DNA of 64,000 bases from Eledone cirrhosa (lineage: Eukaryota), in contig OZ024747.1 in assembly GCA_964016885.1 (NCBI GenBank), positions 82,584,001-82,648,000 of the forward strand, in the 5' to 3' direction. This document shows positions 1-64,000 of this stretch, in pieces. The notes below the pieces were generated by a model. The model was not told the DNA's origin. It did no database searches and worked only from the letters and a program-made list of their open reading frames with translations. The position numbers and the translations under genes were made by a program. Numbering within the stretch: the stretch's first letter is position 1; the number at the start of each line of letters is the position of its first letter.

Positions 1-589
1 TACAATGTTCTTAATAGAAAAAAAAGGCGTAGTTCTTTATGATTTGTTCTAGAACAATATCGAACATACATTCAATGTGAAATCGAAACTCAATTACAGA
101 CTGCGGCCCTTGTAACAAAATATTATATCAAGAAATTCGATTTAACTCTACTACTTCTTTCCCTTTTTTACAGACTATGGAAAGATTATTACTTTTCAGT
201 TTAAATCTTATTGTTTTCTATCCATGTACTGCTAAAACTGTACAACGTCTACTGACCGATACAAAGCTTTGCTTCAAGTGTTCATAAAGATGTTATCTTT
301 CAGAACATATGATATCGATCATCGGATATTATTTAGTTGGAGGCGAATGAATGGCACCGATGATTTATAAAGGTCCTGTGGGATTGGTAACCTCAATACA
401 GCTGATGAACGGATTAAAAAACACGAACAGTCAAGGATTTCCAGAAAGTTCCAGTTTTGCTTTAAAAAAAGAAACACGGAATGTGTTTAAATTTAGGATT
501 AGAACATTAGACATTAATGCATAACACGAGGAAAATGCCCGTGTCTACTGGATAAATTTGGACGATGGTAGTAGATAATATAAGCGACG

Positions 590-745
590 AAATCTCAGAG
601 CCGTTGTTAGAACATCAGATAGAATACTTAGCGGTATTTCTGCCGGCTTTCTGTGATTTATGTTCAAATCCTGCCGAGGTCAACTTTGTCTTTCATCCTT
701 TTGAGGTCGATACAAAATGAAATGTTCCAATCAAGTACTGGGAAC
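590..745 (+). mobile_element. Diverged copy of the main tRNA-derived SINE family (SINE-A)
   Basis: Box B GTTCAAATCC at ~662 followed by GCCGAGGTCAACTTTGTCTTTCATCCTTTTGAGGTCGATA core. Confidence 0.7.
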
Positions 746-1162
746 GATTATTCCTGTATATCTCTTCCTTACTTCCCCCTCTATCACTCTTTCCTTCTCT
801 AGAAGAAATCCACGATCCCTCATCAACCCGAAGCATCTAGAAAACAAGGCAATAAATACTAATAACTAAATAAAAGACCAAACAGTCATGTTTCAGTTAT
901 AGTCTTCAAAACCTCTATTCATGGAATCGGTGAAGATATTCGTCAGTTTAGGAATGATCTATTTTTAAGCAGACGATTCTATTCTCTACCCCTACACTAG
1001 TTTTTGGAAACAATTAGCACTTTCTCTTCTCATATTCTTTTAAATATAAATACTAGGCGTGAATACCAGCATTATAACACCAATGGCAAAATAGAATTTT
1101 TTCGTGACTTTTCACTTTTTAAGGAAATGATCTTCACAGTATATTATCGATTTAACGATTGA

Positions 1163-1478
1163 ATGTATATTCATATATGTGTGTATATATGTGTGTATGA
1201 ATGTATGTGTGTATATATGAATGTGTGTATGCATGCACGTGTGTGCATGTGTGTGTGTGCATGTGCGTGTGTGTGCATGTATGTGTGTATGTATGTATGT
1301 TGTTTGTATGTATGTATGTTTGTTGTATGTATGTATATGTGTTGTATGTATATATGTTGTATGTATGTATGTTGTATGTATATATATATGTTGTATGTAT
1401 GTATATGTGTTGTATGAATGCATGCAGGTAAGTACTATGCTATGTGTGTATATGTGTATTTGTCTATGTATGTATGTA
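1163..1478. repeat. Degenerate (TG)n/(TATG)n microsatellite tract
   Basis: Direct reading; source of spurious MCVY/HTYI ORFs. Confidence 0.9.
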
Positions 1479-2066
1479 GCGTTGTGTAGGCGTTTAAATG
1501 TACGAACAAGAAAAACAGTATTGACATCAATATATATCAGGGAGTTACCCATAATTCCTTAGCTATATATGTGTGTGTGTATGTGTGTATGTGTGTATGT
1601 GTGTGTGTAAATTATTTTGATGTTTAATCTAAACGTAGTATAAATACCATAGCAAAATTAAGATTATATAACCAGAGCATAAGTATTTAGTTATAAAACT
1701 TATGACAATCAAAGCGTTTATGGAAACATTTTATATACTTATTTATAACCCTTTTATATACACTCACAACCATATATATATATATATATGTGTGTGTGTA
1801 TGTGTGTCTGTGTGTGTGTGTCTGTGTGTGTGTGTATGTGTGTGTGTGTATGTGTGTGTGTGTCTGTGTGTGGAGGTTATAGTTGTTTGAACACGTCGTT
1901 CTATAACAAAAGAAGGAGTCCTCAATATTATGAAAACAGGTAAATATTCAATATTGATGTTGAATCAGTCAAACGATGATACTGTAATCTAGCATTCATA
2001 GAGACTTGATTGGGTATACCGGAACTATAATATTATTGAACGGATTATATATATATATATATATAT

Positions 2067-2256
2067 CCAGGGAATGTAACTTGGAGTTACTGTAGGTTCA
2101 CCCAGGTGAGCATTCGATGTTTAGGTTGACTTCAGTGTCGAGGTGTAGAGCTAGACAGAGTGTATTATAGTGAAATAAGATAACAAGGGCGATTGGTTAC
2201 TCCTAATAAACGTTAAACGTAATGAAGGAGTAACCAATCGTCCTTGTTATCTTATT

Positions 2257-2264
<8 letters not shown>
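2067..2264 (-). mobile_element. (TA)n-embedded fold-back insert, probable PLE 3' fragment with inverted end
   Basis: 39-bp inverted arms 2166-2204 / 2226-2264 (1 mismatch), ~100-bp unpaired tail to the left, (TA)n on both sides. Confidence 0.6.
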
Positions 2265-2324
<60 letters not shown>

Positions 2325-2326
<2 letters not shown>

Positions 2327-2719
2327 AAAAAATAGAGGTGTAACACAGGAGTTGTGATATATTAGTGAAAGGAAAAGAAAATGCTGGCAAATTTTTCCCA
2401 GTGAAAAATAGTTTAATTAGGAATAAGTATAAATTAGTAATAAGTATTAGTTAGTATTCAGTTTTAGTTTTAAGTTTTTACCGGTTGCGCATTTCTAATG
2501 CTTTTCAAAAATAATTTTGAGATAGAGCGCTCGTGATGTTTGATTAGAGCAAACATCACGAGCGCTCTATCTCAAAATTATTTTTGAAAAGCATTAGAAA
2601 TGCGCAACCGGTAAAAACTTAAACTAAAACTGAATACTAACCAATACTTATTACTAATTTATACTTATTCCTAATTAAACTATTTTTCACTGAGAAAAAT
2701 TTGTCAGCATTTTCTTTTC

Positions 2720-2723
<4 letters not shown>
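2325..2723 (-). mobile_element. (TA)n-embedded long palindrome, probable PLE 3' fragment with inverted end
   Basis: ~175-bp near-perfect arms 2368-2542 / 2550-2723, 7-nt loop ATTAGAG, ~40-bp unpaired tail, (TA)n flanks. Confidence 0.65.
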
Positions 2724-2757
<34 letters not shown>

Positions 2758-3227
2758 AGGGAACAAGTCAGGCCGACGAAAGTAAATTAGTCTAATTCAT
2801 ATAATCGCCTCCCTACTATGGTTTTAAGAATAAAAAGAAACAGTATTAATTATTTCATATCATTGAAGCAACCAATATTGGAAGAACATTTATTCTTTCA
2901 TCAGGGTAGAAAATCTTTGCAATAGGAGGAGGTATTGATCATAAAATATACTGACCATTTTAATGTCGAAGACAGCGTGGTGTCCAACACATTGCTTTGT
3001 TGAACTATGAATGAACAAAGCTTTCTATATATTTTAGGACAATACGATAGGCTTATAATGACGCTAAAAATAGCATTTAAAAAAACCGTTTAAAACATTT
3101 CTACAATGAATGAGTAGTATATATGAATTAAAAAGTTATTTGGCTCTAATACTTAGATATCTCAATGAATAGATAAAATATACAGTTAAAATATCACAAT
3201 CAGAGATGTAATTTAACATATCAGGCG

Positions 3228-3345
3228 TTATATATATAAACAGGAATGTATATAAGCATATGTATATAAACAGGCATGTATATAAAGGTATGTATGTAAA
3301 CAGGCATGTATATAAAGATATGTATATAAAGAGATTGTATATATA
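3228..3345. repeat. 30-bp-period minisatellite (~4 units, TATATAAACAGGCATGTATATAAAGGTATG-like)
   Basis: ATAAACAGG-type motif recurs near 3236, 3266, 3296 and 3326. Confidence 0.75.
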
Positions 3346-3804
3346 TAATGAGATGCAGCAATCAGGAAAACCACAGAAACCTCTCATATACCATAATTCT
3401 TGAACGAAACGTTCTAGCATGGATTAAAACGCCATTTAAAAACTACACCAAACTACCACCTGAAGGTAAGAATATATTACACAAATACCGAAATTAAAGA
3501 CCATCTCCTCAATATGAAACCACAAATCTGCAAGTTAATGTAATACATATTCCAATTCCATCATAAACAGTTACACAAGACACACAAGTACCACACATTC
3601 TCTCTGTGGAAGCATTTTCATAGCAACATACGAGCTAAATATGAACACAAATGCAGAACTGTGGCATTAAACTAAAATAAATGTTAAAGGTCGCAGAAAG
3701 AAATTTCCAGTTAAAAGTTCTATTTATGCCATCCGGAGATGATTAATTTCTTCAGTTAAAGTATCATTCCCATGATAACCTTCTCCTTACTACAAAGGCT
3801 CAGC

Positions 3805-4028
3805 AATATAAGCCGATGGAGCCTACACATGGTAGCTCAACCTGTTAGAGAACTAAAAAATCCCTTCAAAATGCAATATATTAAACTGCCATATAAAACC
3901 ATCATATTGAAAAAGGGAAGAGCACATTGACTCGCGTAATTTTAGTAAAAGAAAAATAAATGAGATAGTCACGACAGGAGCAGCTTTTATCGTGGGTTAA
4001 CTCAATCAGGGCTGATCTGGCGCTAAAA
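3805..4028 (-). mobile_element. Old dispersed repeat family B; related diverged copies near 9960-10060, 13905-14055, 14570-14640, 26490-26665, 52632-52830
   Basis: Shared motifs GTTTAGCCC..., GAGATTTGGCTGCTATTTCTAGCAGGT and GACCA..GTAGAGGCTCC across copies. Confidence 0.5.
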
Positions 4029-4216
4029 TTAAACGTCACTACCATTTACTTCATTTAAAGATGAGATAGAAATGGTAAAGAACATAGGAATATTGTTCGT
4101 AAATAAATATGAAAACAAAAATAAGGACATATGGGTAAGATCCTTAATACAAAGATTAATATTCCTTAAAAGAATTTCAAAGAAAAGCTCTTGACTTTAT
4201 ATATAGAGAGATATTG

Positions 4217-4288
4217 GGGTCGATAAAATAAAGTACCAGTAATGTACTGAATTAATTGCTGGCCTTGTGCTAAAAGTAGAAACAATTA
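4217..4288 (+). mobile_element. SINE-A 3' fragment
   Basis: GGGGTCGATAAAATAAAGTACCAGT...GCTGGCCTTGTGCTAAAAGTAGAAAC. Confidence 0.75.
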
Positions 4289-4559
4289 TTATTATCATTA
4301 ATTATCTTTTACCCTTTCTTTGGTCTTTAAGTGAAAGTCTACTGTTATACATTCACCTACTCCCTCCTCATCTCCCTAAAAAGCCGTTAATGAGTCTATA
4401 TAAAAAGATCTGGGACCTTTGTTTAGATGTTTCTTTGCACATATAATTTCGCGAGATGTCAAAGAAAAATCGGGCACTCTCATTTTGATCGAGCTGATCG
4501 ATATCGAAATAATTGTTATATGCCAATAAAATGTGTACATATGTTGCAACACTGGCTTC

Positions 4560-4618
<59 letters not shown>

Positions 4619-4637
4619 ACATACATACATACACACA

Positions 4638-5235
4638 TGGTGGCTGCCAACTCGTTTTCGAGTACGGCCACTACTTTATATCCATGTAGGAGAACCCCTA
4701 CCGATGCGCTAAACAAGTGTGACTTTTTAGTCCAGCCAGCGACTGGTACAAACACTACACCTGTGACAATTATTGACACATAGTGCTGGGCCCATGGCAC
4801 CATGTGACGACAAGTGCAGAGAGATCTGCAGATATAAAGCAATGCCTGTGCCGTGAAGCTTTTATAGTGAGCAAAGGCACTGCACAAAGCCAGTCGCACT
4901 CTCTTAACCAAGATGATATTTACCAAAAAGAAGAACAAGTCAACATCATTGGATACCATCAGAGTTGCAGGTGTTATATCAGAGTTTTCCTTCTCCTAGA
5001 ATTCTGCCTTGACCAAGGCTAAGGGGTCATCTCTCCGGGTGATTTTGGATGGACATTGACTCTTAAGAGGTCCTTTGCCCTTTGACAGGTTTTGTTTTTA
5101 GTCCTGCAGGATGTCCAAAGTCACCCTCCTTACCAAGAAACCTTGGTGGGGTTGCCAGTTTAGTCGCAAACGACATTACCATGAGACAGGTTGTACTGGG
5201 ATACATGTTGCCAGTAGCACCAACTGGTGACCTGA
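4638..5235 (-). mobile_element. Non-autonomous RTE-related retroelement, ~600 bp, with (ATGT)n tail
   Basis: Minus strand has an RTE-type 5'-region motif CTAGGAGAAGGAAAACTCTGA and a 3' stem-loop ACTCG-AAAA-CGAGT before (ATGT)n; closely similar second copy at 61398-61949. Confidence 0.65.
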
Positions 5236-5321
5236 CATACATACATACATACATACATACATACATACATACATACATACATACATACATACATACATAC
5301 ATACATACATACATACATACA

Positions 5322-5362
5322 TGATGGCTGCCCCCTCGTTATCGAGTATGGCCATTGCCGGA
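5322..5362 (-). mobile_element. 3' tip of an element related to 4638-5235, with long (ATGT)n tail at 5236-5321
   Basis: ATGGCTGCCCCCTCGTTATCGAGTATGGCCA resembles GTGGCTGCCAACTCGTTTTCGAGTACGGCCA. Confidence 0.55.
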
Positions 5363-5429
5363 GAAAAAAATATATATATATATAGTGACGAAACATAAGT
5401 CAATTACATGAACTCATAATCCTTTATTT

Positions 5430-5485
5430 ACTGCTATATATATTTCGATGATAGCCATTGAATGGCTATGACCTCATCAGGCAGT
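5430..5485 (-). ncRNA. Minimal type-I hammerhead ribozyme inside a 165-bp (TA)n-flanked insert (5384-5548)
   Basis: Minus strand: ACTGC-CTGATGA-GGTCATAGCCA ttcaa TGGCTATCATC-GAAA-TATATA-TA^GCAGT; stem I ACTGC/GCAGT, palindromic loop III. Confidence 0.85.
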
Positions 5486-5557
5486 TAGTCAGTTCTTGGA
5501 TATGCCAGCTCTGTGCTTATAGTGTTGATGGTATCAGAGCCTTGGGACATATGTATG

Positions 5558-5676
<119 letters not shown>

Positions 5677-5799
5677 TATTAATAACAAAAATAATAATAA
5701 TAACAACAATAATAATAACGACAACAACAACAATAAGAATTTACATATATATATACACATACACACACACGCACACACATAAACATATATATACACACA

Positions 5800-6325
5800 C
5801 ACACACGATAGCAACTAACAGCGCTGCGATCGAATGTGGCTTTTTAGCCCAGCCAATGATCTAAAATGTCTTGCACAGAGTCGGCAACCAAAACATTCAC
5901 TGGGAATAGCCGGCTGTGGTTGGAGTTCATGTACTTTTGCATGTCGCTTGAGCCCTCCTGCTGATTTATATTCTCTACCACATGCTTGGCAAGCATGATG
6001 AGTAGCATCTCCAACAGCAGTCTTGTAGTCAACCACTAGTCTTACTTTATGACTGCGAAGATGACTTTCGAGTCCAGCTTTGCTTAGGCAGAGTCTCGCA
6101 CATACGCTGCATGTCAGCACCATAAGAGGACCCTCTCCGTCTGGAAGTGCAACATCAATGCCCTTCCTCACATCCCGCTTTACTTTCTCGTATGCGATTC
6201 GGGATGCCTCAAAGGCAACTTTTCCCTCATATACAGTCTTTTTCCATTTATTACGATCAGCAGCAATATTTTCCCATGTATCAGCAAAGATGTTAGCGTC
6301 TTTCAAAGAGGCTTTCAATAAAAAT
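5800..6325 (-). mobile_element. RTE-clade LINE 3' end; ORF C-terminus with three C2H2-type zinc fingers (stop at 5815)
   Basis: LKASLK...TWENIAADRNKWKKTVYEG..AFEA RTE C-terminal motif, then CSVC..HLRSH, CQAC..HAKVH, CRLC..HIRSQRC; the ORF N-terminus is probably flank read-through. Confidence 0.8.
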
Positions 6326-6839
6326 ACATATTGAATATTACAAAGGATGGAGAGAGTCGCCACAATTGAGGGTAAAACGTTTTACATGCTGTCACAAAAA
6401 TATACTGTTTTTAACCTCGTTAACAAGAACTGGTGAGAGATATTACAAAGCGGAATGGTTATTAGGGTAAAGGAATTCGTGTAACTAGATACGAAATTCT
6501 AGACAGGCTGAAAATTCAGTTTAACATGCTTTGATCTTCAAGAAATTGTGTTTAGAAGTAAGCTTTCTTGACGAAATGTTATTGCAATTTTTAGAAATAA
6601 TGTTTATTCTTGTCCTTTTTGACAACGCACATCAGTTCTATTTAACAAGTGATTTTCCGGTAGGATAGACAACAATGAATCTGAGTTAAATACTGAATCT
6701 GATGAATGTTATAAATATTTTGTTGGCAGTCTAGATTTACAGAGAGAGAATTAATACAGCGATTCTGCTCAACTTCTGTGAAACTCCGTTTCACGACTCA
6801 TACTCATGCAAAATAGTCAAGTCCTTCAATAATTCTAGG

Positions 6840-6900
6840 TGCAAATGTAAACATTGAACATAGATACAGGAGCTTCGTGTATCACACATTCTGCAATCTT
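6840..6900 (+). pseudogene. Possible decayed LTR-retrotransposon aspartic protease motif
   Basis: 6860-6880 encodes IDTGASC; no long open frame around it. Confidence 0.25.
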
Positions 6901-7165
6901 TCTCACCTATCAGTGAAGATGACTCAGTAAATAGTACGTCTGAATATATAACTATCGTAATAGTTACCTATACTGTTTGCATATATCAAACACACACACT
7001 CACACATACAAGCCCCTGTAAATACTAATCTCCCTATACACACAAACCCCTGTAAATACTACTTTCAGCGACAAAAGTTTGTTTTATTATGACTTTCCTT
7101 CTCTTGTCCTCTAACAGCAAACAATACACACTACACTTAATTTCTAACTTTAATGAACAATTCAA

Positions 7166-7244
<79 letters not shown>

Positions 7245-7739
7245 TTCTATCTATCTAATATATCTATCTCTCTCTCTCTAACACATCGTCTATTCCAATT
7301 TGTGCAAATATGTGACAATGTTTAACATTCCTAAGAAGTGTAAGGCTTTTCATTATATGTTCTACAAACCCCTCACTTTCACTTCACTTCTATCATATGA
7401 AGCATAATGGAACCAGGAGTTTTAATTAACCATCTCCTTCATGACTTTGAATGATTATACTCTCCACAATGTCTCTCATTGTAGTTTGTTCCGAATTTTG
7501 TTGCTAACTGCTTTCCCATCTTTCAAGTCAAGCGTAATTCGCCTACTTATGGTGGCTTCTAAGAAAAGCATGTAAATCATACCAAACTTTATTCCTTAAC
7601 CTTTCCCACACATGAGCTATTACTACGCAACCTAGATTCCTTAAGTCAGATTTTATCTTCTCAACACTTCATATGTTCGAAAGTTCCAGCTTCGCATACG
7701 ATGTTTGTTGATTATATATATATATATATGAACTATGTC

Positions 7740-8350
7740 GTCAGCAAATTCAGCACCTTATATCTTTTTCGCCTTAACTCTCCAGCTCTGAGCCAGTGTT
7801 ACAGTAAAGCCAGAGTCCACCAGGCGCATACAATAGTCCACTGCGATGATAAAAAGGTAGCGAGCCAATGTATCTCCCTGGAGCTCTCCAGCCAATATCT
7901 CAAAGAACCCCCTCATCTCGTCAGGTGTAATGACTTGGGCTTTGGTGTTGGTGTAGAGCAATGATATCAGGTCCACTATCTTCTTGGGGATTCCATAAGC
8001 CCCTAGGATCTTCATCAGGCAGTGCCGGTCCACAGAATCAAAGGCCTTCCTAAAGTCAATGAAACCCATGACAGCAGGAACGCTCTTTGCTCTAGGTCCC
8101 TCTAATATCTTCCTCAACATCAGGATGTGACTGGTTTATCTTCCCTCTCTGAAGCCGACATTCAGAGTTGACACTGTGGGAGCCCCTACACGGACACACT
8201 AGAAGAGGGAGACTATTGAGGTTGACATATGTTGATGCCCTAAGGACAGACACAGATCTCTTGGAAGCACAGGACATGGCTGCGATGATGAAGGGCAGAG
8301 ACCGCTGGAGAGAACTCGTCCATGGATCTCGCGAATTTTACCCGCCCTAG
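7740..8350. mobile_element. RTE-clade LINE with 5' inversion: RT fragment on minus (7740-8165), ORF C-terminus on plus (8166-8350), (TAGA)n tail
   Basis: FIDFRKAFDSVDR..QGDTLARYLFIIAVDY on minus; LWEPLHG..RGR..TYVD..GRDRWR on plus, followed by TAGATAGA. Confidence 0.85.
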
Positions 8351-8398
8351 ATAGATAGATAGATATACATGTGTGTGTGTGTATGATGTATATGTATG

Positions 8399-8430
<32 letters not shown>

Positions 8431-8868
8431 TGTATGTATGTATGTATGTATATGTGTGTATGTGTGTGTGTGTGTATGTATATGTATGTATATGTATGTA
8501 TGTATATGTATGTATGTATGAGTATAGATGGAGAACGAGAGAGAGATATATAACATTATACGTGCGTATATCTAACTTTGGACTGCTATGGTGCATCAAT
8601 ATATTTAGTGTCACGCACAGCGTCCTGAATAATGTCTTTGTATAGTACACGGAATCATAAAATTTACTAAGCATAGAAATCAAGAATGTTTTGAATTTTG
8701 CTGACAAATAATTTGACATGGCAGAAGATTCAATGAATAGACATGTCCCGAGTAATTTTCAACATCTTTTTACCTTGATTGTATATGAATATCCCATAGA
8801 TACAGCTCATAACGCGTTTATATGGTTGATTATTATTGTACCAGACATTAATGTGTCTTTGAGCTACC

Positions 8869-8980
<112 letters not shown>

Positions 8981-9121
8981 TATGTATGAATATATGTGTA
9001 TGTGTTTATGTGTGTGTATGTTTGAATGAAAGTCCTTTGTAGTTCATGTATATGTCTCTGTATAATGGCGACCAAAAAGTATTTGCCTCCATTCCTAGTT
9101 ACTAAACATCCACACACACAG

Positions 9122-9166
<45 letters not shown>

Positions 9167-10169
9167 ATTACAGAAAACAATACAATATTCTATGTGGTAG
9201 GTTTATTTGTGTATGTGTGCACGTGTGAGTTATTTAATACACATATCAGGGAAAACAACCTTCTATACTCAGTATATTTTTATGATACTTGATGATACTG
9301 TGATATTTTTACGCATATTACCAGCAGGCCGGCTTTGGCCATCCACGCCAGTCTACATGTATATATTTATATATTTTTTTATAACTTTACATATTCATGT
9401 ATACAAATATCTACGTATGTATGTCTGGTGGTACAACTATGTAAATATTTATGAGAATGTGGTTTATAAACATTGTGTAATCGACGCTCTGTATGAGATA
9501 ATTGAAAGTAACATGTAATGGAACTGTCAGAAAACAGAATCGGAACAGACGGGCAATAATTTTCGATAATAAAATAGTGAATGTTTGGATTGTTTTCCAC
9601 GTATAAACAGGATATGTCCTTGTTATTGTTTCTGGTCTCGGTGGAAATATTGATTATGATAGTGATCGATATTGTGATGATGGTGAAGAGTACTATACTG
9701 TCTTGTTTTTAAAGGCTACTGTTGTTATCATAAAGTAAGTAGTCGCGGGTCAGATCTGATTGAGGAAGCCAATAACCAAAAGCGCTCCATCTCTAATCAC
9801 CCGGTCTTTTATTCGGACAATGCGTCTCTTACTATATGCCTTTCCGTTGTGATAAGATGGCGATTTCATTGTCATGTCTAGTATGTCAAATGTCTGTATA
9901 GAGGCTCCGTCAATGGATTGATTACATGTGTTTCTTGTGTGCAGAGAACGCAGGACCATATTATCCAAAATGGATTCTTCTGAGACGTTGGGGTGACGTT
10001 CAAGAGAGATTTGATTGCTAATTCTGGCAGATCGAATAACTATATAGATGATCCCTCATTAGCTTGAAATAGTTGAAAGAGTTGATTCACAACGTTCTTT
10101 GAAAGGTGGTCCTCATCACCAAATATAAATTTCTTTTTATTGCCACACAGTAAGACATGAATATTTTAA

Positions 10170-10381
10170 CCCTTTAGCATTTAAACCGGCCATATCCGGC
10201 CAGAATTCTCTCGTCTCTTTGAAACTGATTATAACTGGCCACTTATACTGATGTTAAGGTATAGTTCTCCAAATAAATAATATCAAAATCTCATAGATGC
10301 GATATTATGTGAGATATGTGAAATAAAGCCTTTACTGTGAAAATACAATAGTAAATATAGAGTAATGTAAATGCTAAAGGG
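10170..10381. mobile_element. piggyBac-type MITE (212 bp)
   Basis: 14-bp perfect terminal inverted repeat (TIR) CCCTTTAGCATTTA / TAAATGCTAAAGGG flanked by TTAA at 10166-10169 and 10382-10385. Confidence 0.85.
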
Positions 10382-10987
10382 TTAAATTAAAAAATGTACC
10401 ATACTTTGTATAATGAGAGTTGTATAATGAGGAATATTTACTTTTATTTTGATTTAAACTATAGATTATCTTGTGTGAAAAATAGTAATAGATCTTTACT
10501 CTTATGAAACTTGCCCTGAAACACCGAAACGTTTGTATCAACCACATGTGGTTGGACTGGAGCAGGGTGTAAATCAGTCATTTCAGGTAGACGTAGGTGT
10601 TACAGTAATGTTGAAATAACTGTTGTGGAAGTTGTACACGTTGATGTGTTGTTGTTCACAATTTTCAAACGTAACTATAATGATTTATTTTCTCCCTGTG
10701 AGTTGGTTATTTAATGTTGCAGTTGAATGGTTCATACAATTTTGGAAGCTTTTCAAAACATGGCGTTTCTTGAGCTTCACAAAGTTATGTTGCTTTAGGT
10801 AGTAGAATTATATCGGATATGGCTGATTTAGGGATGGTGTGACGAAGTGATATCACATCAAGCGACAATGAAGACGAAGGTATGAGTGAAAGGATTCATA
10901 ACTGCATGTGGTTTATAACACGTAGTTTCATGTAGGTATGTGTGCTTAAAATGAATGAGTTTCTACTGCGTGATGAAGTACACACGC

Positions 10988-11030
<43 letters not shown>

Positions 11031-11444
11031 CTGATGGCTGTTTGGAAATGTGCATGCGAGAGCGTGAAAAGAGAAGGAAAAAGTGGACAGGGCAGATAAA
11101 GGTAAAAATTTAAAGGAAATAGCTTTTGCTGAAATAGCAAATAGGCAAGACATTTCGGAAATTGAGTGAAATTAATGTGAGGAGAGTGAAAGGAAAGACA
11201 AGAATAAAAAGAATGAAAAGAAAGTCAGATAAAGAAACATACAACAGTGGAAGAAGACAAAGACGAGGACAAAAACAATGTGTTGGTCATGATATAGCTT
11301 GAGTGAAACTGAGTGGAGCCAGGAAAAATATTATACAAGACAGAGAAGGAAACATCGAATTGTATAGAAAACATATTGTGGAGCGAATGAGAACAAAAGA
11401 AGACAACTGAAAGTTGGAGGCAGAGATTGACTGGAGAGGTGTTG

Positions 11445-11935
11445 AAACAGAGAGAGAGGGAGGAAGGGAGAGCCACAGAAAGAGAAGTGGTGAGAGCCAA
11501 AGAAAGAGAGGGAGAAAGTGAGTGCTAAAGAAAGAGAGGGATGTAGGGAGATCCACAGAGAGAGAAGAGGTGAGAGCCAAAGAAAGAGAGGGAGGAAGTG
11601 AGAGATAAAGAAAAAGAAGTGGTGAGAGCCAAAGAAAGAGAGGAGGTGAGAGCCAAAGAAAGAGAAGTGGTGAGAGCCAAAGAAAAAGAGGGAGGAAGTG
11701 AGAGCCAGAGAAAGAGAAGAGGTGAGAGCCAAAGAAAGAGAGGAAGAAAGTGAGAGCCAAAGAAAGAGAGGGAGAAAGTGAGAGATAAAGAAAGAGAAGA
11801 GGTGAGAGCCAAAGAAAGAGAGGAGGAAAGTGAGAGCCAGAGAAAGAGAAGAGGTAAGAGCCAGAGAAAGAGAGGGAAGAGGTGAGAGCCAGAGAAAGAG
11901 AGGGAGGAAGTGAGAGCCAGAGAAAGAGAAGAGGT
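11445..11935. repeat. Polypurine minisatellite, 21-29-bp units (GTGAGAGCCARAGAAAGAG..)
   Basis: About 20 units; explains the Leu/Ser/Phe-rich minus-strand ORFs. Confidence 0.9.
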
Positions 11936-12010
11936 AGATAGGAAAGAAGGCGAAGCGAAGAAAAGAGTTAAAAAGAGATAGAGAGAAACAAGAGATTGGT
12001 GATAGTACAT

Positions 12011-12011
12011 G

Positions 12012-12056
<45 letters not shown>

Positions 12057-12099
12057 GGATGATGATGATGATGATGATTGTGGTGGTGGTGGTGGTGGT
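12011..12099. repeat. (GAT)n-(GGT)n microsatellite
   Basis: Direct reading; source of the poly-His ORF. Confidence 0.95.
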
Positions 12100-12205
12100 A
12101 GAAATTTAACGAAGGAAAACTGAGCTTGATCAAGGGATGAAAAAAGGAGCGGAAATCAAAGACTGAGAGAAACTGTGTAAGAAAACTGAGGATAGAGAGG
12201 GAGAT

Positions 12206-12290
<85 letters not shown>

Positions 12291-13169
12291 ATATGTGTGT
12301 GTGTGAGAGAGAGAGAGAGAAACTATGCAACTGCGTAGGTGTGCACGAGTTTGCGCGTAAAAGAGATGATTTCCGGTGGGAGAGGGAGAAGACAGTTAAA
12401 GAAAATTCAACAGTAGCATCAGGAAAAGGGGAAAGATTGCTTGCTTAATGGAATTGGCAGACGATAACAGAAGAAATTGATGAAGGAAGGAAAGCAAAAT
12501 GGTTGACAATGAAAAATGAAAGAAGTTAGTTAATCTTTGACGAGGTTAGAGAAGAAAAACAAAAGAATTACAATTAGATATTCTTATTTGCCCAAAACAG
12601 GGAATGAAATATTAAAACAACGAACGGTTTATTTCATTTTCATTTTATTTTGCTATTTATATTTGTTTTTAGTTCAACAAACCTCATCTAGTCTGACGCA
12701 AATACAGCTACAGACCATATGAAAACAAAAACACGTACATATAATTCAAAATAAAATGAGCTAAGGGAAATAACTCAAATGAGTCAATTGTATGAATTTG
12801 GATGATTAAATTATAGGATGGGGTAATGAATGCCACACGAAAGAAGACTTCATAATTAATTGATATTTCTTTCTTAGTTTGAGAAAGAAAAGAAAACCAA
12901 ACGATGATTGTTAGCGACTGTTAAAGAAAGGGGAAGACAATTTCAGGAAGTAAAGAATTTTATTTTGTGAAAAAGTACGATCATTGTTTCCCTGCATTGG
13001 ACAACTGCAGACATATTAGATCTCATCATCATAAACCTTATCAATATAGAGCCCATCAACAGTTTCTCGGTTAATTAACAGACTTTAACACATAGAAAAA
13101 CCGTTACAAGTAATTTTTGGTCAGTATAATTTTTTTTTTAATAGAAAAAAAAAAAAGAACTAATAATAT

Positions 13170-13347
13170 GAGCCAGTGGTATGAATTTGCATAATTAAGT
13201 GAAAGAGCGATGTCCTGAATGCTGTGCGCAAAAGAATATGTAATTAATTGAAACTAAAAAAGAAATTTCAATTAATTAAGGATTTTTAGCCTACAGCATT
13301 CAGTACACCCCTCTTAACTCAATTATTCAAATTCAATCCATTGGTTC
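13170..13347. repeat. Old imperfect inverted repeat (~83-bp arms, ~12-nt loop)
   Basis: 13170-13253 vs 13266-13347, e.g. CTGAATGCTGT / ACAGCATTCAG and TAATTAATTGAAA / TTTCAATTAATTA. Confidence 0.7.
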
Positions 13348-14776
13348 GTTTAAGTTATTTCACTTATTTTATTTTTTATTCATGTGTTGAAGATAACAGA
13401 GAAAGTAGGAAGGAAGATTGGACTTTACGGTATTACATTTGGTATTTAAATGTTCTGATTTTAAATGTTGCCGGGCGCATTTTTTTACTTTCTCCATCTT
13501 CGAAGGCGATCATTAAATCGCAGCTGTGTTGTGTTTGGTGTCATTGCTTTGCTCAAGGTATAATGGAAGTCATTGAAGCAATGACCATCAAATCTTTTTT
13601 CCTTTTTTTTTTCAGAAATAGTCCATTCTAAAGATATTAATGTGCGTGATGTAATGATTAGGCTAGTCGGCTCACGATTGAAAGGCCTTGAGTTCTATTC
13701 CCAAATCGGACGGCATGTTGTGTCCGTGAGCAAAACACTTTATTTCCCGTTGTTCCAGTCCACTCACTTGAAGAAAATGTGTTGTAAAGACATTGACATC
13801 TCTTTCTCTAATCGATGCCGTGGAGAAGGGAGACTTACATGCATGATTGACTGCTGGTCTTCTACCAAAAGAACATACTGTTCTCCGGCTTGTGCCTCGG
13901 AGAGGCAAACCTATGGTCAGTCAGTCAGGAATACATAACCCATGCCAAGTCATGACCGAAGAGGGGCATTTCGTTCCTTTAAGGTGTTTAATTGAGGAAG
14001 ATTTGGCTGCTATTTTTGTCGGGTGGATGACTATGTTGGGGCCCCTTCATCAGCTTATTAGAAATATACTTCATATTCATTTATTTCTAGTTTCGTCTTA
14101 ACTTGAATATTGTTTTACTCTATAGCATTCAAACTCAAAACCAGAGCGTAGCATGTAAAACACTGGCTCAAACAAGCAAACACCGTCATTTGACACTTTC
14201 AAATTTTCTAAAATAGTTTCTCTGCCATAAAGCTCAGTAAATATCATGCATTGCAACGACCGGATGTTTGTATCACAAGTTGTTAAAATTATTCATCTCA
14301 CTAACAGGAAATTACACAAAGCTACTAAAATGTGCACCAATTTGGTGTTTAGCTAAACCGGTTTGTTTTATTTTAGTTATTTTCAAGCAAACGTTATTTC
14401 TCATTTTCATTTCGTCCTCTCCCCTCTGTTCTAATGATTGCCTCCATTCCTTTTCCTGTCTTCCATTTTATTCCTATAAAGAAGCCTGTTTTGTTGACTT
14501 TCCTAATCCTACCCCCACCCTGCAAGAAATGAAGTTGATGTTCGTGTTTAGCCAACTGCAACTTCCTCTAAATACGGTAAAATCGGCATTGAGGAAGTCG
14601 CTACATGGTCACATGACCAGCTAGAAATAATAGTGAAAAACTGTCTTAACTCTTAACATGAATTAGCAGAAAATATCTAACGTGAGCTTCTTAATTCAAA
14701 TGTTTATAGTATCTTTAATAGTGGACAGTCCAATACGAAAATGTGTAGTGTTACAATAAATATGTTAATAATTAAT

Positions 14777-14978
14777 GGCTTCTAATTTATGCTCAATGCG
14801 AACAATTTGGAGGAAAGGGAAAGTCAATTAAATTCCAGTGCATTACTGGTACTTTATTTCATCGACCCACATAAGGATGAAAGGCAAAGCTAACTTCGGC
14901 GGGATTTGAACTCAGAATGTCCAGAGCCATAACTATGCTGCAAGGCATGTTGTCCGATGCCCTACCGATTCTGCCAGT
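14777..14978 (-). mobile_element. SINE-A copy
   Basis: ACTGGTACTTTATTTCATCGACCC...GGATGAAAGGCAAAG...GGATTTGAACTCAG. Confidence 0.85.
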
Positions 14979-14979
14979 C

Positions 14980-16174
14980 CAAAGAACTAGAGAGACACAT
15001 ACAACACTTCATCCATCGTATGCAGTTCTCTGGTTACAATCAGAGAGATAAAATCAGAGTATATAGAGGAGCCAGAACCAAATGGGAAAAAATGGTAAAT
15101 AGTGATACAAATGGGACCTGCCCCTTGTATAGGAGCAAATTTTGGAATAGAATAGAAAGAACTAGGAATAAGGTTAATAGAATAAACTCATGGTATGATA
15201 GCAATAAATACCAGAGTGTAATGTTCATCAATACAACCCCTAGAGCTTACAAATATAGAAGGGCCTTAGATAAACTTAAACTAAATATTAAGATAGTAGA
15301 AAGACCAGGTACCACCATAAAAATACTTATTAGTAATACATACCCTTTTCAAAGACCTCCCTGTATAGATAAGAAATGCATAATCTGTAAATTAAGCCCC
15401 ATATTAACTGTAAAACTAGAAACATAGTATATAGCATAAGATGTACTGAAAGACAATGTAAATATAAGAATATAGTGTACATAGGTGAGACAGCTCGTAG
15501 TATAGGAGAACGATTAAATGAACACTGGCGAGAACTTCAAGATAGAAAAGAATCATCAGTACTCCACCAACATGCTAAAATAGAACATAAGGGCAAATTA
15601 GAGAACATAGAAATAAAAATATAATCTGCACACAGAAAAGACGCAATGTTTAGACAAATCACAGAGGCAATAAACATAAATGAACTCCAACGAAAATTAA
15701 ATAGAAAACATTACAACTTACAATTAAAGACAAAATGAAAACACACACACATAGCACAAACAACCAACCAGTAACATGTAAATAAACAAATAAATAAACA
15801 AATAAAAACACCCACAGACACCCAGATGTAACACATGTGCAAACTAAGCACACAACACACACAAAAACAAGATGGCGTAGGACAGATTAAAGGAGAGGCA
15901 CAAAACAAAGAAAAGAATCCCCAGTCACTGAAGAGGTCACAGAATGTGTGACGAAAGAACTTTGACAATATATGAACAACCGTCTGGTTGTGGAACTAAC
16001 CAACCAACCGGAAATTTATAAATTTTTAAATTTATAATTTAATTTATAATAAATTGGAGTGAAAGCAACTGGTGCGTGTTTCTTATTGGCAACATGACCC
16101 TCCCAAAGTATAACAATATCGGTTTCAACACACGTTTTCATATAAAGAATCTTGGTAAACAAATTCAGAAACGA
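14980..16174 (+). mobile_element. 5'-truncated Penelope-like retroelement (Naiad-like by motif recollection): post-RT linker, Cys finger, GIY-YIG endonuclease, 3' region with hammerhead, ending in (TA)n
   Basis: RMQFSGY..CPLYRSKFW..SVMFINTTP..CIDKKCIIC; after a frameshift at ~15400, CKTRNIVYSIRC..C..VYIGETARSIGERLNEH..HQHAKIEH..RQITEAINI..LNRK; one premature TAA. Confidence 0.9.
15924..15966 (+). ncRNA. Minimal hammerhead-like motif in the PLE 3' region
   Basis: GTCA-CTGAAGA-G-GTCACA gaatg TGTGAC-GAAA-GAAC-TT^TGAC; loop III not palindromic. Confidence 0.65.
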
Positions 16175-16370
16175 TATATATATATATATATATATATATA
16201 ATAAAACACCTATGTACACGACAGAAAACAACATAATTAGTCTTAGCAAATTGATTTTTGGCAAGCGTATTCAACAAATATATATAAAGTTACGAATTAT
16301 ATGGTGCTGCGACACGACTGTAAAACATGGATGAATGGTGGGTATCTAACGCACACATACAGACACAGAC

Positions 16371-16436
<66 letters not shown>

Positions 16437-16442
<6 letters not shown>

Positions 16443-16963
16443 TGAAACAAAATGAAAACGAAATTTCATTTCTCACTCTTAGTATGGCACTTACTTAAAT
16501 GTAAGTATGCATGTATACGTACATACATATATGTATACAGACGTACAGTAGCATGCACATATATATATATATATACATATATATATACATATGCATACAG
16601 GTACACATACATATATGCACGTATCAGTTTAGCAGCGCTAACGTCGCTTTGTTCGTTTGTAAACAAACTGAACAGCCTGAATTTATGCCATACGGTGTTA
16701 AGGCAACCACGTCACCTTTTTGTTCAACACTGACACAGGAACGATGTACTAGTTTCAAGCTTGTTAGCTATCATCAGCACCGTTTACCCATCTGCCAGAT
16801 AGTTGAACGTTCGAAAGTATATACTTTCCTTATGAAAATTAACGGCTGAGCAGCCTAATTTGCATATTGAGTGAGTTAAATCGGTCAGGCATACCGAAAA
16901 CGATAAATTGAAACAAAATGAAAACGAAATTTCATTTCTCACTCTTAGTATGGCACTTACTTA
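16437..16963 (-). mobile_element. Non-coding retrozyme-like element: 466-bp monomer plus 61-bp terminal direct repeat, set in (TA)n
   Basis: Identical 61-bp repeats at 16437-16497 and 16903-16963; internal hammerhead at 16740-16784; no credible ORF. Confidence 0.7.
16740..16784 (-). ncRNA. Canonical minimal type-I hammerhead ribozyme
   Basis: Minus strand: AACGGTG-CTGATGA-TAGC taacaa GCTT-GAAA-CTAG-TA^CATCGTT; 7-bp stem I, palindromic CTAG loop III. Confidence 0.88.
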
Positions 16964-16970
16964 TATATAA

Positions 16971-17335
16971 TACATTATAAAGAGAGAAGAAACATAGATA
17001 TAATTAATAAGATATACCATACCCAAAAATTCCTTCTTTACTCCTCGACTACGTAGTTTCGTGGCATATTATGCAAAAACACTACATCACAGAGATATAG
17101 AATTTTTGTGAGGTCTGCCGACTTATCAAGGGGATACCTCATTGAGAGTTTCAAAACACGTCCGTAGGACGCGAGATCACGTCCTACGGCAGACCTCACA
17201 AAAATTCTATATCTCTGTGATGTAGTGTTTTTGCATAATATGCCACGAAACTACGTAGTCGAGGAGTAAAGAAGGAATTTGGGTATGGTATATCTTATTA
17301 ATTATATCTAATGTCTCTTCTCTCTTTATAATGTA
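16971..17335. mobile_element. Inverted-repeat insert (150-bp arms, 66-bp spacer) with a hammerhead 3' half
   Basis: Arms 16971-17120 / 17187-17335; GAAAC-TACGTA-GTC^GAG at 17247-17263; extra hairpin CCGTAGGACG/CGTCCTACGG at 17162-17189. Confidence 0.65.
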
Positions 17336-17862
17336 CTAGCAGTAAAGCCCGGCGTTGCTCGGGGTCGCTCAGTAGCTGTGTTAAAGTTACAATGTTAAGT
17401 TTCTTTTTTGGCTTAAAAACTGTAGTGTCTACTGTGCAGACTTGCATGTGGTGTTTTTGATTAATATTCCCTCAACCAACAATATGCCTTATGAAGTTAA
17501 GAAAACATAACGATAACCCGAATGTTATAACAAAAGAGGATGCTGGGGATAAAAACTGCACTGGTTATTTATTAACAAAGATCGAAAATGTAAACACTGC
17601 AACGCAGAGAAAAACAACGTAAGACGCTCAATGTAAACAGAACAAAGGGAAATAACTCGTCACTTACGCTCAAAAATCGATACATTAGATTCAATTTCGT
17701 CACATAGGGTGGGTCAATTTGAAATTTTTTTTTTCCGATGTCTTCGCTAGGGTTCAATGTACAAGTATAGCAATTTCGGTGCAATTCCGTCAGAGATTCT
17801 AAGAGGAGATGTGTGCCAAAAATCGATAGACAGACAGACAACCACAGCTTTATATATATAGA
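17336..17862 (-). mobile_element. Non-autonomous Helitron (527 bp)
   Basis: Minus strand starts A|TCTATATATATAAAGC followed by GTCT repeats and ends CCCG-AGCAACGC-CGGG hairpin then CTAG|T; canonical TC...CTRR ends at an A|T site. Confidence 0.85.
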
Positions 17863-18014
17863 TTATATAGCTCTGATACTGAATCAATCTAATCCATTCG
17901 GATTATTTTGTCCCAGTTATTCATAGAGCAACATCGGTTGAGGTTGGCACCACTAATTCAAGGATATATGTGGATATATTCATGTATATGTATGTGTCCG
18001 CATGTATCTGCTGT

Positions 18015-18147
<133 letters not shown>

Positions 18148-18478
18148 ATCGAGGTTTATTGTATATAAATGTGTGATATATGTTTATATATGTTTTCATG
18201 TATATATATATATAAGGTCGCAAAAATGAGTTCCCAATACCATAGTAGAGATTAATACATTCTTTATTGAAGTTAATCTTGAGGCTTGTTGTTGTGGAGG
18301 TCCTCGTGTGTACTCACAGTATCGTTAGTACACAGACATTCCAGCCATCTACTGTTAAGTATGCTTCGCATTTGCATTTTATGTATGAATAGAACTAAAT
18401 TATATACCGTCTTTCACACTAGATCGAGCAATGTTTACCTTCATTATTCACACCCACAGATATATTTTGCTACATACT

Positions 18479-18542
<64 letters not shown>

Positions 18543-18589
18543 AGTGTGTGTGTGTTCGCACGCACACGCACACACACAGACGCATACTG

Positions 18590-19310
18590 AACGGTATAAC
18601 CATCAAGAGTCTTTGGAGTCACCGTCATCAAGCTGTTCTGGCCACTGACCTTGACTATGCAGATGGCATCATTTCGGGACTGCCTGCTAAGGGGTGGGTT
18701 TTTTTTCTCAATACTTCAAAAATTGTAATTCATGCATTTGAATCCATCAACTTTCATTCCACTACATGCTTCTGACGGTTGACATATCGAACTGGTTCAA
18801 TAATTTAAATAGCTGTGTCGGTACACTGACACTGGGCATGACATGGTCAGAATTAGTCAACACGAAATGCAATAAATTCACTACAAAAAGGTCTGGAAAG
18901 CTCCCAACTGGAAAGCTCCCATCTGGAAAGCTCCTATCACAAGATCTACGAAGTGTAAAGTCTTCAAAACTACGGTCGAAATCATCTTGGACTCTTGCTC
19001 AAGGAGACTTGATAGTTCTTAAACCAAGATGTTGCGTGCGGTGTGCAGCATTCCGTGAATAAGTCCTACTACCAACAAAGTGTTTAAGGGTGATCTGTCA
19101 CGAGTTTCATCGAAAGTTCAATCCCGTCGCTTGACTCTTACTGGTTATCTTTCACCATGATGAATCTACAGGGATATTGCTCCTCTGGTCACCAAATGCA
19201 AAGCGCTGAGTGGGACGTTCAAACAAAACCATGAGGACTCTTTGCGAGGGACTCTGACTACACTGGACGGATCTTCTTGCTGGGAAGAGAGATCGAGTAG
19301 TCTGAAACAG
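18590..19310 (+). pseudogene. Decayed RTE-clade LINE RT and C-terminal fragment
   Basis: GITIK...HQAVLATDLDYADGI (YADD region), later LLWSP and DRVVW-like remnants; many frameshifts. Confidence 0.65.
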
Positions 19311-19938
19311 GAACTTTGTACATGCTTCACCTCCGATAGAGGAATGACCCAATGGATGGTGGGGGTGCATGGTTCAGTATTAGTAGTTCTCTTGTTTCAA
19401 AAAGAAGCAACGTCTTAGTGATACCTTACATAAGTAAACACTGTCATTCCTGTTAAGGTTAATTTTAGATGTAACTTATTTCTTTTGCAATTCACGAGAA
19501 ATAGAAATATATTTGGTTATTGCTGTCATGGTTATACTGTCAGGAAAAGCACCATACCTGTGTGAATTTCATGATATATGATGACAAAGAGATATAATCA
19601 ATCAAATGAGAAACAATATCGACCATATTTATTCATCAATAACCGCCAACTCCTTGGTGAATTATCCTTAAACAATCTGATCTAAATTAAAATATCACTT
19701 TGTGGAACATAGAGCATCTCTACATCTAAAAATTGATTATTGGGACTAAGGGGGATTTACTTCTGACAATAATCTCGTGAACAGTACACTGGAGACAAAT
19801 GGATGTGCACTGTATCGAGCATATCTAAACATTTCATGTGTACTTTGTGGCAAACCAGACATAAAGTATACAAAATTGAATAGAATAATATCCTTGCTGT
19901 TGGCACTATAACTTATTCACAAATACTCGATCAAATAA

Positions 19939-20016
<78 letters not shown>

Positions 20017-20488
20017 TGTATGTATATCGTTAGAATTGACTGCTATTTCATTACTTCAAGCTTGATTCAGGGGCAGCAGTCACCAGACTATGTGGTAAGT
20101 AAGGACATTATGAAAGGGAAATTTGTTTCTTCATCGACATGTCATCTGATGAAGTGATGACGTATAAAACATTTAGAGTAACGGAACAGTTATCAACTCT
20201 AATAAAAGAAAATGCAGTAATTTATTTATTCACTTTAGTACACATATTTGTAAATAGCATTATTCAGAATTATCACCATCAGAAGAAGAAGAACGGAAGG
20301 GAAGGGAACTACAGTTAGATAAGGTACTCAATAGATTAGTGGAGAAGGTACATGTTTATTTCATATAGGGCCCAGAACTATTGCATTCGTTTGGAATCAT
20401 CAGGAAAGTCTTGCGTATTTCGAACACATAAAACAGTTTTAGCGCTGTAGAAGTAATTTCTATACGAAATTGTGTGCGCGCGCGCGGG

Positions 20489-20802
20489 TGTGTGTGTGTA
20501 CATACAGACGTGTGTATGTGTGTGTGTGTATATATATGCAGACGTGTGTGTGTGTACATACAGACGTGTGTATGTGTGTGTGTATATATGCAGACGTGTG
20601 TGTGTGTACATACAGATGTGTGAGTGTGTATATACATACAGACGTGTGTGTGTGTTTACATACAAACGTGTGTGTGTGTATATACATGCAGACGTGTGCG
20701 TGTGTATGTACATACAGACGTGTGTGTGTACATACAGGCGTGTGTGTATGTGTATACATACAGGCGTATGTGTATGTGTATGTGTTTACATACAGACGTG
20801 TG
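20489..20802. repeat. Minisatellite, ~20-30-bp units TACATACAGACGTGTGTGTGTG
   Basis: CAGACGTGTG-type motif recurs about 12 times. Confidence 0.9.
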
Positions 20803-22187
20803 TTTTTTGCGCTTTAGTTGACTGGACTCCCAACATCAATAGCAGTGATATGTGAATATGTATTGAGTTTCTATCAGTCTAGTTCAAACAAGCATTTCTT
20901 ATTTAGGCGCCCAGTATAGCGACTATAATAGATGACCATGGGAACTAGGTCAATCTACAATTTTAATGGAAGGAATAAAAACATAAAAGCAAGGAACAAC
21001 GAAACATTATTTATATTTTTATCGATCGATATCTGAAAGCCGAGTGAGATCACAAACACTGGAAGAAGTATGTCAACCGATAAGTTTAAAATGTTGTTTG
21101 CTATCGTCCATTGCTTGCTCACAATCTTACTCATTCTCTGATGATCAATAAATATAAAATGGACAATTCAAATTCGGACATAAACTGAAGCGTTTGCTCA
21201 ATGAAGAAAATGCTCACCAGGATAATATAAACTTCTGCATAAATTTAGCCAGCTGAAAGTTAAATATTGATTTCATAAGTCTAGAATGCAAGGCCAGCCT
21301 TTTGTCGGGAAATGATTGAAACGTTTGAATCAATTCCAGCATAATACTGGTATGTGTACAAAATTAAGTATTGATTACCCCCTTTTTGTTCTTTCTGTAT
21401 GTTTACAAGGTTCAAGGCAAAAAAAAAAGCAACAGCAACAACGACAACAACAGATGCTTTGATACCATAATGCACTCTCCATCATCAATAGCTATGTAGA
21501 TGAAAGTTAAATATTGGTATTTTTATAAGATATTTTGTAAGTAGTAGTCGTCTGGGCCCCTTCCAATAAATTAATGATAATTATGTTATCGACATCCACA
21601 GGTTTCAAAGAAGAACTACGCACAAAGGAATTAGATACTATAAAAGAAAATGATATAGTACGATTGCATCTACAATAGCTTTATTACACTTCTGAAAAGT
21701 TAACTATTTCGGAACAACTTATAGCAAGATAATACATTCCTGAAAGCTAAAATGATTTTTGAATACATTGACTTTCTCTGGGGGATTGTAATGTTTACTG
21801 AGTCATATTTATTCCTACTGGACATTTTTGTAAGTTAGAAAGGGGAGACTATCTGGCGAGTTCAATGTCTACAGAAAAACACATGGCTGAGGAAGGGGGA
21901 ACTGAAGTTTGGCTCCGTATACGGGCTACATAATAAAGTTTACTAAATGCACCGAAGAAATAGGTCGCCGTATTTAAATGTTTATTATATTAAGCATGGT
22001 ATTATTACATATACTATTTTGAATCAATTGTATATTAGTTCAATATAGGCAGTCTTTACAATGTTCAAACAGCCCCACCCGATTTCCGGTGTTTTTCTAG
22101 TTAGACATTTGTTTTATTGTTTATATTATCACATGTTGGTTCGTTATTCTTATCCGTTTGTTCGTCATTATTCATCAAACATCTATT

Positions 22188-22374
22188 GGCGGGCGATTGG
22201 CAGTATCGGTAGAGAGTCGGGCGCCATGCTTTGCAGGACAGAGTTACGTCCCTTTACAGACTGAGTTCAAATCCCGCCGAGGTGAACTTTGCCTTTCATC
22301 GTTACGTGGTCGATAAAATAAAGTACCAGTAATGTACTGGATAATTCCTGGCCTTGTACCAAAAGTAGAAACAG
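22188..22374 (+). mobile_element. SINE-A full copy with TSD
   Basis: Box A TGGCAGTATCGG, box B GAGTTCAAATCCC; flanking direct repeat TTATTCATCAAACATC at 22168-22183 and 22375-22390. Confidence 0.9.
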
Positions 22375-23086
22375 TTATTCATCAAACATCATTATATATT
22401 TGTTCCTCTTGGTCACACTTATACATTTCTCCATTTTACACTTACTTGCACTTATTATAAATCATTTACACTTTTCCCAAATATTTTTTACTGCATCTTC
22501 TTTTCGTCCATGCATCATATTTCAATTTATTCTTTCATAACATCTTCATACTTCTTCATCAAACCTTTTCCAATCCCATTTTCTACTTTTATATATTTCT
22601 TTAATTCAATGAATTTCTTATTTAGATTCAATCATTATAAACCACTTACAAACACATTACGTTGCCTCCCTCTCCAGGGAAATTGAGAGAAATGAAATGA
22701 AGGATTATATTTGAATTTAAGAAACATTAAAAATTACGTCTTCATGAATCCATCCTTCCATGTATGGTTCATTTATGTAGAAGACGCCCTTTCTAAAGAT
22801 TGCATATTCATTGATACATAACTACACACGTATGAACTTACACATTTACTTAACTATACGAACAGTGAACACTATTAATATCATACAATATCTATTATGT
22901 GTACATTGAGTACAAAGCTTTCTACGGTTGACTTCACATTTCATGTTTATATGTTTGTAGAAAGAAACATTACGCTCTTTAGCGATCATTACCTTCATTC
23001 TCACCTGGTTGTTGGTGTTTCCAAATAGATAAAAAGAAATACAAGTCAAATATTGGAAGATAATATAATCCTTTCGGTGTCAATAT

Positions 23087-23263
23087 ATTGTTTCTACTTT
23101 TGGCACAAGGCCAGCAATTACCCAGTACATTACTCGTACTTTATTTTATCGACCCCGTAAGGATGAAAGGCAAAGTTAACCTCGGCGGGATTTGAACTCA
23201 GACTGCAAAGGGACGTGGCTATGCTAGAAAGCATGGCGTCCAACCCTCTACCGATACTGCCAA
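23087..23263 (-). mobile_element. SINE-A copy
   Basis: Reverse complement of the consensus, near full length. Confidence 0.9.
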
Positions 23264-23563
23264 ATAACATCTTAAAGTACCGACTTTTTGTATGATGGAT
23301 TCATATCCCGCTATGCTTTACATGGATGGCAATCTAAACCCGTCTCTTGATTTAAGACTACCAGCTGGCTTCTTGATGATTTTAGTAAAATCCATTTGCT
23401 CCAAGCATTCGAACAATTTAACCTTTCTGAGAATATTTTAATCTCTCCTACCCAGCAACCTGTACAACTAAACTGTAAAAAAATAATCGACAATAACCTC
23501 TTCCAAAATGTTCTACTTTGAGCGTATATAAGGAATCATTTTTATTATTGATATTAACAGTAG

Positions 23564-23778
23564 GGCGGTGGATTGGCAGTATCGGTAGAGTGGCGGAAAA
23601 TATGCTTTATGGCATAGGGTTACGCCCCTTTACGATCTGAGTTCAAGTCCCACCAAGGTTAGCTTAGCCTTTCATCCTTACGGGGTCGATAAAATAAAGC
23701 ACCATTAATGCACTGGGGTCGATTTAATCGACTTTCCCTTCCCTCCAAATTGCTGGCCTTGTGCCTATATAAGAAACC
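23564..23778 (+). mobile_element. SINE-A full copy (long 3' variant) with TSD
   Basis: GGCGGTGGATTGGCAGTATCGG head; ATTATTGATATTAACAGT on both sides. Confidence 0.9.
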
Positions 23779-23999
23779 ATTATTGATATTAACAGTGGAA
23801 GGATTGAAATGGCTGAGTGCTAGGCTAAATACCTTGCGGCTGTTACATCCCATTATGTTTATGATTTCAAATTATTCCTAGGCTGGCTTTACCTTTCGTT
23901 CCTCGGTAAAATAAGTACGAACAGTTTAATAAGGTTGTCTCTCTACAGACACCCTTGGGCCAAATGTGTTGTCCGATAACAATGTTAGTTGTGATTATA

Positions 24000-24422
24000 G
24001 ATTGGCATTATCGGTAGGACCTCGGAAAACATGCTTTGCAGCATAGCGTTACGGCCCTTTACGTTCTGAGTTCAAATCTCGCCGAAATTAGCTTTTCCTT
24101 TCATCCTTACGGGGTCGATAAAATAAAGAACCAGTAATGCACTGGGTTCGATTTAATCGACTTTCTCCTCTTCCAAAATCGTTGTGCCTAAATCAGAAAC
24201 CATTATGATTCTTAAGGTTTGACAGTTGTTAGAGAACGGACGAATGTTTAGCACTATTTGTTCCCACTCTTGATGTCCTGGGTTCAAATTTCAACGAGAT
24301 CTCAACTTTGCCTTCCATTCATCGGGGGTCGATAAAAATACCAGTCATGTACTGGGGTTGACGTAGTCGACTTTCCTTATCGCACAAATTTTTGGCTTTG
24401 TGCCTGAAACAGGAATCATTAT
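24000..24422 (+). mobile_element. Two tandem SINE-A copies (24000-24205; diverged 24215-24422)
   Basis: Box B plus core in each. Confidence 0.8.
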
Positions 24423-24776
24423 TACTTAGTTATGTTCGTTTACTGGTTTCAGTCATTAGACTACGGCCATATCGACGCCAGAACATAATTTGTATCGGAT
24501 CACTAAGTTTCGGGATATAAATAGAGACACAGTCAAACTGATTTAGAAGACAATACACCTCAAGTATAAACTTTGCCCTTGTGACAAATACAAACTGAAT
24601 CAATATGCTGGGATTAATATAAGAGTTACATAACCAACCAGTGATCAACTCATTACGTCATCAACCCATTACGTCATCTCATTATGTATTCATTATATTC
24701 ATTTTGTTTTTATACTAACTTAAAAATAAGTTTAAATCTCTCTTTCACTCACTCTTTCTCTCATTCACACACACAA

Positions 24777-24848
<72 letters not shown>

Positions 24849-25554
24849 TATGTGTCTATATACATATAGATGTGTGTGCATGCATATGTATGTACATATA
24901 CACACATATGTGCGTGTGTATGTGCGCATGTGTATTTTCGTTGTGCACTTGCTTGTTCATGTGTTTAATATTTGTATGTATTCATAATTGCATGCATGAG
25001 TACTTTCCATTCACATTACTATTGATGTGTTCTATTAATGAGATTTCCAGTATACATATCACCTTTGTCTAATTATTGTCTCGAGAACTACTCCGAAGCT
25101 TAATGGTGACAAATCTGTTCACGAGGAAGGTGTTTTTCACAGTTGAAAGGGATTAAAAATTAACTGCTCATTGCCCGAAAAACTGCGTATATGAAGAATT
25201 ACGTGCATAGAAAATGACAAACTTTCAAAGCCTATCACATTATCCGCTCTCATTTTTGTACTGTGAAAATCAAAAGAAGAATTATTTTTTAAATAAGTTT
25301 TAATGCGTTTTAAATATTTTTAGATCAGCATCGTCATGGTTCTTTGTTTAAAAAAGTTCGTGTTAATAAAACAATGAGGGTTCCAGTTTAATTTCACTGA
25401 GGGAAATTGTTTCAAATGTTTAACGTAATAAATCAAATGTTACGCTTTAAACAACCTTAACTCTCGCAAAAAATCGTATGCATAATCAAATTCTTTAGCA
25501 TAATAAAATGTAAGTATGAGGATCTAAATTATGAAAATAATAATTTATTTATTT

Positions 25555-25765
25555 ATAATTTAGGCATAATGGTAGCAAATTTGGGAGAAAAGACACAGTT
25601 GATCAAATCAACACCGTTACTGGCACTTTGTTTTATCGACCCATGAAGGATAAAAGGCAAGGTTTATCTCAGTGGGATTGTAATTCAGAATTTAAAGAGC
25701 CAGAAGAAATACTGTATAAAATACGATATTTTATCCGACGCTCTACTAATTATTCTAATCCCGTT
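25555..25765 (-). mobile_element. Diverged SINE-A copy
   Basis: TTTTATCGACCCATGAAGGATAAAAGGCAAG...TCCGACGCTCTAC. Confidence 0.7.
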
Positions 25766-26868
25766 CCTACTAATTTATTACCATTTATTTATCTCCGCTC
25801 TATAGAAGAATTATGAATTGTCTTAGGTGATCATAAGTATCTGTGAGAAGGATGTTACCTTTACGAATTCAAAAAGAAGAAAGCAGTATTTACCTCGGCG
25901 TGTAGATCCTGGCTTTATAGAAACGCTAGACAAAACTGTAGTAATTTGCTTTACATTTAAAAGTCATGATAAAGATGAGTCGAGGAATATATCTGGGTAA
26001 CTAAAGCTGTAGATGCTCGCTTAAATTAACTATTGTATTGTGATAGAAATATATTTGATAAATTAGTTGATTGTTAAATCATGCTTTAGGCATTCTATTT
26101 AAATAAGCTCTTACATGATAAAAAGGCAAAAAAAAAAAAATACAAAATAAGTGAATCGCTGATACTAGCAAACGACTGTATTGTGAAGATATAAAGTATT
26201 GTGTATCAAACTGGCAATATGTAATGCTGTTTAACAAGTGATTGTAATAGGCGCTCTATCATAAAAATGTATGGTGGATTAAACTAGAAATTAACTATTG
26301 TTGGGGAAAACTGACATTCACTCTAATAATATTTTGGAAAATAGCTTGGCAGACAATCAATGTATAAAATAAAGTAGGTTTCTGTGCGGAAGAAGGACCC
26401 TGGGCAAAAACGTAAAAATGTACCTTTTCCCACATCACATTGAGTTATCGTATTTCTGAATGGTATTAACTGTTGTTGATAGTGGTGGTGTTTAGCCCAA
26501 GGCTAGTTCCGACCATGCTGATCTGTTATAAAAATCCATTGTGGTGAGATTAGGAAGTAGTTCAAACATATTGCATCTACGATGACAATATCTAATGCGT
26601 CCATTTTTTAATGTTTAAATGTGTAATTTGGGAGAGATTTAGCTGCTGTTTCTACACCTACATCGTGGTTGATGCAGACAAGTGGTGGTGGACATAAGCA
26701 ACCAGCAGAGTGCTGGACTAAATATTACATTGCATACTAACAGCGGCCTGTGTTCTGGGATCGAATCAAATTACAATCGATTCGCTTACCATCTCCTTAT
26801 ATTAGTTAAGTACAATTTTTATTTGTGTCGTACATGATTCTATGAACAAAATCTCTGTCTTCTAAATA

Positions 26869-26904
<36 letters not shown>

Positions 26905-27284
26905 GGAGGTGAGTTTTATTGTAGTACAATAAAGCAATGCAGATATCGGATAAGTAGCACTCTACAGTTTGTAGGACTGGAGTATAAATAATATTATATT
27001 ATATATATATATAGAGAGAGAGAGAGAGAATGTGGTCTACCTTTGGCAGTAGGCTCCGATACGATCGTAAAAAGAATGATATATGTAAAATAACAGCCTT
27101 TGTTATCATTGTTAAATAAACTAATATGTAATATATATATATACTCTTCACGAGAATTAATAGGTGGGTGCTAATCTGTGTCAGCCTGTGTTAAATTATA
27201 TCAAGTAGATTTAGACATGGCTAGGCATCCCTACGTTATGTAAATCCTATAGCGACCCGTCTTTGACAATTACGAAGAAATATT

Positions 27285-27715
27285 AATTTCCAATTTAGGC
27301 ACAGGATCCATAACTTTGGGGAATGGGAAAGTTTATTATGCTAACCCCAATACTTTACTGGTACATTATTTCATCAAAAGGGTAGAAGATAAAGTTGATC
27401 TTGGTGTGATTTCAACTCAGATAGTATAAGGTCGTAACTAAATACTGCAAAGCACTTTACCTGATGCTCTACCAATTCTACCACAGCCTTGATGCTAAAC
27501 AAAGTTGGTTTAGGATTTAAGCGCAAGCCAACAATTTTGGGGGAAGGAAAGTCGATTAAATCTACCCCGGTGCATTACTTGTACTTTATTTTATCGACCC
27601 CGAAAGGATGAAAGGTAAAGCTAACCTCAGTGGGACTTGTCCTCAAAACGTAAAGGACTGTAGCTATATGCCGCAAAGCATTTTCCATGACGCTCTACCG
27701 ATACTGCCATTCACC
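27285..27715 (-). mobile_element. Two SINE-A copies (27285-27485 diverged; 27520-27715)
   Basis: Core and head motifs in reverse complement. Confidence 0.8.
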
Positions 27716-29098
27716 TAAAATATAGTACAAATTTATGACAACTGAACATTGCTGGAATGCTACCAAAATACATATGAATTCTCTGCGCTATAGTGGTAGG
27801 GCTGTACTTTTAGAATCAAAAAGTATGCCTTTAATTATTCAGTCTTCGAATATTTATCAATAATATTGAAAATCCGTTTCTAATGAGTCAAATGCATTTA
27901 ATCCTTCAATTTAGAATGTATAATTAATATTTAAGCATAATTATATGCTTAAATTTAAATTGATATTTCAGTAAAATTATGAATTAATAAAAAACTAAAA
28001 ATTAGTGTATATAATTATTTCTTTAAATAATTGGCTATATGTTGACCATATATGTGTCTTGATGTGCTCGTGAGTCCGCTCATATTTATGATTATATTTG
28101 TGTCAATAATATCTTAAGTTTATTAATTAGGTTAATTGGGTTAAATAATCAAATATAAATTACAATAAAAACTGTAACAAATGAATAAATAAACTCTGAG
28201 ATTCTGAGAAGACCCAGTTAGACAGTGGACCGTCCGAAGCTACTGCTTATTTAGCCTGTGCCTAATTACAACTTTGTAGGTGTGATGTATGTTTTGAAGT
28301 AAACAGATGACTGACGTTTCGAATATGTGGTGATCTGTCATAAATTAAGAAAATGTTTGATCTATTTTATTTTTCGATTTTCTATTATTTTTCCCCTCAC
28401 CAAAGACCTGTCATTAAAATACTGAAGAAAGTAAAGTAAGTTTGTTTTGAAACAGCGAGCGAGTTTGAAATAGAAAATAGAAGCTTTCGCAGTATTTTTT
28501 TACTAAAGATATTTTAGCCAGATAGAACCCTCTATCTTTTTTAATTTCTTAGCTAAAATATCTTTAGTCAGAAAATACTGAAGAAAGTAGTTTTCCAAAT
28601 AATTCATCTCAGATTTTAATGTTGTGTGAACTTTCGCATTAGATAAATTATATAAAACCAAATAAGTAAGTATTTCTTTAGTTTTATTGGTCTATTTCTA
28701 TCGGTCTATTTCTATTGGTCTATTTCTATTGGTTCATTTCTATATTCCGATCTTATTTCAGTTTTCTATCTTGTATGTTTTTGTCACGTTTGTCTCTCTG
28801 CGGAAATGGTATTTTAATTAAAAGAAACAAATAGTTGTAAAGTTTATTTATACAGATTCTATGATACTGGATTAAGTTTCTAATGAAATCTATACACATG
28901 CACATGTATGTGTGTGCGTCTGCATATGCGAGTGTATGAATGTATATGGGTCCGTTTGCGTCTGTATGTATATGTGTATGCACATGTATGAGTATGCTGC
29001 ATTGTTTCCATGTGTGCATCTGATAAGTGAGGTATTGGTGTCGAAATGCTATGAGCTATAATATAGATTCGAGTGTGTTGATATATATGTTTCTTATA

Positions 29099-29425
29099 AT
29101 GTGTGTGTGTGTAAGTGAATATGTGTCTATATGTGTGTGTGTGAATATGTGTGTGTGTATGTCTGTGTGGATGTGTGTGAATGTGTGTGTGTCTATGTGT
29201 GTGTGTGTGAGAGAATATGTGTGTGTGTATGTGTGTGTCTATGTGTGTGTGTGTGTGTGTCTGTGTGTGTGTGTGAATGTATGTGTGAATGTGTGTGTGT
29301 GTCTATGTGTGTGTGTGTGTGAATGTGTGTGTGAATGTGTCTGTGTATGTGGGGGGTGTCGATGTGTGAATGTGGGTGTCTATGTATGCGTGAATGTGTA
29401 TGTATGTGTGTCTATGTGTGTGTGT
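29099..29425. repeat. Degenerate (TG)n tract
   Basis: Direct reading. Confidence 0.9.
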
Positions 29426-30002
29426 CATACATACATACGTGCACACAGAATTTAATGTCACCTTTGAATATCCACAGTATAAACTGTTGCTATGGAAAAG
29501 CACATGGTACGTATATGTCACCGCCGCCGCCATCGTCATCTTTATCATAGCCCAGAAGAAAAAGCCATTTATGTGAAATGCTGACGTCATCATTGTCTAC
29601 ACTGTTGCACTCGTGATCATCATTAATGTCTCTACTGACAGCTGTATATGTTAAGATGCTAACGTTGCGACTTATTTGGCACCGTTGTATACACGATCAC
29701 CTGCCGATTCTTCGCCGACTCTGTGAAAAACTAAACTCTAAAAGCCATGTGCTGATGTTTCTTACGCCGCCATTACTACTATAATCGTCACTTCGTTGTT
29801 AACGTAGTCAAATGTTATTAATGGAGTCGTTATAATTGTTGCTGCTGGTATCATTATTGTTAGAAATGCGTTTCTGCTGTCTGATATCGACAGAGAAATT
29901 GGTTCGTAGATTTTGTCAAAGAACGCGAAAGTCAGTTTAATACTGGAAATATTTTATCAGTATTAGAAAAAAATGAAAAAGGTAAAGAATACACACAGAC
30001 AC

Positions 30003-30038
<36 letters not shown>

Positions 30039-30238
30039 CCTGTGTGTGTGAGTGTGTAGTGAGGAAAAAACTAATTATGGGAGTAAAAAAACTATTCTAT
30101 CTAATCTCGCTTATATATAGATCTCACTACCATGATTTAATTGATATATATATATATACACACACAGACACACATACATACACACATATATATATACATA
30201 TAAACACACACACATAAACACACACATACACACGTACA

Positions 30239-30278
<40 letters not shown>

Positions 30279-30868
30279 AACACAAACACCCATAAACACA
30301 CACACACACACATATATACACACAGTGCGAGAGAGAGAGTGTGTATGTGTGAGAAAGAGAGAGTGTGTGTGAGAGAGAGATGTGTTTGTCAAGCATAAGT
30401 ATATTACCAGTCGAGTCTTAGTAAAGCTATCTTATTAGTGAGAGGTATTACGGTGCTATGGAGTTTACGCCTATTACCAATGCGCTGTCCAATGTTTTAA
30501 AATAATTTCTTGCCCAGTCAAGTACCTCCTTTTGATTGTTTTACTGTCTATCGTGGGTTTTAACACATGGTAACATTATATTCGTGTTTAAAACATCGAA
30601 GCAACCATGAATTATACATTTGGAAATGTTATTCTTCAATGGTATTTAATTGATGAGCGGTTCTCCGTTGCTTTCGACGATGAGCATTCAGTTGATCGAT
30701 CGAATAAAAGTCCGACTCGTGAATTAACACGTATGTGGTTGAATATTCCATAGACACCTTAGCGCAATTGGATGATGTCAGTAAACTATGTCGCCTGTTA
30801 AAATCCTATGTACCCAGTCTAGTCAATCATATAGGGATTCTTTTTTATTCAAGTCTAAACCTCTTCGA

Positions 30869-30869
30869 C

Positions 30870-30960
<91 letters not shown>
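30869..30960. repeat. (ATAG)n microsatellite
   Basis: Direct reading. Confidence 0.95.
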
Positions 30961-30961
<1 letters not shown>

Positions 30962-31010
30962 GCTTTGCATATGCCTATCTATTTCTATATAAACATACAT
31001 ACATATATCA

Positions 31011-31170
31011 AAGAAACGACAAAACTGAGGTACAAAAAGTCTTAGTTTCACGCTTTATATGGAAAGGGGAAAGAAAGTTTGACGTGTCAGGCTTTATCTC
31101 TTCTTCAGGAGTACAAAAAAAGAAACAGGATCACAAAGGATAGATACAGAAAATAAAAGGTAGTCCAAGT

Positions 31171-31172
<2 letters not shown>
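31011..31172 (-). mobile_element. PLE-like 3' fragment; same family as 63229-63452
   Basis: Closely similar to 63229-63390; minus strand carries a hammerhead-like variant CTGAAGA-AGAGA..GACACGTC. Confidence 0.6.
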
Positions 31173-31211
<39 letters not shown>

Positions 31212-31212
31212 G

Positions 31213-31809
<597 letters not shown>

Positions 31810-32277
31810 TGTGTGTGAAATATAAACCTATGTTATTCTTTGTTTATGTTTATTTACTTGTGAAGTCTAAAAGAAGACTGAAGTGTTAAAATTTTATCTC
31901 TCACTCCTGAATGTGCTTTCGTTCGCCCGAAAACAAAAATACATTTTCGTCGGGTGGGTATACTTTACAGACCCTAGTGTACTAAAATGTAAAGATGATA
32001 TATAAGATTCTTAGAACTACAACATTATCAAAGACCGTGTCGTTGGAATCACTTCCATGAAATTTCTGGCAATAACATCTGTTAATTCCTCTGTAGCAGT
32101 TCTTGTAAAGTAGTCATTTTGTTTTAATGGTATATGAAACTGGCACAGCGAGTGAGTAGTAACAATTATCTTAATCTTCACGTGAGATCTAAATTGAGAT
32201 ATACGAAACACCTAGGTAATTACTGCACAGAATCTAGCTTGGTGATTCATTGTTTGCGTCAAGTATCAGTCACAATA

Positions 32278-32836
32278 ATGTTTTCTACGATAGGCACAAG
32301 GCCAGCAATTTTGGGGAAAGGTAAAGTCGATTAAATCGACAGCAGTGCGTGACTGGTACTTTATTTTATCAACCCCGTAAGGATGAAAGGCAAAATTAAC
32401 CTCGGCGGGATTTGGACAGAGACGATAAAGGGCCGTAACTCTATGCTGCAAAGCATGGCGTCCGACCCTCTACCGATAGTGACAATACCGCAAAGCATGT
32501 TGTCCGACGCTCAACAAAGCATGTTGTCTGACGCTCTGCTGATCCTTCTTATCCACCATCTGATTGCAGCATTTGCACTCAGGGCTCACAATAATGATTT
32601 CTACGATATGCACAAGGCCAGCAATTTTGGGGAAAAGGAAAGTCGATTAAATCGACCCCGGTGCATTACTGGTATTTTATTTTATAGACTTCATAAGGAT
32701 GAAAAGCAAAGTTAACATCGGCGGGAATTGAACTCAGATCATAAAAGGGCGTAACTCTATGCTGCAAAGCATCGTGTCTGACGCTCTACCGATACTGACA
32801 ATCCACTGCCCTTAAATCAGAAACCATAAAAATAAT

Positions 32837-32881
<45 letters not shown>

Positions 32882-33125
32882 CAGCAGCATTTATTTATTT
32901 ACATATGTATTTATTATATATTGCTTATGTATGTGCATATACAAGTCTGTGCTACTGTGCCTGTGTGTTTCAAAATGAATCTGTGAACATACATACATGT
33001 ATGTATGTACGTGCTTACTGGTGTTTTATTTTATCGACCCCGTAAGGATGAAAGGCTAACCTAAGCTCGGCGGGATTTGAACTCACTATGCCGCAAAGCA
33101 TGATATCTGACGCTCTACCGATTCT
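32278..33125 (-). mobile_element. Cluster of SINE-A copies (32278-32540, 32596-32810, 33010-33125)
   Basis: Core and head motifs; the first copy has a duplicated head segment AAAGCATGTTGTCCGACGCTC. Confidence 0.85.
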
Positions 33126-33161
33126 AAGCATAAACCATTATAGCATGATATGTATTGTATA

Positions 33162-33243
33162 CAGGGTGTTCCCAAAACCTTTATACACACGTCAACAGTA
33201 TTCTAACCAAAGTGGGTATACTACATTTTGGGGGGACACCCTA
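33162..33243. mobile_element. Tiny Tc1/mariner-type MITE (82 bp)
   Basis: TA|CAGGGTGTTCCCAAAA ... TTTTGGGGGGACACCCTA|TA; imperfect TIRs with TA duplication. Confidence 0.65.
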
Positions 33244-33527
33244 TATTTATACATATCACCGACTGTAATTCTTCAAAATTTACACAGACGAACATACACA
33301 CATTTCTGATACCAGTTATGTTTCTACTATAAAAAGATCACTTTCCAGTCACAGGATTCTGGGCCCTAATCCTGTCAATAGATACTTCTCCATGTTACTC
33401 ATACATTTAATTCTATGCCATTTATACACAAATGATGTAATTACATCCAAACATAAATTATTAAAATAATATTTTTATCTTCTATCACTTCCACGTGTTA
33501 GTAACCAAAATACACTATAAGGTGTAT

Positions 33528-33625
33528 TCTAGTCCTGTAGAAGCCATTTCTATATTAGATATTGATACTCTGCTTTGTATTGAGTACCTTATTTACTGTG
33601 GTTATCCCCGATTGAACCCGGGATT
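33528..33625 (+). mobile_element. 3' fragment of the same (TA)n-targeting family as 56681-56830
   Basis: TCTAGTCCTGTAGAAGCCATTTCTATATT...GATTGAACCCGGGAT then (TA)n. Confidence 0.7.
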
Positions 33626-33645
33626 ATATATATATATATATAAAT

Positions 33646-33896
<251 letters not shown>

Positions 33897-33942
33897 GAAA
33901 TGACAGGAGGCTGGACTTGTGTAAATCCTTGAAAGGTTTATT

Positions 33943-34000
33943 ATACTATGATCATTTCAATGACCGGGTTCCGTATGAATCCGGTGATATCATCAGGTAT
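33943..34000 (-). ncRNA. Minimal type-I hammerhead ribozyme in a (TA)n-flanked insert (33894-34104)
   Basis: Minus strand: ATAC-CTGATGA-TATC ACCGGATTC atacg GAACCCGGT CATT-GAAA-TGATCA-TA^GTAT. Confidence 0.8.
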
Positions 34001-34102
34001 TCGAAATATAATAAGTGAATGTAATAGATAAAATCTATGGGGCTGAAAATCAAAGACCCGAGGACGACCGCCATCCAGCATCTTCCACCTTTGCCGGTCG
34101 CC

Positions 34103-34136
<34 letters not shown>

Positions 34137-34184
34137 ATCCTGGACTCGGAAAATTAAATATATTCAACATTATTGCTGCCATTG

Positions 34185-34324
34185 CTCCAGCATAGTTACG
34201 TCCCTTTACGATCTGAGTTCAAATCCCGCCGAGGTTGACTTTGCCTTTCATCCTTACGGGGTCGATAAAATAAAGTACCAGTAATGCACTGGGTATTTGC
34301 TGGCCTTGTGCCTAAAGTAGAACA
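34185..34324 (+). mobile_element. 5'-truncated SINE-A with TSD
   Basis: ATTATTGCTGCCATT on both sides. Confidence 0.85.
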
Positions 34325-35359
34325 ATTATTGCTGCCATTATTAACGGCACTGGTACACTATTACTTAATTTCTTACATTGTAAGACGTTTACAAATTATT
34401 TAGGGGAGGAGATCTAGTTGAAAGAATCAACTACAATATGAGACAGGTGTTTATTAAATCCATTCTAATGAGATGAAAGGCAAAGGTAACTCCTGTGGGA
34501 TTCGATATCAGAATATAATATAAACATACATTCGTATACTGAATAATAACATTAAGTCCTGTTCCAGAAAGAATCACTATAAAGATATGTGAATATTGGT
34601 AATGGATTCAAACACAACCTGTGTTAATATTGAACATTTTATGTTTCCCAGGATCTACCTAATTGTTTTTTTTATGTAAGAAAGGAAATATAAAATATCA
34701 ATTGTTAAAAAAGAAAACAAAAGCAGATGTGTTAATAAGGTGACACCATGTGAGGTGAAGAGATACCACGTGATGCGAAGGGAGATCATTTGATATGAGG
34801 CTTAAAGGAATCCTGCGAAATAAAACAAAAATGATAATAACGTTAATTTAGAGTATCAAAGGAACGAAAATCTATTTGATCTTGATTAGCAACTATGCTA
34901 GAAATTACTTTTTTGAACAAAACCACTCATAGTTATTCTCCATAATAACGCAATTCTCTGAGGTGTAAGCAAGTGGGAATGAATAAAGGAGAAAGAAGAC
35001 AGCATATTTCGCGAATAACGGTAACAATATGGTTAAAGTTGATTACGAAAGCTCAGGATGAAGCTAGTTTTTAAGACAAAAAGATAATATTCCTCAATAG
35101 GCCATGTAAAAAGATGACAACAGGAATACGATATGGTGTAAATAAAGCTCTAATGGTGGTAGAAAATTGATAATGTCGAGTGTAAGAGATGAATTTGTTA
35201 TTTTAGAACTAGAAGAAACCGGTGGGCAGACATGTAGCGCATCAACTTCGCCATATTCCTCCATCAAATACACCATTTGTCGTGCAACTATTTCATAGAC
35301 GTCCGTACACTTCAATAAACAACAACTATAACAATAGTTATTTCTAACAATTTCAAGAG

Positions 35360-35770
35360 AAAGTAAAAATCGATTAAATTGACCCCAGTACGTTACCGGT
35401 ACTTTATTTTATCGACTCTGTAACGATGAAAGGCAAAGCTAACTTCGGTGGGATTTTATCTCAGAACCTAAAGGGACGTAATTAATCGTTTCTTATATAG
35501 GCACAAGGCCAGCAATTCCGAGGCAGGGGAAAATCGATTAAATCAATCCCAGTACGTTACTGATACTTTATTTTATCGACCCCGTAAGGATGAAAGGCAA
35601 AGTTAACCTCGGCGGGATTTAAACTCAGACCATAAAGGGCCGTAACTCTATGCGTCAAAGCATGGCGTCCGACCCTCTACTGATACTGCCAATGCTGGAA
35701 AGCATGTTGTCCGACGCTCTACTGATACTTCTTATGCACCATCTGATTGCAGCATTTGGACTCAGGGCTC
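35360..35770 (-). mobile_element. Two SINE-A copies; the second has the same upstream extension as 32500-32590
   Basis: Core motifs; shared CTTAT.CACCATCTGATTGCAGCATTTG.ACTCAGGGCTC. Confidence 0.85.
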
Positions 35771-36519
35771 CAATATCATGTGGTCGCCTTTTCTAGGACA
35801 ATGGATGTCATCCTATTTACACTTTGGAACAACAATTTAAACAAAAAGCTTTTTAAAAATCTGTGAAAAACAACAAACGTACTGAAACAAAATTGAAGAC
35901 GTCTGAGGCAAACAAGAGCAATAATAATAGTAATAAAAATAAATTAAATGGAAATAAAATTCAGATGGAAATAAAAAAAAGTCATCTGCTACAATGAGTC
36001 TAATGTAAATACTTTCGCAATTTTTATTTAATCAAAATTAATCTCTGATATATTTAGATTATTATTGATATTAGTAACCGAGGGCAGAATTTCATTAGAT
36101 TTATAGTTTGTTTACTTCACGTTCGCTTATCGTACGACGCTAGCTTTCGTAGATAGGAGAGAAATAGCTACTAGTTAACTGAGAAAATTCTGTAACTTTC
36201 TAGAGGACTAGACATAATTAATTAAATTGATATGAATTTTGTTGACCTTTCGGTGAGCTAGGTTTGATAACACTGTAATTTCCAGGATTTCTTTTTATAT
36301 CGAATCATAAATACAATAGTAAATGAACAATGAAACCCAATGAAATGGAGAAACAAATCACTCGTATAAAGTATTAAGTCACAAAACACCACCTAAATCG
36401 GGAGGGAATTAGAACAACCGTCTGTATCAGAGGTAACAAAAAGAGAACCTTCTTGGCTCTAGTCACCAAGGGAGCATCGATGGGTTGTTGGATTAGCTAC
36501 ACATCGATGGGTTGTTGGA

Positions 36520-36870
36520 CGTAGCATGACTGAGTGGTTAAGAAGTTCTCTTCGCAACAATTAGGTGCCAGGTTCGAAAACCTCTGCGGAGTATCTTGGA
36601 CAAGTCTTACCATAACCTCGTGTCAACCCTTGCTTTATGAATGAAGTTTAGGAGACGAAAACTGTTCGGAACCTGTCGGAAAGATTGTACCTGCAATTCA
36701 AAACACCAGCTCTGTTACACACTGCTTCATGCGGAATCGCTGAGAATGACGTTATAGGTACACGTATCTATAGATTGCTCAGCCACTTACACGTTAATTT
36801 CATGAGCGGGATCTTTCATTGGTTGTGCAACTGGAACACCCATCGTCGGAGCCGACGGAGGTTCTTTCCA
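36520..36870 (+). mobile_element. Second tRNA-derived SINE family (CORE-like); related pieces at 13653-13780 (+) and 30660-30760 (-)
   Basis: Box A-like TGACTGAGTGG, box B GGTTCGAAAAC, CTTGGACAAGTC; 3' part matches 30660-30760 in reverse. Confidence 0.55.
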
Positions 36871-37134
36871 CAAAAAAGCAGTCAAACGTCCTTTAAATCT
36901 CGCCCCACCCTCTAAACGAGGGAAGAAAACATTGGACAAAACATTCCTAAATACACTACGTATGTATATATTGACCAGTAACTCCTGATAAAGTATTGGG
37001 TGTGTCGTAGTGACATGCGGCGTGTATTGGACATTAAAACCCATCAGAGACCATCCCCACTCCAGGTCTTAACAGCTGATTTCTTCCAGAGAAGGAGAGT
37101 GAATGAGAAAGAGAAAGAATCGACCGCAGTAGAG

Positions 37135-37262
37135 GACAAGTCCTGTTTTTATCGATCTCGAAGTGGCAGTTGACTCCGGTGGGATTTGAATTCAGAAAGC
37201 GAAAAGAGTCGGAGCAAATACCGCAAATCATTCTATCCGACTTTCTAATGACTTTGCCAATT
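37135..37262 (-). mobile_element. Diverged SINE-A copy
   Basis: TTTTATCGATC...GGGATTTGAATTCAGAA...TCCGACTTTCTAATGACTTTGCCA. Confidence 0.6.
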
Positions 37263-37812
37263 CGTTGTCTCGCCTAAATACACTATAGCTAATACAATTA
37301 CGAAATATATGCCCCACTAGAAATGGTCGCTGTTTGAAGTGAATGATCATCTCTAGAAGAACGTGAAACAAAGAATTGCAAATCATCATAAATCAAAAGG
37401 TTTCATTCAATGCACAAAGAAACAGAAAATATTTAACTGAAATAGTTATACATTCTTCAAAAGACCACAGTACACATAACATTGAACAATACACTAGACA
37501 TGATTGACATAACAATGAAAGGAAAATAGAGTTATAGAAAAATAAAACCGAAAACAATTGAAATAGGAATTAAAACTGCCTCACAAATAATTTCCATAAC
37601 GATTGAATGAACTCGAAAAATTCATCTGGTTATTAAATAAATAAGAAAACAGATGATTAGGGTAATTGCTACGCTGGACATGTATCTCTCAGTCACACCA
37701 GAAATATAGGCATGTATGTATTGGTTGAGTCGTGGAGGCCCATACTGATATACGTCGTGTTTTGAACACTTGAAACTTGGCGGAGATTGTCCCCTCTTCC
37801 ATTCCGAACACT

Positions 37813-37873
<61 letters not shown>

Positions 37874-38129
37874 ATTAGATGTAATCTTCCCTCATCCTCT
37901 CCCCAATCAAAACAGTTTCACCCACTCTCGTTCTACCTTTCCATCAGGTTTTGGATACAGATTCAGACAACCACAGAATAACTTTCAGCCTCCTATTTTC
38001 CTATTTTCTAGGCTCACTCATTTCCTTCCTTTATTTTGTTTTTGTCTCTTAGAATTTCTTATTCTTCTCTAGTGCCTGACTCCACCCATCTCCACAAACT
38101 TATGTGGAACTGCAGTTCAAAGCTCCTAA

Positions 38130-38465
38130 CAATCCGACATGAGTAGAGCGTCAGACAACATGCTCTGTGGCATACAGTAACATCTCTTTACGTTCTGAGT
38201 TCAAATACCGCCGAGGATACATTTGCCTTTCATCCTTACAGGGTCGATGAGTAAAGTACCAGTAACGCACTGGGGTCAATTTAGTATATTTTCCCCTCCC
38301 CAAAAATTGTTGGTCTTTTTCCTGAATCAGAAAACATTATTTCTGATGGTGGCTAGGGCGACAGATTGTTATAGTCGTAAGAGCGTCGGGAAAATGAGTT
38401 CAAATCCCGCGGAGGTCAACTTTACCTTTTATCTTTCTGGGTCGATAAAATAAAGTGCTAATCAA
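38130..38465 (+). mobile_element. Two diverged SINE-A copies
   Basis: GAGTTCAAAT boxes at ~38197 and ~38396, each followed by the core. Confidence 0.75.
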
Positions 38466-38881
38466 GTATAGAGCTTTAAAAACAAAAAAAAAGTACGAAA
38501 ACACTCCCCAAAAAAGCCAGATGAATTATCCGATCATCGCACCACTCCACCAAGTAGTTCTATTTAATGAAAGATAAATGTTTTGATGAGCAATATGTCA
38601 ACAAATATATCAACTCCACTGGGCTATAAAAAGTCTTGACACACACGTCATAATAATAATATTATTAATATTTACAACAACAACAACAACAACAACAACA
38701 ATAATAATAATAAAAATAATAATAATGTTGAAAATAATAAACTTAAGAAGATGATGATTGAAGACAATTATGAAAAATAATCGCTAAGTAATATGTTCAT
38801 TGCATGTCTTAATCATATTTGTTAATGCTGGAGATAATTATTCGACTACGTTCTGCTGTGGTTTGTGGGAGGCGGGCTTGT

Positions 38882-38912
<31 letters not shown>

Positions 38913-39256
38913 GTTTTGCTTTTTAATATGGAAAAACGTATTCACCGCCATATGCAGTGTAAATAATCATTAACTAGCGATTAGTATATAATTAGATGCC
39001 TAAAGTTTTCACTGATTAACCGTTTCTTCGTTTTCCATCGTCAGACGACATTAATCACGTGACCAACACGCCAGTTCAATGGCTGTAAATGCTACACTGA
39101 CAGTTTATTAACCTCGACTGCACACAAACAGAATGAATAATCGAGAGGGGATGGGTGCTCATGTTGATGAGAGGAAAGAAATAAAGAAACAAACAAATAA
39201 AAAGGAAGGAAGGAAAAAAAAGAAATATAGAAAAAGATAGATAGTATATAAAGATA

Positions 39257-41035
39257 TATTTCTTTTATTTGCCACTAGGGCATCAAAAGTGGGACAAGTA
39301 CAAAGGGGGGAGTTTACACAAAAAGGCGTCCTCAATAAGGAGGAGGCAATAACAAAATATAAAAATAAAATAAGATATAACAAAAAATAAAATTTTTAAC
39401 AAAATCCTCAATAGAGAGGAGGCGCCTTCGGGGGTCGCACACACCCCCGAAAAAAGTGTGCAACCCTTCTCCTCAGGAGCACAGAGAAGGGGTGCTCCCT
39501 TGGTCTTTCATCTTCCTCACCTATAGTCTGATGTAGAGTGAAGGCCCATTCACACGGGCCATTCTCGCCACTTTCACCCATCTTTCATAGAAACGGCTGG
39601 GGTGCAGCACCTCTCTCTCCATCCTGATCCTTCTTCCGAAATGATATCGGAAGAAACGGACCAGTTGTTGGCCAGAGAGAAAGGTGCCCGACCTCAGTCC
39701 TTTCAGACGCGTCCACCATACAACCTCTTTCGCCATGGCTATTACGCACAGAAACACCGCCTCTGCTTCATCTTTGAAGGGGGGAGGCGGCTTGATCATT
39801 ACAATAGACTCGGTGGTCAACCGGATCGGTCCCACCCTTGACAGCAGTTGTTCGACATAGCCCCACAGATCGGCTACGCCCGAGCAGTGTACTAATGCGT
39901 GTGCAACGGTTTCCTCGTCGCACACGCATCTGGGACAGATCTTTTTGGCGGGGTCCCTACCCGGGCGCCCGTGTCTGTAGAGCCTTTCTCGAACGGGTAA
40001 AGCCCCTCGGTAGCACTGCCAGGCCAGGGACTTCTGGAAGTTGTCCATAGGTCCCGGGCTGAATGTCCTACCGAACAGGCTGGCCAGTTCGTCCTCCTCC
40101 ATGTCTAGGGCTTCTCCGAGGGCGTCGTCGCACCTGCTGCGTACCAGCCCTCTATAGAATGTTGCGGTGGAGTCTCCACTGATAACCGGATCCGCCTGCC
40201 AGAGGGCGGTGAGCGCCTGGGCACACTCAGTGTGCCAGGCGCCCAGTTTTCTCGGTCTTTGCTTGACCCAGGATTGCAGCTCGGTGAGTGAGACGAGTCT
40301 GGGAAAGGTTCGTCTCACAAACGAGGCCCACACCGGTTGTCCGGTGAGGAATACGTAGAGGTGCCGTAGCCTTAATGCGTGTTTACGCATCATTAGCCAC
40401 GGCATCCCCAGCCCTCCTTTCGAAGGGTGTTGACAGCAGATGGATCTCCTCACCATAGGAGCCCGCCTCTTCCAAAGGAATTGGAAGAGCGCGCGCTCCA
40501 TCTTGGTGAGGGTTTCCCTTGGGCAGGGCACTACGGTCAGGCGGTAGTAGATGACGGACGCTATGTAGGTGTTCGCCACCTCCGCCCGGCCTTTCAGGGA
40601 TAGTTTGCAACTGGCCCACTTCTGGGTCAGTGCAAACACCCTGTTCGTAACCTCCGCCCAGTTTTTCTCCACCTGGAGCTCCGGTCCGAACCAGACCCCG
40701 AGCAACTTCACCGGGCCCTCCGTCCAGCGTCCGACGACGCTATCGGAGGGCATCGGTCTGCCCCTCCACGTGCCGAGTTGCAAACCGATCGACTTGTCCC
40801 GGTTCAGCTTAGCCCCTGTGAACTTTTCGTACTCCTCCAGTAAGGTGCCGACCGCCTCGATTTCGGAGGCCGTCGACACCATTACTGTCACGTCATCGGC
40901 GTAGGCCGACACCGCTTTCCGCAATCCCGGTTCCAAAGGGATGCCCTGCAACAACTCCAACTTCCGCAGTAGTGGCTCGAGAGTCAACACATACAGAAGG
41001 GAGGAGAGAGGGCACCCTTGTCGGATGGACCGCGC
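39257..41035 (-). mobile_element. Young 5'-truncated Tx1/L1-clade LINE
   Basis: GC-rich block bounded by 17-bp TSD GATAGTATATAAAGATA (39240-39256, 41036-41052); AATAAA near the 3' end. Confidence 0.92.
39521..41035 (-). CDS. Truncated LINE ORF2: RT C-terminal half plus zf-RVT (CPRC..ETVAHALVHC); no true start
   Basis: RQGCPLS, AYADDV, KLLGVWF, LSLKGRAEV, GGLGMP motifs in ~505 uninterrupted codons; the first ~70 aa of the track ORF are flank read-through. Confidence 0.88.
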   Translation of the reverse strand, partial: ARSIRQGCPLSSLLYVLTLEPLLRKLELLQGIPLEPGLRKAVSAYADDVTVMVSTASEIEAVGTLLEEYEKFTGAKLNRDKSIGLQLGTWRGRPMPSDSVVGRWTEGPVKLLGVWFGPELQVEKNWAEVTNRVFALTQKWASCKLSLKGRAEVANTYIASVIYYRLTVVPCPRETLTKMERALFQFLWKRRAPMVRRSICCQHPSKGGLGMPWLMMRKHALRLRHLYVFLTGQPVWASFVRRTFPRLVSLTELQSWVKQRPRKLGAWHTECAQALTALWQADPVISGDSTATFYRGLVRSRCDDALGEALDMEEDELASLFGRTFSPGPMDNFQKSLAWQCYRGALPVRERLYRHGRPGRDPAKKICPRCVCDEETVAHALVHCSGVADLWGYVEQLLSRVGPIRLTTESIVMIKPPPPFKDEAEAVFLCVIAMAKEVVWWTRLKGLRSGTFLSGQQLVRFFRYHFGRRIRMEREVLHPSRFYERWVKVARMARVNGPSLYIRL

Positions 41036-41327
41036 GATAGTATATAAAGATAGATAACTAGACAGAAGAACAAAGGGATAGAGAGACAGACATACAGACA
41101 GACAAACAGAGATGAGGGGCATGTGGGTTTGTGTGTATTCATGAGTAAACATGATGGGTAGAAATGATTCGAGTAAATATAGAGTGAAGAAAGAAGCATA
41201 TATATATATATATATATATATACACTCCAGAGTAACAAGACTCACAATTTAGCCTTAATAAAATGAGCATTTAAACTGTAGTTCGCTATTAAGTAGTGTT
41301 TTCTCGGCCGTCATACATTTTATATAC

Positions 41328-41388
<61 letters not shown>

Positions 41389-41389
41389 T

Positions 41390-41550
<161 letters not shown>

Positions 41551-42016
41551 GAAAGAGTGTATGTGAGACTGAGATAAAAGACTAGGAAATTTAGAGTTTG
41601 AGAGAGAAAGAGAATGAGTCGTCCATCAAGAGATGAGATTAAAGCAGCGAATAGTCAGAAAGACGCAGGAAAAGCGAAGAAAACATTGGGAGGATGTGAA
41701 AGAAGTAGTGAATTTGTAGAGAAAGTTGATAATATATGATGGGTATACTAAGGGAGGAGGGAACACACGCTGAGTCAATGAGAAATGGAAAAATCTCATA
41801 GAGTTAAAATTTGGGAGTTTACATCATGTCTGTTGTATCTCATTCTCATATCTAGCAGCAAACGGTTTCTCCTTTTCCATCTCTATCACTGAAAGTACGA
41901 ACATTCTGAGATTCCTATCACACCTACGGTTTCTAAACAAACCTATGAGTAGTCCTTTAATAGCAACCACTGACGGACAGGTAGCAAGATAGGTGTTTAC
42001 GTATATTTCTATGAAT

Positions 42017-42108
<92 letters not shown>

Positions 42109-42112
42109 TGTT

Positions 42113-42165
<53 letters not shown>

Positions 42166-42205
42166 TGTAGTAGTAGTAGTAGTAGTAGTAGAGAGTAGTA
42201 GTAGT
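42017..42205. repeat. (GTA)n microsatellite
   Basis: Direct reading. Confidence 0.95.
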
Positions 42206-42532
42206 ACTTGCACAAAGCGAAACGTTACTAGCTCGTATCGTTTCGCATTTATATATTCCAGGTTGAAGAATTTAAAATGTCACTTAGACACTCAAACAAT
42301 TTATAAAATTTACCATCTTCACAATCAGATGATGTGTGAAGAGTTTCTTCAAAAATTGTATTTACATGCTGTTCGTTTTCCACGGTATTTTTTTTTTTTT
42401 CTATTTTATTTATTCATCTATGTGTTAGAATATTCAAGAGTTTGATATTTCATTTTAAGTTTGATTACTTCCATGTCCCTGTAACTCATTCTTCTGGGTG
42501 TATGTTTATGAATACCATTATTAGGTATTAGA

Positions 42533-42717
42533 GGCGGTGGATTGGCAGTATCGGTAGAGGGTCGGACGCCATGCTTTGACGCAAAGAGTTACGGCCCTTT
42601 CCATTCTGAGTTCAAATCCCGCCGAGGTTAACTTTGCCTCTCATCCTTACGGGGTCGATAAAATAAAGTACCAGTAATACACTGGGTAATTGCAGCCTTG
42701 TGCCAAAAGTAGAAATA
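42533..42717 (+). mobile_element. SINE-A full copy, young
   Basis: Boxes A and B plus core; ATTATTAGGTA flanking repeat. Confidence 0.9.
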
Positions 42718-44232
42718 ATTATTAGGTAGGAGAAATACAAAGGTACAAAGTGCCAGTTAAAATATGAATACATAGCGCTTGGCATTATGTATTTAGTCCG
42801 GGGCAAATAGGATTTCTTTTTTTTTATACGTTGGCTAATATATTATTCTTGAATTATAATTTAGCATTATTCTGAAACGGAACAATCGAAACAAATGAAT
42901 CGGCTTTTCTACTAAGTTATTGATTATTCTTTGTTAAGGTTTATCCTTTTATGTTTATATCATCCTTACACTCGGCATAAAACACACCATTGTTTATTGT
43001 GCAGTCCTTTACATCCATTGACTTGTTGAATGTATAACGCATGTGCACACAATAATAACATTTATAAGGTTAGCACTAGGGAGGGTATAAGCCGGAGGTT
43101 TTTTGCCTTATTTCAGTTTTTCCTTCTTTACCAGTTCACCAACTCGGTTTCACTCCACATATGAGACGAAAAGGTTATCTTGTATATAACACAGTTTATT
43201 GTATAACATTTAAAGTCTAGTATCAATTTAACATTAATAACCTTAACATCAACATTAAGGGGGGACATAAACCCAGCAAAAGCGCAGCAAACAATGCCAG
43301 ACATTAAAAAAAATCTAATAACAATTGTTTCTAATTTACAGGAATGGAAAAGTTGATTAAATTGACCCCACTTCTTGATTTGTCTTTTATTTTATCAACC
43401 TTTGAATGGTGAAAATTTGTAAAAAATATGTTTACATCCTTTTGCCACGTTATTTTGACTTGAAATATAATAATGGAAATTGTAGAGAAATATAAATTTT
43501 AACTACTTCTTTCAGATATTACCTCGATGTGATTTGAATCCATGACCTAAACAGCTGCCATACATTAATACAATACATTTTGTTCGATGCTCTTTAGATT
43601 CTACTAATGCACCGCCCTAACCTAACAAAAGCAATTGCATCGACAACAATGACAGCGACCAAAACAACGAAATAAAAAATTGAATTTAGAAAAATGGAAC
43701 ATTAAAATTTATATTTACAATATACATAAATACGAAGAGATGTGAAATCGAAAACAAAAACGGAATAATGGACTGAATTCCAAATAAAAACGGTAGAATA
43801 CTAGTTTAAATCTCTAGTTTCATCCTATAACGACTTGTATTTAAATTAAGCCGGAGCTAACTTTGCCTTTCATCTCTCCAATAATGATATAATAGGCAAT
43901 GGTACTGTATTGTAATCTATTCAACTGACTACACCCATTCAATAAAAACAAATGTTTTCGTTGTATCAAACTTAAAAATCAATACTCATAAATATGATAG
44001 TGAAGAAAGAGAATTCATATTTTAAAAAATGAATACATCTCTCTCTCTAATATATATATATATATATCTCACTACACATATATATATATATATATAGTGC
44101 GAGAGAAATGTATGTTCATGCATAAACACCTATATATATATATATATATATATGTAGTGAGAGATGTATGTATATATATGCGTATAGTGACAGAAAGATG
44201 TATGTACATGCATAGACACCCATATGTGTGTG

Positions 44233-44930
<698 letters not shown>

Positions 44931-45163
44931 AATATTTGCTCTGAACTAACAGTTTAATGTTAGCTAACATAGAAAGTCATTCATGACTGCAGTATAATAG
45001 ATACTGCTAGAAACGTAGGCTATTTCAATACTAAGTTCCCAATCGTTAAAACAATTGTTTGAAAACGTGATAACTTAAAACTTAAAGATACACATCAATA
45101 AGTTAGAACTGCATTGAGTGCGTATTTTCAGGTTAGCAAACACAAATATTTCTCTCTATATAT

Positions 45164-45196
<33 letters not shown>

Positions 45197-45407
45197 AATC
45201 ATGTATATTTTTATTTGTTTGACCCGAATTACTTGATCGTATTTTTTGGCTGTGCGAATGATTGTTTAAGCATCGTCTCAGTGTGTTTGGTATTAAACGT
45301 TAGTTATAGCTCTGGTTCATCCGAACCATTGAGCACTTTGCCGCACATTTCGAAGATTGTTTTTCGTTATTTCGTGGGCCGAAGTTCCGATTCTCGATAA
45401 TTTTATT

Positions 45408-45440
<33 letters not shown>

Positions 45441-45540
45441 CATTGAGCTAATTTTCTTACTGGTATTTGGGTAATACAAAATATTACCCTTTTCTTATTT
45501 ATAATTGTATATAGATCATATATATATATATAAGTATAAA

Positions 45541-45583
<43 letters not shown>

Positions 45584-45700
45584 AATTATTATATATATAT
45601 CCATGTATGTATATACATATATATGTATGTGTGTGTGTGTTTGTCTGTGTATGTATGTATGTATATATATATATATATACATATATATACATATATATAC

Positions 45701-45915
<215 letters not shown>

Positions 45916-46073
45916 TCGTCCCAACAGAAATACTTATAGCTATCGACTAATATTATAATTAATACTTGAAAAACGCGGGTAAAATACATCAGGAAATTGG
46001 GGGAAAGTTTCTAGCGTTGAACAGAACCACACATCTCTCGGATGCTGAGTGAGTACGTTAGCCATTACATTAA

Positions 46074-47064
46074 GCCTATTAAGCCTTCTGTGGGGAGGGT
46101 CTAAGAGTGCACTCCACCCCATCCTCGTAGGGATTTTTTTTATAATTTTTTAAAAGAAGCAAATTCTTTTCTGAAACATGGTGACTTTTCCTAAATTATA
46201 TCTTCTTATATCCTCACATAACTGATTTTGAAAACAAAGTTTCCCCGCTGCCATGGAGGTGAACAGGTTTTACACGGCAGGAATTGAACAGGTGTTACAA
46301 AATTTGATTATACAGCCTTTGTAACCGAAACAATATACCCAAACACCGTTACCAATATAATGGTTTCTTATATAGGCACAAGGCCAGCAATTTTTTTTTG
46401 GGGGGGGGGGTCGATTAAATTGACCCCAGTACATTACTGGTACTTTATTTTATCGACCCCGTAAGGATAAAAGCAAAGTTAATCTCAGCGTGATTTAAAC
46501 TCAAACCATAAAGGGCCGTAACTCTATGCTGCAAAGCATGGCGTCCGACCCTCTGCCGATACTGCCAATCCACCGCCCGGGTACCAATATAATGAATGTG
46601 TTTTGAGTTACATGACAACCACGTCATTTCCATATTAACCACGTGATTACCATTGCAACATATCTTTATTTTGTAAAGTGTTTGACAATTGCATTGTTGT
46701 TTCATTTAATATCAAACATTAAAGAGAAAGTACTTGACAGAAGTTTAAGCAATAAGAGATATTTTGAATTTTGATCTTTGTCCCTACCAAGTTTCATTTT
46801 CACGGCGTTAGTAAATTCGTCAAAATTTCAGCAATTATTACAAAACAAATGTTAGAAAATTTGCTGACGTCATCAGAAAAATGCTGATGTCAGCAACATT
46901 TTTGTAATGCAGAAATATTTACCTATGAATGGTCTATATATGTGCAAGTTCCATTGTCAAAGCTATAGTGGTTCAATAATAAATCAGAGAAAGGCTCTCG
47001 GAACCTCCCCCATCCAGGCTTACGGAGCCCCACCCCCGCCGCCCAAAATCCGATTTTTATAAGT
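46074..47064. mobile_element. Decayed TTAA-flanked non-autonomous DNA transposon (piggyBac-like) with a SINE inside
   Basis: Degenerate TTAA-GCCTATT and ATAAGT-TTAA ends, G-rich/C-rich subtermini, internal TTGCTGACGTC..GATGTCAGCAA hairpin. Confidence 0.35.
46363..46578 (-). mobile_element. SINE-A full copy with TSD
   Basis: TACCAATATAATG on both sides. Confidence 0.9.
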
Positions 47065-47168
47065 TTAAAGTATTCTTGACCACTGATTTACCGCATTTTA
47101 GTAGATGTTTAACCTGTAGCTGGAGATGTAAACATCTCATGGATATAAAGAGCATTGGGAAAAGTTGT

Positions 47169-47293
47169 AATTGAAAATGTATTCGTTCCAGCATAAATGG
47201 TTATATATAAATAGTCGATCACTATAAAGTTGGAATTGAAAATGTATTCGTTCCAGCATAAATGGCTATATATAAATAGTCGATCACTATAAA
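47169..47293. repeat. Tandem duplication, 65-bp period
   Basis: AATTGAAAATGTATTCGTTCCAGCATAAATGG..GATCACTATAAA twice. Confidence 0.9.
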
Positions 47294-47439
47294 TATCAGT
47301 TGGAAAAAACCTAAGTGTATGTTACCCCTTCTGTTTAGCAATGATTTCATATATCTGCATGTTTCACTTTATTCAAAATCTCGGCATATATTTATTGTTC
47401 AAATTTAGTTTAACCAACGATAAATTTGTTTACACGCAC

Positions 47440-47503
<64 letters not shown>

Positions 47504-48120
47504 ATGTAGATACATATATGTATATTATGGTGAGGTGTAATTGAAAATAATTACTATTGATATTCTGTATTTTACACCTTAAAAGTAGTCTGGAAAAAAA
47601 TATGTTTACATCTTTTTGTCACATTATTTTGACTTGAAATATAATATTGGAAATCGTAGAGAGATATAAATTTTAACTACTTCTTTTAGATATTTGTCTA
47701 TATATGTACATGTGAGCGTATACGTATGTGTACAAAAGTATATGTCTACATATAAATACTTACATATCAATAAAGTTTTTTATTTTATTTTATTTTATTT
47801 TAGTTGTGTGTGTATTTAATGAATATGTAGGTAAGAAAGTTTGTTGCTTCGTATGTTGGAGTATGTGTTCGATGTTTCTCACATTTATTACATCAACAAC
47901 GGTACAAGTCAAAACAAAATTAATAGCACTCTAATATTGCTGATTCCAAACCAATATTATAGTTATTCCCATGAATATCTTTATGAGATACCATATAATA
48001 AGATATATGAAATAATACAAAAAAATACAGGTAAATATGTTGACATGATAATATATGGAAGAAAAATAGAGGGAACGTCTTGTAACACCGTAGCACTTCT
48101 CAGCTGTAGCAAAACACCGA

Positions 48121-48192
<72 letters not shown>

Positions 48193-48267
48193 GCTTATAT
48201 ACACACATACATACATATATATACACACACATATATACACATATACATACATATAAATACATATACA

Positions 48268-48321
<54 letters not shown>

Positions 48322-48649
48322 TAACAGATTAAAGTTTAAGCAAAGAATCGGTGCTTTCACCCTTAACGAGATCTTCTGAAACTAACAAAGTCAATCTGTG
48401 AACGCAGAAGTGAATATTTCTATATATATATATATATATTTCGTTTCTGAATTTGTTTAGCAAGATTCTTTATCTGAAATCGTGTGTTGAAACCGATATT
48501 GTTATACTTTGGGAGGGTCATGTTGCAAATAAGAAACACACGCACCAGTTGCTTTCACTTCAATTTATTATATATTTATAAATTTACAAATTTATAAATT
48601 TCTGGTTGGTTGGTTGGTTGGTTCCACAACCAGATAGTTGTTTATATAT

Positions 48650-48694
48650 AGTCATAGTTCTTTCGTCACACACTCTGTGACCTCTTCAGTGACT
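48650..48694 (-). ncRNA. Hammerhead-like motif in the PLE 3' region
   Basis: AGTCA-CTGAAGA-G-GTCACA gagtg TGTGAC-GAAA-GAAC-TA^TGACT. Confidence 0.65.
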
Positions 48695-49106
48695 GGGGAT
48701 TCCTTTCTTTGTTTCTGTGCCTCTCCTTTGTTCTGTCCTACGCCATTTTGTTTCTGTGTGTGTGTTGTGTGCTCAGTCTGCGCATGCGCCACATCCGGGT
48801 GTCTGTGTGTGTTTATGTTCATTTATTTATTTGTTTATTTACATGTTACTGGTTGGTTGTTTGTTCTATGTGTGTGTGTGTTTTCATTTTGTCCTTAATT
48901 GTAAGTTGTGATGTTGCTGTTCCACTCATATTTTCTATTTAATTTTGGTTGTAATTCTTTTATGTTTATTGCCTCTGTAATTTGTCTAAACATTGCGTCT
49001 TTTCTGTGTGTAGATTCTATTTTTATTTCTACACAACACACACACAGAAACAAAATGGCGTAGGACAGAACAAAGGAGAGGCACAGAAACAAAGAAAGGA
49101 ATCCCC

Positions 49107-49151
49107 AGTCACTGAAGAGGTCACAGAGTGTGTGACGAAAGAACTATGACT
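49107..49151 (+). ncRNA. Hammerhead-like motif in the inverted copy
   Basis: Same motif as 48650-48694 on the opposite strand. Confidence 0.65.
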
Positions 49152-49293
49152 ATATATAAACAACTATCTGGTTGTGGAACCAACCAACCAACCAGAAATT
49201 TATAAAATTGTAAATTTATAAATATATAATAAATTGAAGTGAAAGCAACTGGTGCGTGTGTTTCTTATTGGCAACATGACCCTCCCAAAGTAT

Positions 49294-49332
<39 letters not shown>

Positions 49333-49452
49333 TACATACCCACGATCACATGTCCGCGCATACACGTAAGTAAATATATTGTATCGTCAAGTATGAAATT
49401 TGTAGAAATATGTAGAAATACTAACACATTCCTACAAATTTCATACTTGGCT

Positions 49453-49501
<49 letters not shown>

Positions 49502-49684
49502 CCGTGTATGAGAATGTGTGAATGTGGGGGTGTATGTATGTAATTGGCCAACCTGCCGTATATGTCAGCCTGCTAGAGAATATTCAATACGCGTGATCAT
49601 TTCTCTACCTTCACACACACAGTGTCATTTTCTGACTGTATTCCAGCGAATATCTAATAGAAATTTACACACACAAACACACAC

Positions 49685-50046
<362 letters not shown>

Positions 50047-50064
50047 GTGTGTGTTTGTGTGTAG

Positions 50065-50250
50065 GGCGGTGGATTGGCAGTATCGGTAGAGGGTCGGACG
50101 CCATGCTTTCTAGCATAGTTACGTCCCTTTACGATCTGAGTTCAAATCCCGCCGAGGTTGGCTTTGCCTTTCACCCTTACGGGGTCGATAAAATAAAGTA
50201 CCAGTAATGCACTGGATGATTGCTGGCCTTGTGCCTGAAGTAGAAACAAT

Positions 50251-50251
<1 letters not shown>
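50065..50251 (+). mobile_element. SINE-A full copy
   Basis: Boxes A and B plus core. Confidence 0.9.
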
Positions 50252-50285
<34 letters not shown>

Positions 50286-50297
50286 ATACAATCATAG

Positions 50298-50327
<30 letters not shown>

Positions 50328-50328
<1 letters not shown>

Positions 50329-50538
50329 ACAAAGGAATTGTGGTAAGGAACCAGATGGACCATAACACACCAGAGTACTCAATACTTAGGGTAGTAGAGT
50401 GGGAAATAGAAAAAAGTATGACCCCGAAGGCAAAGCTCAAGCCGTTTCGACGGCTATTTCTGGACTGAATAGCCAGAAATAGTCCAGAAATAGCCGTCGA
50501 AACGGCTTGAGCTCTGCCGTCGGGGTTATACTTTTTCC
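50328..50538 (-). mobile_element. (TA)n-embedded fold-back insert (family shared with 33646 and 60115)
   Basis: 58-bp arms 50409-50466 / 50481-50538 plus 80-bp tail. Confidence 0.8.
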
Positions 50539-50945
50539 TATATATATATATATATATATACTTATGTGTTTCTGCAGTACATAATATATATATATCTGTG
50601 TATGATAGATTCACTTATTTAACTTTTATCATCTTCAATATTTAGTTTTGTCAATATATTGATGTAAAAATTGAACCAATCGCTAGGTCATAATTTTTGT
50701 TTGATTATCGATTACCAGCTTATCTGGTTGAAGATCATCTCTATGACTCTTTCCATCTTTCTTATATTTGATATTCATACATTTCTGCACGTCTATAAAT
50801 CTAAAATATATACGTTACAGTGTGTATGTGTGTATATATATATGATTAAGCACTAAACTTCGCCATTTTTCATTGTTCAACTCACACACACACACACCTA
50901 TATATATATATATATATATTCATACATAGATACACACATACACAG

Positions 50946-51030
<85 letters not shown>

Positions 51031-51117
51031 CATATGTACATACATACATACATTCATATATACACACATTTATATATATATACACACATACATATATATA
51101 TATAAATATATATACAT

Positions 51118-51148
<31 letters not shown>

Positions 51149-53104
51149 CATATATACATACATATATACATATACATATATATATAGGAAGTCCACGTCA
51201 TTATATGTTGCTTTGCATGTGGTTAATAAAGAAAGCATTATATGTTGCTTTAAACCCTCTTTTTAGAATACTGCAGATCATCATATTTAATATAGATTGC
51301 TCAAATCTAGTTTTTATAAAACACATATAACTGTTACTCTTATCTTGTGGGATACAATCTCACACAATGATGTAACAGGTGAGAAAAAACACTAGAACAG
51401 CTGAAATATTTTTCACAACGTGTTATACAGTCTAAACAATGATAGTCATGATAAGTTGTAATAAAATAAAATCATTCCTCTGTTACCCTGGAGCCATTGC
51501 CTTTCTCTTCCGTTTTTAATTATTGATAAAGATTTATATTATTTTAAAAAAAGAACAAATTGTACAAGAAATGAAAATATCTTAAATAAAATTCAAATAT
51601 ACTTTATGAATTATCTAAACGCCGAGAGCGTTTGAAATCTGAAAATATAAGAAACTCAAACTAAAAAAATAAATGTTTGGACTGTGTGTAAAATATTCGA
51701 GATAGACTGAACCATGGATTAAACTTTCATATGTATTTTGAAAAATATATAATAAAAAGTAACAATTTTAGTGAACATTCACCGAAAAACTATAGGAGTC
51801 AACAAAATAATTGTGGTCAAATGTAATAAGAGGAGAAATGTGGGAATTTCAACATTTGATGGCTAGCGCAATGTATCATGCAAAATCTATTATCAACAGT
51901 TTAATCATAAAAAATATGTCAATGGGTATTTGTTCCACGATATTCGTCGCAGCTGAGCCTAATTGAAAAACTACTCTTACGTCTAGAATTATCACTATAG
52001 AAAATAGATGCAGCTGCGAAATTTAGCAGAATAATGATTTAGAATAGAAAATTAAAGAGAAGAGAATTACAATTTTAAAAGGCTTTTAAAGCAATATGAG
52101 AAAATATTAAGAATCGGTTTTTAATCCTGTACCTGTCTAGTGGTGTTGAGTAGAAAAATGAGTTATTTTGTTGTTATACAAACTTTTTAACTGAAATTAA
52201 TGTATTGATATATTTTAAATGATAATTTGACAATATTCTTCAGTTTGTTAACACTCTGAAAAAAGTGGCGGTTTGGGGGGGGGGGGTGCATTTATACACA
52301 GAAAATCTGATGCATTTGCCTCATTAAGATCGAAATTGCATAGAAATTTTGAAAAGCATTCTAAAATTTCAAGAGAAAAGAAATCGTCACATTTATGTGT
52401 CTTGAAAACTAAATGTTAAATAACCCTTAAAAACATTGATGTAATATAGTAATCTTCCGTTGTCTATTTCTCCATTGCTTTTAACGCTTGCCACCTGGTT
52501 TACATTACAATATGATTACACCCAACTGATTTTCACACATGCATTTAAACATGTTTCATAAGATACCCCAATACATTTCACATATTTTATGGTACATGTG
52601 TGTGTGTGTTAAATGTGAAAATTGTTTAATAGCTGTTTTAATCAAGGTCACCCCTGATCAAAGTTAATCAAGCCGTGACAGTTTTTCCATAAACTGCATT
52701 TGGCCTTTATTTGACTAATGTGTTTTCCATGTTATTTTGGGTTTTTTTTACAAGGCAGTTGATGTGATTTAGGTAGATATTGCTGATATTTCTAGCAAGT
52801 CAAGTGAGCACATAGAGACTCTCTCTTTGTTATTAAGTTGCCTCGTGGAAGTACTGTTTTTTTTATATACGACGTAACCAAATTTGCCTTATATTCATCC
52901 GGGAATGACAAATTAAAGCACCAGTTGACCACTGGGTTGATGCCATTGACTTTCTCTTCACCGTCATTCTTACTCAACTCTCCACAAAATGTTTGACCTT
53001 ATGCCTAAATTATAAACCATTTTCTGTGGATAATATTGTTGTTTCTTTTGTTGTTGAGGAAGATGATGATGATGATGGTGGTGTGGTGGGAGATGATGAT
53101 AATT

Positions 53105-53312
53105 GTTGCAGATTTAGGCAAAAGGCCAGCAATTTGGCTGGAGGGATAGGCGATTAAATCGACCCCAGTGCATTACTGGTACTTTATTTTATTGACCGTC
53201 GTAATGATGAAAGGCAAAGCTAACCTCGGCGGTATTTGAACTCAGTATGTAAAGGGTTGTAACTCTATGCCACGAAGCATGCTGTCCGACGCTCTACCGA
53301 TACTGCCAATCC
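53105..53312 (-). mobile_element. SINE-A full copy
   Basis: Consensus in reverse. Confidence 0.9.
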
Positions 53313-53510
53313 ATGCTAATAATGATGACAAGGGTGAGGATGACTAAAAGTGTTAGTGTCTGTTGTAATTGTTTGTTGATTATAAAGGGTAAGTAAATCC
53401 CCACAGTCTAACAAACCTGAACAACCACGGAAGAAGTTTTCAATGTTTCTCATATTGATAGCCTCGTCGAGTGTTATCACGATCGTAATGGTGGGTATTT
53501 TTAGTTAATG

Positions 53511-53879
53511 GGCGGTGGATTGGCAGTATCGGTAGAGGATCGGACGCCATGCTTTGACGCATAGAGTTACGGCCCTTTCCATTCTGAAATCAAATCCCGC
53601 CGAGGTTAACTTTGCCTTTCATCCTTACGGAGTCGATAAAATAAAGTACCAGTAATACACTGGGATAATTGCTGGCCTTGTGCCAAAAGTAGAAACAATT
53701 ATTATCATTATAGGAATTCCATCGGACATGTATCGTAGCGTATGGTTACGGCCCTTTACGTTCTGAGTTCAAATCCCGCCGAGGTTAACTTTGCCTTTCA
53801 TCCTTACGGGGTCGATAAAATAAAGTACCAGTAATGCACTAGATAATTGCTGGCCTTGTGCCAAAACTAGAAACAGTTA
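53511..53879 (+). mobile_element. Tandem SINE-A pair (53511-53703 full; 53722-53879 5'-truncated)
   Basis: Two cores; TTAGTTAATG repeated on both sides of the pair. Confidence 0.88.
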
Positions 53880-53960
53880 TTAGTTAATGTTTTTGTTGAA
53901 AATTGTTGATGATAAGGCTATTGATATTCCCATTATAGTGAATACTTATTCACTATAATG

Positions 53961-54131
53961 GGCACAAGGACAGCAATTACCCCAGTGTATTACTGGTACT
54001 TTATTTTATCGACCTGTAAGGATGAAAGGCAAAGTTAACCTCGGCGGGATTTTAATTCGGAACGTAAAGGGCCGTAACTCTTTGCTACAAAGCATGGCGT
54101 CCGACCATCTACCGATACTGCCAATCCACCA
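53961..54131 (-). mobile_element. SINE-A copy lacking its 3' tail, with a 16-bp TSD
   Basis: CCCATTATAGTGAATA at 53929-53944 and 54132-54147. Confidence 0.88.
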
Positions 54132-54218
54132 CCCATTATAGTGAATAATGTTCCAATTTTAATTATATGTATTGCTGCCGAGTAATGTGGTCGTTGTTGA
54201 AAGTGTGATGGCGACGAT

Positions 54219-54271
54219 ACAACAACAACAACAGCAACAGCAGCAGCAGAAGCAGAAGCAGCAACAGCAGC

Positions 54272-54317
<46 letters not shown>

Positions 54318-54402
54318 GTAGCAGCAGCAGCAACAACAACAACAACAATAACAACACCAGCAGCAGTAGCAGCGACAACAACAACAACAACAACAACAAC
54401 AA
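54219..54402. repeat. (CAA)n/(CAG)n microsatellite
   Basis: Direct reading. Confidence 0.95.
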
Positions 54403-54631
54403 GTAAGTAGACAGACTGAGATGATAGAAGACTATAGAGTAGGTCAAATGGACGGGCTGGAAAAAGTGGCCATATTTGTACCAATCAACAAACAAACGTT
54501 TGAATGTTGACATCAAAACTTGTAATTATTTCTTGCAAACATTAACACAACTGAAACTACTTAAAAGAAGGTTTCAGTTCAGATAATAAACAACAACAGC
54601 AACTGAAATCACAGACACAATGAATGCGTTT

Positions 54632-54677
<46 letters not shown>

Positions 54678-54684
<7 letters not shown>

Positions 54685-55236
54685 ATTAAAAAAATAATGA
54701 ATAAAACAATGAAACAGTTCCTTATATTAAACAAAAAAAGTTCATTATTTAACGATCGTTTCTAGGACATATATGTGTTAGAATTGGCATGCATATTCAA
54801 CAGATCTATGTACAAAATTATACAAAATTATACAAACTATCAAATCTAATATACATACCAACACATACATATGCCGTCTTCAGAAATAATGCATTATTTC
54901 TGAAGACGGCATATGTATGTGTTGGTATGTATATTAGATTTGATAGTTTGTATAATTTTGTATAATTTTGTACATAGATCTGTTGAATATGCATGCCAAT
55001 TCTAACACATATATGTCCTAGAAACGATCGTTAAATAATGAACTTTTTTTGTTTAATATAAGGAACTGTTTCATTGTTTTATTCATTATTTTTTTAATAC
55101 TTTATCTTGACTCTGTATTCCGTTTATCTTTCACCGAAAGTGATTTTTGAATGCATCTCTTCTTTCCATGATATCCTGATTACATTGAGTTCTTCATACG
55201 GATTGGACACTACCGTAAATTCTTGGTAGATTTATC

Positions 55237-55239
<3 letters not shown>
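54678..55239 (+). mobile_element. (TA)n-embedded element: 428-bp loopless palindrome (54678-55105) plus 134-bp tail
   Basis: Centre AAATAATG|CATTATTT at 54891/54892; arms appear identical by eye. Confidence 0.85.
54892..55040 (+). ncRNA. Type-I hammerhead with very long stem II (~114 nt); mirror copy on minus at 54743-54891
   Basis: CATTATTT-CTGAAGA-[54907-55020]-GAAA-CGATCG-TT^AAATAATG; 8-bp stem I, palindromic GATC loop III. Confidence 0.78.
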
Positions 55240-55326
<87 letters not shown>

Positions 55327-55453
55327 AATATAACTTTATCATATATGTATGTATGGGCATTGTAAATCTCGAATAATTTTCAAACAGACAATAATCACAC
55401 ACAGTCCCACAGGCAAGAATACATGTGTGAATGTATGTGTGTATATATATATA

Positions 55454-55490
<37 letters not shown>

Positions 55491-56064
55491 ATACACACAC
55501 GATATGTTCAAGAGGAGAGATGATAGACAGACAGAAAAACAAAAAACAGACAGACAGATCGAGAGACAGACAGAATGTCAACACTTCCGGTTAGCGGCCG
55601 TTATATTATAACACTTGTAAAAATATCGCAAATATTTCCGTCGCTAATTTTCTCCTAATGCAGTTTATATATAATATCGTCTTTTTTTTAATGTATCATG
55701 GATTACTTTACTGATTACATAAGACAGTGTAACAGACTTCGTTCAATTTCTGTGTATATTGTCAATTACGATTTTATTTGATGTATTATATCGACTTGCG
55801 TATCATGACGTATCATATCAACATATACACTACACTTGTGAGCAGAAAACCACCCGAAGGCGAGTATATATAAATATATATGTAATATAAATGTGTGTGT
55901 GTATACTTATGTACATAATACAACAATACACGTGTGTACGCCTGTAAATATATACACATATATAAATGCATGCACTTATATGGAAATGTTTTGTTACACA
56001 TGAATACATATTTGTATTTTATGTACGTACATATGTAGGTATGTATGTATACATTTACACACAC

Positions 56065-56116
<52 letters not shown>

Positions 56117-56121
<5 letters not shown>

Positions 56122-56476
56122 ATTAAATAAATGGAAAACTATATTTATAAAACCATATTTATTTCATTATATATATTTCGGGGATATCATATTAACACTG
56201 CTAGCGTAAACCTCTCCAAATGAAGTTGATGTTTATTACGGTATGTCGAATATATTTATCTATAAAACTGTTTATATTGTATTTTGTCTGATGAAGGCAT
56301 AGCATATTGTTAATATGATATCCCCGAAATATATATAATGAAATAAATATGGTTTTATAAATATAGTTTTCCATTTATTTAATATTGTAAATATACTCCA
56401 AATATTTGTCGAGTGCTTTTATATCAGTTATAAATATTTACTAGTTGTAACCCAACAATTTTAAATATAACTTTAC

Positions 56477-56478
<2 letters not shown>
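56117..56478 (+). mobile_element. (TA)n-embedded insert with 5' inverted duplicate and hammerhead
   Basis: Arms 56117-56198 / 56308-56388, ~110-bp spacer, 90-bp tail. Confidence 0.8.
56280..56345 (+). ncRNA. Minimal type-I hammerhead ribozyme
   Basis: TATTTTGT-CTGATGA-AGGCATAG CATATT gtt AATATG ATATCCCC-GAAA-TATATA-TA^ATGAAATA; stem I has two G.U pairs. Confidence 0.78.
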
Positions 56479-56516
<38 letters not shown>

Positions 56517-56612
56517 CCATCCATGAATTGAACCACAAAGTTACTAAGACAAAACCTATATATTTGCTGGCATAGGTATGCATCTGTATATATATGTTAG
56601 TAGATATACTAA

Positions 56613-56680
<68 letters not shown>

Positions 56681-56683
<3 letters not shown>

Positions 56684-56830
56684 TTTATCCCGGGTTCAAT
56701 CGGGGGTAACCACAGTAAGTAAGATATTCAATACATAACAGAGTATAAATATTTAATATAGAAATGGCTTCTACAGGCTTCTCCCGAATGAAACAGTTCT
56801 AGTCCTGTAGAAGCCATTTCTATATTAAAT
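56681..56830 (-). mobile_element. (TA)n-embedded fold-back insert (family shared with 33528-33625)
   Basis: 27-bp arms 56751-56777 / 56804-56830; GAAAC..GTC in the spacer. Confidence 0.7.
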
Positions 56831-57323
56831 ATATATATATATATGTGTGTGTGCGCGTGCATATATGTATGCATATTTGATCAGAAATACAGTATATATA
56901 ATTATATATACAGAGATGTTCAAACACATACACAGACGATGACAAAATAACTTTTTTCTCTTTCTATAACATACACAAATACAGACGCAAAGATGGCGGC
57001 GTAGACGAAGTAGTCGAAACCTACACTTCCACCATTCCTACCATGGATGACTCTATCAATAGTCTGTGATGATATATCAACGTAGATACTTATTTATCAA
57101 ACTATTGACGTCCCAAATGATGACGGTTGATAACCTTACGATTAAATATACTGAAATATTTATGTACCCAATCGAACTGAGGGCTCTTCAGTCAATAATT
57201 ATTTCAAATTAGCTGTATTTGTCAGAGTAAGATGGTGGGAGGCTACATTGGAGTTGTAATGGGGTGAGAACTAGTGGGTAAAGTTGAGATAAATTGTGTG
57301 CTATACATACATATATACATACT

Positions 57324-57750
<427 letters not shown>

Positions 57751-58074
57751 ATATATATATATATGGTATATATTTGTATACATATATATGCACAATATTC
57801 ACAACATATTAGACATGGTATCTAATATAAGGTTCCGTAACTACACAAACACCTTTCAAAATATGCTTGAATTTACCATTTATAATTCAGTATTAAGAAA
57901 TCTAATAACGAATATATATATTCTCTAATGAAACTAAATCCTTTGCGCATAAGAAAATAGCACACATAAACTTAAGTAATAATATAATCTGAAACGATGA
58001 TAAAAATAGATTATAAACTTACAATAATAAGAATTAGTGTGGTAAACATTGTAACCTACAAACTATAATTAAAT

Positions 58075-58257
58075 AATTGTTTCTACTTTTTGGCACAAGG
58101 CCAGCAATTATCGCAGTGTATTACAGGTACTTTATTTTATCGACCCCGTAAGGATGAAAGGCAAAGTTAACCTTGGCGGGATTTGAACTCAGTCTGTAAA
58201 GAGACTTAACTGTGCTAGAAAGCATGGCGTCCGACCCTCTACCGATACTGCCAATCC
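58075..58257 (-). mobile_element. SINE-A copy with TSD
   Basis: AACTATAATTAAATAAT on both sides. Confidence 0.9.
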
Positions 58258-60051
58258 AACTATAATTAAATAATAATATATAATGTTTAGCTACAAAAGA
58301 GGTGTATGTCACAGTTGAACACCATTTGGAAAATATTGTTTCTAATCCCATACGTAGATTAATCTATAGAACAACATAAACAACATAAACAAAGGGAAAA
58401 TAGCAACACATAAAAATGACACCATATTTAGTCGATTTAATATAGTTAACGTTTGTCTCTAAATTTCTCCTCAAACTTCGTTAAAATGTATATAACACAT
58501 GTCATGCATGCTAGGATATACCTCCTTTTTGACAAAGAATCTATTTTGGTCAATAAACTGTATCCAATGAGTTCTTTTAATATAAATATGGGTTTGTACA
58601 TAGTTCTGAGATATGCGAGCTTATATTGAACTTATATATTCTAGATAAATATTTACCATGATGTACTTTGATATATATATATGTACGTATTTTGACTGGC
58701 ATATATACCACAATGTATTTTAGCCGATATATAGCTATAACGCTGATGGATTAGCTACATCTAAGTATGAGAAAGGAAATACCCTAGATACATTTAAAAG
58801 GTGCTTTATTAAAATTTTCGATAATTTCACCCAAATAGTGTTAAAACCAATTTATGCATCATTAGTTTCAATTTAACCACAAGCTTGCATAAAATCCTTA
58901 TGAAATTTGATGGAAATTTTACATACATTAGATACGATTCTACCACCCATATTTGATTTCTTTTTAGACATAACAATAGTAACAAGTGTAATTTAAGAAG
59001 TATACCTTCAATAGTGGAGCCCACATCATAATAAAGCACATATAATCTAAGAAAACCAAACTATGAAGGCATGTCACAAAACGATCCGATTCACAGCTCT
59101 TTTTTTTTCTTTAAATTTGCTAAGAACCTCCTGGTCATAATTGATAAGAATTTCACTATAAATTAATACAGAAAATTATTTCATAAAGAATCTTAAACGA
59201 GTCACATTTGCACTAATATTAAGATAATCTAAAAAAAAATGCAAAACGTTCTAAATTATTTGTGGTTAACAATAGAAATATTAACACATGCCTACTTAAT
59301 CAGACTTAATGCAATGCTGTAGCAATCATATAGGAAGGAGAAGGCACCTCCACCAAACCAAACTTTGACGTAGCAAGTAGATATATTAAAAAAATGTCTG
59401 ACGGTAAATTTGAACAACGGTATGTCAATCATATTTCTTCTTTTAGGTGGGAGGAATGTAAGGGAATTTTTAAATTACATCTAGCACTTGAAAGAACATG
59501 CTACAGATTTCATATTCAAGTAGTAGACACTGAAGGAATGTATACTTTATATGTACAGAAACGGAAGCTCTAAAATATGTACAGCTCTAAAGAGCCTCAT
59601 ACTTAAAAACCTTCAGAATTCTGCCAATTGTCTTAATGCGAGCTCTGAATATTTTTTCAACTTGTCACCACTTAGATAAGTATCTAAATGAAATATCAGA
59701 ATACAATATCACCACCAGACTAAACGTGTCTGCAATCACTCTTCAATTCATACATTTTACATAGTCGGGCAATTCCTGTTCTTCCTCTTTTAATATCAAC
59801 AAGCCCTTTATATGCACCGGATTAATGATATAAATACATTTATGTAAATATACAAGTGTGTGTATAAAATGTGATTAAACGCTTATATATAAAACAGCGT
59901 CTTATTATTAAACTTTTAATTCCACAGGAACGCCATTTTTCTTTTTCACTCATTTCCTTACAATTTCATTTTTACATTTTCTTTCTCTATTTTCTCTCTG
60001 TATTTTCTTGTTCTCACACCACCCCCTCGGTCAATCTCATTAGGTTCAATA

Positions 60052-60114
<63 letters not shown>

Positions 60115-60119
<5 letters not shown>

Positions 60120-60306
60120 AACAAGTAAGACCCCGACGGCTGAGCTCAAGCCGTTTCGACGGCTAATTCTGTACAGAATTTGCCGTCGAAACGGCTTGAG
60201 CTCAGCCGTCGGGGTCTTACTTGTTCCTATTACCCACTCTACTACCCTAAGTATTGAGTATTTTGGTGCGTTATGGTCCACCTGGTTCCTTACCACATTT
60301 CCTTCG

Positions 60307-60308
<2 letters not shown>
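60115..60308 (+). mobile_element. (TA)n-embedded fold-back insert: 116-bp loopless palindrome plus 78-bp tail
   Basis: Centre CTGT|ACAG at 60172/60173, one T.T mismatch; tail matches 50328-50408 in reverse and 33711-33751. Confidence 0.82.
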
Positions 60309-60389
<81 letters not shown>

Positions 60390-60391
<2 letters not shown>

Positions 60392-60559
60392 TTAGCGGAA
60401 CCTCAGCTCGTAATGTCCATTACAAGCTGAGGTTCCGCTAAGGTGAAACAATTGTTCTCGGTATGGTGAACTAACTGTTGTGTAACCACTTCTACCTAAC
60501 TCGTCCCATGGACTGAGTGCTCTACCACTACGGATATTACCTTCCAGTGTTCTACCACT
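60390..60559 (+). mobile_element. (TA)n-embedded insert: 24-bp hairpin, hammerhead 3' half and tail
   Basis: Arms 60392-60415 / 60418-60441, then GAAA-CAATTG-TT at 60445-60456. Confidence 0.65.
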
Positions 60560-61260
60560 ATATATATATATATATGCACATACATATATACATATACATA
60601 TATATGTACATACATATACATACTCGCGCAGGCAAATGACTAGACCAATTAAGCTCAAACCAATATAGAAATATAGGAACGTCATTATGAAGAAGAACAG
60701 ATTCCTGAGTTCATTGGTGCTTTCCTGTATATATGTTAAATATAGACCGTCATTACAGAGAATGATACTGACATTAGAAATGAGAAGCTACTGCATCATA
60801 TTCCTAAATAGTTTCTATAACTGGGTGTGGTACCATATATATGTATTTCATTCTACTTATCTATTGATTACACTCCTTTTGCCGCGTAATCAAATTTTAT
60901 ATAATATTGACCGTAACATATATAAGTAAACTAAGACTCTGCTCCACAGATGCTGAGTATTCCCTTTCTTACTCACTATGAGCACACACACGCACATACA
61001 TACATACATACAAAAATGTTGCATCTAATAACTGCTTATACACATGTACAGATACACATGCACGCATACAACTCAAAACATACACATCCGCACATACAAT
61101 AACATCCATACCTACACATGCATGCATCAGACATGCATACATATCTACCTAGTTGATGTTGTGTAAATTCCAGTAAGAGAGTCTTGTAACTATGTCAGAA
61201 ACCGAATCTCTCTCTGTATTAGCAAAAATTTGTGAAATTATAAAACCAGAAGATCATACA

Positions 61261-61294
<34 letters not shown>

Positions 61295-61296
61295 CA

Positions 61297-61330
<34 letters not shown>

Positions 61331-61397
61331 CATACATACATACATACATACATACATACATACATACATACATACATACATACATACATACATACAC

Positions 61398-61949
61398 GGT
61401 GGCTGCCAACTCGTTTTCGAGTACGGCCACTACTTTATATCCATGTAGGAGAACCCTTACCGATGCTCTGAACAAGTGTGACTTTTTAGTCCAGCCAGCG
61501 ACTTGAAAACTCTGGTACAAACACTACACTTGTGACAATTATTGACACATAGTGCTGGGCCCATGGTACCATGTGATGACAAGTGCAGAGAGATCTCCAG
61601 ATATAACGCAATGCCTGTGCCGTGAAGCTTTTATAGTGAGCAAAGGCACTGCACAAAGCCAGTCACACTCTCTTAACCAAGATGATATTTACCAAAAAGA
61701 AGAACAAGTCAACATCATTGGATACCATCAGGGTTGCAGGTGTTATATCAAAGCTTTCCTTCTCCTAGAATTCTGCCTTGACAAAGGCTAAGGGGTCATC
61801 TCTCCCGGTGATTTGGGATGGCCATCGACTCTTAAGAGCTCCTTTTCCCTTTGACAGGTTTTGTTTTTAGTCCTGCAGGATGTCCATAGTCACCCTCCTC
61901 ACCAAAAAACCTTGGTGGGGTTGCCTGTTTAGTCGCCAACGACCCGACC
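61398..61949 (-). mobile_element. Second copy of the non-autonomous RTE-related element
   Basis: High similarity to 4638-5180; (CATA)n on both sides. Confidence 0.7.
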
Positions 61950-62204
61950 ATACATACATTCATACATACATACATACATACATACATACATACATACATA
62001 CATACATACATACATACATACATACATACATACATACATACATGTGCGTAGTATATTTAAAATTTCATACATGTTATGTGTAAGTAAGTTTAAGTATACA
62101 AAATAAGGTCTCTTGCAATAGATTGAGCATTTTTTCCTTCACCTTTTATCTTTGGATATCCTGCACACACACACACACACACACACACATGTATATATAT
62201 TATG

Positions 62205-62263
<59 letters not shown>

Positions 62264-63138
62264 ATATGTATATATAATACATATATATATAGATAAACAC
62301 AGACACATACATATGTGTGTATGTGTAAGGATGAATGTATTCGTGTGTAAATGTGCATGTTTATATTTGTCTATTGTTTTACTATTTTAACGCTCTTTAT
62401 TCTATATGTAATATAATATCTAAACTAGTTTATGCTGAGAACGTGAAGAAACATATAGCGTTTCAGCCTGACGGCCTAAGAAAATGGTTCGTGATTATTA
62501 CATTCACGCTGGGCCTTCTCTCTTGTTTCTCAACTAAGTTATTACAGGAATGGCTAAACGGAAGTACAATTACCTGCCATTTGACTGATACAATTTCTAT
62601 TCCCTTCACTATACTTGTGGCTAAACGGAAGTACAGTTGTCTGTCTAATTTATATAAACATACAGTTGATAATGGTGAAAACGAAATGCTATTTTCTCAT
62701 CATGCAACAGCACATACTACAAAAGACGAAAATGAATGACAGATACACCTGACAACAGTTGTCTTCAAATTCAGAATATAGTGATGCAGATAATAGTCAC
62801 GTAATCCTACATGTTAATGAAGTTGAAAAGATAAAACTGCTTGCCAAATGGTTATATAATTTAACAAACAGATAGAAATACTAAAGATGACTAAATATAC
62901 TACTGCTCAATGGTAAGGCGACAATGGCATGGCTGCATATTTTGGTAAATGAGGAGAAAAGTTATAATCATATGAATCTAAATGGGGCTATAGCTCAGTT
63001 ACGATTGCTATGAAATGTACTCTTGAAAAATATGACATACAGAGATCACATTCCGACTATTGATGGTGTAAAGATAACTGGCAGCTGTATATTTTCACTG
63101 ATATAATAAACACATATATACACACACATAAAACACAG

Positions 63139-63226
<88 letters not shown>

Positions 63227-63228
63227 CA

Positions 63229-63452
63229 AGGAGACGACAAAATAGAGGTACAAAAAGTTTTAGTTTCACGCTTTATATGGAAAAGGGGAAAGAATGTTCG
63301 ACGTGTCAGACTTTTCTCCTTCTTCGGGAGTACAAAATAGAGACAGGAGCACAAAGGATAGATACACAAAATAAAAGGTAGTCCAAGTAAAGTAAATAAT
63401 GAGAGTAAAGGAGGAATGAATGTGCAAAACAAGAAAGGCGACACAGACAAGT
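63229..63452 (-). mobile_element. PLE-like 3' fragment between (TA)n tracts; family of 31011-31172
   Basis: Sequence similarity; CCGAAGA-AGGAGA aaag TCT-GACA-CGTC variant motif on minus. Confidence 0.6.
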
Positions 63453-64000
63453 TATATATATATATTCCATAAACGTGTCGCCGGGAATCGAACTCACAGT
63501 CTTACGATCGTCAGCAAAACAGCCAAAGCACTTACATACATACATGCGTGTGTGTGTGTGTGTACATGTACGTATATATTTAAAACGGAATCTGTGTATG
63601 GTGCTACTTTGCTGTCTTCGTTCTCGATCATCGGGGGACTAATGAAGTGATATATAAATCAAGAGGGTGTTATGTGACTTAGTAAATATGCCTGTCATTC
63701 CATCTATAATTTCAGTATAATAAAATGCCGGAGTATATATATGTAAGCTTAAAATATCATACCATTAGTCGACAGAGAACCGCAAAGGGAAAACTCTGAA
63801 AGACTCTGAAAGACTCGCACAGACGTAGCTTTGAATAAATATAATTCTACTCTTCCTAACAGTGTTATACAATACTGTATATATCAGAAAATCTAATAAC
63901 TAACTCATGTATAATTACATTTTAAAAGCCTTTCAGTGGAAATTTAAAAAGATGAGGAAAAATATTGTACACAGAAAAAGGTTTTCAATATATATTTTAC

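What the first reader, a model, noticed from the sequence alone, without database searches (positions are those of the whole stretch)
16437..16963. Retrozyme-like monomer-plus-overlap: footprint of a circular RNA template?
Seen: a non-coding 466-bp unit with a canonical hammerhead in the middle and an identical 61-bp direct repeat at both ends, between (TA)n tracts. The repeat is much longer than the other TSDs in this window and does not contain the ribozyme. Established: retrozymes self-cleave to monomers that circularise. Inference: reverse transcription once around a 466-nt circle plus 61 nt would give this permuted structure.
Basis: partly seen in the sequence, partly recalled or inferred. 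Interest (0 to 1): 0.72.

Follow-up and report, generated by a model that had tools for sequence, protein, structure and literature searches.

The report
Retrozyme copied from two fixed starts
This is one of more than ten thousand genomic units of a 466-base, protein-free repeat with a predicted self-cutting RNA motif; its copies start at two fixed points about 60 bases apart, as a protein-coding Penelope-type jumping gene of the same genome does, so it likely hitch-hikes on that enzyme and is probably copied from a small RNA circle, but the 61-base overlap here is ordinary truncation rather than proof of a circle.

Summary
Observation confirmed: 466-bp unit, exact 61-bp repeat, type I hammerhead on the minus strand, predicted cut at 16747|16746. 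It belongs to a huge young family (10,122 exact hammerhead 40-mers; arms up to ~19 units). The predicted circular permutation is absent: 136 of 152 arms start at one of two fixed sites (unit 1-9 or 56-66) beside (TA)n; the other end is variable. In inverted insertions one arm uses each site (42 of 44 classifiable). An intact Neptune-like Penelope element of this genome shows the same rule (17 of 17) with exactly 60-nt spacing but no detectable sequence similarity, so it is the likely helper. The focal copy is a site-A start truncated after 1.13 units; its ending at site B is no commoner than at control positions (7 vs 8 and 2). Better evidence for a reiterated monomer comes from arrays: 16 array-wide haplotypes in 22 arrays, no indels or pile-up of ends at the cut site; two or three arrays argue for multimers. 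No RNA was tested. Known kind (non-LTR retrozyme); this scan had already noted the two-site rule in other families, including in this genome.

The parts
16437..16902 (-). One full 466-nt retrozyme unit (RNA sense = minus strand; cDNA would read on the plus strand from 16437)
   Evidence: identical or near-identical units in tandem elsewhere
16437..16497 (-). 'Tail': the stretch between start site A (16437) and start site B (about 16496-16504)
   Evidence: family starts cluster at unit 1-9 and 56-66
16903..16963 (-). First 61 nt of a second unit, truncated; second copy of the direct repeat
   Evidence: continues as unit sequence in arrays
16740..16784 (-). Type I hammerhead core, predicted cut 16747|16746; U.U at the base of stem II; 1-bp helix III with palindromic CUAG; stem I may extend to 16729-16796
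   Evidence: sequence; weak Rfam HH9 match; 10,122 exact core copies; activity untested
16499..16620 (.). Internal TA/CA-rich tract of the unit; its length pattern differs between arrays and marks them
16373..16436 (.). (TA)n target tract at the start side
   Evidence: 124 of 134 family starts have a TA-rich 12-nt flank
14979..16174 (+). Decayed 3' part of a Neptune-like PLE (CxxxxCxxC finger, GIY-YIG, own hammerhead-like motif at about 15929, ends at 16119/16174 in the family); a separate insertion of the candidate helper family

Best explanation
The locus is a single-armed, truncated copy of an abundant young non-LTR retrozyme that is likely inserted into (TA)n by the reverse transcriptase/GIY-YIG protein of a Neptune-like Penelope element, probably from a reiterated monomer (circular) RNA. 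Shown: fixed starts at two sites about 60 nt apart, variable far ends, tandem arrays, inverted two-arm insertions with one arm per site, array-wide private variants, and the same two-site geometry in an intact PLE of this genome. Inferred: tandem arrays are transcribed, paired hammerheads cut out monomers that are ligated into circles; the PLE protein nicks both strands of (TA)n; one DNA end primes at site A, the other at site B; each RT displaces its way round for a variable number of laps; the cDNAs are joined head to head, or one arm alone is joined to the other target end. Here the arm started at A and stopped after 466+61 nt. With one hammerhead this copy is predicted unable to release a monomer by itself.
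For: Starts: 136 of 152 arms in 86 loci begin in two windows that cover 21 of 466 nt; 124 of 134 abut TA-rich DNA. Two-arm insertions: 42 A+B, 1 A+A, 1 B+B, 9 with an unclassifiable start; in the positionally chosen set alone 28 of 29. Intact PLE family: open frames to about 1,330 aa, two 3' ends exactly 60 nt apart, A+B in 17 of 17 resolved head-to-head insertions (paired by hand). PMC11167929 (main text read) shows in vitro that a PLE protein nicks and extends both strands of AT-rich DNA and starts at two internal sites that bound the 'tail'. Monomer reiteration: 22 young arrays/136 units give 16 distinct array-wide haplotypes; within-array differences 0.52 vs 1.71 between, 0 of 500 permutations as low; 9 of 12 two-armed arrays share the modal microsatellite in both arms; no indel at 303-317 in 136 units. 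The 198A variant occurs in single units of five arrays yet fills every scored unit of two others. Only 1 of 112 placeable ends lies within 305-316, so the cut site is not a stop.
Against: No RNA was examined, so expression, cleavage and circularity are untested. Array M079 carries an ordered multi-unit pattern (deletion unit then 331A unit) three times, in both arms; L103 is a 3:2 mosaic and L034 shows one variant in alternate units: these need a multimeric template or later DNA exchange. 3 of 12 two-armed arrays differ in modal microsatellite. Read-through of already homogeneous source arrays would also give homogeneous daughters. The retrozyme has no detectable similarity to the helper's terminal repeat and only this PLE family was sampled; site B of the retrozyme is spread over 60-68 (19/27/13) whereas the PLE's is sharp. 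In vitro, uncleaved RNA was the dominant PAc substrate (PMC11167929). 7 of the 22 arrays were chosen by best hit to the focal copy, which enriches 198A.
Confidence: 0.6

Rival explanations
1. Same family and same PLE-type insertion, but the template is an uncleaved linear multimer read through genomic arrays; array homogeneity comes from homogeneous sources and occasional DNA-level expansion.
For: M079, L103, L034 patterns; weak helix III and U.U pair suggest slow cleavage; hammerhead mutants did not affect PAc insertion in vitro (PMC11167929); local amplification after insertion is proposed in 10.64898/2026.07.22.740005.
Against: Daughters could never be longer than their source, yet arms reach 9.0 kb while the median arm is 0.5-0.6 kb; 16 haplotypes in 22 arrays would need many long, separately homogenised sources; within-array singletons are seldom shared between arrays apart from CpG sites.
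Confidence: 0.27
2. The template is a cleaved linear monomer and RT jumps repeatedly from its 5' end to a 3' end.
For: Would also homogenise arrays; end-to-end jumping is known for other non-LTR RTs (recalled, no call).
Against: No indels at the cut site in 136 units; 1 of 112 ends at 305-316, about 3.5 expected if uniform.
Confidence: 0.07
3. One reading: RT starts anywhere on a circle, so copies are circular permutations and the overlap is the footprint.
For: Constant period and more-than-unit length are real; 16 of 152 arms start outside the two windows.
Against: 136 of 152 starts lie at two sites; most of the exceptions start at 71-97 in the TA-rich stretch just behind site B, where alignments blur.
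Confidence: 0.03
4. The 61 bp is a target-site duplication, or the unit is the terminal repeat of a PLE ORF.
For: The 61 nt match the A-B distance, which could hint at a special origin.
Against: The 61 nt are internal family sequence in every tandem junction; ends at 61+TATATA occur 7 times genome-wide against 8 and 2 at two control positions; PLE-protein hits lie in 10 of 86 loci and none continues an arm.
Confidence: 0.03

Closest known systems
Metazoan non-LTR retrozymes (Cervera and de la Pena 2020, PMC7229834; Results and Discussion parts 2-4 of 6 read)
   Same: Non-coding tandem repeats with one type I hammerhead per unit, low GC, thousands of copies; U.U at the base of helix II as in axolotl HHR_Amex2, 1-bp palindromic helix III as in HHR_Amex1; the paper proposes circRNA templates giving tandem cDNA via PLEs.
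   Different: 466 nt is just above the 150-450 bp quoted; circles and cleavage were shown there and are untested here; that paper does not describe two fixed start sites or inverted two-arm insertions in the parts read.
Animal retrozymes as non-autonomous PLE derivatives (Li, Clavereau, Pollet 2026, 10.64898/2026.07.22.740005; parts 1-3 of 5 read, supplements not seen)
   Same: Co-occurrence with PLEs; monomers, dimers and multimers.
   Different: Their link is pLTR homology, and they consider arrays to grow locally after insertion; here no pLTR homology to the sampled PLE was found, the link is insertion geometry, and arrays look born as arrays. By their two-HHR criterion this copy is not 'active'.
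Endonuclease-bearing PLEs: tail and two RT start sites (Frangieh 2024, PMC11167929, main text read; Craig 2021, PMC8557442, passages read)
   Same: [quoted passage not shown]
   Different: No ORF; tail about 60 nt rather than 30-40; PAc showed no difference in start site between strands in vitro, whereas here the two arms use different sites in 42 of 44 (and 17 of 17 for the PLE).
L1 twin priming (recalled; only a search listing, PMC2912911, seen)
   Same: Inverted two-arm insertion from priming by both target strands.
   Different: In L1 the first arm starts at the poly(A) end and the arms do not overlap; here both starts are internal and fixed and the arms overlap by many units.

Membership tests
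non-LTR retrozyme | Type I hammerhead in each unit | tested here: met
   core and three stems read from sequence; 10,122 exact copies at unit spacing; Rfam below threshold
non-LTR retrozyme | Short non-coding tandem repeats, GC under 50% | tested here: met
   arrays of 2 to about 19 units per arm; ORFs over the unit are low-complexity frames without start requirement; region GC 0.34
non-LTR retrozyme | No LTR/PBS/PPT, no 4-bp TSD | tested here: inconclusive
   ends are fixed-start/variable-stop, not LTR-like; PBS/PPT not searched; TSDs cannot be read in (TA)n
non-LTR retrozyme | Self-cleavage of the RNA | not testable with these tools
   needs in vitro transcription
non-LTR retrozyme | Expression as circular monomers | not testable with these tools
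   no RNA data were available to lay
non-LTR retrozyme | At least two hammerheads in tandem at the locus ('active' by Li et al.) | tested here: not met
   one hammerhead in this copy; met at many other loci
PLE-mobilised non-autonomous element | Tail at one end, partial tandems, inverted truncated arm | tested here: met
PLE-mobilised non-autonomous element | Intact autonomous PLE in the genome with matching ends/target | tested here: met
   62 matches, most without stops; 60-nt spacing, (TA)n, A+B rule
PLE-mobilised non-autonomous element | Sequence homology to a PLE pLTR | tested here: not met
   no significant match to the one PLE family sampled; other PLE families not sampled
autonomous PLE | RT plus GIY-YIG ORF joined to the repeat | tested here: not met
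   0 of 86 loci with an ORF continuing an arm

The most novel reading that the evidence does not exclude
A Penelope-type RT dimer primes both strands of a cut (TA)n site at two points a fixed 60 nt apart on one circular RNA and rolls round it with strand displacement, and this retrozyme recruits the Neptune-like enzyme by mimicking that 60-nt geometry or shape rather than by sharing its sequence. The 61-nt tail-only stubs (5 of 7 hits; 3 A arms of 57-67 nt) would be collisions of the first RT with the second primer on the same molecule.
Probability: 0.3. Interest if true: 0.72.

Novelty: new member of a known kind. Interest (0 to 1): 0.42.

Why it matters
How PLEs and retrozymes form tandem and inverted insertions is stated as open in the papers read (PMC8557442, PMC11167929, the 2026 preprint). 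This genome offers a young retrozyme with thousands of near-identical units plus an intact PLE with the same 60-nt two-site ends, so circle versus multimer, and one site per strand, can be tested by a census and in vitro. The locus itself is an ordinary truncated copy.

Tried and rejected
RNA evidence: no RNA holder listed (6 runs, kind not on record); four contig sets laid only show presence of the unit and say nothing on expression or circularity. Rfam: no gathering hit; miRNA hits are TA-repeat noise. Recurrent 198 G/A mixtures first looked like lap-wise misincorporation; rejected, since the site is a CpG and those arrays were picked by a 198A query. Pile-up of ends near A/B as a circle signature: 24 of 76 for arms of 400 nt or more (p 0.003) but 11 of 55 (p 0.39) once first-lap arms are removed; not used. 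The focal end at site B as special: not enriched (7 vs 8 and 2). Similarity of the retrozyme to the PLE terminal region: local score reached by 151 of 200 shuffles; BLAST found none. The circular fold of the monomer is far below crude shuffles, but the TA tract drives it; not used. Older window-type PLE loci L117-L145 show the same two ends but were not counted because the classifier mislabelled several. Pfam found nothing for five window ORFs. The empty allele could not be examined. A look-up by sequence in earlier findings gave nothing.

Full report
Observation. The unit, the 61-nt exact repeat and the 466 period are as stated. The hammerhead is on the minus strand at 16740-16784 with the predicted cut at 16747|16746. 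It has the conserved core but a U.U pair at the base of stem II and a one-pair helix III with palindromic CUAG. PMC4209133 (passages read) describes such short palindromic helices as needing a second ribozyme to work as a dimer, and PMC7229834 reports both traits in axolotl retrozymes. Rfam does not call it and folding gives no independent support. The right flank is only TATATA.

Family. The 3.0-Gb genome holds 10,122 exact copies of the 40-nt core and 4,252 of a 53-mer of the youngest subfamily. The best named homologue of the neighbouring PLE protein is an Octopus vulgaris protein, 63% identical, so the host is probably an octopod (inference). I fetched 49 clusters from the first 100 listed hits, 15 further clusters and 22 best-hit loci: 86 loci, the first 64 chosen by position on one contig and all required to carry the probe sequence, which biases towards longer arms.

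Ends. Copies are not permuted. Of 152 arms (one arm cut by a locus edge was left out; two loci were corrected by hand), 136 start at unit position 466/1-9 (site A) or 56-66 (site B); 124 of 134 starts have TA-rich flanks. Far ends are scattered: 112 of 136 can be placed, 24 fall in the internal TA tract. Among 53 head-to-head insertions 42 are A+B, one A+A, one B+B and 9 have an unclassifiable start; independent choice would give at most half (28 of 29 in the positional set, p 6e-8). Single arms: 25 A, 15 B, 6 other. This is the PLE 'tail': PMC11167929 identifies it as the stretch between two RT start sites, and PMC8557442 notes that it is often at one end only.

The focal copy starts at A and ends at position 61 of the second unit, so its repeat coincides with the tail. 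That looks mostly coincidental: an end at 61 followed by TATATA occurs 7 times in the genome, against 8 and 2 for ends at positions 250 and 457 (not normalised for subfamily divergence). Five of the 7 are 61-nt stubs, two of them followed by an inverted B arm, and 3 A arms in my sample are 57-67 nt long: a weak hint that both primers can sit on one RNA molecule.

Helper. The decayed PLE at 14979-16174 (GIY-YIG; CxxxxCxxC finger, Neptune/Nematis type by the description in PMC8557442) belongs to a family with intact members: a search with a distant PLE protein returned 62 matches, most without stops, with the same hammerhead-like motif. Its 3' ends fall at two sites exactly 60 nt apart, each AATAT|CG in the uninterrupted sequence, followed by (TA)n. 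Seventeen of 17 resolved head-to-head insertions are A+B; two further pairs were unresolved, one locus showed no inverted arm, and one end labelled 'other' by the script was read as B by eye. Units of one PLE insertion differ at 0-1 of about 2,090 nt (5 pairs) against a median of 8 in 40 random pairs. Retrozyme site A reads TTTAT|CG in RNA sense; otherwise no similarity was found. No retrozyme arm runs into a PLE ORF. Helper status is therefore an inference from geometry, target and shared youth; other PLE families were not sampled.

Template. A cleaved linear monomer is unlikely: 1 of 112 ends lies within 305-316 and none of 136 units has an indel at 303-317. Between circle and uncleaved multimer: of 27 young loci tested, 22 had three or more scorable units; they show 16 distinct array-wide haplotypes, 0.52 differences per unit pair within arrays and 1.71 between (0 of 500 permutations), and 9 of 12 two-armed arrays share the modal microsatellite in both arms. 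Examples: 450T in 18 of 18 scored units of one arm, private tract lengths giving periods of 468 and 476 in both arms, 198A fixed in two arrays but single in five. This points to a one-unit bottleneck at or near each insertion. Against it, M079 repeats an ordered pattern in both arms, L103 is mosaic and L034 alternates, so multimeric templates or DNA-level exchange also occur, and homogeneous sources would give homogeneous daughters. I put circle at about 0.6, multimer at about 0.27. PMC7229834 and PMC4209133 already propose more-than-unit reverse transcription of circles; the 2026 preprint favours later local amplification. No RNA was examined.

Novelty. The family fits animal non-LTR retrozymes; this copy has one hammerhead and is predicted inactive as a source. 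Six literature searches showed no paper on this family or stating a one-site-per-arm rule, though the one-sided tail is in print, the library omits most subscription papers, and supplements were not read. Earlier notes of this scan (consulted after my tally) report the same two-site rule for other retrozymes, two of them in this genome; they are unchecked and not independent support.

Noticed in passing
window 14979-16174 (+); intact relatives L146-L175: Young Neptune-like PLE family with intact ORFs up to about 1,330 aa, a length-variable Asn/Thr-rich repeat near the N-terminus, tandem and head-to-head copies, hammerhead-like motif about 200 nt upstream of its first end site.
   Followed up: partly
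window 16964-17338: Palindromic element directly right of the finding (154-nt arms 97% alike, inner 94 nt 100%) with a hammerhead-like variant (GAAA followed by palindromic CUACGUAG, atypical CUGA box) in each arm; possibly another head-to-head retrozyme-like insertion.
   Followed up: no
window about 5440-5492 (-): A third, unrelated type I hammerhead-like motif (CUGAUGA...GAAA, stem I 5-6 bp) next to (TA)n.
   Followed up: no
window about 17339-17864: Repeat also found in L127; its ends resemble non-autonomous Helitron/Helentron-type elements (recalled, not tested).
   Followed up: no
L079+L091 (G000:C1:69577966-69586756): 19-unit two-arm array with an ordered deletion-then-331A pattern three times, in both arms: best case for a multimeric template or inter-arm conversion.
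   Followed up: partly
L196, L197, L200, L201, L202: 61-nt tail-only stubs of the retrozyme embedded in (TA)n, two with a short inverted site-B arm.
   Followed up: partly
L056, L064, L087: An older diverged subfamily (about 77-90% identity) with the same site-A start, nested beside younger copies in the same TA tracts.
   Followed up: no

What the first reader, a model, noticed from the sequence alone, without database searches (positions are those of the whole stretch)
54678..55239. 428-bp loopless palindrome encoding back-to-back hammerheads with an unusually long stem II
Seen: the symmetry axis falls exactly at the first base of stem I, so each strand carries a full hammerhead with an 8-bp stem I, intact core, CGATCG helix III and GUU site. 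Stem II is ~114 nt (ATGTGTTGG/CTAACACAT and ATGTATATT/AATATGCAT pairings), far longer than in the other motifs here and probably invisible to standard searches. A read-through transcript would instead form 214 bp of dsRNA that sequesters the ribozyme. Perfect palindromes this long are normally unstable, so it may be very recent.
Basis: partly seen in the sequence, partly recalled or inferred. Interest (0 to 1): 0.7.

Follow-up and report, generated by a model that had tools for sequence, protein, structure and literature searches.

The report
Penelope-like stub palindrome marks RNA start
This DNA palindrome is one of hundreds of stub insertions of a young Penelope-like jumping gene, likely made when both cut ends of a TA repeat each copied the front of one element RNA back to its start and were joined head to head, which would show which RNA these poorly understood elements copy.

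Summary
The 428-bp perfect palindrome and the two hammerhead motifs are real, but they are not a one-off. They are the smallest insertion form of a young Penelope-like retrotransposon with Hydra-clade motifs. 651 loci in this 3-Gb genome fold back at the same spot, against 5, 0 and 21 at three control spots. In 49 of 50 sampled loci one arm ends at about +213 and the other at about +350, both in (TA)n. There are 25 different joints, and the two arms share one haplotype in 48 of 49 loci. Best reading: twin target-primed reverse transcription from two internal start sites. Both cDNAs run off the RNA's likely capped 5' end, which coincides with stem I, and are then end-joined. The long stem II is family-wide with compensatory changes. 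However, G10.1-C11.1 is replaced by C·A, stem I is unstable in a monomer, and most cDNAs read through the cut site, so the ribozyme is probably slow. No RNA data were available, and this locus was not read-validated. Inverted Penelope palindromes are published; earlier scan notes reached the same run-off reading on other DNA of this genome.

The parts
54635..54679 (.). left (TA)n target microsatellite; its last two bases (AT) also match the element at start site A
   Evidence: sequence; 46-nt run
54678..54891 (-). short inverted arm: element positions 0 to +213 (0 = 54892, +1 = 54893), inferred cDNA from reverse-transcription start site A
54743..54891 (-). mirror-image type I hammerhead motif (predicted cut after 54751 on the minus strand)
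54889..54894 (.). head-to-head joint ATGCAT; both arms reach position 0; this exact joint occurs once among the first 100 of 128 listed matches
54892..55242 (+). long direct arm: element positions 0 to +350, inferred cDNA from start site B
54893..54893 (+). inferred transcription start (+1, the A of the initiator-like TCATT in the parent element)
   Evidence: 61 of 100 arm ends reach exactly this base; 407 arms carry a non-genomic base next to it; no RNA data
54892..55040 (+). type I minimal hammerhead motif: stem I, CUGAAGA core, long stem II, GAAAC, palindromic CGAUCG helix III, GUU triplet (predicted cut after 55032)
54907..55020 (+). 114-nt stem II hairpin with C·A opposite each other at 10.1/11.1
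55106..55242 (+). one-sided tail between the two inferred reverse-transcription start sites (about 135 nt; 30-40 nt in published elements)
   Evidence: concept from PMC11167929
55240..55323 (.). right (TA)n target microsatellite; its first three bases (ATA) also match the element at start site B
   Evidence: 84-nt run

Best explanation
The 54678-55242 unit is the smallest insertion form of a young Penelope-like retrotransposon, likely built when both nicked strands of a (TA)n repeat primed reverse transcription on one uncleaved element RNA at two fixed internal sites and both copies ran off the RNA's predicted capped start before being joined head to head. Shown: the repeat family and its RT/endonuclease ORF, the two fixed outer ends in (TA)n, the sharp joint hotspot at +1, the varied joints, and the shared haplotype of the two arms. 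Inferred: +1 is a capped transcription start; one RNA molecule serves both arms, the longer cDNA displacing the shorter; the 3' ends are joined by blunt or 1-2-nt microhomology end-joining. The axis sits at stem I only because the hammerhead begins at the RNA's first bases. The hammerhead is predicted to need a dimer and to be slow; a small minority of copies end at its cut site.
For: Family: 40 scored of 1355 candidates were 99-100% identical. Downstream ORF starts at about +501 and has RWR, DKT, CxCX5C, CxxC and CxH motifs; homologs show weak RVT_1 (1 of 8) and GIY-YIG (2 of 8) matches. Hotspot: 651 loci versus 5 inside stem II, 0 upstream and 21 near the cut site. Fixed ends: 49 of 50 loci have one long and one short arm; 18 of 20 long insertions do too; 394 and 419 raw reads of two other samples carry (AT)n after 55105. 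Independent origin: 25 joint strings in 50 loci; the commonest joint sits on 9 haplotypes in 11 loci. One template: same haplotype in both arms in 48 of 49 loci, permutation mean 5.6, maximum 15 of 10000 shuffles; 9 locus-private variants are shared by both arms. Of 9 long insertions with a partner starting at +213, none stops at +1 (8 pass, 1 stops at +58). In 20 hand-picked +1 ends with a non-palindromic joint, no partner runs far upstream. Two primed cDNAs rather than fold-back: the short-start arm is the longer one in L037 and L050; zero-loop joints occur in 11 of 50 loci; L022 has discordant arms. Cap-like mark: after the cDNA end at +1 come C in 407, A/T in 1233 and G-then-not-A in 128 matches. 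Published support: two internal start sites, both strands nicked and extended, a predicted dimer, and uncleaved RNA as the main template (PMC11167929).
Against: No RNA run was available, so the start site, cap, expression and cleavage are untested. The extra C can often be read as templated by the partner arm (by my count of the 100 listed, 26 are the ambiguous ATCAT class and 11 the TC-microhomology class), and G-ended joins to (TA)n are about as common as C-ended ones. An AATAAA lies 9-14 nt upstream of +1 in both subfamilies, so a 3'-processing cut is an alternative source of the end. Arm identity could also come from one active source locus or from later gene conversion. Most long insertions have unequal 5' ends, so run-off does not explain them. 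No laid read or contig covers this locus's flanks. The element's own ORF pieces gave no Pfam RT or endonuclease match and no meaningful PDB match.
Confidence: 0.78

Rival explanations
1. Single cDNA fold-back: one cDNA runs off the RNA end, snaps back on itself and is copied out to +213, or the RNA self-primes on an antisense template as proposed for rotifer Penelope palindromes.
For: Arms are nearly always identical within a locus. Some joints look like snap-back products with a 5-nt loop (11 of 100 listed). Self-priming is the published reading (PMC3846280, passages).
Against: The outer end of the short arm is fixed and shows microhomology to the TA target. The short-start arm can be the longer one. 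Zero-loop joints cannot be intramolecular hairpins (11 of 50). One locus has arms from two haplotypes. Most long insertions have large unequal spacers.
Confidence: 0.1
2. Same twin priming, but +1 is not a capped start: it is an end made by 3' processing downstream of the AATAAA or by a reverse-transcriptase stop.
For: AATAAA followed by a CA dinucleotide is kept in both subfamilies; a weak AT-rich hairpin is predicted just upstream of +1; 17 of 100 arm ends reach only +2.
Against: The enzyme passes the -38 kcal/mol stem II with few stops (5 palindromes). A cut after CA would start at +2, whereas 535 matches (407 + 128) extend to +1 or 0 before diverging. TCATT resembles the initiator-like words noted in other pLTRs.
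Confidence: 0.12
3. A palindromic non-autonomous master element (MITE- or retrozyme-like) that is copied as a unit.
For: Stereotyped size and ends; two joint strings are common (11 and 9 of 50).
Against: 25 joint strings in 50 loci; identical joints lie on different haplotypes (9 haplotypes in 11 loci, 7 in 8); the window's joint is seen once among 100 of 128 listed; no tandem monomers.
Confidence: 0.04
4. Assembly or library fold-back artefact at this locus.
For: No laid read or contig covers the flanks of this locus.
Against: Artefacts would not give two fixed outer ends in (TA)n with varied joints at one element position. Short-read contigs cross the centre with 4, 2 or 1 letters left out, matching the genomic joint classes, and 7-18 raw reads per run cover 54891-54892 in three other samples.
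Confidence: 0.03

Closest known systems
EN+ Penelope-like insertions with an inverted 5'-truncated pLTR and one-sided tail (Craig 2021 PMC8557442, passages and section 11; Arkhipova 2013 PMC3846280, passages)
   Same: Head-to-head inverted copy, palindrome at the inverted junction, tail on one side, microsatellite target, hammerhead in the pLTR.
   Different: Here a large share of insertions are stubs whose two arms stop at one base; the tail is about 135 nt rather than 30-40; the evidence favours a sense, likely capped template rather than antisense self-priming.
Poseidon element of the green anole, in vitro (Frangieh 2024 PMC11167929, parts 1-2 of 4 read)
   Same: Two internal reverse-transcription start sites define the tail; both target strands are nicked and extended; uncleaved RNA is the main template.
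   Different: There the start sites lie inside the ORF, without homology to the cut DNA; here they lie in the 5' UTR with 2-3 nt of AT microhomology. The parts read do not treat how the two cDNAs are joined.
Hydra clade of C-terminal EN+ PLEs (Craig 2021, section 11)
   Same: RW(K/R), DKT, CxCX5C, CxxC and CxH motifs; (TA)n insertion; hammerhead present.
   Different: The unit is about 5.6 kb because of a long repeated 3' UTR (Hydra generally under 3 kb); RWR instead of RWK; no tree was built.
Minimal PLE hammerheads (Cervera and de la Pena 2014 PMC4209133, parts 1-2 of 4 read)
   Same: Type I, extra base after A9, palindromic helix III, dimer-type architecture; opposite-strand pairs 100-700 bp apart were already noted in Schistosoma.
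   Different: The stem II region is 102-116 nt against helices of 6-8 bp there; their highly conserved G10.1-C11.1 pair is absent.
L1 twin priming, and retroviral strong-stop DNA (both recalled, not from a call)
   Same: Two target ends prime two cDNAs that join head to head; run-off at the capped RNA end.
   Different: In L1 the two cDNAs cover different parts of the RNA; here they overlap over 213 nt. No sign of a strand transfer was found.

Membership tests
EN+ Penelope-like element | Single ORF with PLE-type RT and C-terminal GIY-YIG endonuclease | tested here: met
   Natural copy L109 holds the ORF in two frames (174 and 713 aa); 28 homologs found; weak RVT_1 and GIY-YIG matches in homologs only, below Pfam cut-offs; motifs align.
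EN+ Penelope-like element | pLTR occurs both before the ORF and after the 3' UTR (partial tandem) | tested here: met
   The hammerhead region precedes the ORF in L040/L109 and follows the 3' UTR in L038, L039, L041 and L049.
EN+ Penelope-like element | Inverted 5'-truncated copy and one-sided tail | tested here: met
   49 of 50 stubs; 18 of 20 long pairs.
Hydra clade | RWK, DKT, CxCX5C linker, CxxC and CxH in the endonuclease | tested here: met
   RWR, DKT, CNC-x5-C, CRLC and CNH read in alignment A1; definition.
Hydra clade | Insertion into (TA)n | tested here: met
Hydra clade | Generally short (under 3 kb) | tested here: not met
   ORF about 2.4 kb but unit about 5.6 kb; a tendency in the paper rather than a strict criterion.
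Hydra clade | Phylogenetic placement with named Hydra families | not tested
   The supplement's metadata table was searched; no sequences were compared and no tree was built.
Type I minimal hammerhead ribozyme | CUGANGA and GAAA core, NUH triplet, stem I | tested here: met
   invariant in 21 of 21 aligned copies chosen by this motif; a GUA variant keeps NUH.
Type I minimal hammerhead ribozyme | G10.1-C11.1 pair closing stem II next to the core | tested here: not met
   C·A in this register in both subfamilies; only 17 motifs genome-wide have a base other than A before GAAAC.
Type I minimal hammerhead ribozyme | Palindromic helix III allowing an active dimer | tested here: inconclusive
   The co-fold of two copies forms both stems I and an intermolecular helix III; prediction only.
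Type I minimal hammerhead ribozyme | Self-cleavage | not testable with these tools
   Indirect only: 10 of 100 listed and 15 of 23 matches are truncations at or next to the cut site, against 5 of 16 at one control position; half of the 10 are confounded by long microhomology.
Non-LTR retrozyme | Tandem hammerhead-bearing monomers without an ORF | tested here: not met
   Inverted pair derived from an ORF-bearing element; no tandem monomers at the locus; definition from bioRxiv 10.64898/2026.07.22.740005, part 1 of 5.

The most novel reading that the evidence does not exclude
Penelope-like elements copy one capped, uncleaved sense RNA twice over the same stretch, from two start sites and onto both ends of the DNA break. 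The hundreds of stub palindromes are a fossil map of the RNA's cap site and, in a minority, of its ribozyme cut. This replaces antisense self-priming as the origin of inverted pLTRs. The hammerhead with a 100-nt stem II and a C·A closing pair would be a slow or protein-gated variant sitting at the very first bases of the RNA.
Probability: 0.5. Interest if true: 0.68.

Novelty: new variant of a known kind. Interest (0 to 1): 0.48.

Why it matters
How Penelope-like elements build their inverted ends is described as undefined (PMC8557442), and the published explanation needs an antisense template (PMC3846280). The stub palindromes give base-level predictions: a capped 5' end at +1, one RNA for both arms, and two primed cDNAs. 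These can be tested with CAGE and with the existing in vitro system. The family also seeds a genome with hundreds of near-perfect 400-bp palindromes that persist and would give long double-stranded RNA if read through. It extends natural hammerheads to a 100-nt stem II without the usual closing pair.

Tried and rejected
Rfam: no hammerhead among the 150 listed of 177 window matches, nor in two targeted scans; the miRNA-family hits are below gathering scores and reflect hairpins and simple repeats. Sequencing runs: no RNA holder listed, which is no evidence on expression. Locus-level read validation failed because nothing laid on the flanks. Pfam and PDB searches with the element's own ORF were blank or noise. 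The protein atlas gave no answer. Lunse et al. 2017 on PLE hammerhead variants was not held, so I cannot say whether long stems II or C·A closing pairs are described there. RNA-editing marks, a lead from note e1-10323346: only 3 of 9 locus-private shared variants are A>G, so this was not supported in my sample. A two-RNA model in which the hammerhead dimer brings two templates together was rejected for most loci by haplotype sharing (1 discordant locus, L022, among 53). A retrovirus-like strand transfer at +1 was not supported (0 of 9 long insertions have a partner stopping at +1). A splice acceptor at +1, as in Drosophila Penelope, was rejected because no AG precedes it. Literature searches listed no paper tying PLE palindrome centres to a capped start; one search returned 0 papers; subscription journals and bioRxiv supplements are not covered. 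Rows dropped: L101 (divergent subfamily) was left out of the 49-locus haplotype test; L046 lacked the joint pattern. The 50 loci are the first 50 on contig C1 of 651.

Full report
Observation. The palindrome is exact: arms 54678-54891 and 54892-55105, 214 nt each, no loop. A type I hammerhead motif lies on each strand with an 8-bp stem I, a CUGAAGA core, a 114-nt stem II region, GAAAC, a GAUC loop and a GUU triplet. Stem II folds well (z -4.1). Rfam sees no hammerhead here or at a short-stem motif at 56288. Numbering below: 0 = 54892, +1 = 54893.

What it belongs to. The right arm plus tail is the end of a young repeat: 40 scored of 1355 candidates were 99-100% identical. Most of the 30 fetched copies continue upstream as an ordinary element and end at about +350 in (TA)n. 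Longer stretches show an ORF starting near +501 and a unit of about 5.6 kb with a long repeated 3' UTR. The ORF has RWR, DKT, CxCX5C, CxxC and CxH motifs, matching the description of the Hydra clade of Penelope-like elements (PMC8557442 section 11). Pfam support is weak and comes only from homologs. The genome is 3.0 Gb and one homolog is named from Octopus bimaculoides; an octopus host is an inference.

The palindrome is a common product. A pattern for head-to-head joints within 30 nt at stem I finds 651 loci. The same design finds 5 inside stem II, 0 about 60-90 nt upstream and 21 near the predicted cut site. One read-through haplotype gives 1353 matches. In the first 50 loci on contig C1, 49 have one long and one short arm by motif test; the 50th belongs to a divergent subfamily. 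The ends are fixed at about +213 and +350, in (TA)n, with 2-3 nt shared between element and target. Raw reads of two other samples show (AT)n after 55105 in 394 and 419 reads. The joints vary: 25 strings in 50 loci, and equal strings sit on different haplotypes, so each insertion formed separately. Nine of the 50 are loopless and perfect over 204-214 nt, so the window's copy is typical of a young family.

Mechanism. Two fixed outer ends with a tail between them match the two internal reverse-transcription start sites shown in vitro for an anole element, whose protein nicks and extends both target strands and mainly uses uncleaved RNA (PMC11167929). Both arms look independently primed. The arm starting at +213 is the longer one in L037 and L050 and the shorter in L031, L033, L039 and L041. 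Zero-loop joints, 11 of 50, cannot be intramolecular hairpins. L022 has arms of two haplotypes. Yet the arms usually share one template: same haplotype in 48 of 49 loci against 5.6 expected, plus 9 locus-private variants present in both arms. The stops are also correlated. None of 9 long insertions has a partner stopping at +1 (about 0.01 by hand if each arm stopped there independently 40% of the time), and none of 20 hand-picked +1 ends has a partner running far upstream. Three further long loci are cut at nearly the same upstream point in both arms (L034, L043, L048), but most long pairs are unequal.

Why the axis sits at stem I. 61 of 100 arm ends reach exactly +1 and 17 reach +2. [quoted passage not shown] After the cDNA end at +1 the next base is C in 407 matches, A or T in 1233, and the genomic G followed by a non-genomic base in 128. 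A non-genomic C is what copying a cap would add (recalled from L1). It occurs on both arms in some loci and directly against (TA)n in others. This is suggestive only: many cases can be read as templated by the partner arm, G-ended joins to (TA)n are as common, and an upstream AATAAA offers another source of a sharp end. The window's own joint reaches position 0 on both arms and appears once among 100 of 128 listed.

The ribozyme. The long stem II is a family trait, 102-116 nt in most copies, and persists in an older sister subfamily. Five of 9 basal pairs show changes on both sides; 95.8% of cells pair, against 37-49% for slid controls. These changes mostly separate two subfamilies, so they are few independent events. 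The closing pair is C·A instead of the G10.1-C11.1 that is highly conserved in PLE hammerheads (PMC4209133); only 17 motifs genome-wide differ at the A. Stem I has probability 0.08 or less in monomers starting at +1 but forms in a predicted dimer through the palindromic helix III. Every stub that reaches +1 was copied from RNA not cut at +141. A minority end at the cut: 10 of 100 listed (89 are a GUA variant, 1 GUC) and 15 of 23, against 5 of 16 at one control position; long microhomologies confound half of the 10. Low-level cleavage is plausible but not shown. A read-through transcript is predicted to form a 212-bp hairpin; no RNA data exist to test it.

Artefact check. Short-read contigs cross the centre with 4, 2 or 1 letters left out, matching the genomic joint classes, and a few raw reads cover the centre in three other samples. 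Nothing laid on this locus's flanks, so the class is validated and the single locus is not.

Comparison and novelty. Inverted pLTRs, tails and palindromic junctions are known, as are opposite-strand hammerhead pairs. The published mechanism is self-priming on an antisense template, with a sense template not excluded. My searches listed no paper linking the centre to a capped start; one key hammerhead paper was unavailable. Earlier notes of this scan reached the same run-off reading on other DNA of this genome; my reading was stated before that look-up, and they are not independent support. Verdict: a real, common Penelope-like insertion product, with useful new mechanistic evidence and an unusual hammerhead variant.

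Noticed in passing
window 60115-60309 and 50340-50548: Two copies of another mini-palindrome family in (TA)n with one long and one short arm; the centre falls inside a hammerhead-like stem II, so the CUGANGA half is missing.
   Followed up: no
window 56680-56832: A third short palindrome with unequal arms between (TA)n runs, likely another Penelope-like stub.
   Followed up: no
window 48560-49240: Inverted pair of hammerhead motifs (48689 minus, 49112 plus) with unequal arms and a spacer.
   Followed up: no
window 2380-2720: About 340-bp near-perfect palindrome with a 7-nt loop and no hammerhead motif found.
   Followed up: no
window 5480 (-), 16777 (-), 56288 (+): Further minimal hammerhead motifs with short stems II and palindromic helix III.
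   Followed up: partly
L007 / L036 and 5 of 100 rows: A SINE-like repeat is inserted at +1 of the element with a short duplication, and the same repeat end abuts +1 in both subfamilies; copies of that repeat also lie at window 53800-54130.
   Followed up: partly
genome-wide: A subfamily with a GUA triplet instead of GUU (89 of 100 listed, of 584 matches) keeps the NUH rule.
   Followed up: partly
L132-L145: Older sister subfamily with a different upstream sequence but the same AATAAA, six-base spacer and TCATT arrangement, and the same two outer ends.
   Followed up: partly
L149, L151, L153: Foreign or rearranged pieces of 60-170 nt captured between the arms at the joint.
   Followed up: no
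L038, L050, L040, L043: Upstream 5' ends recur near -396 and -312 to -320, possibly minor start sites.
   Followed up: no
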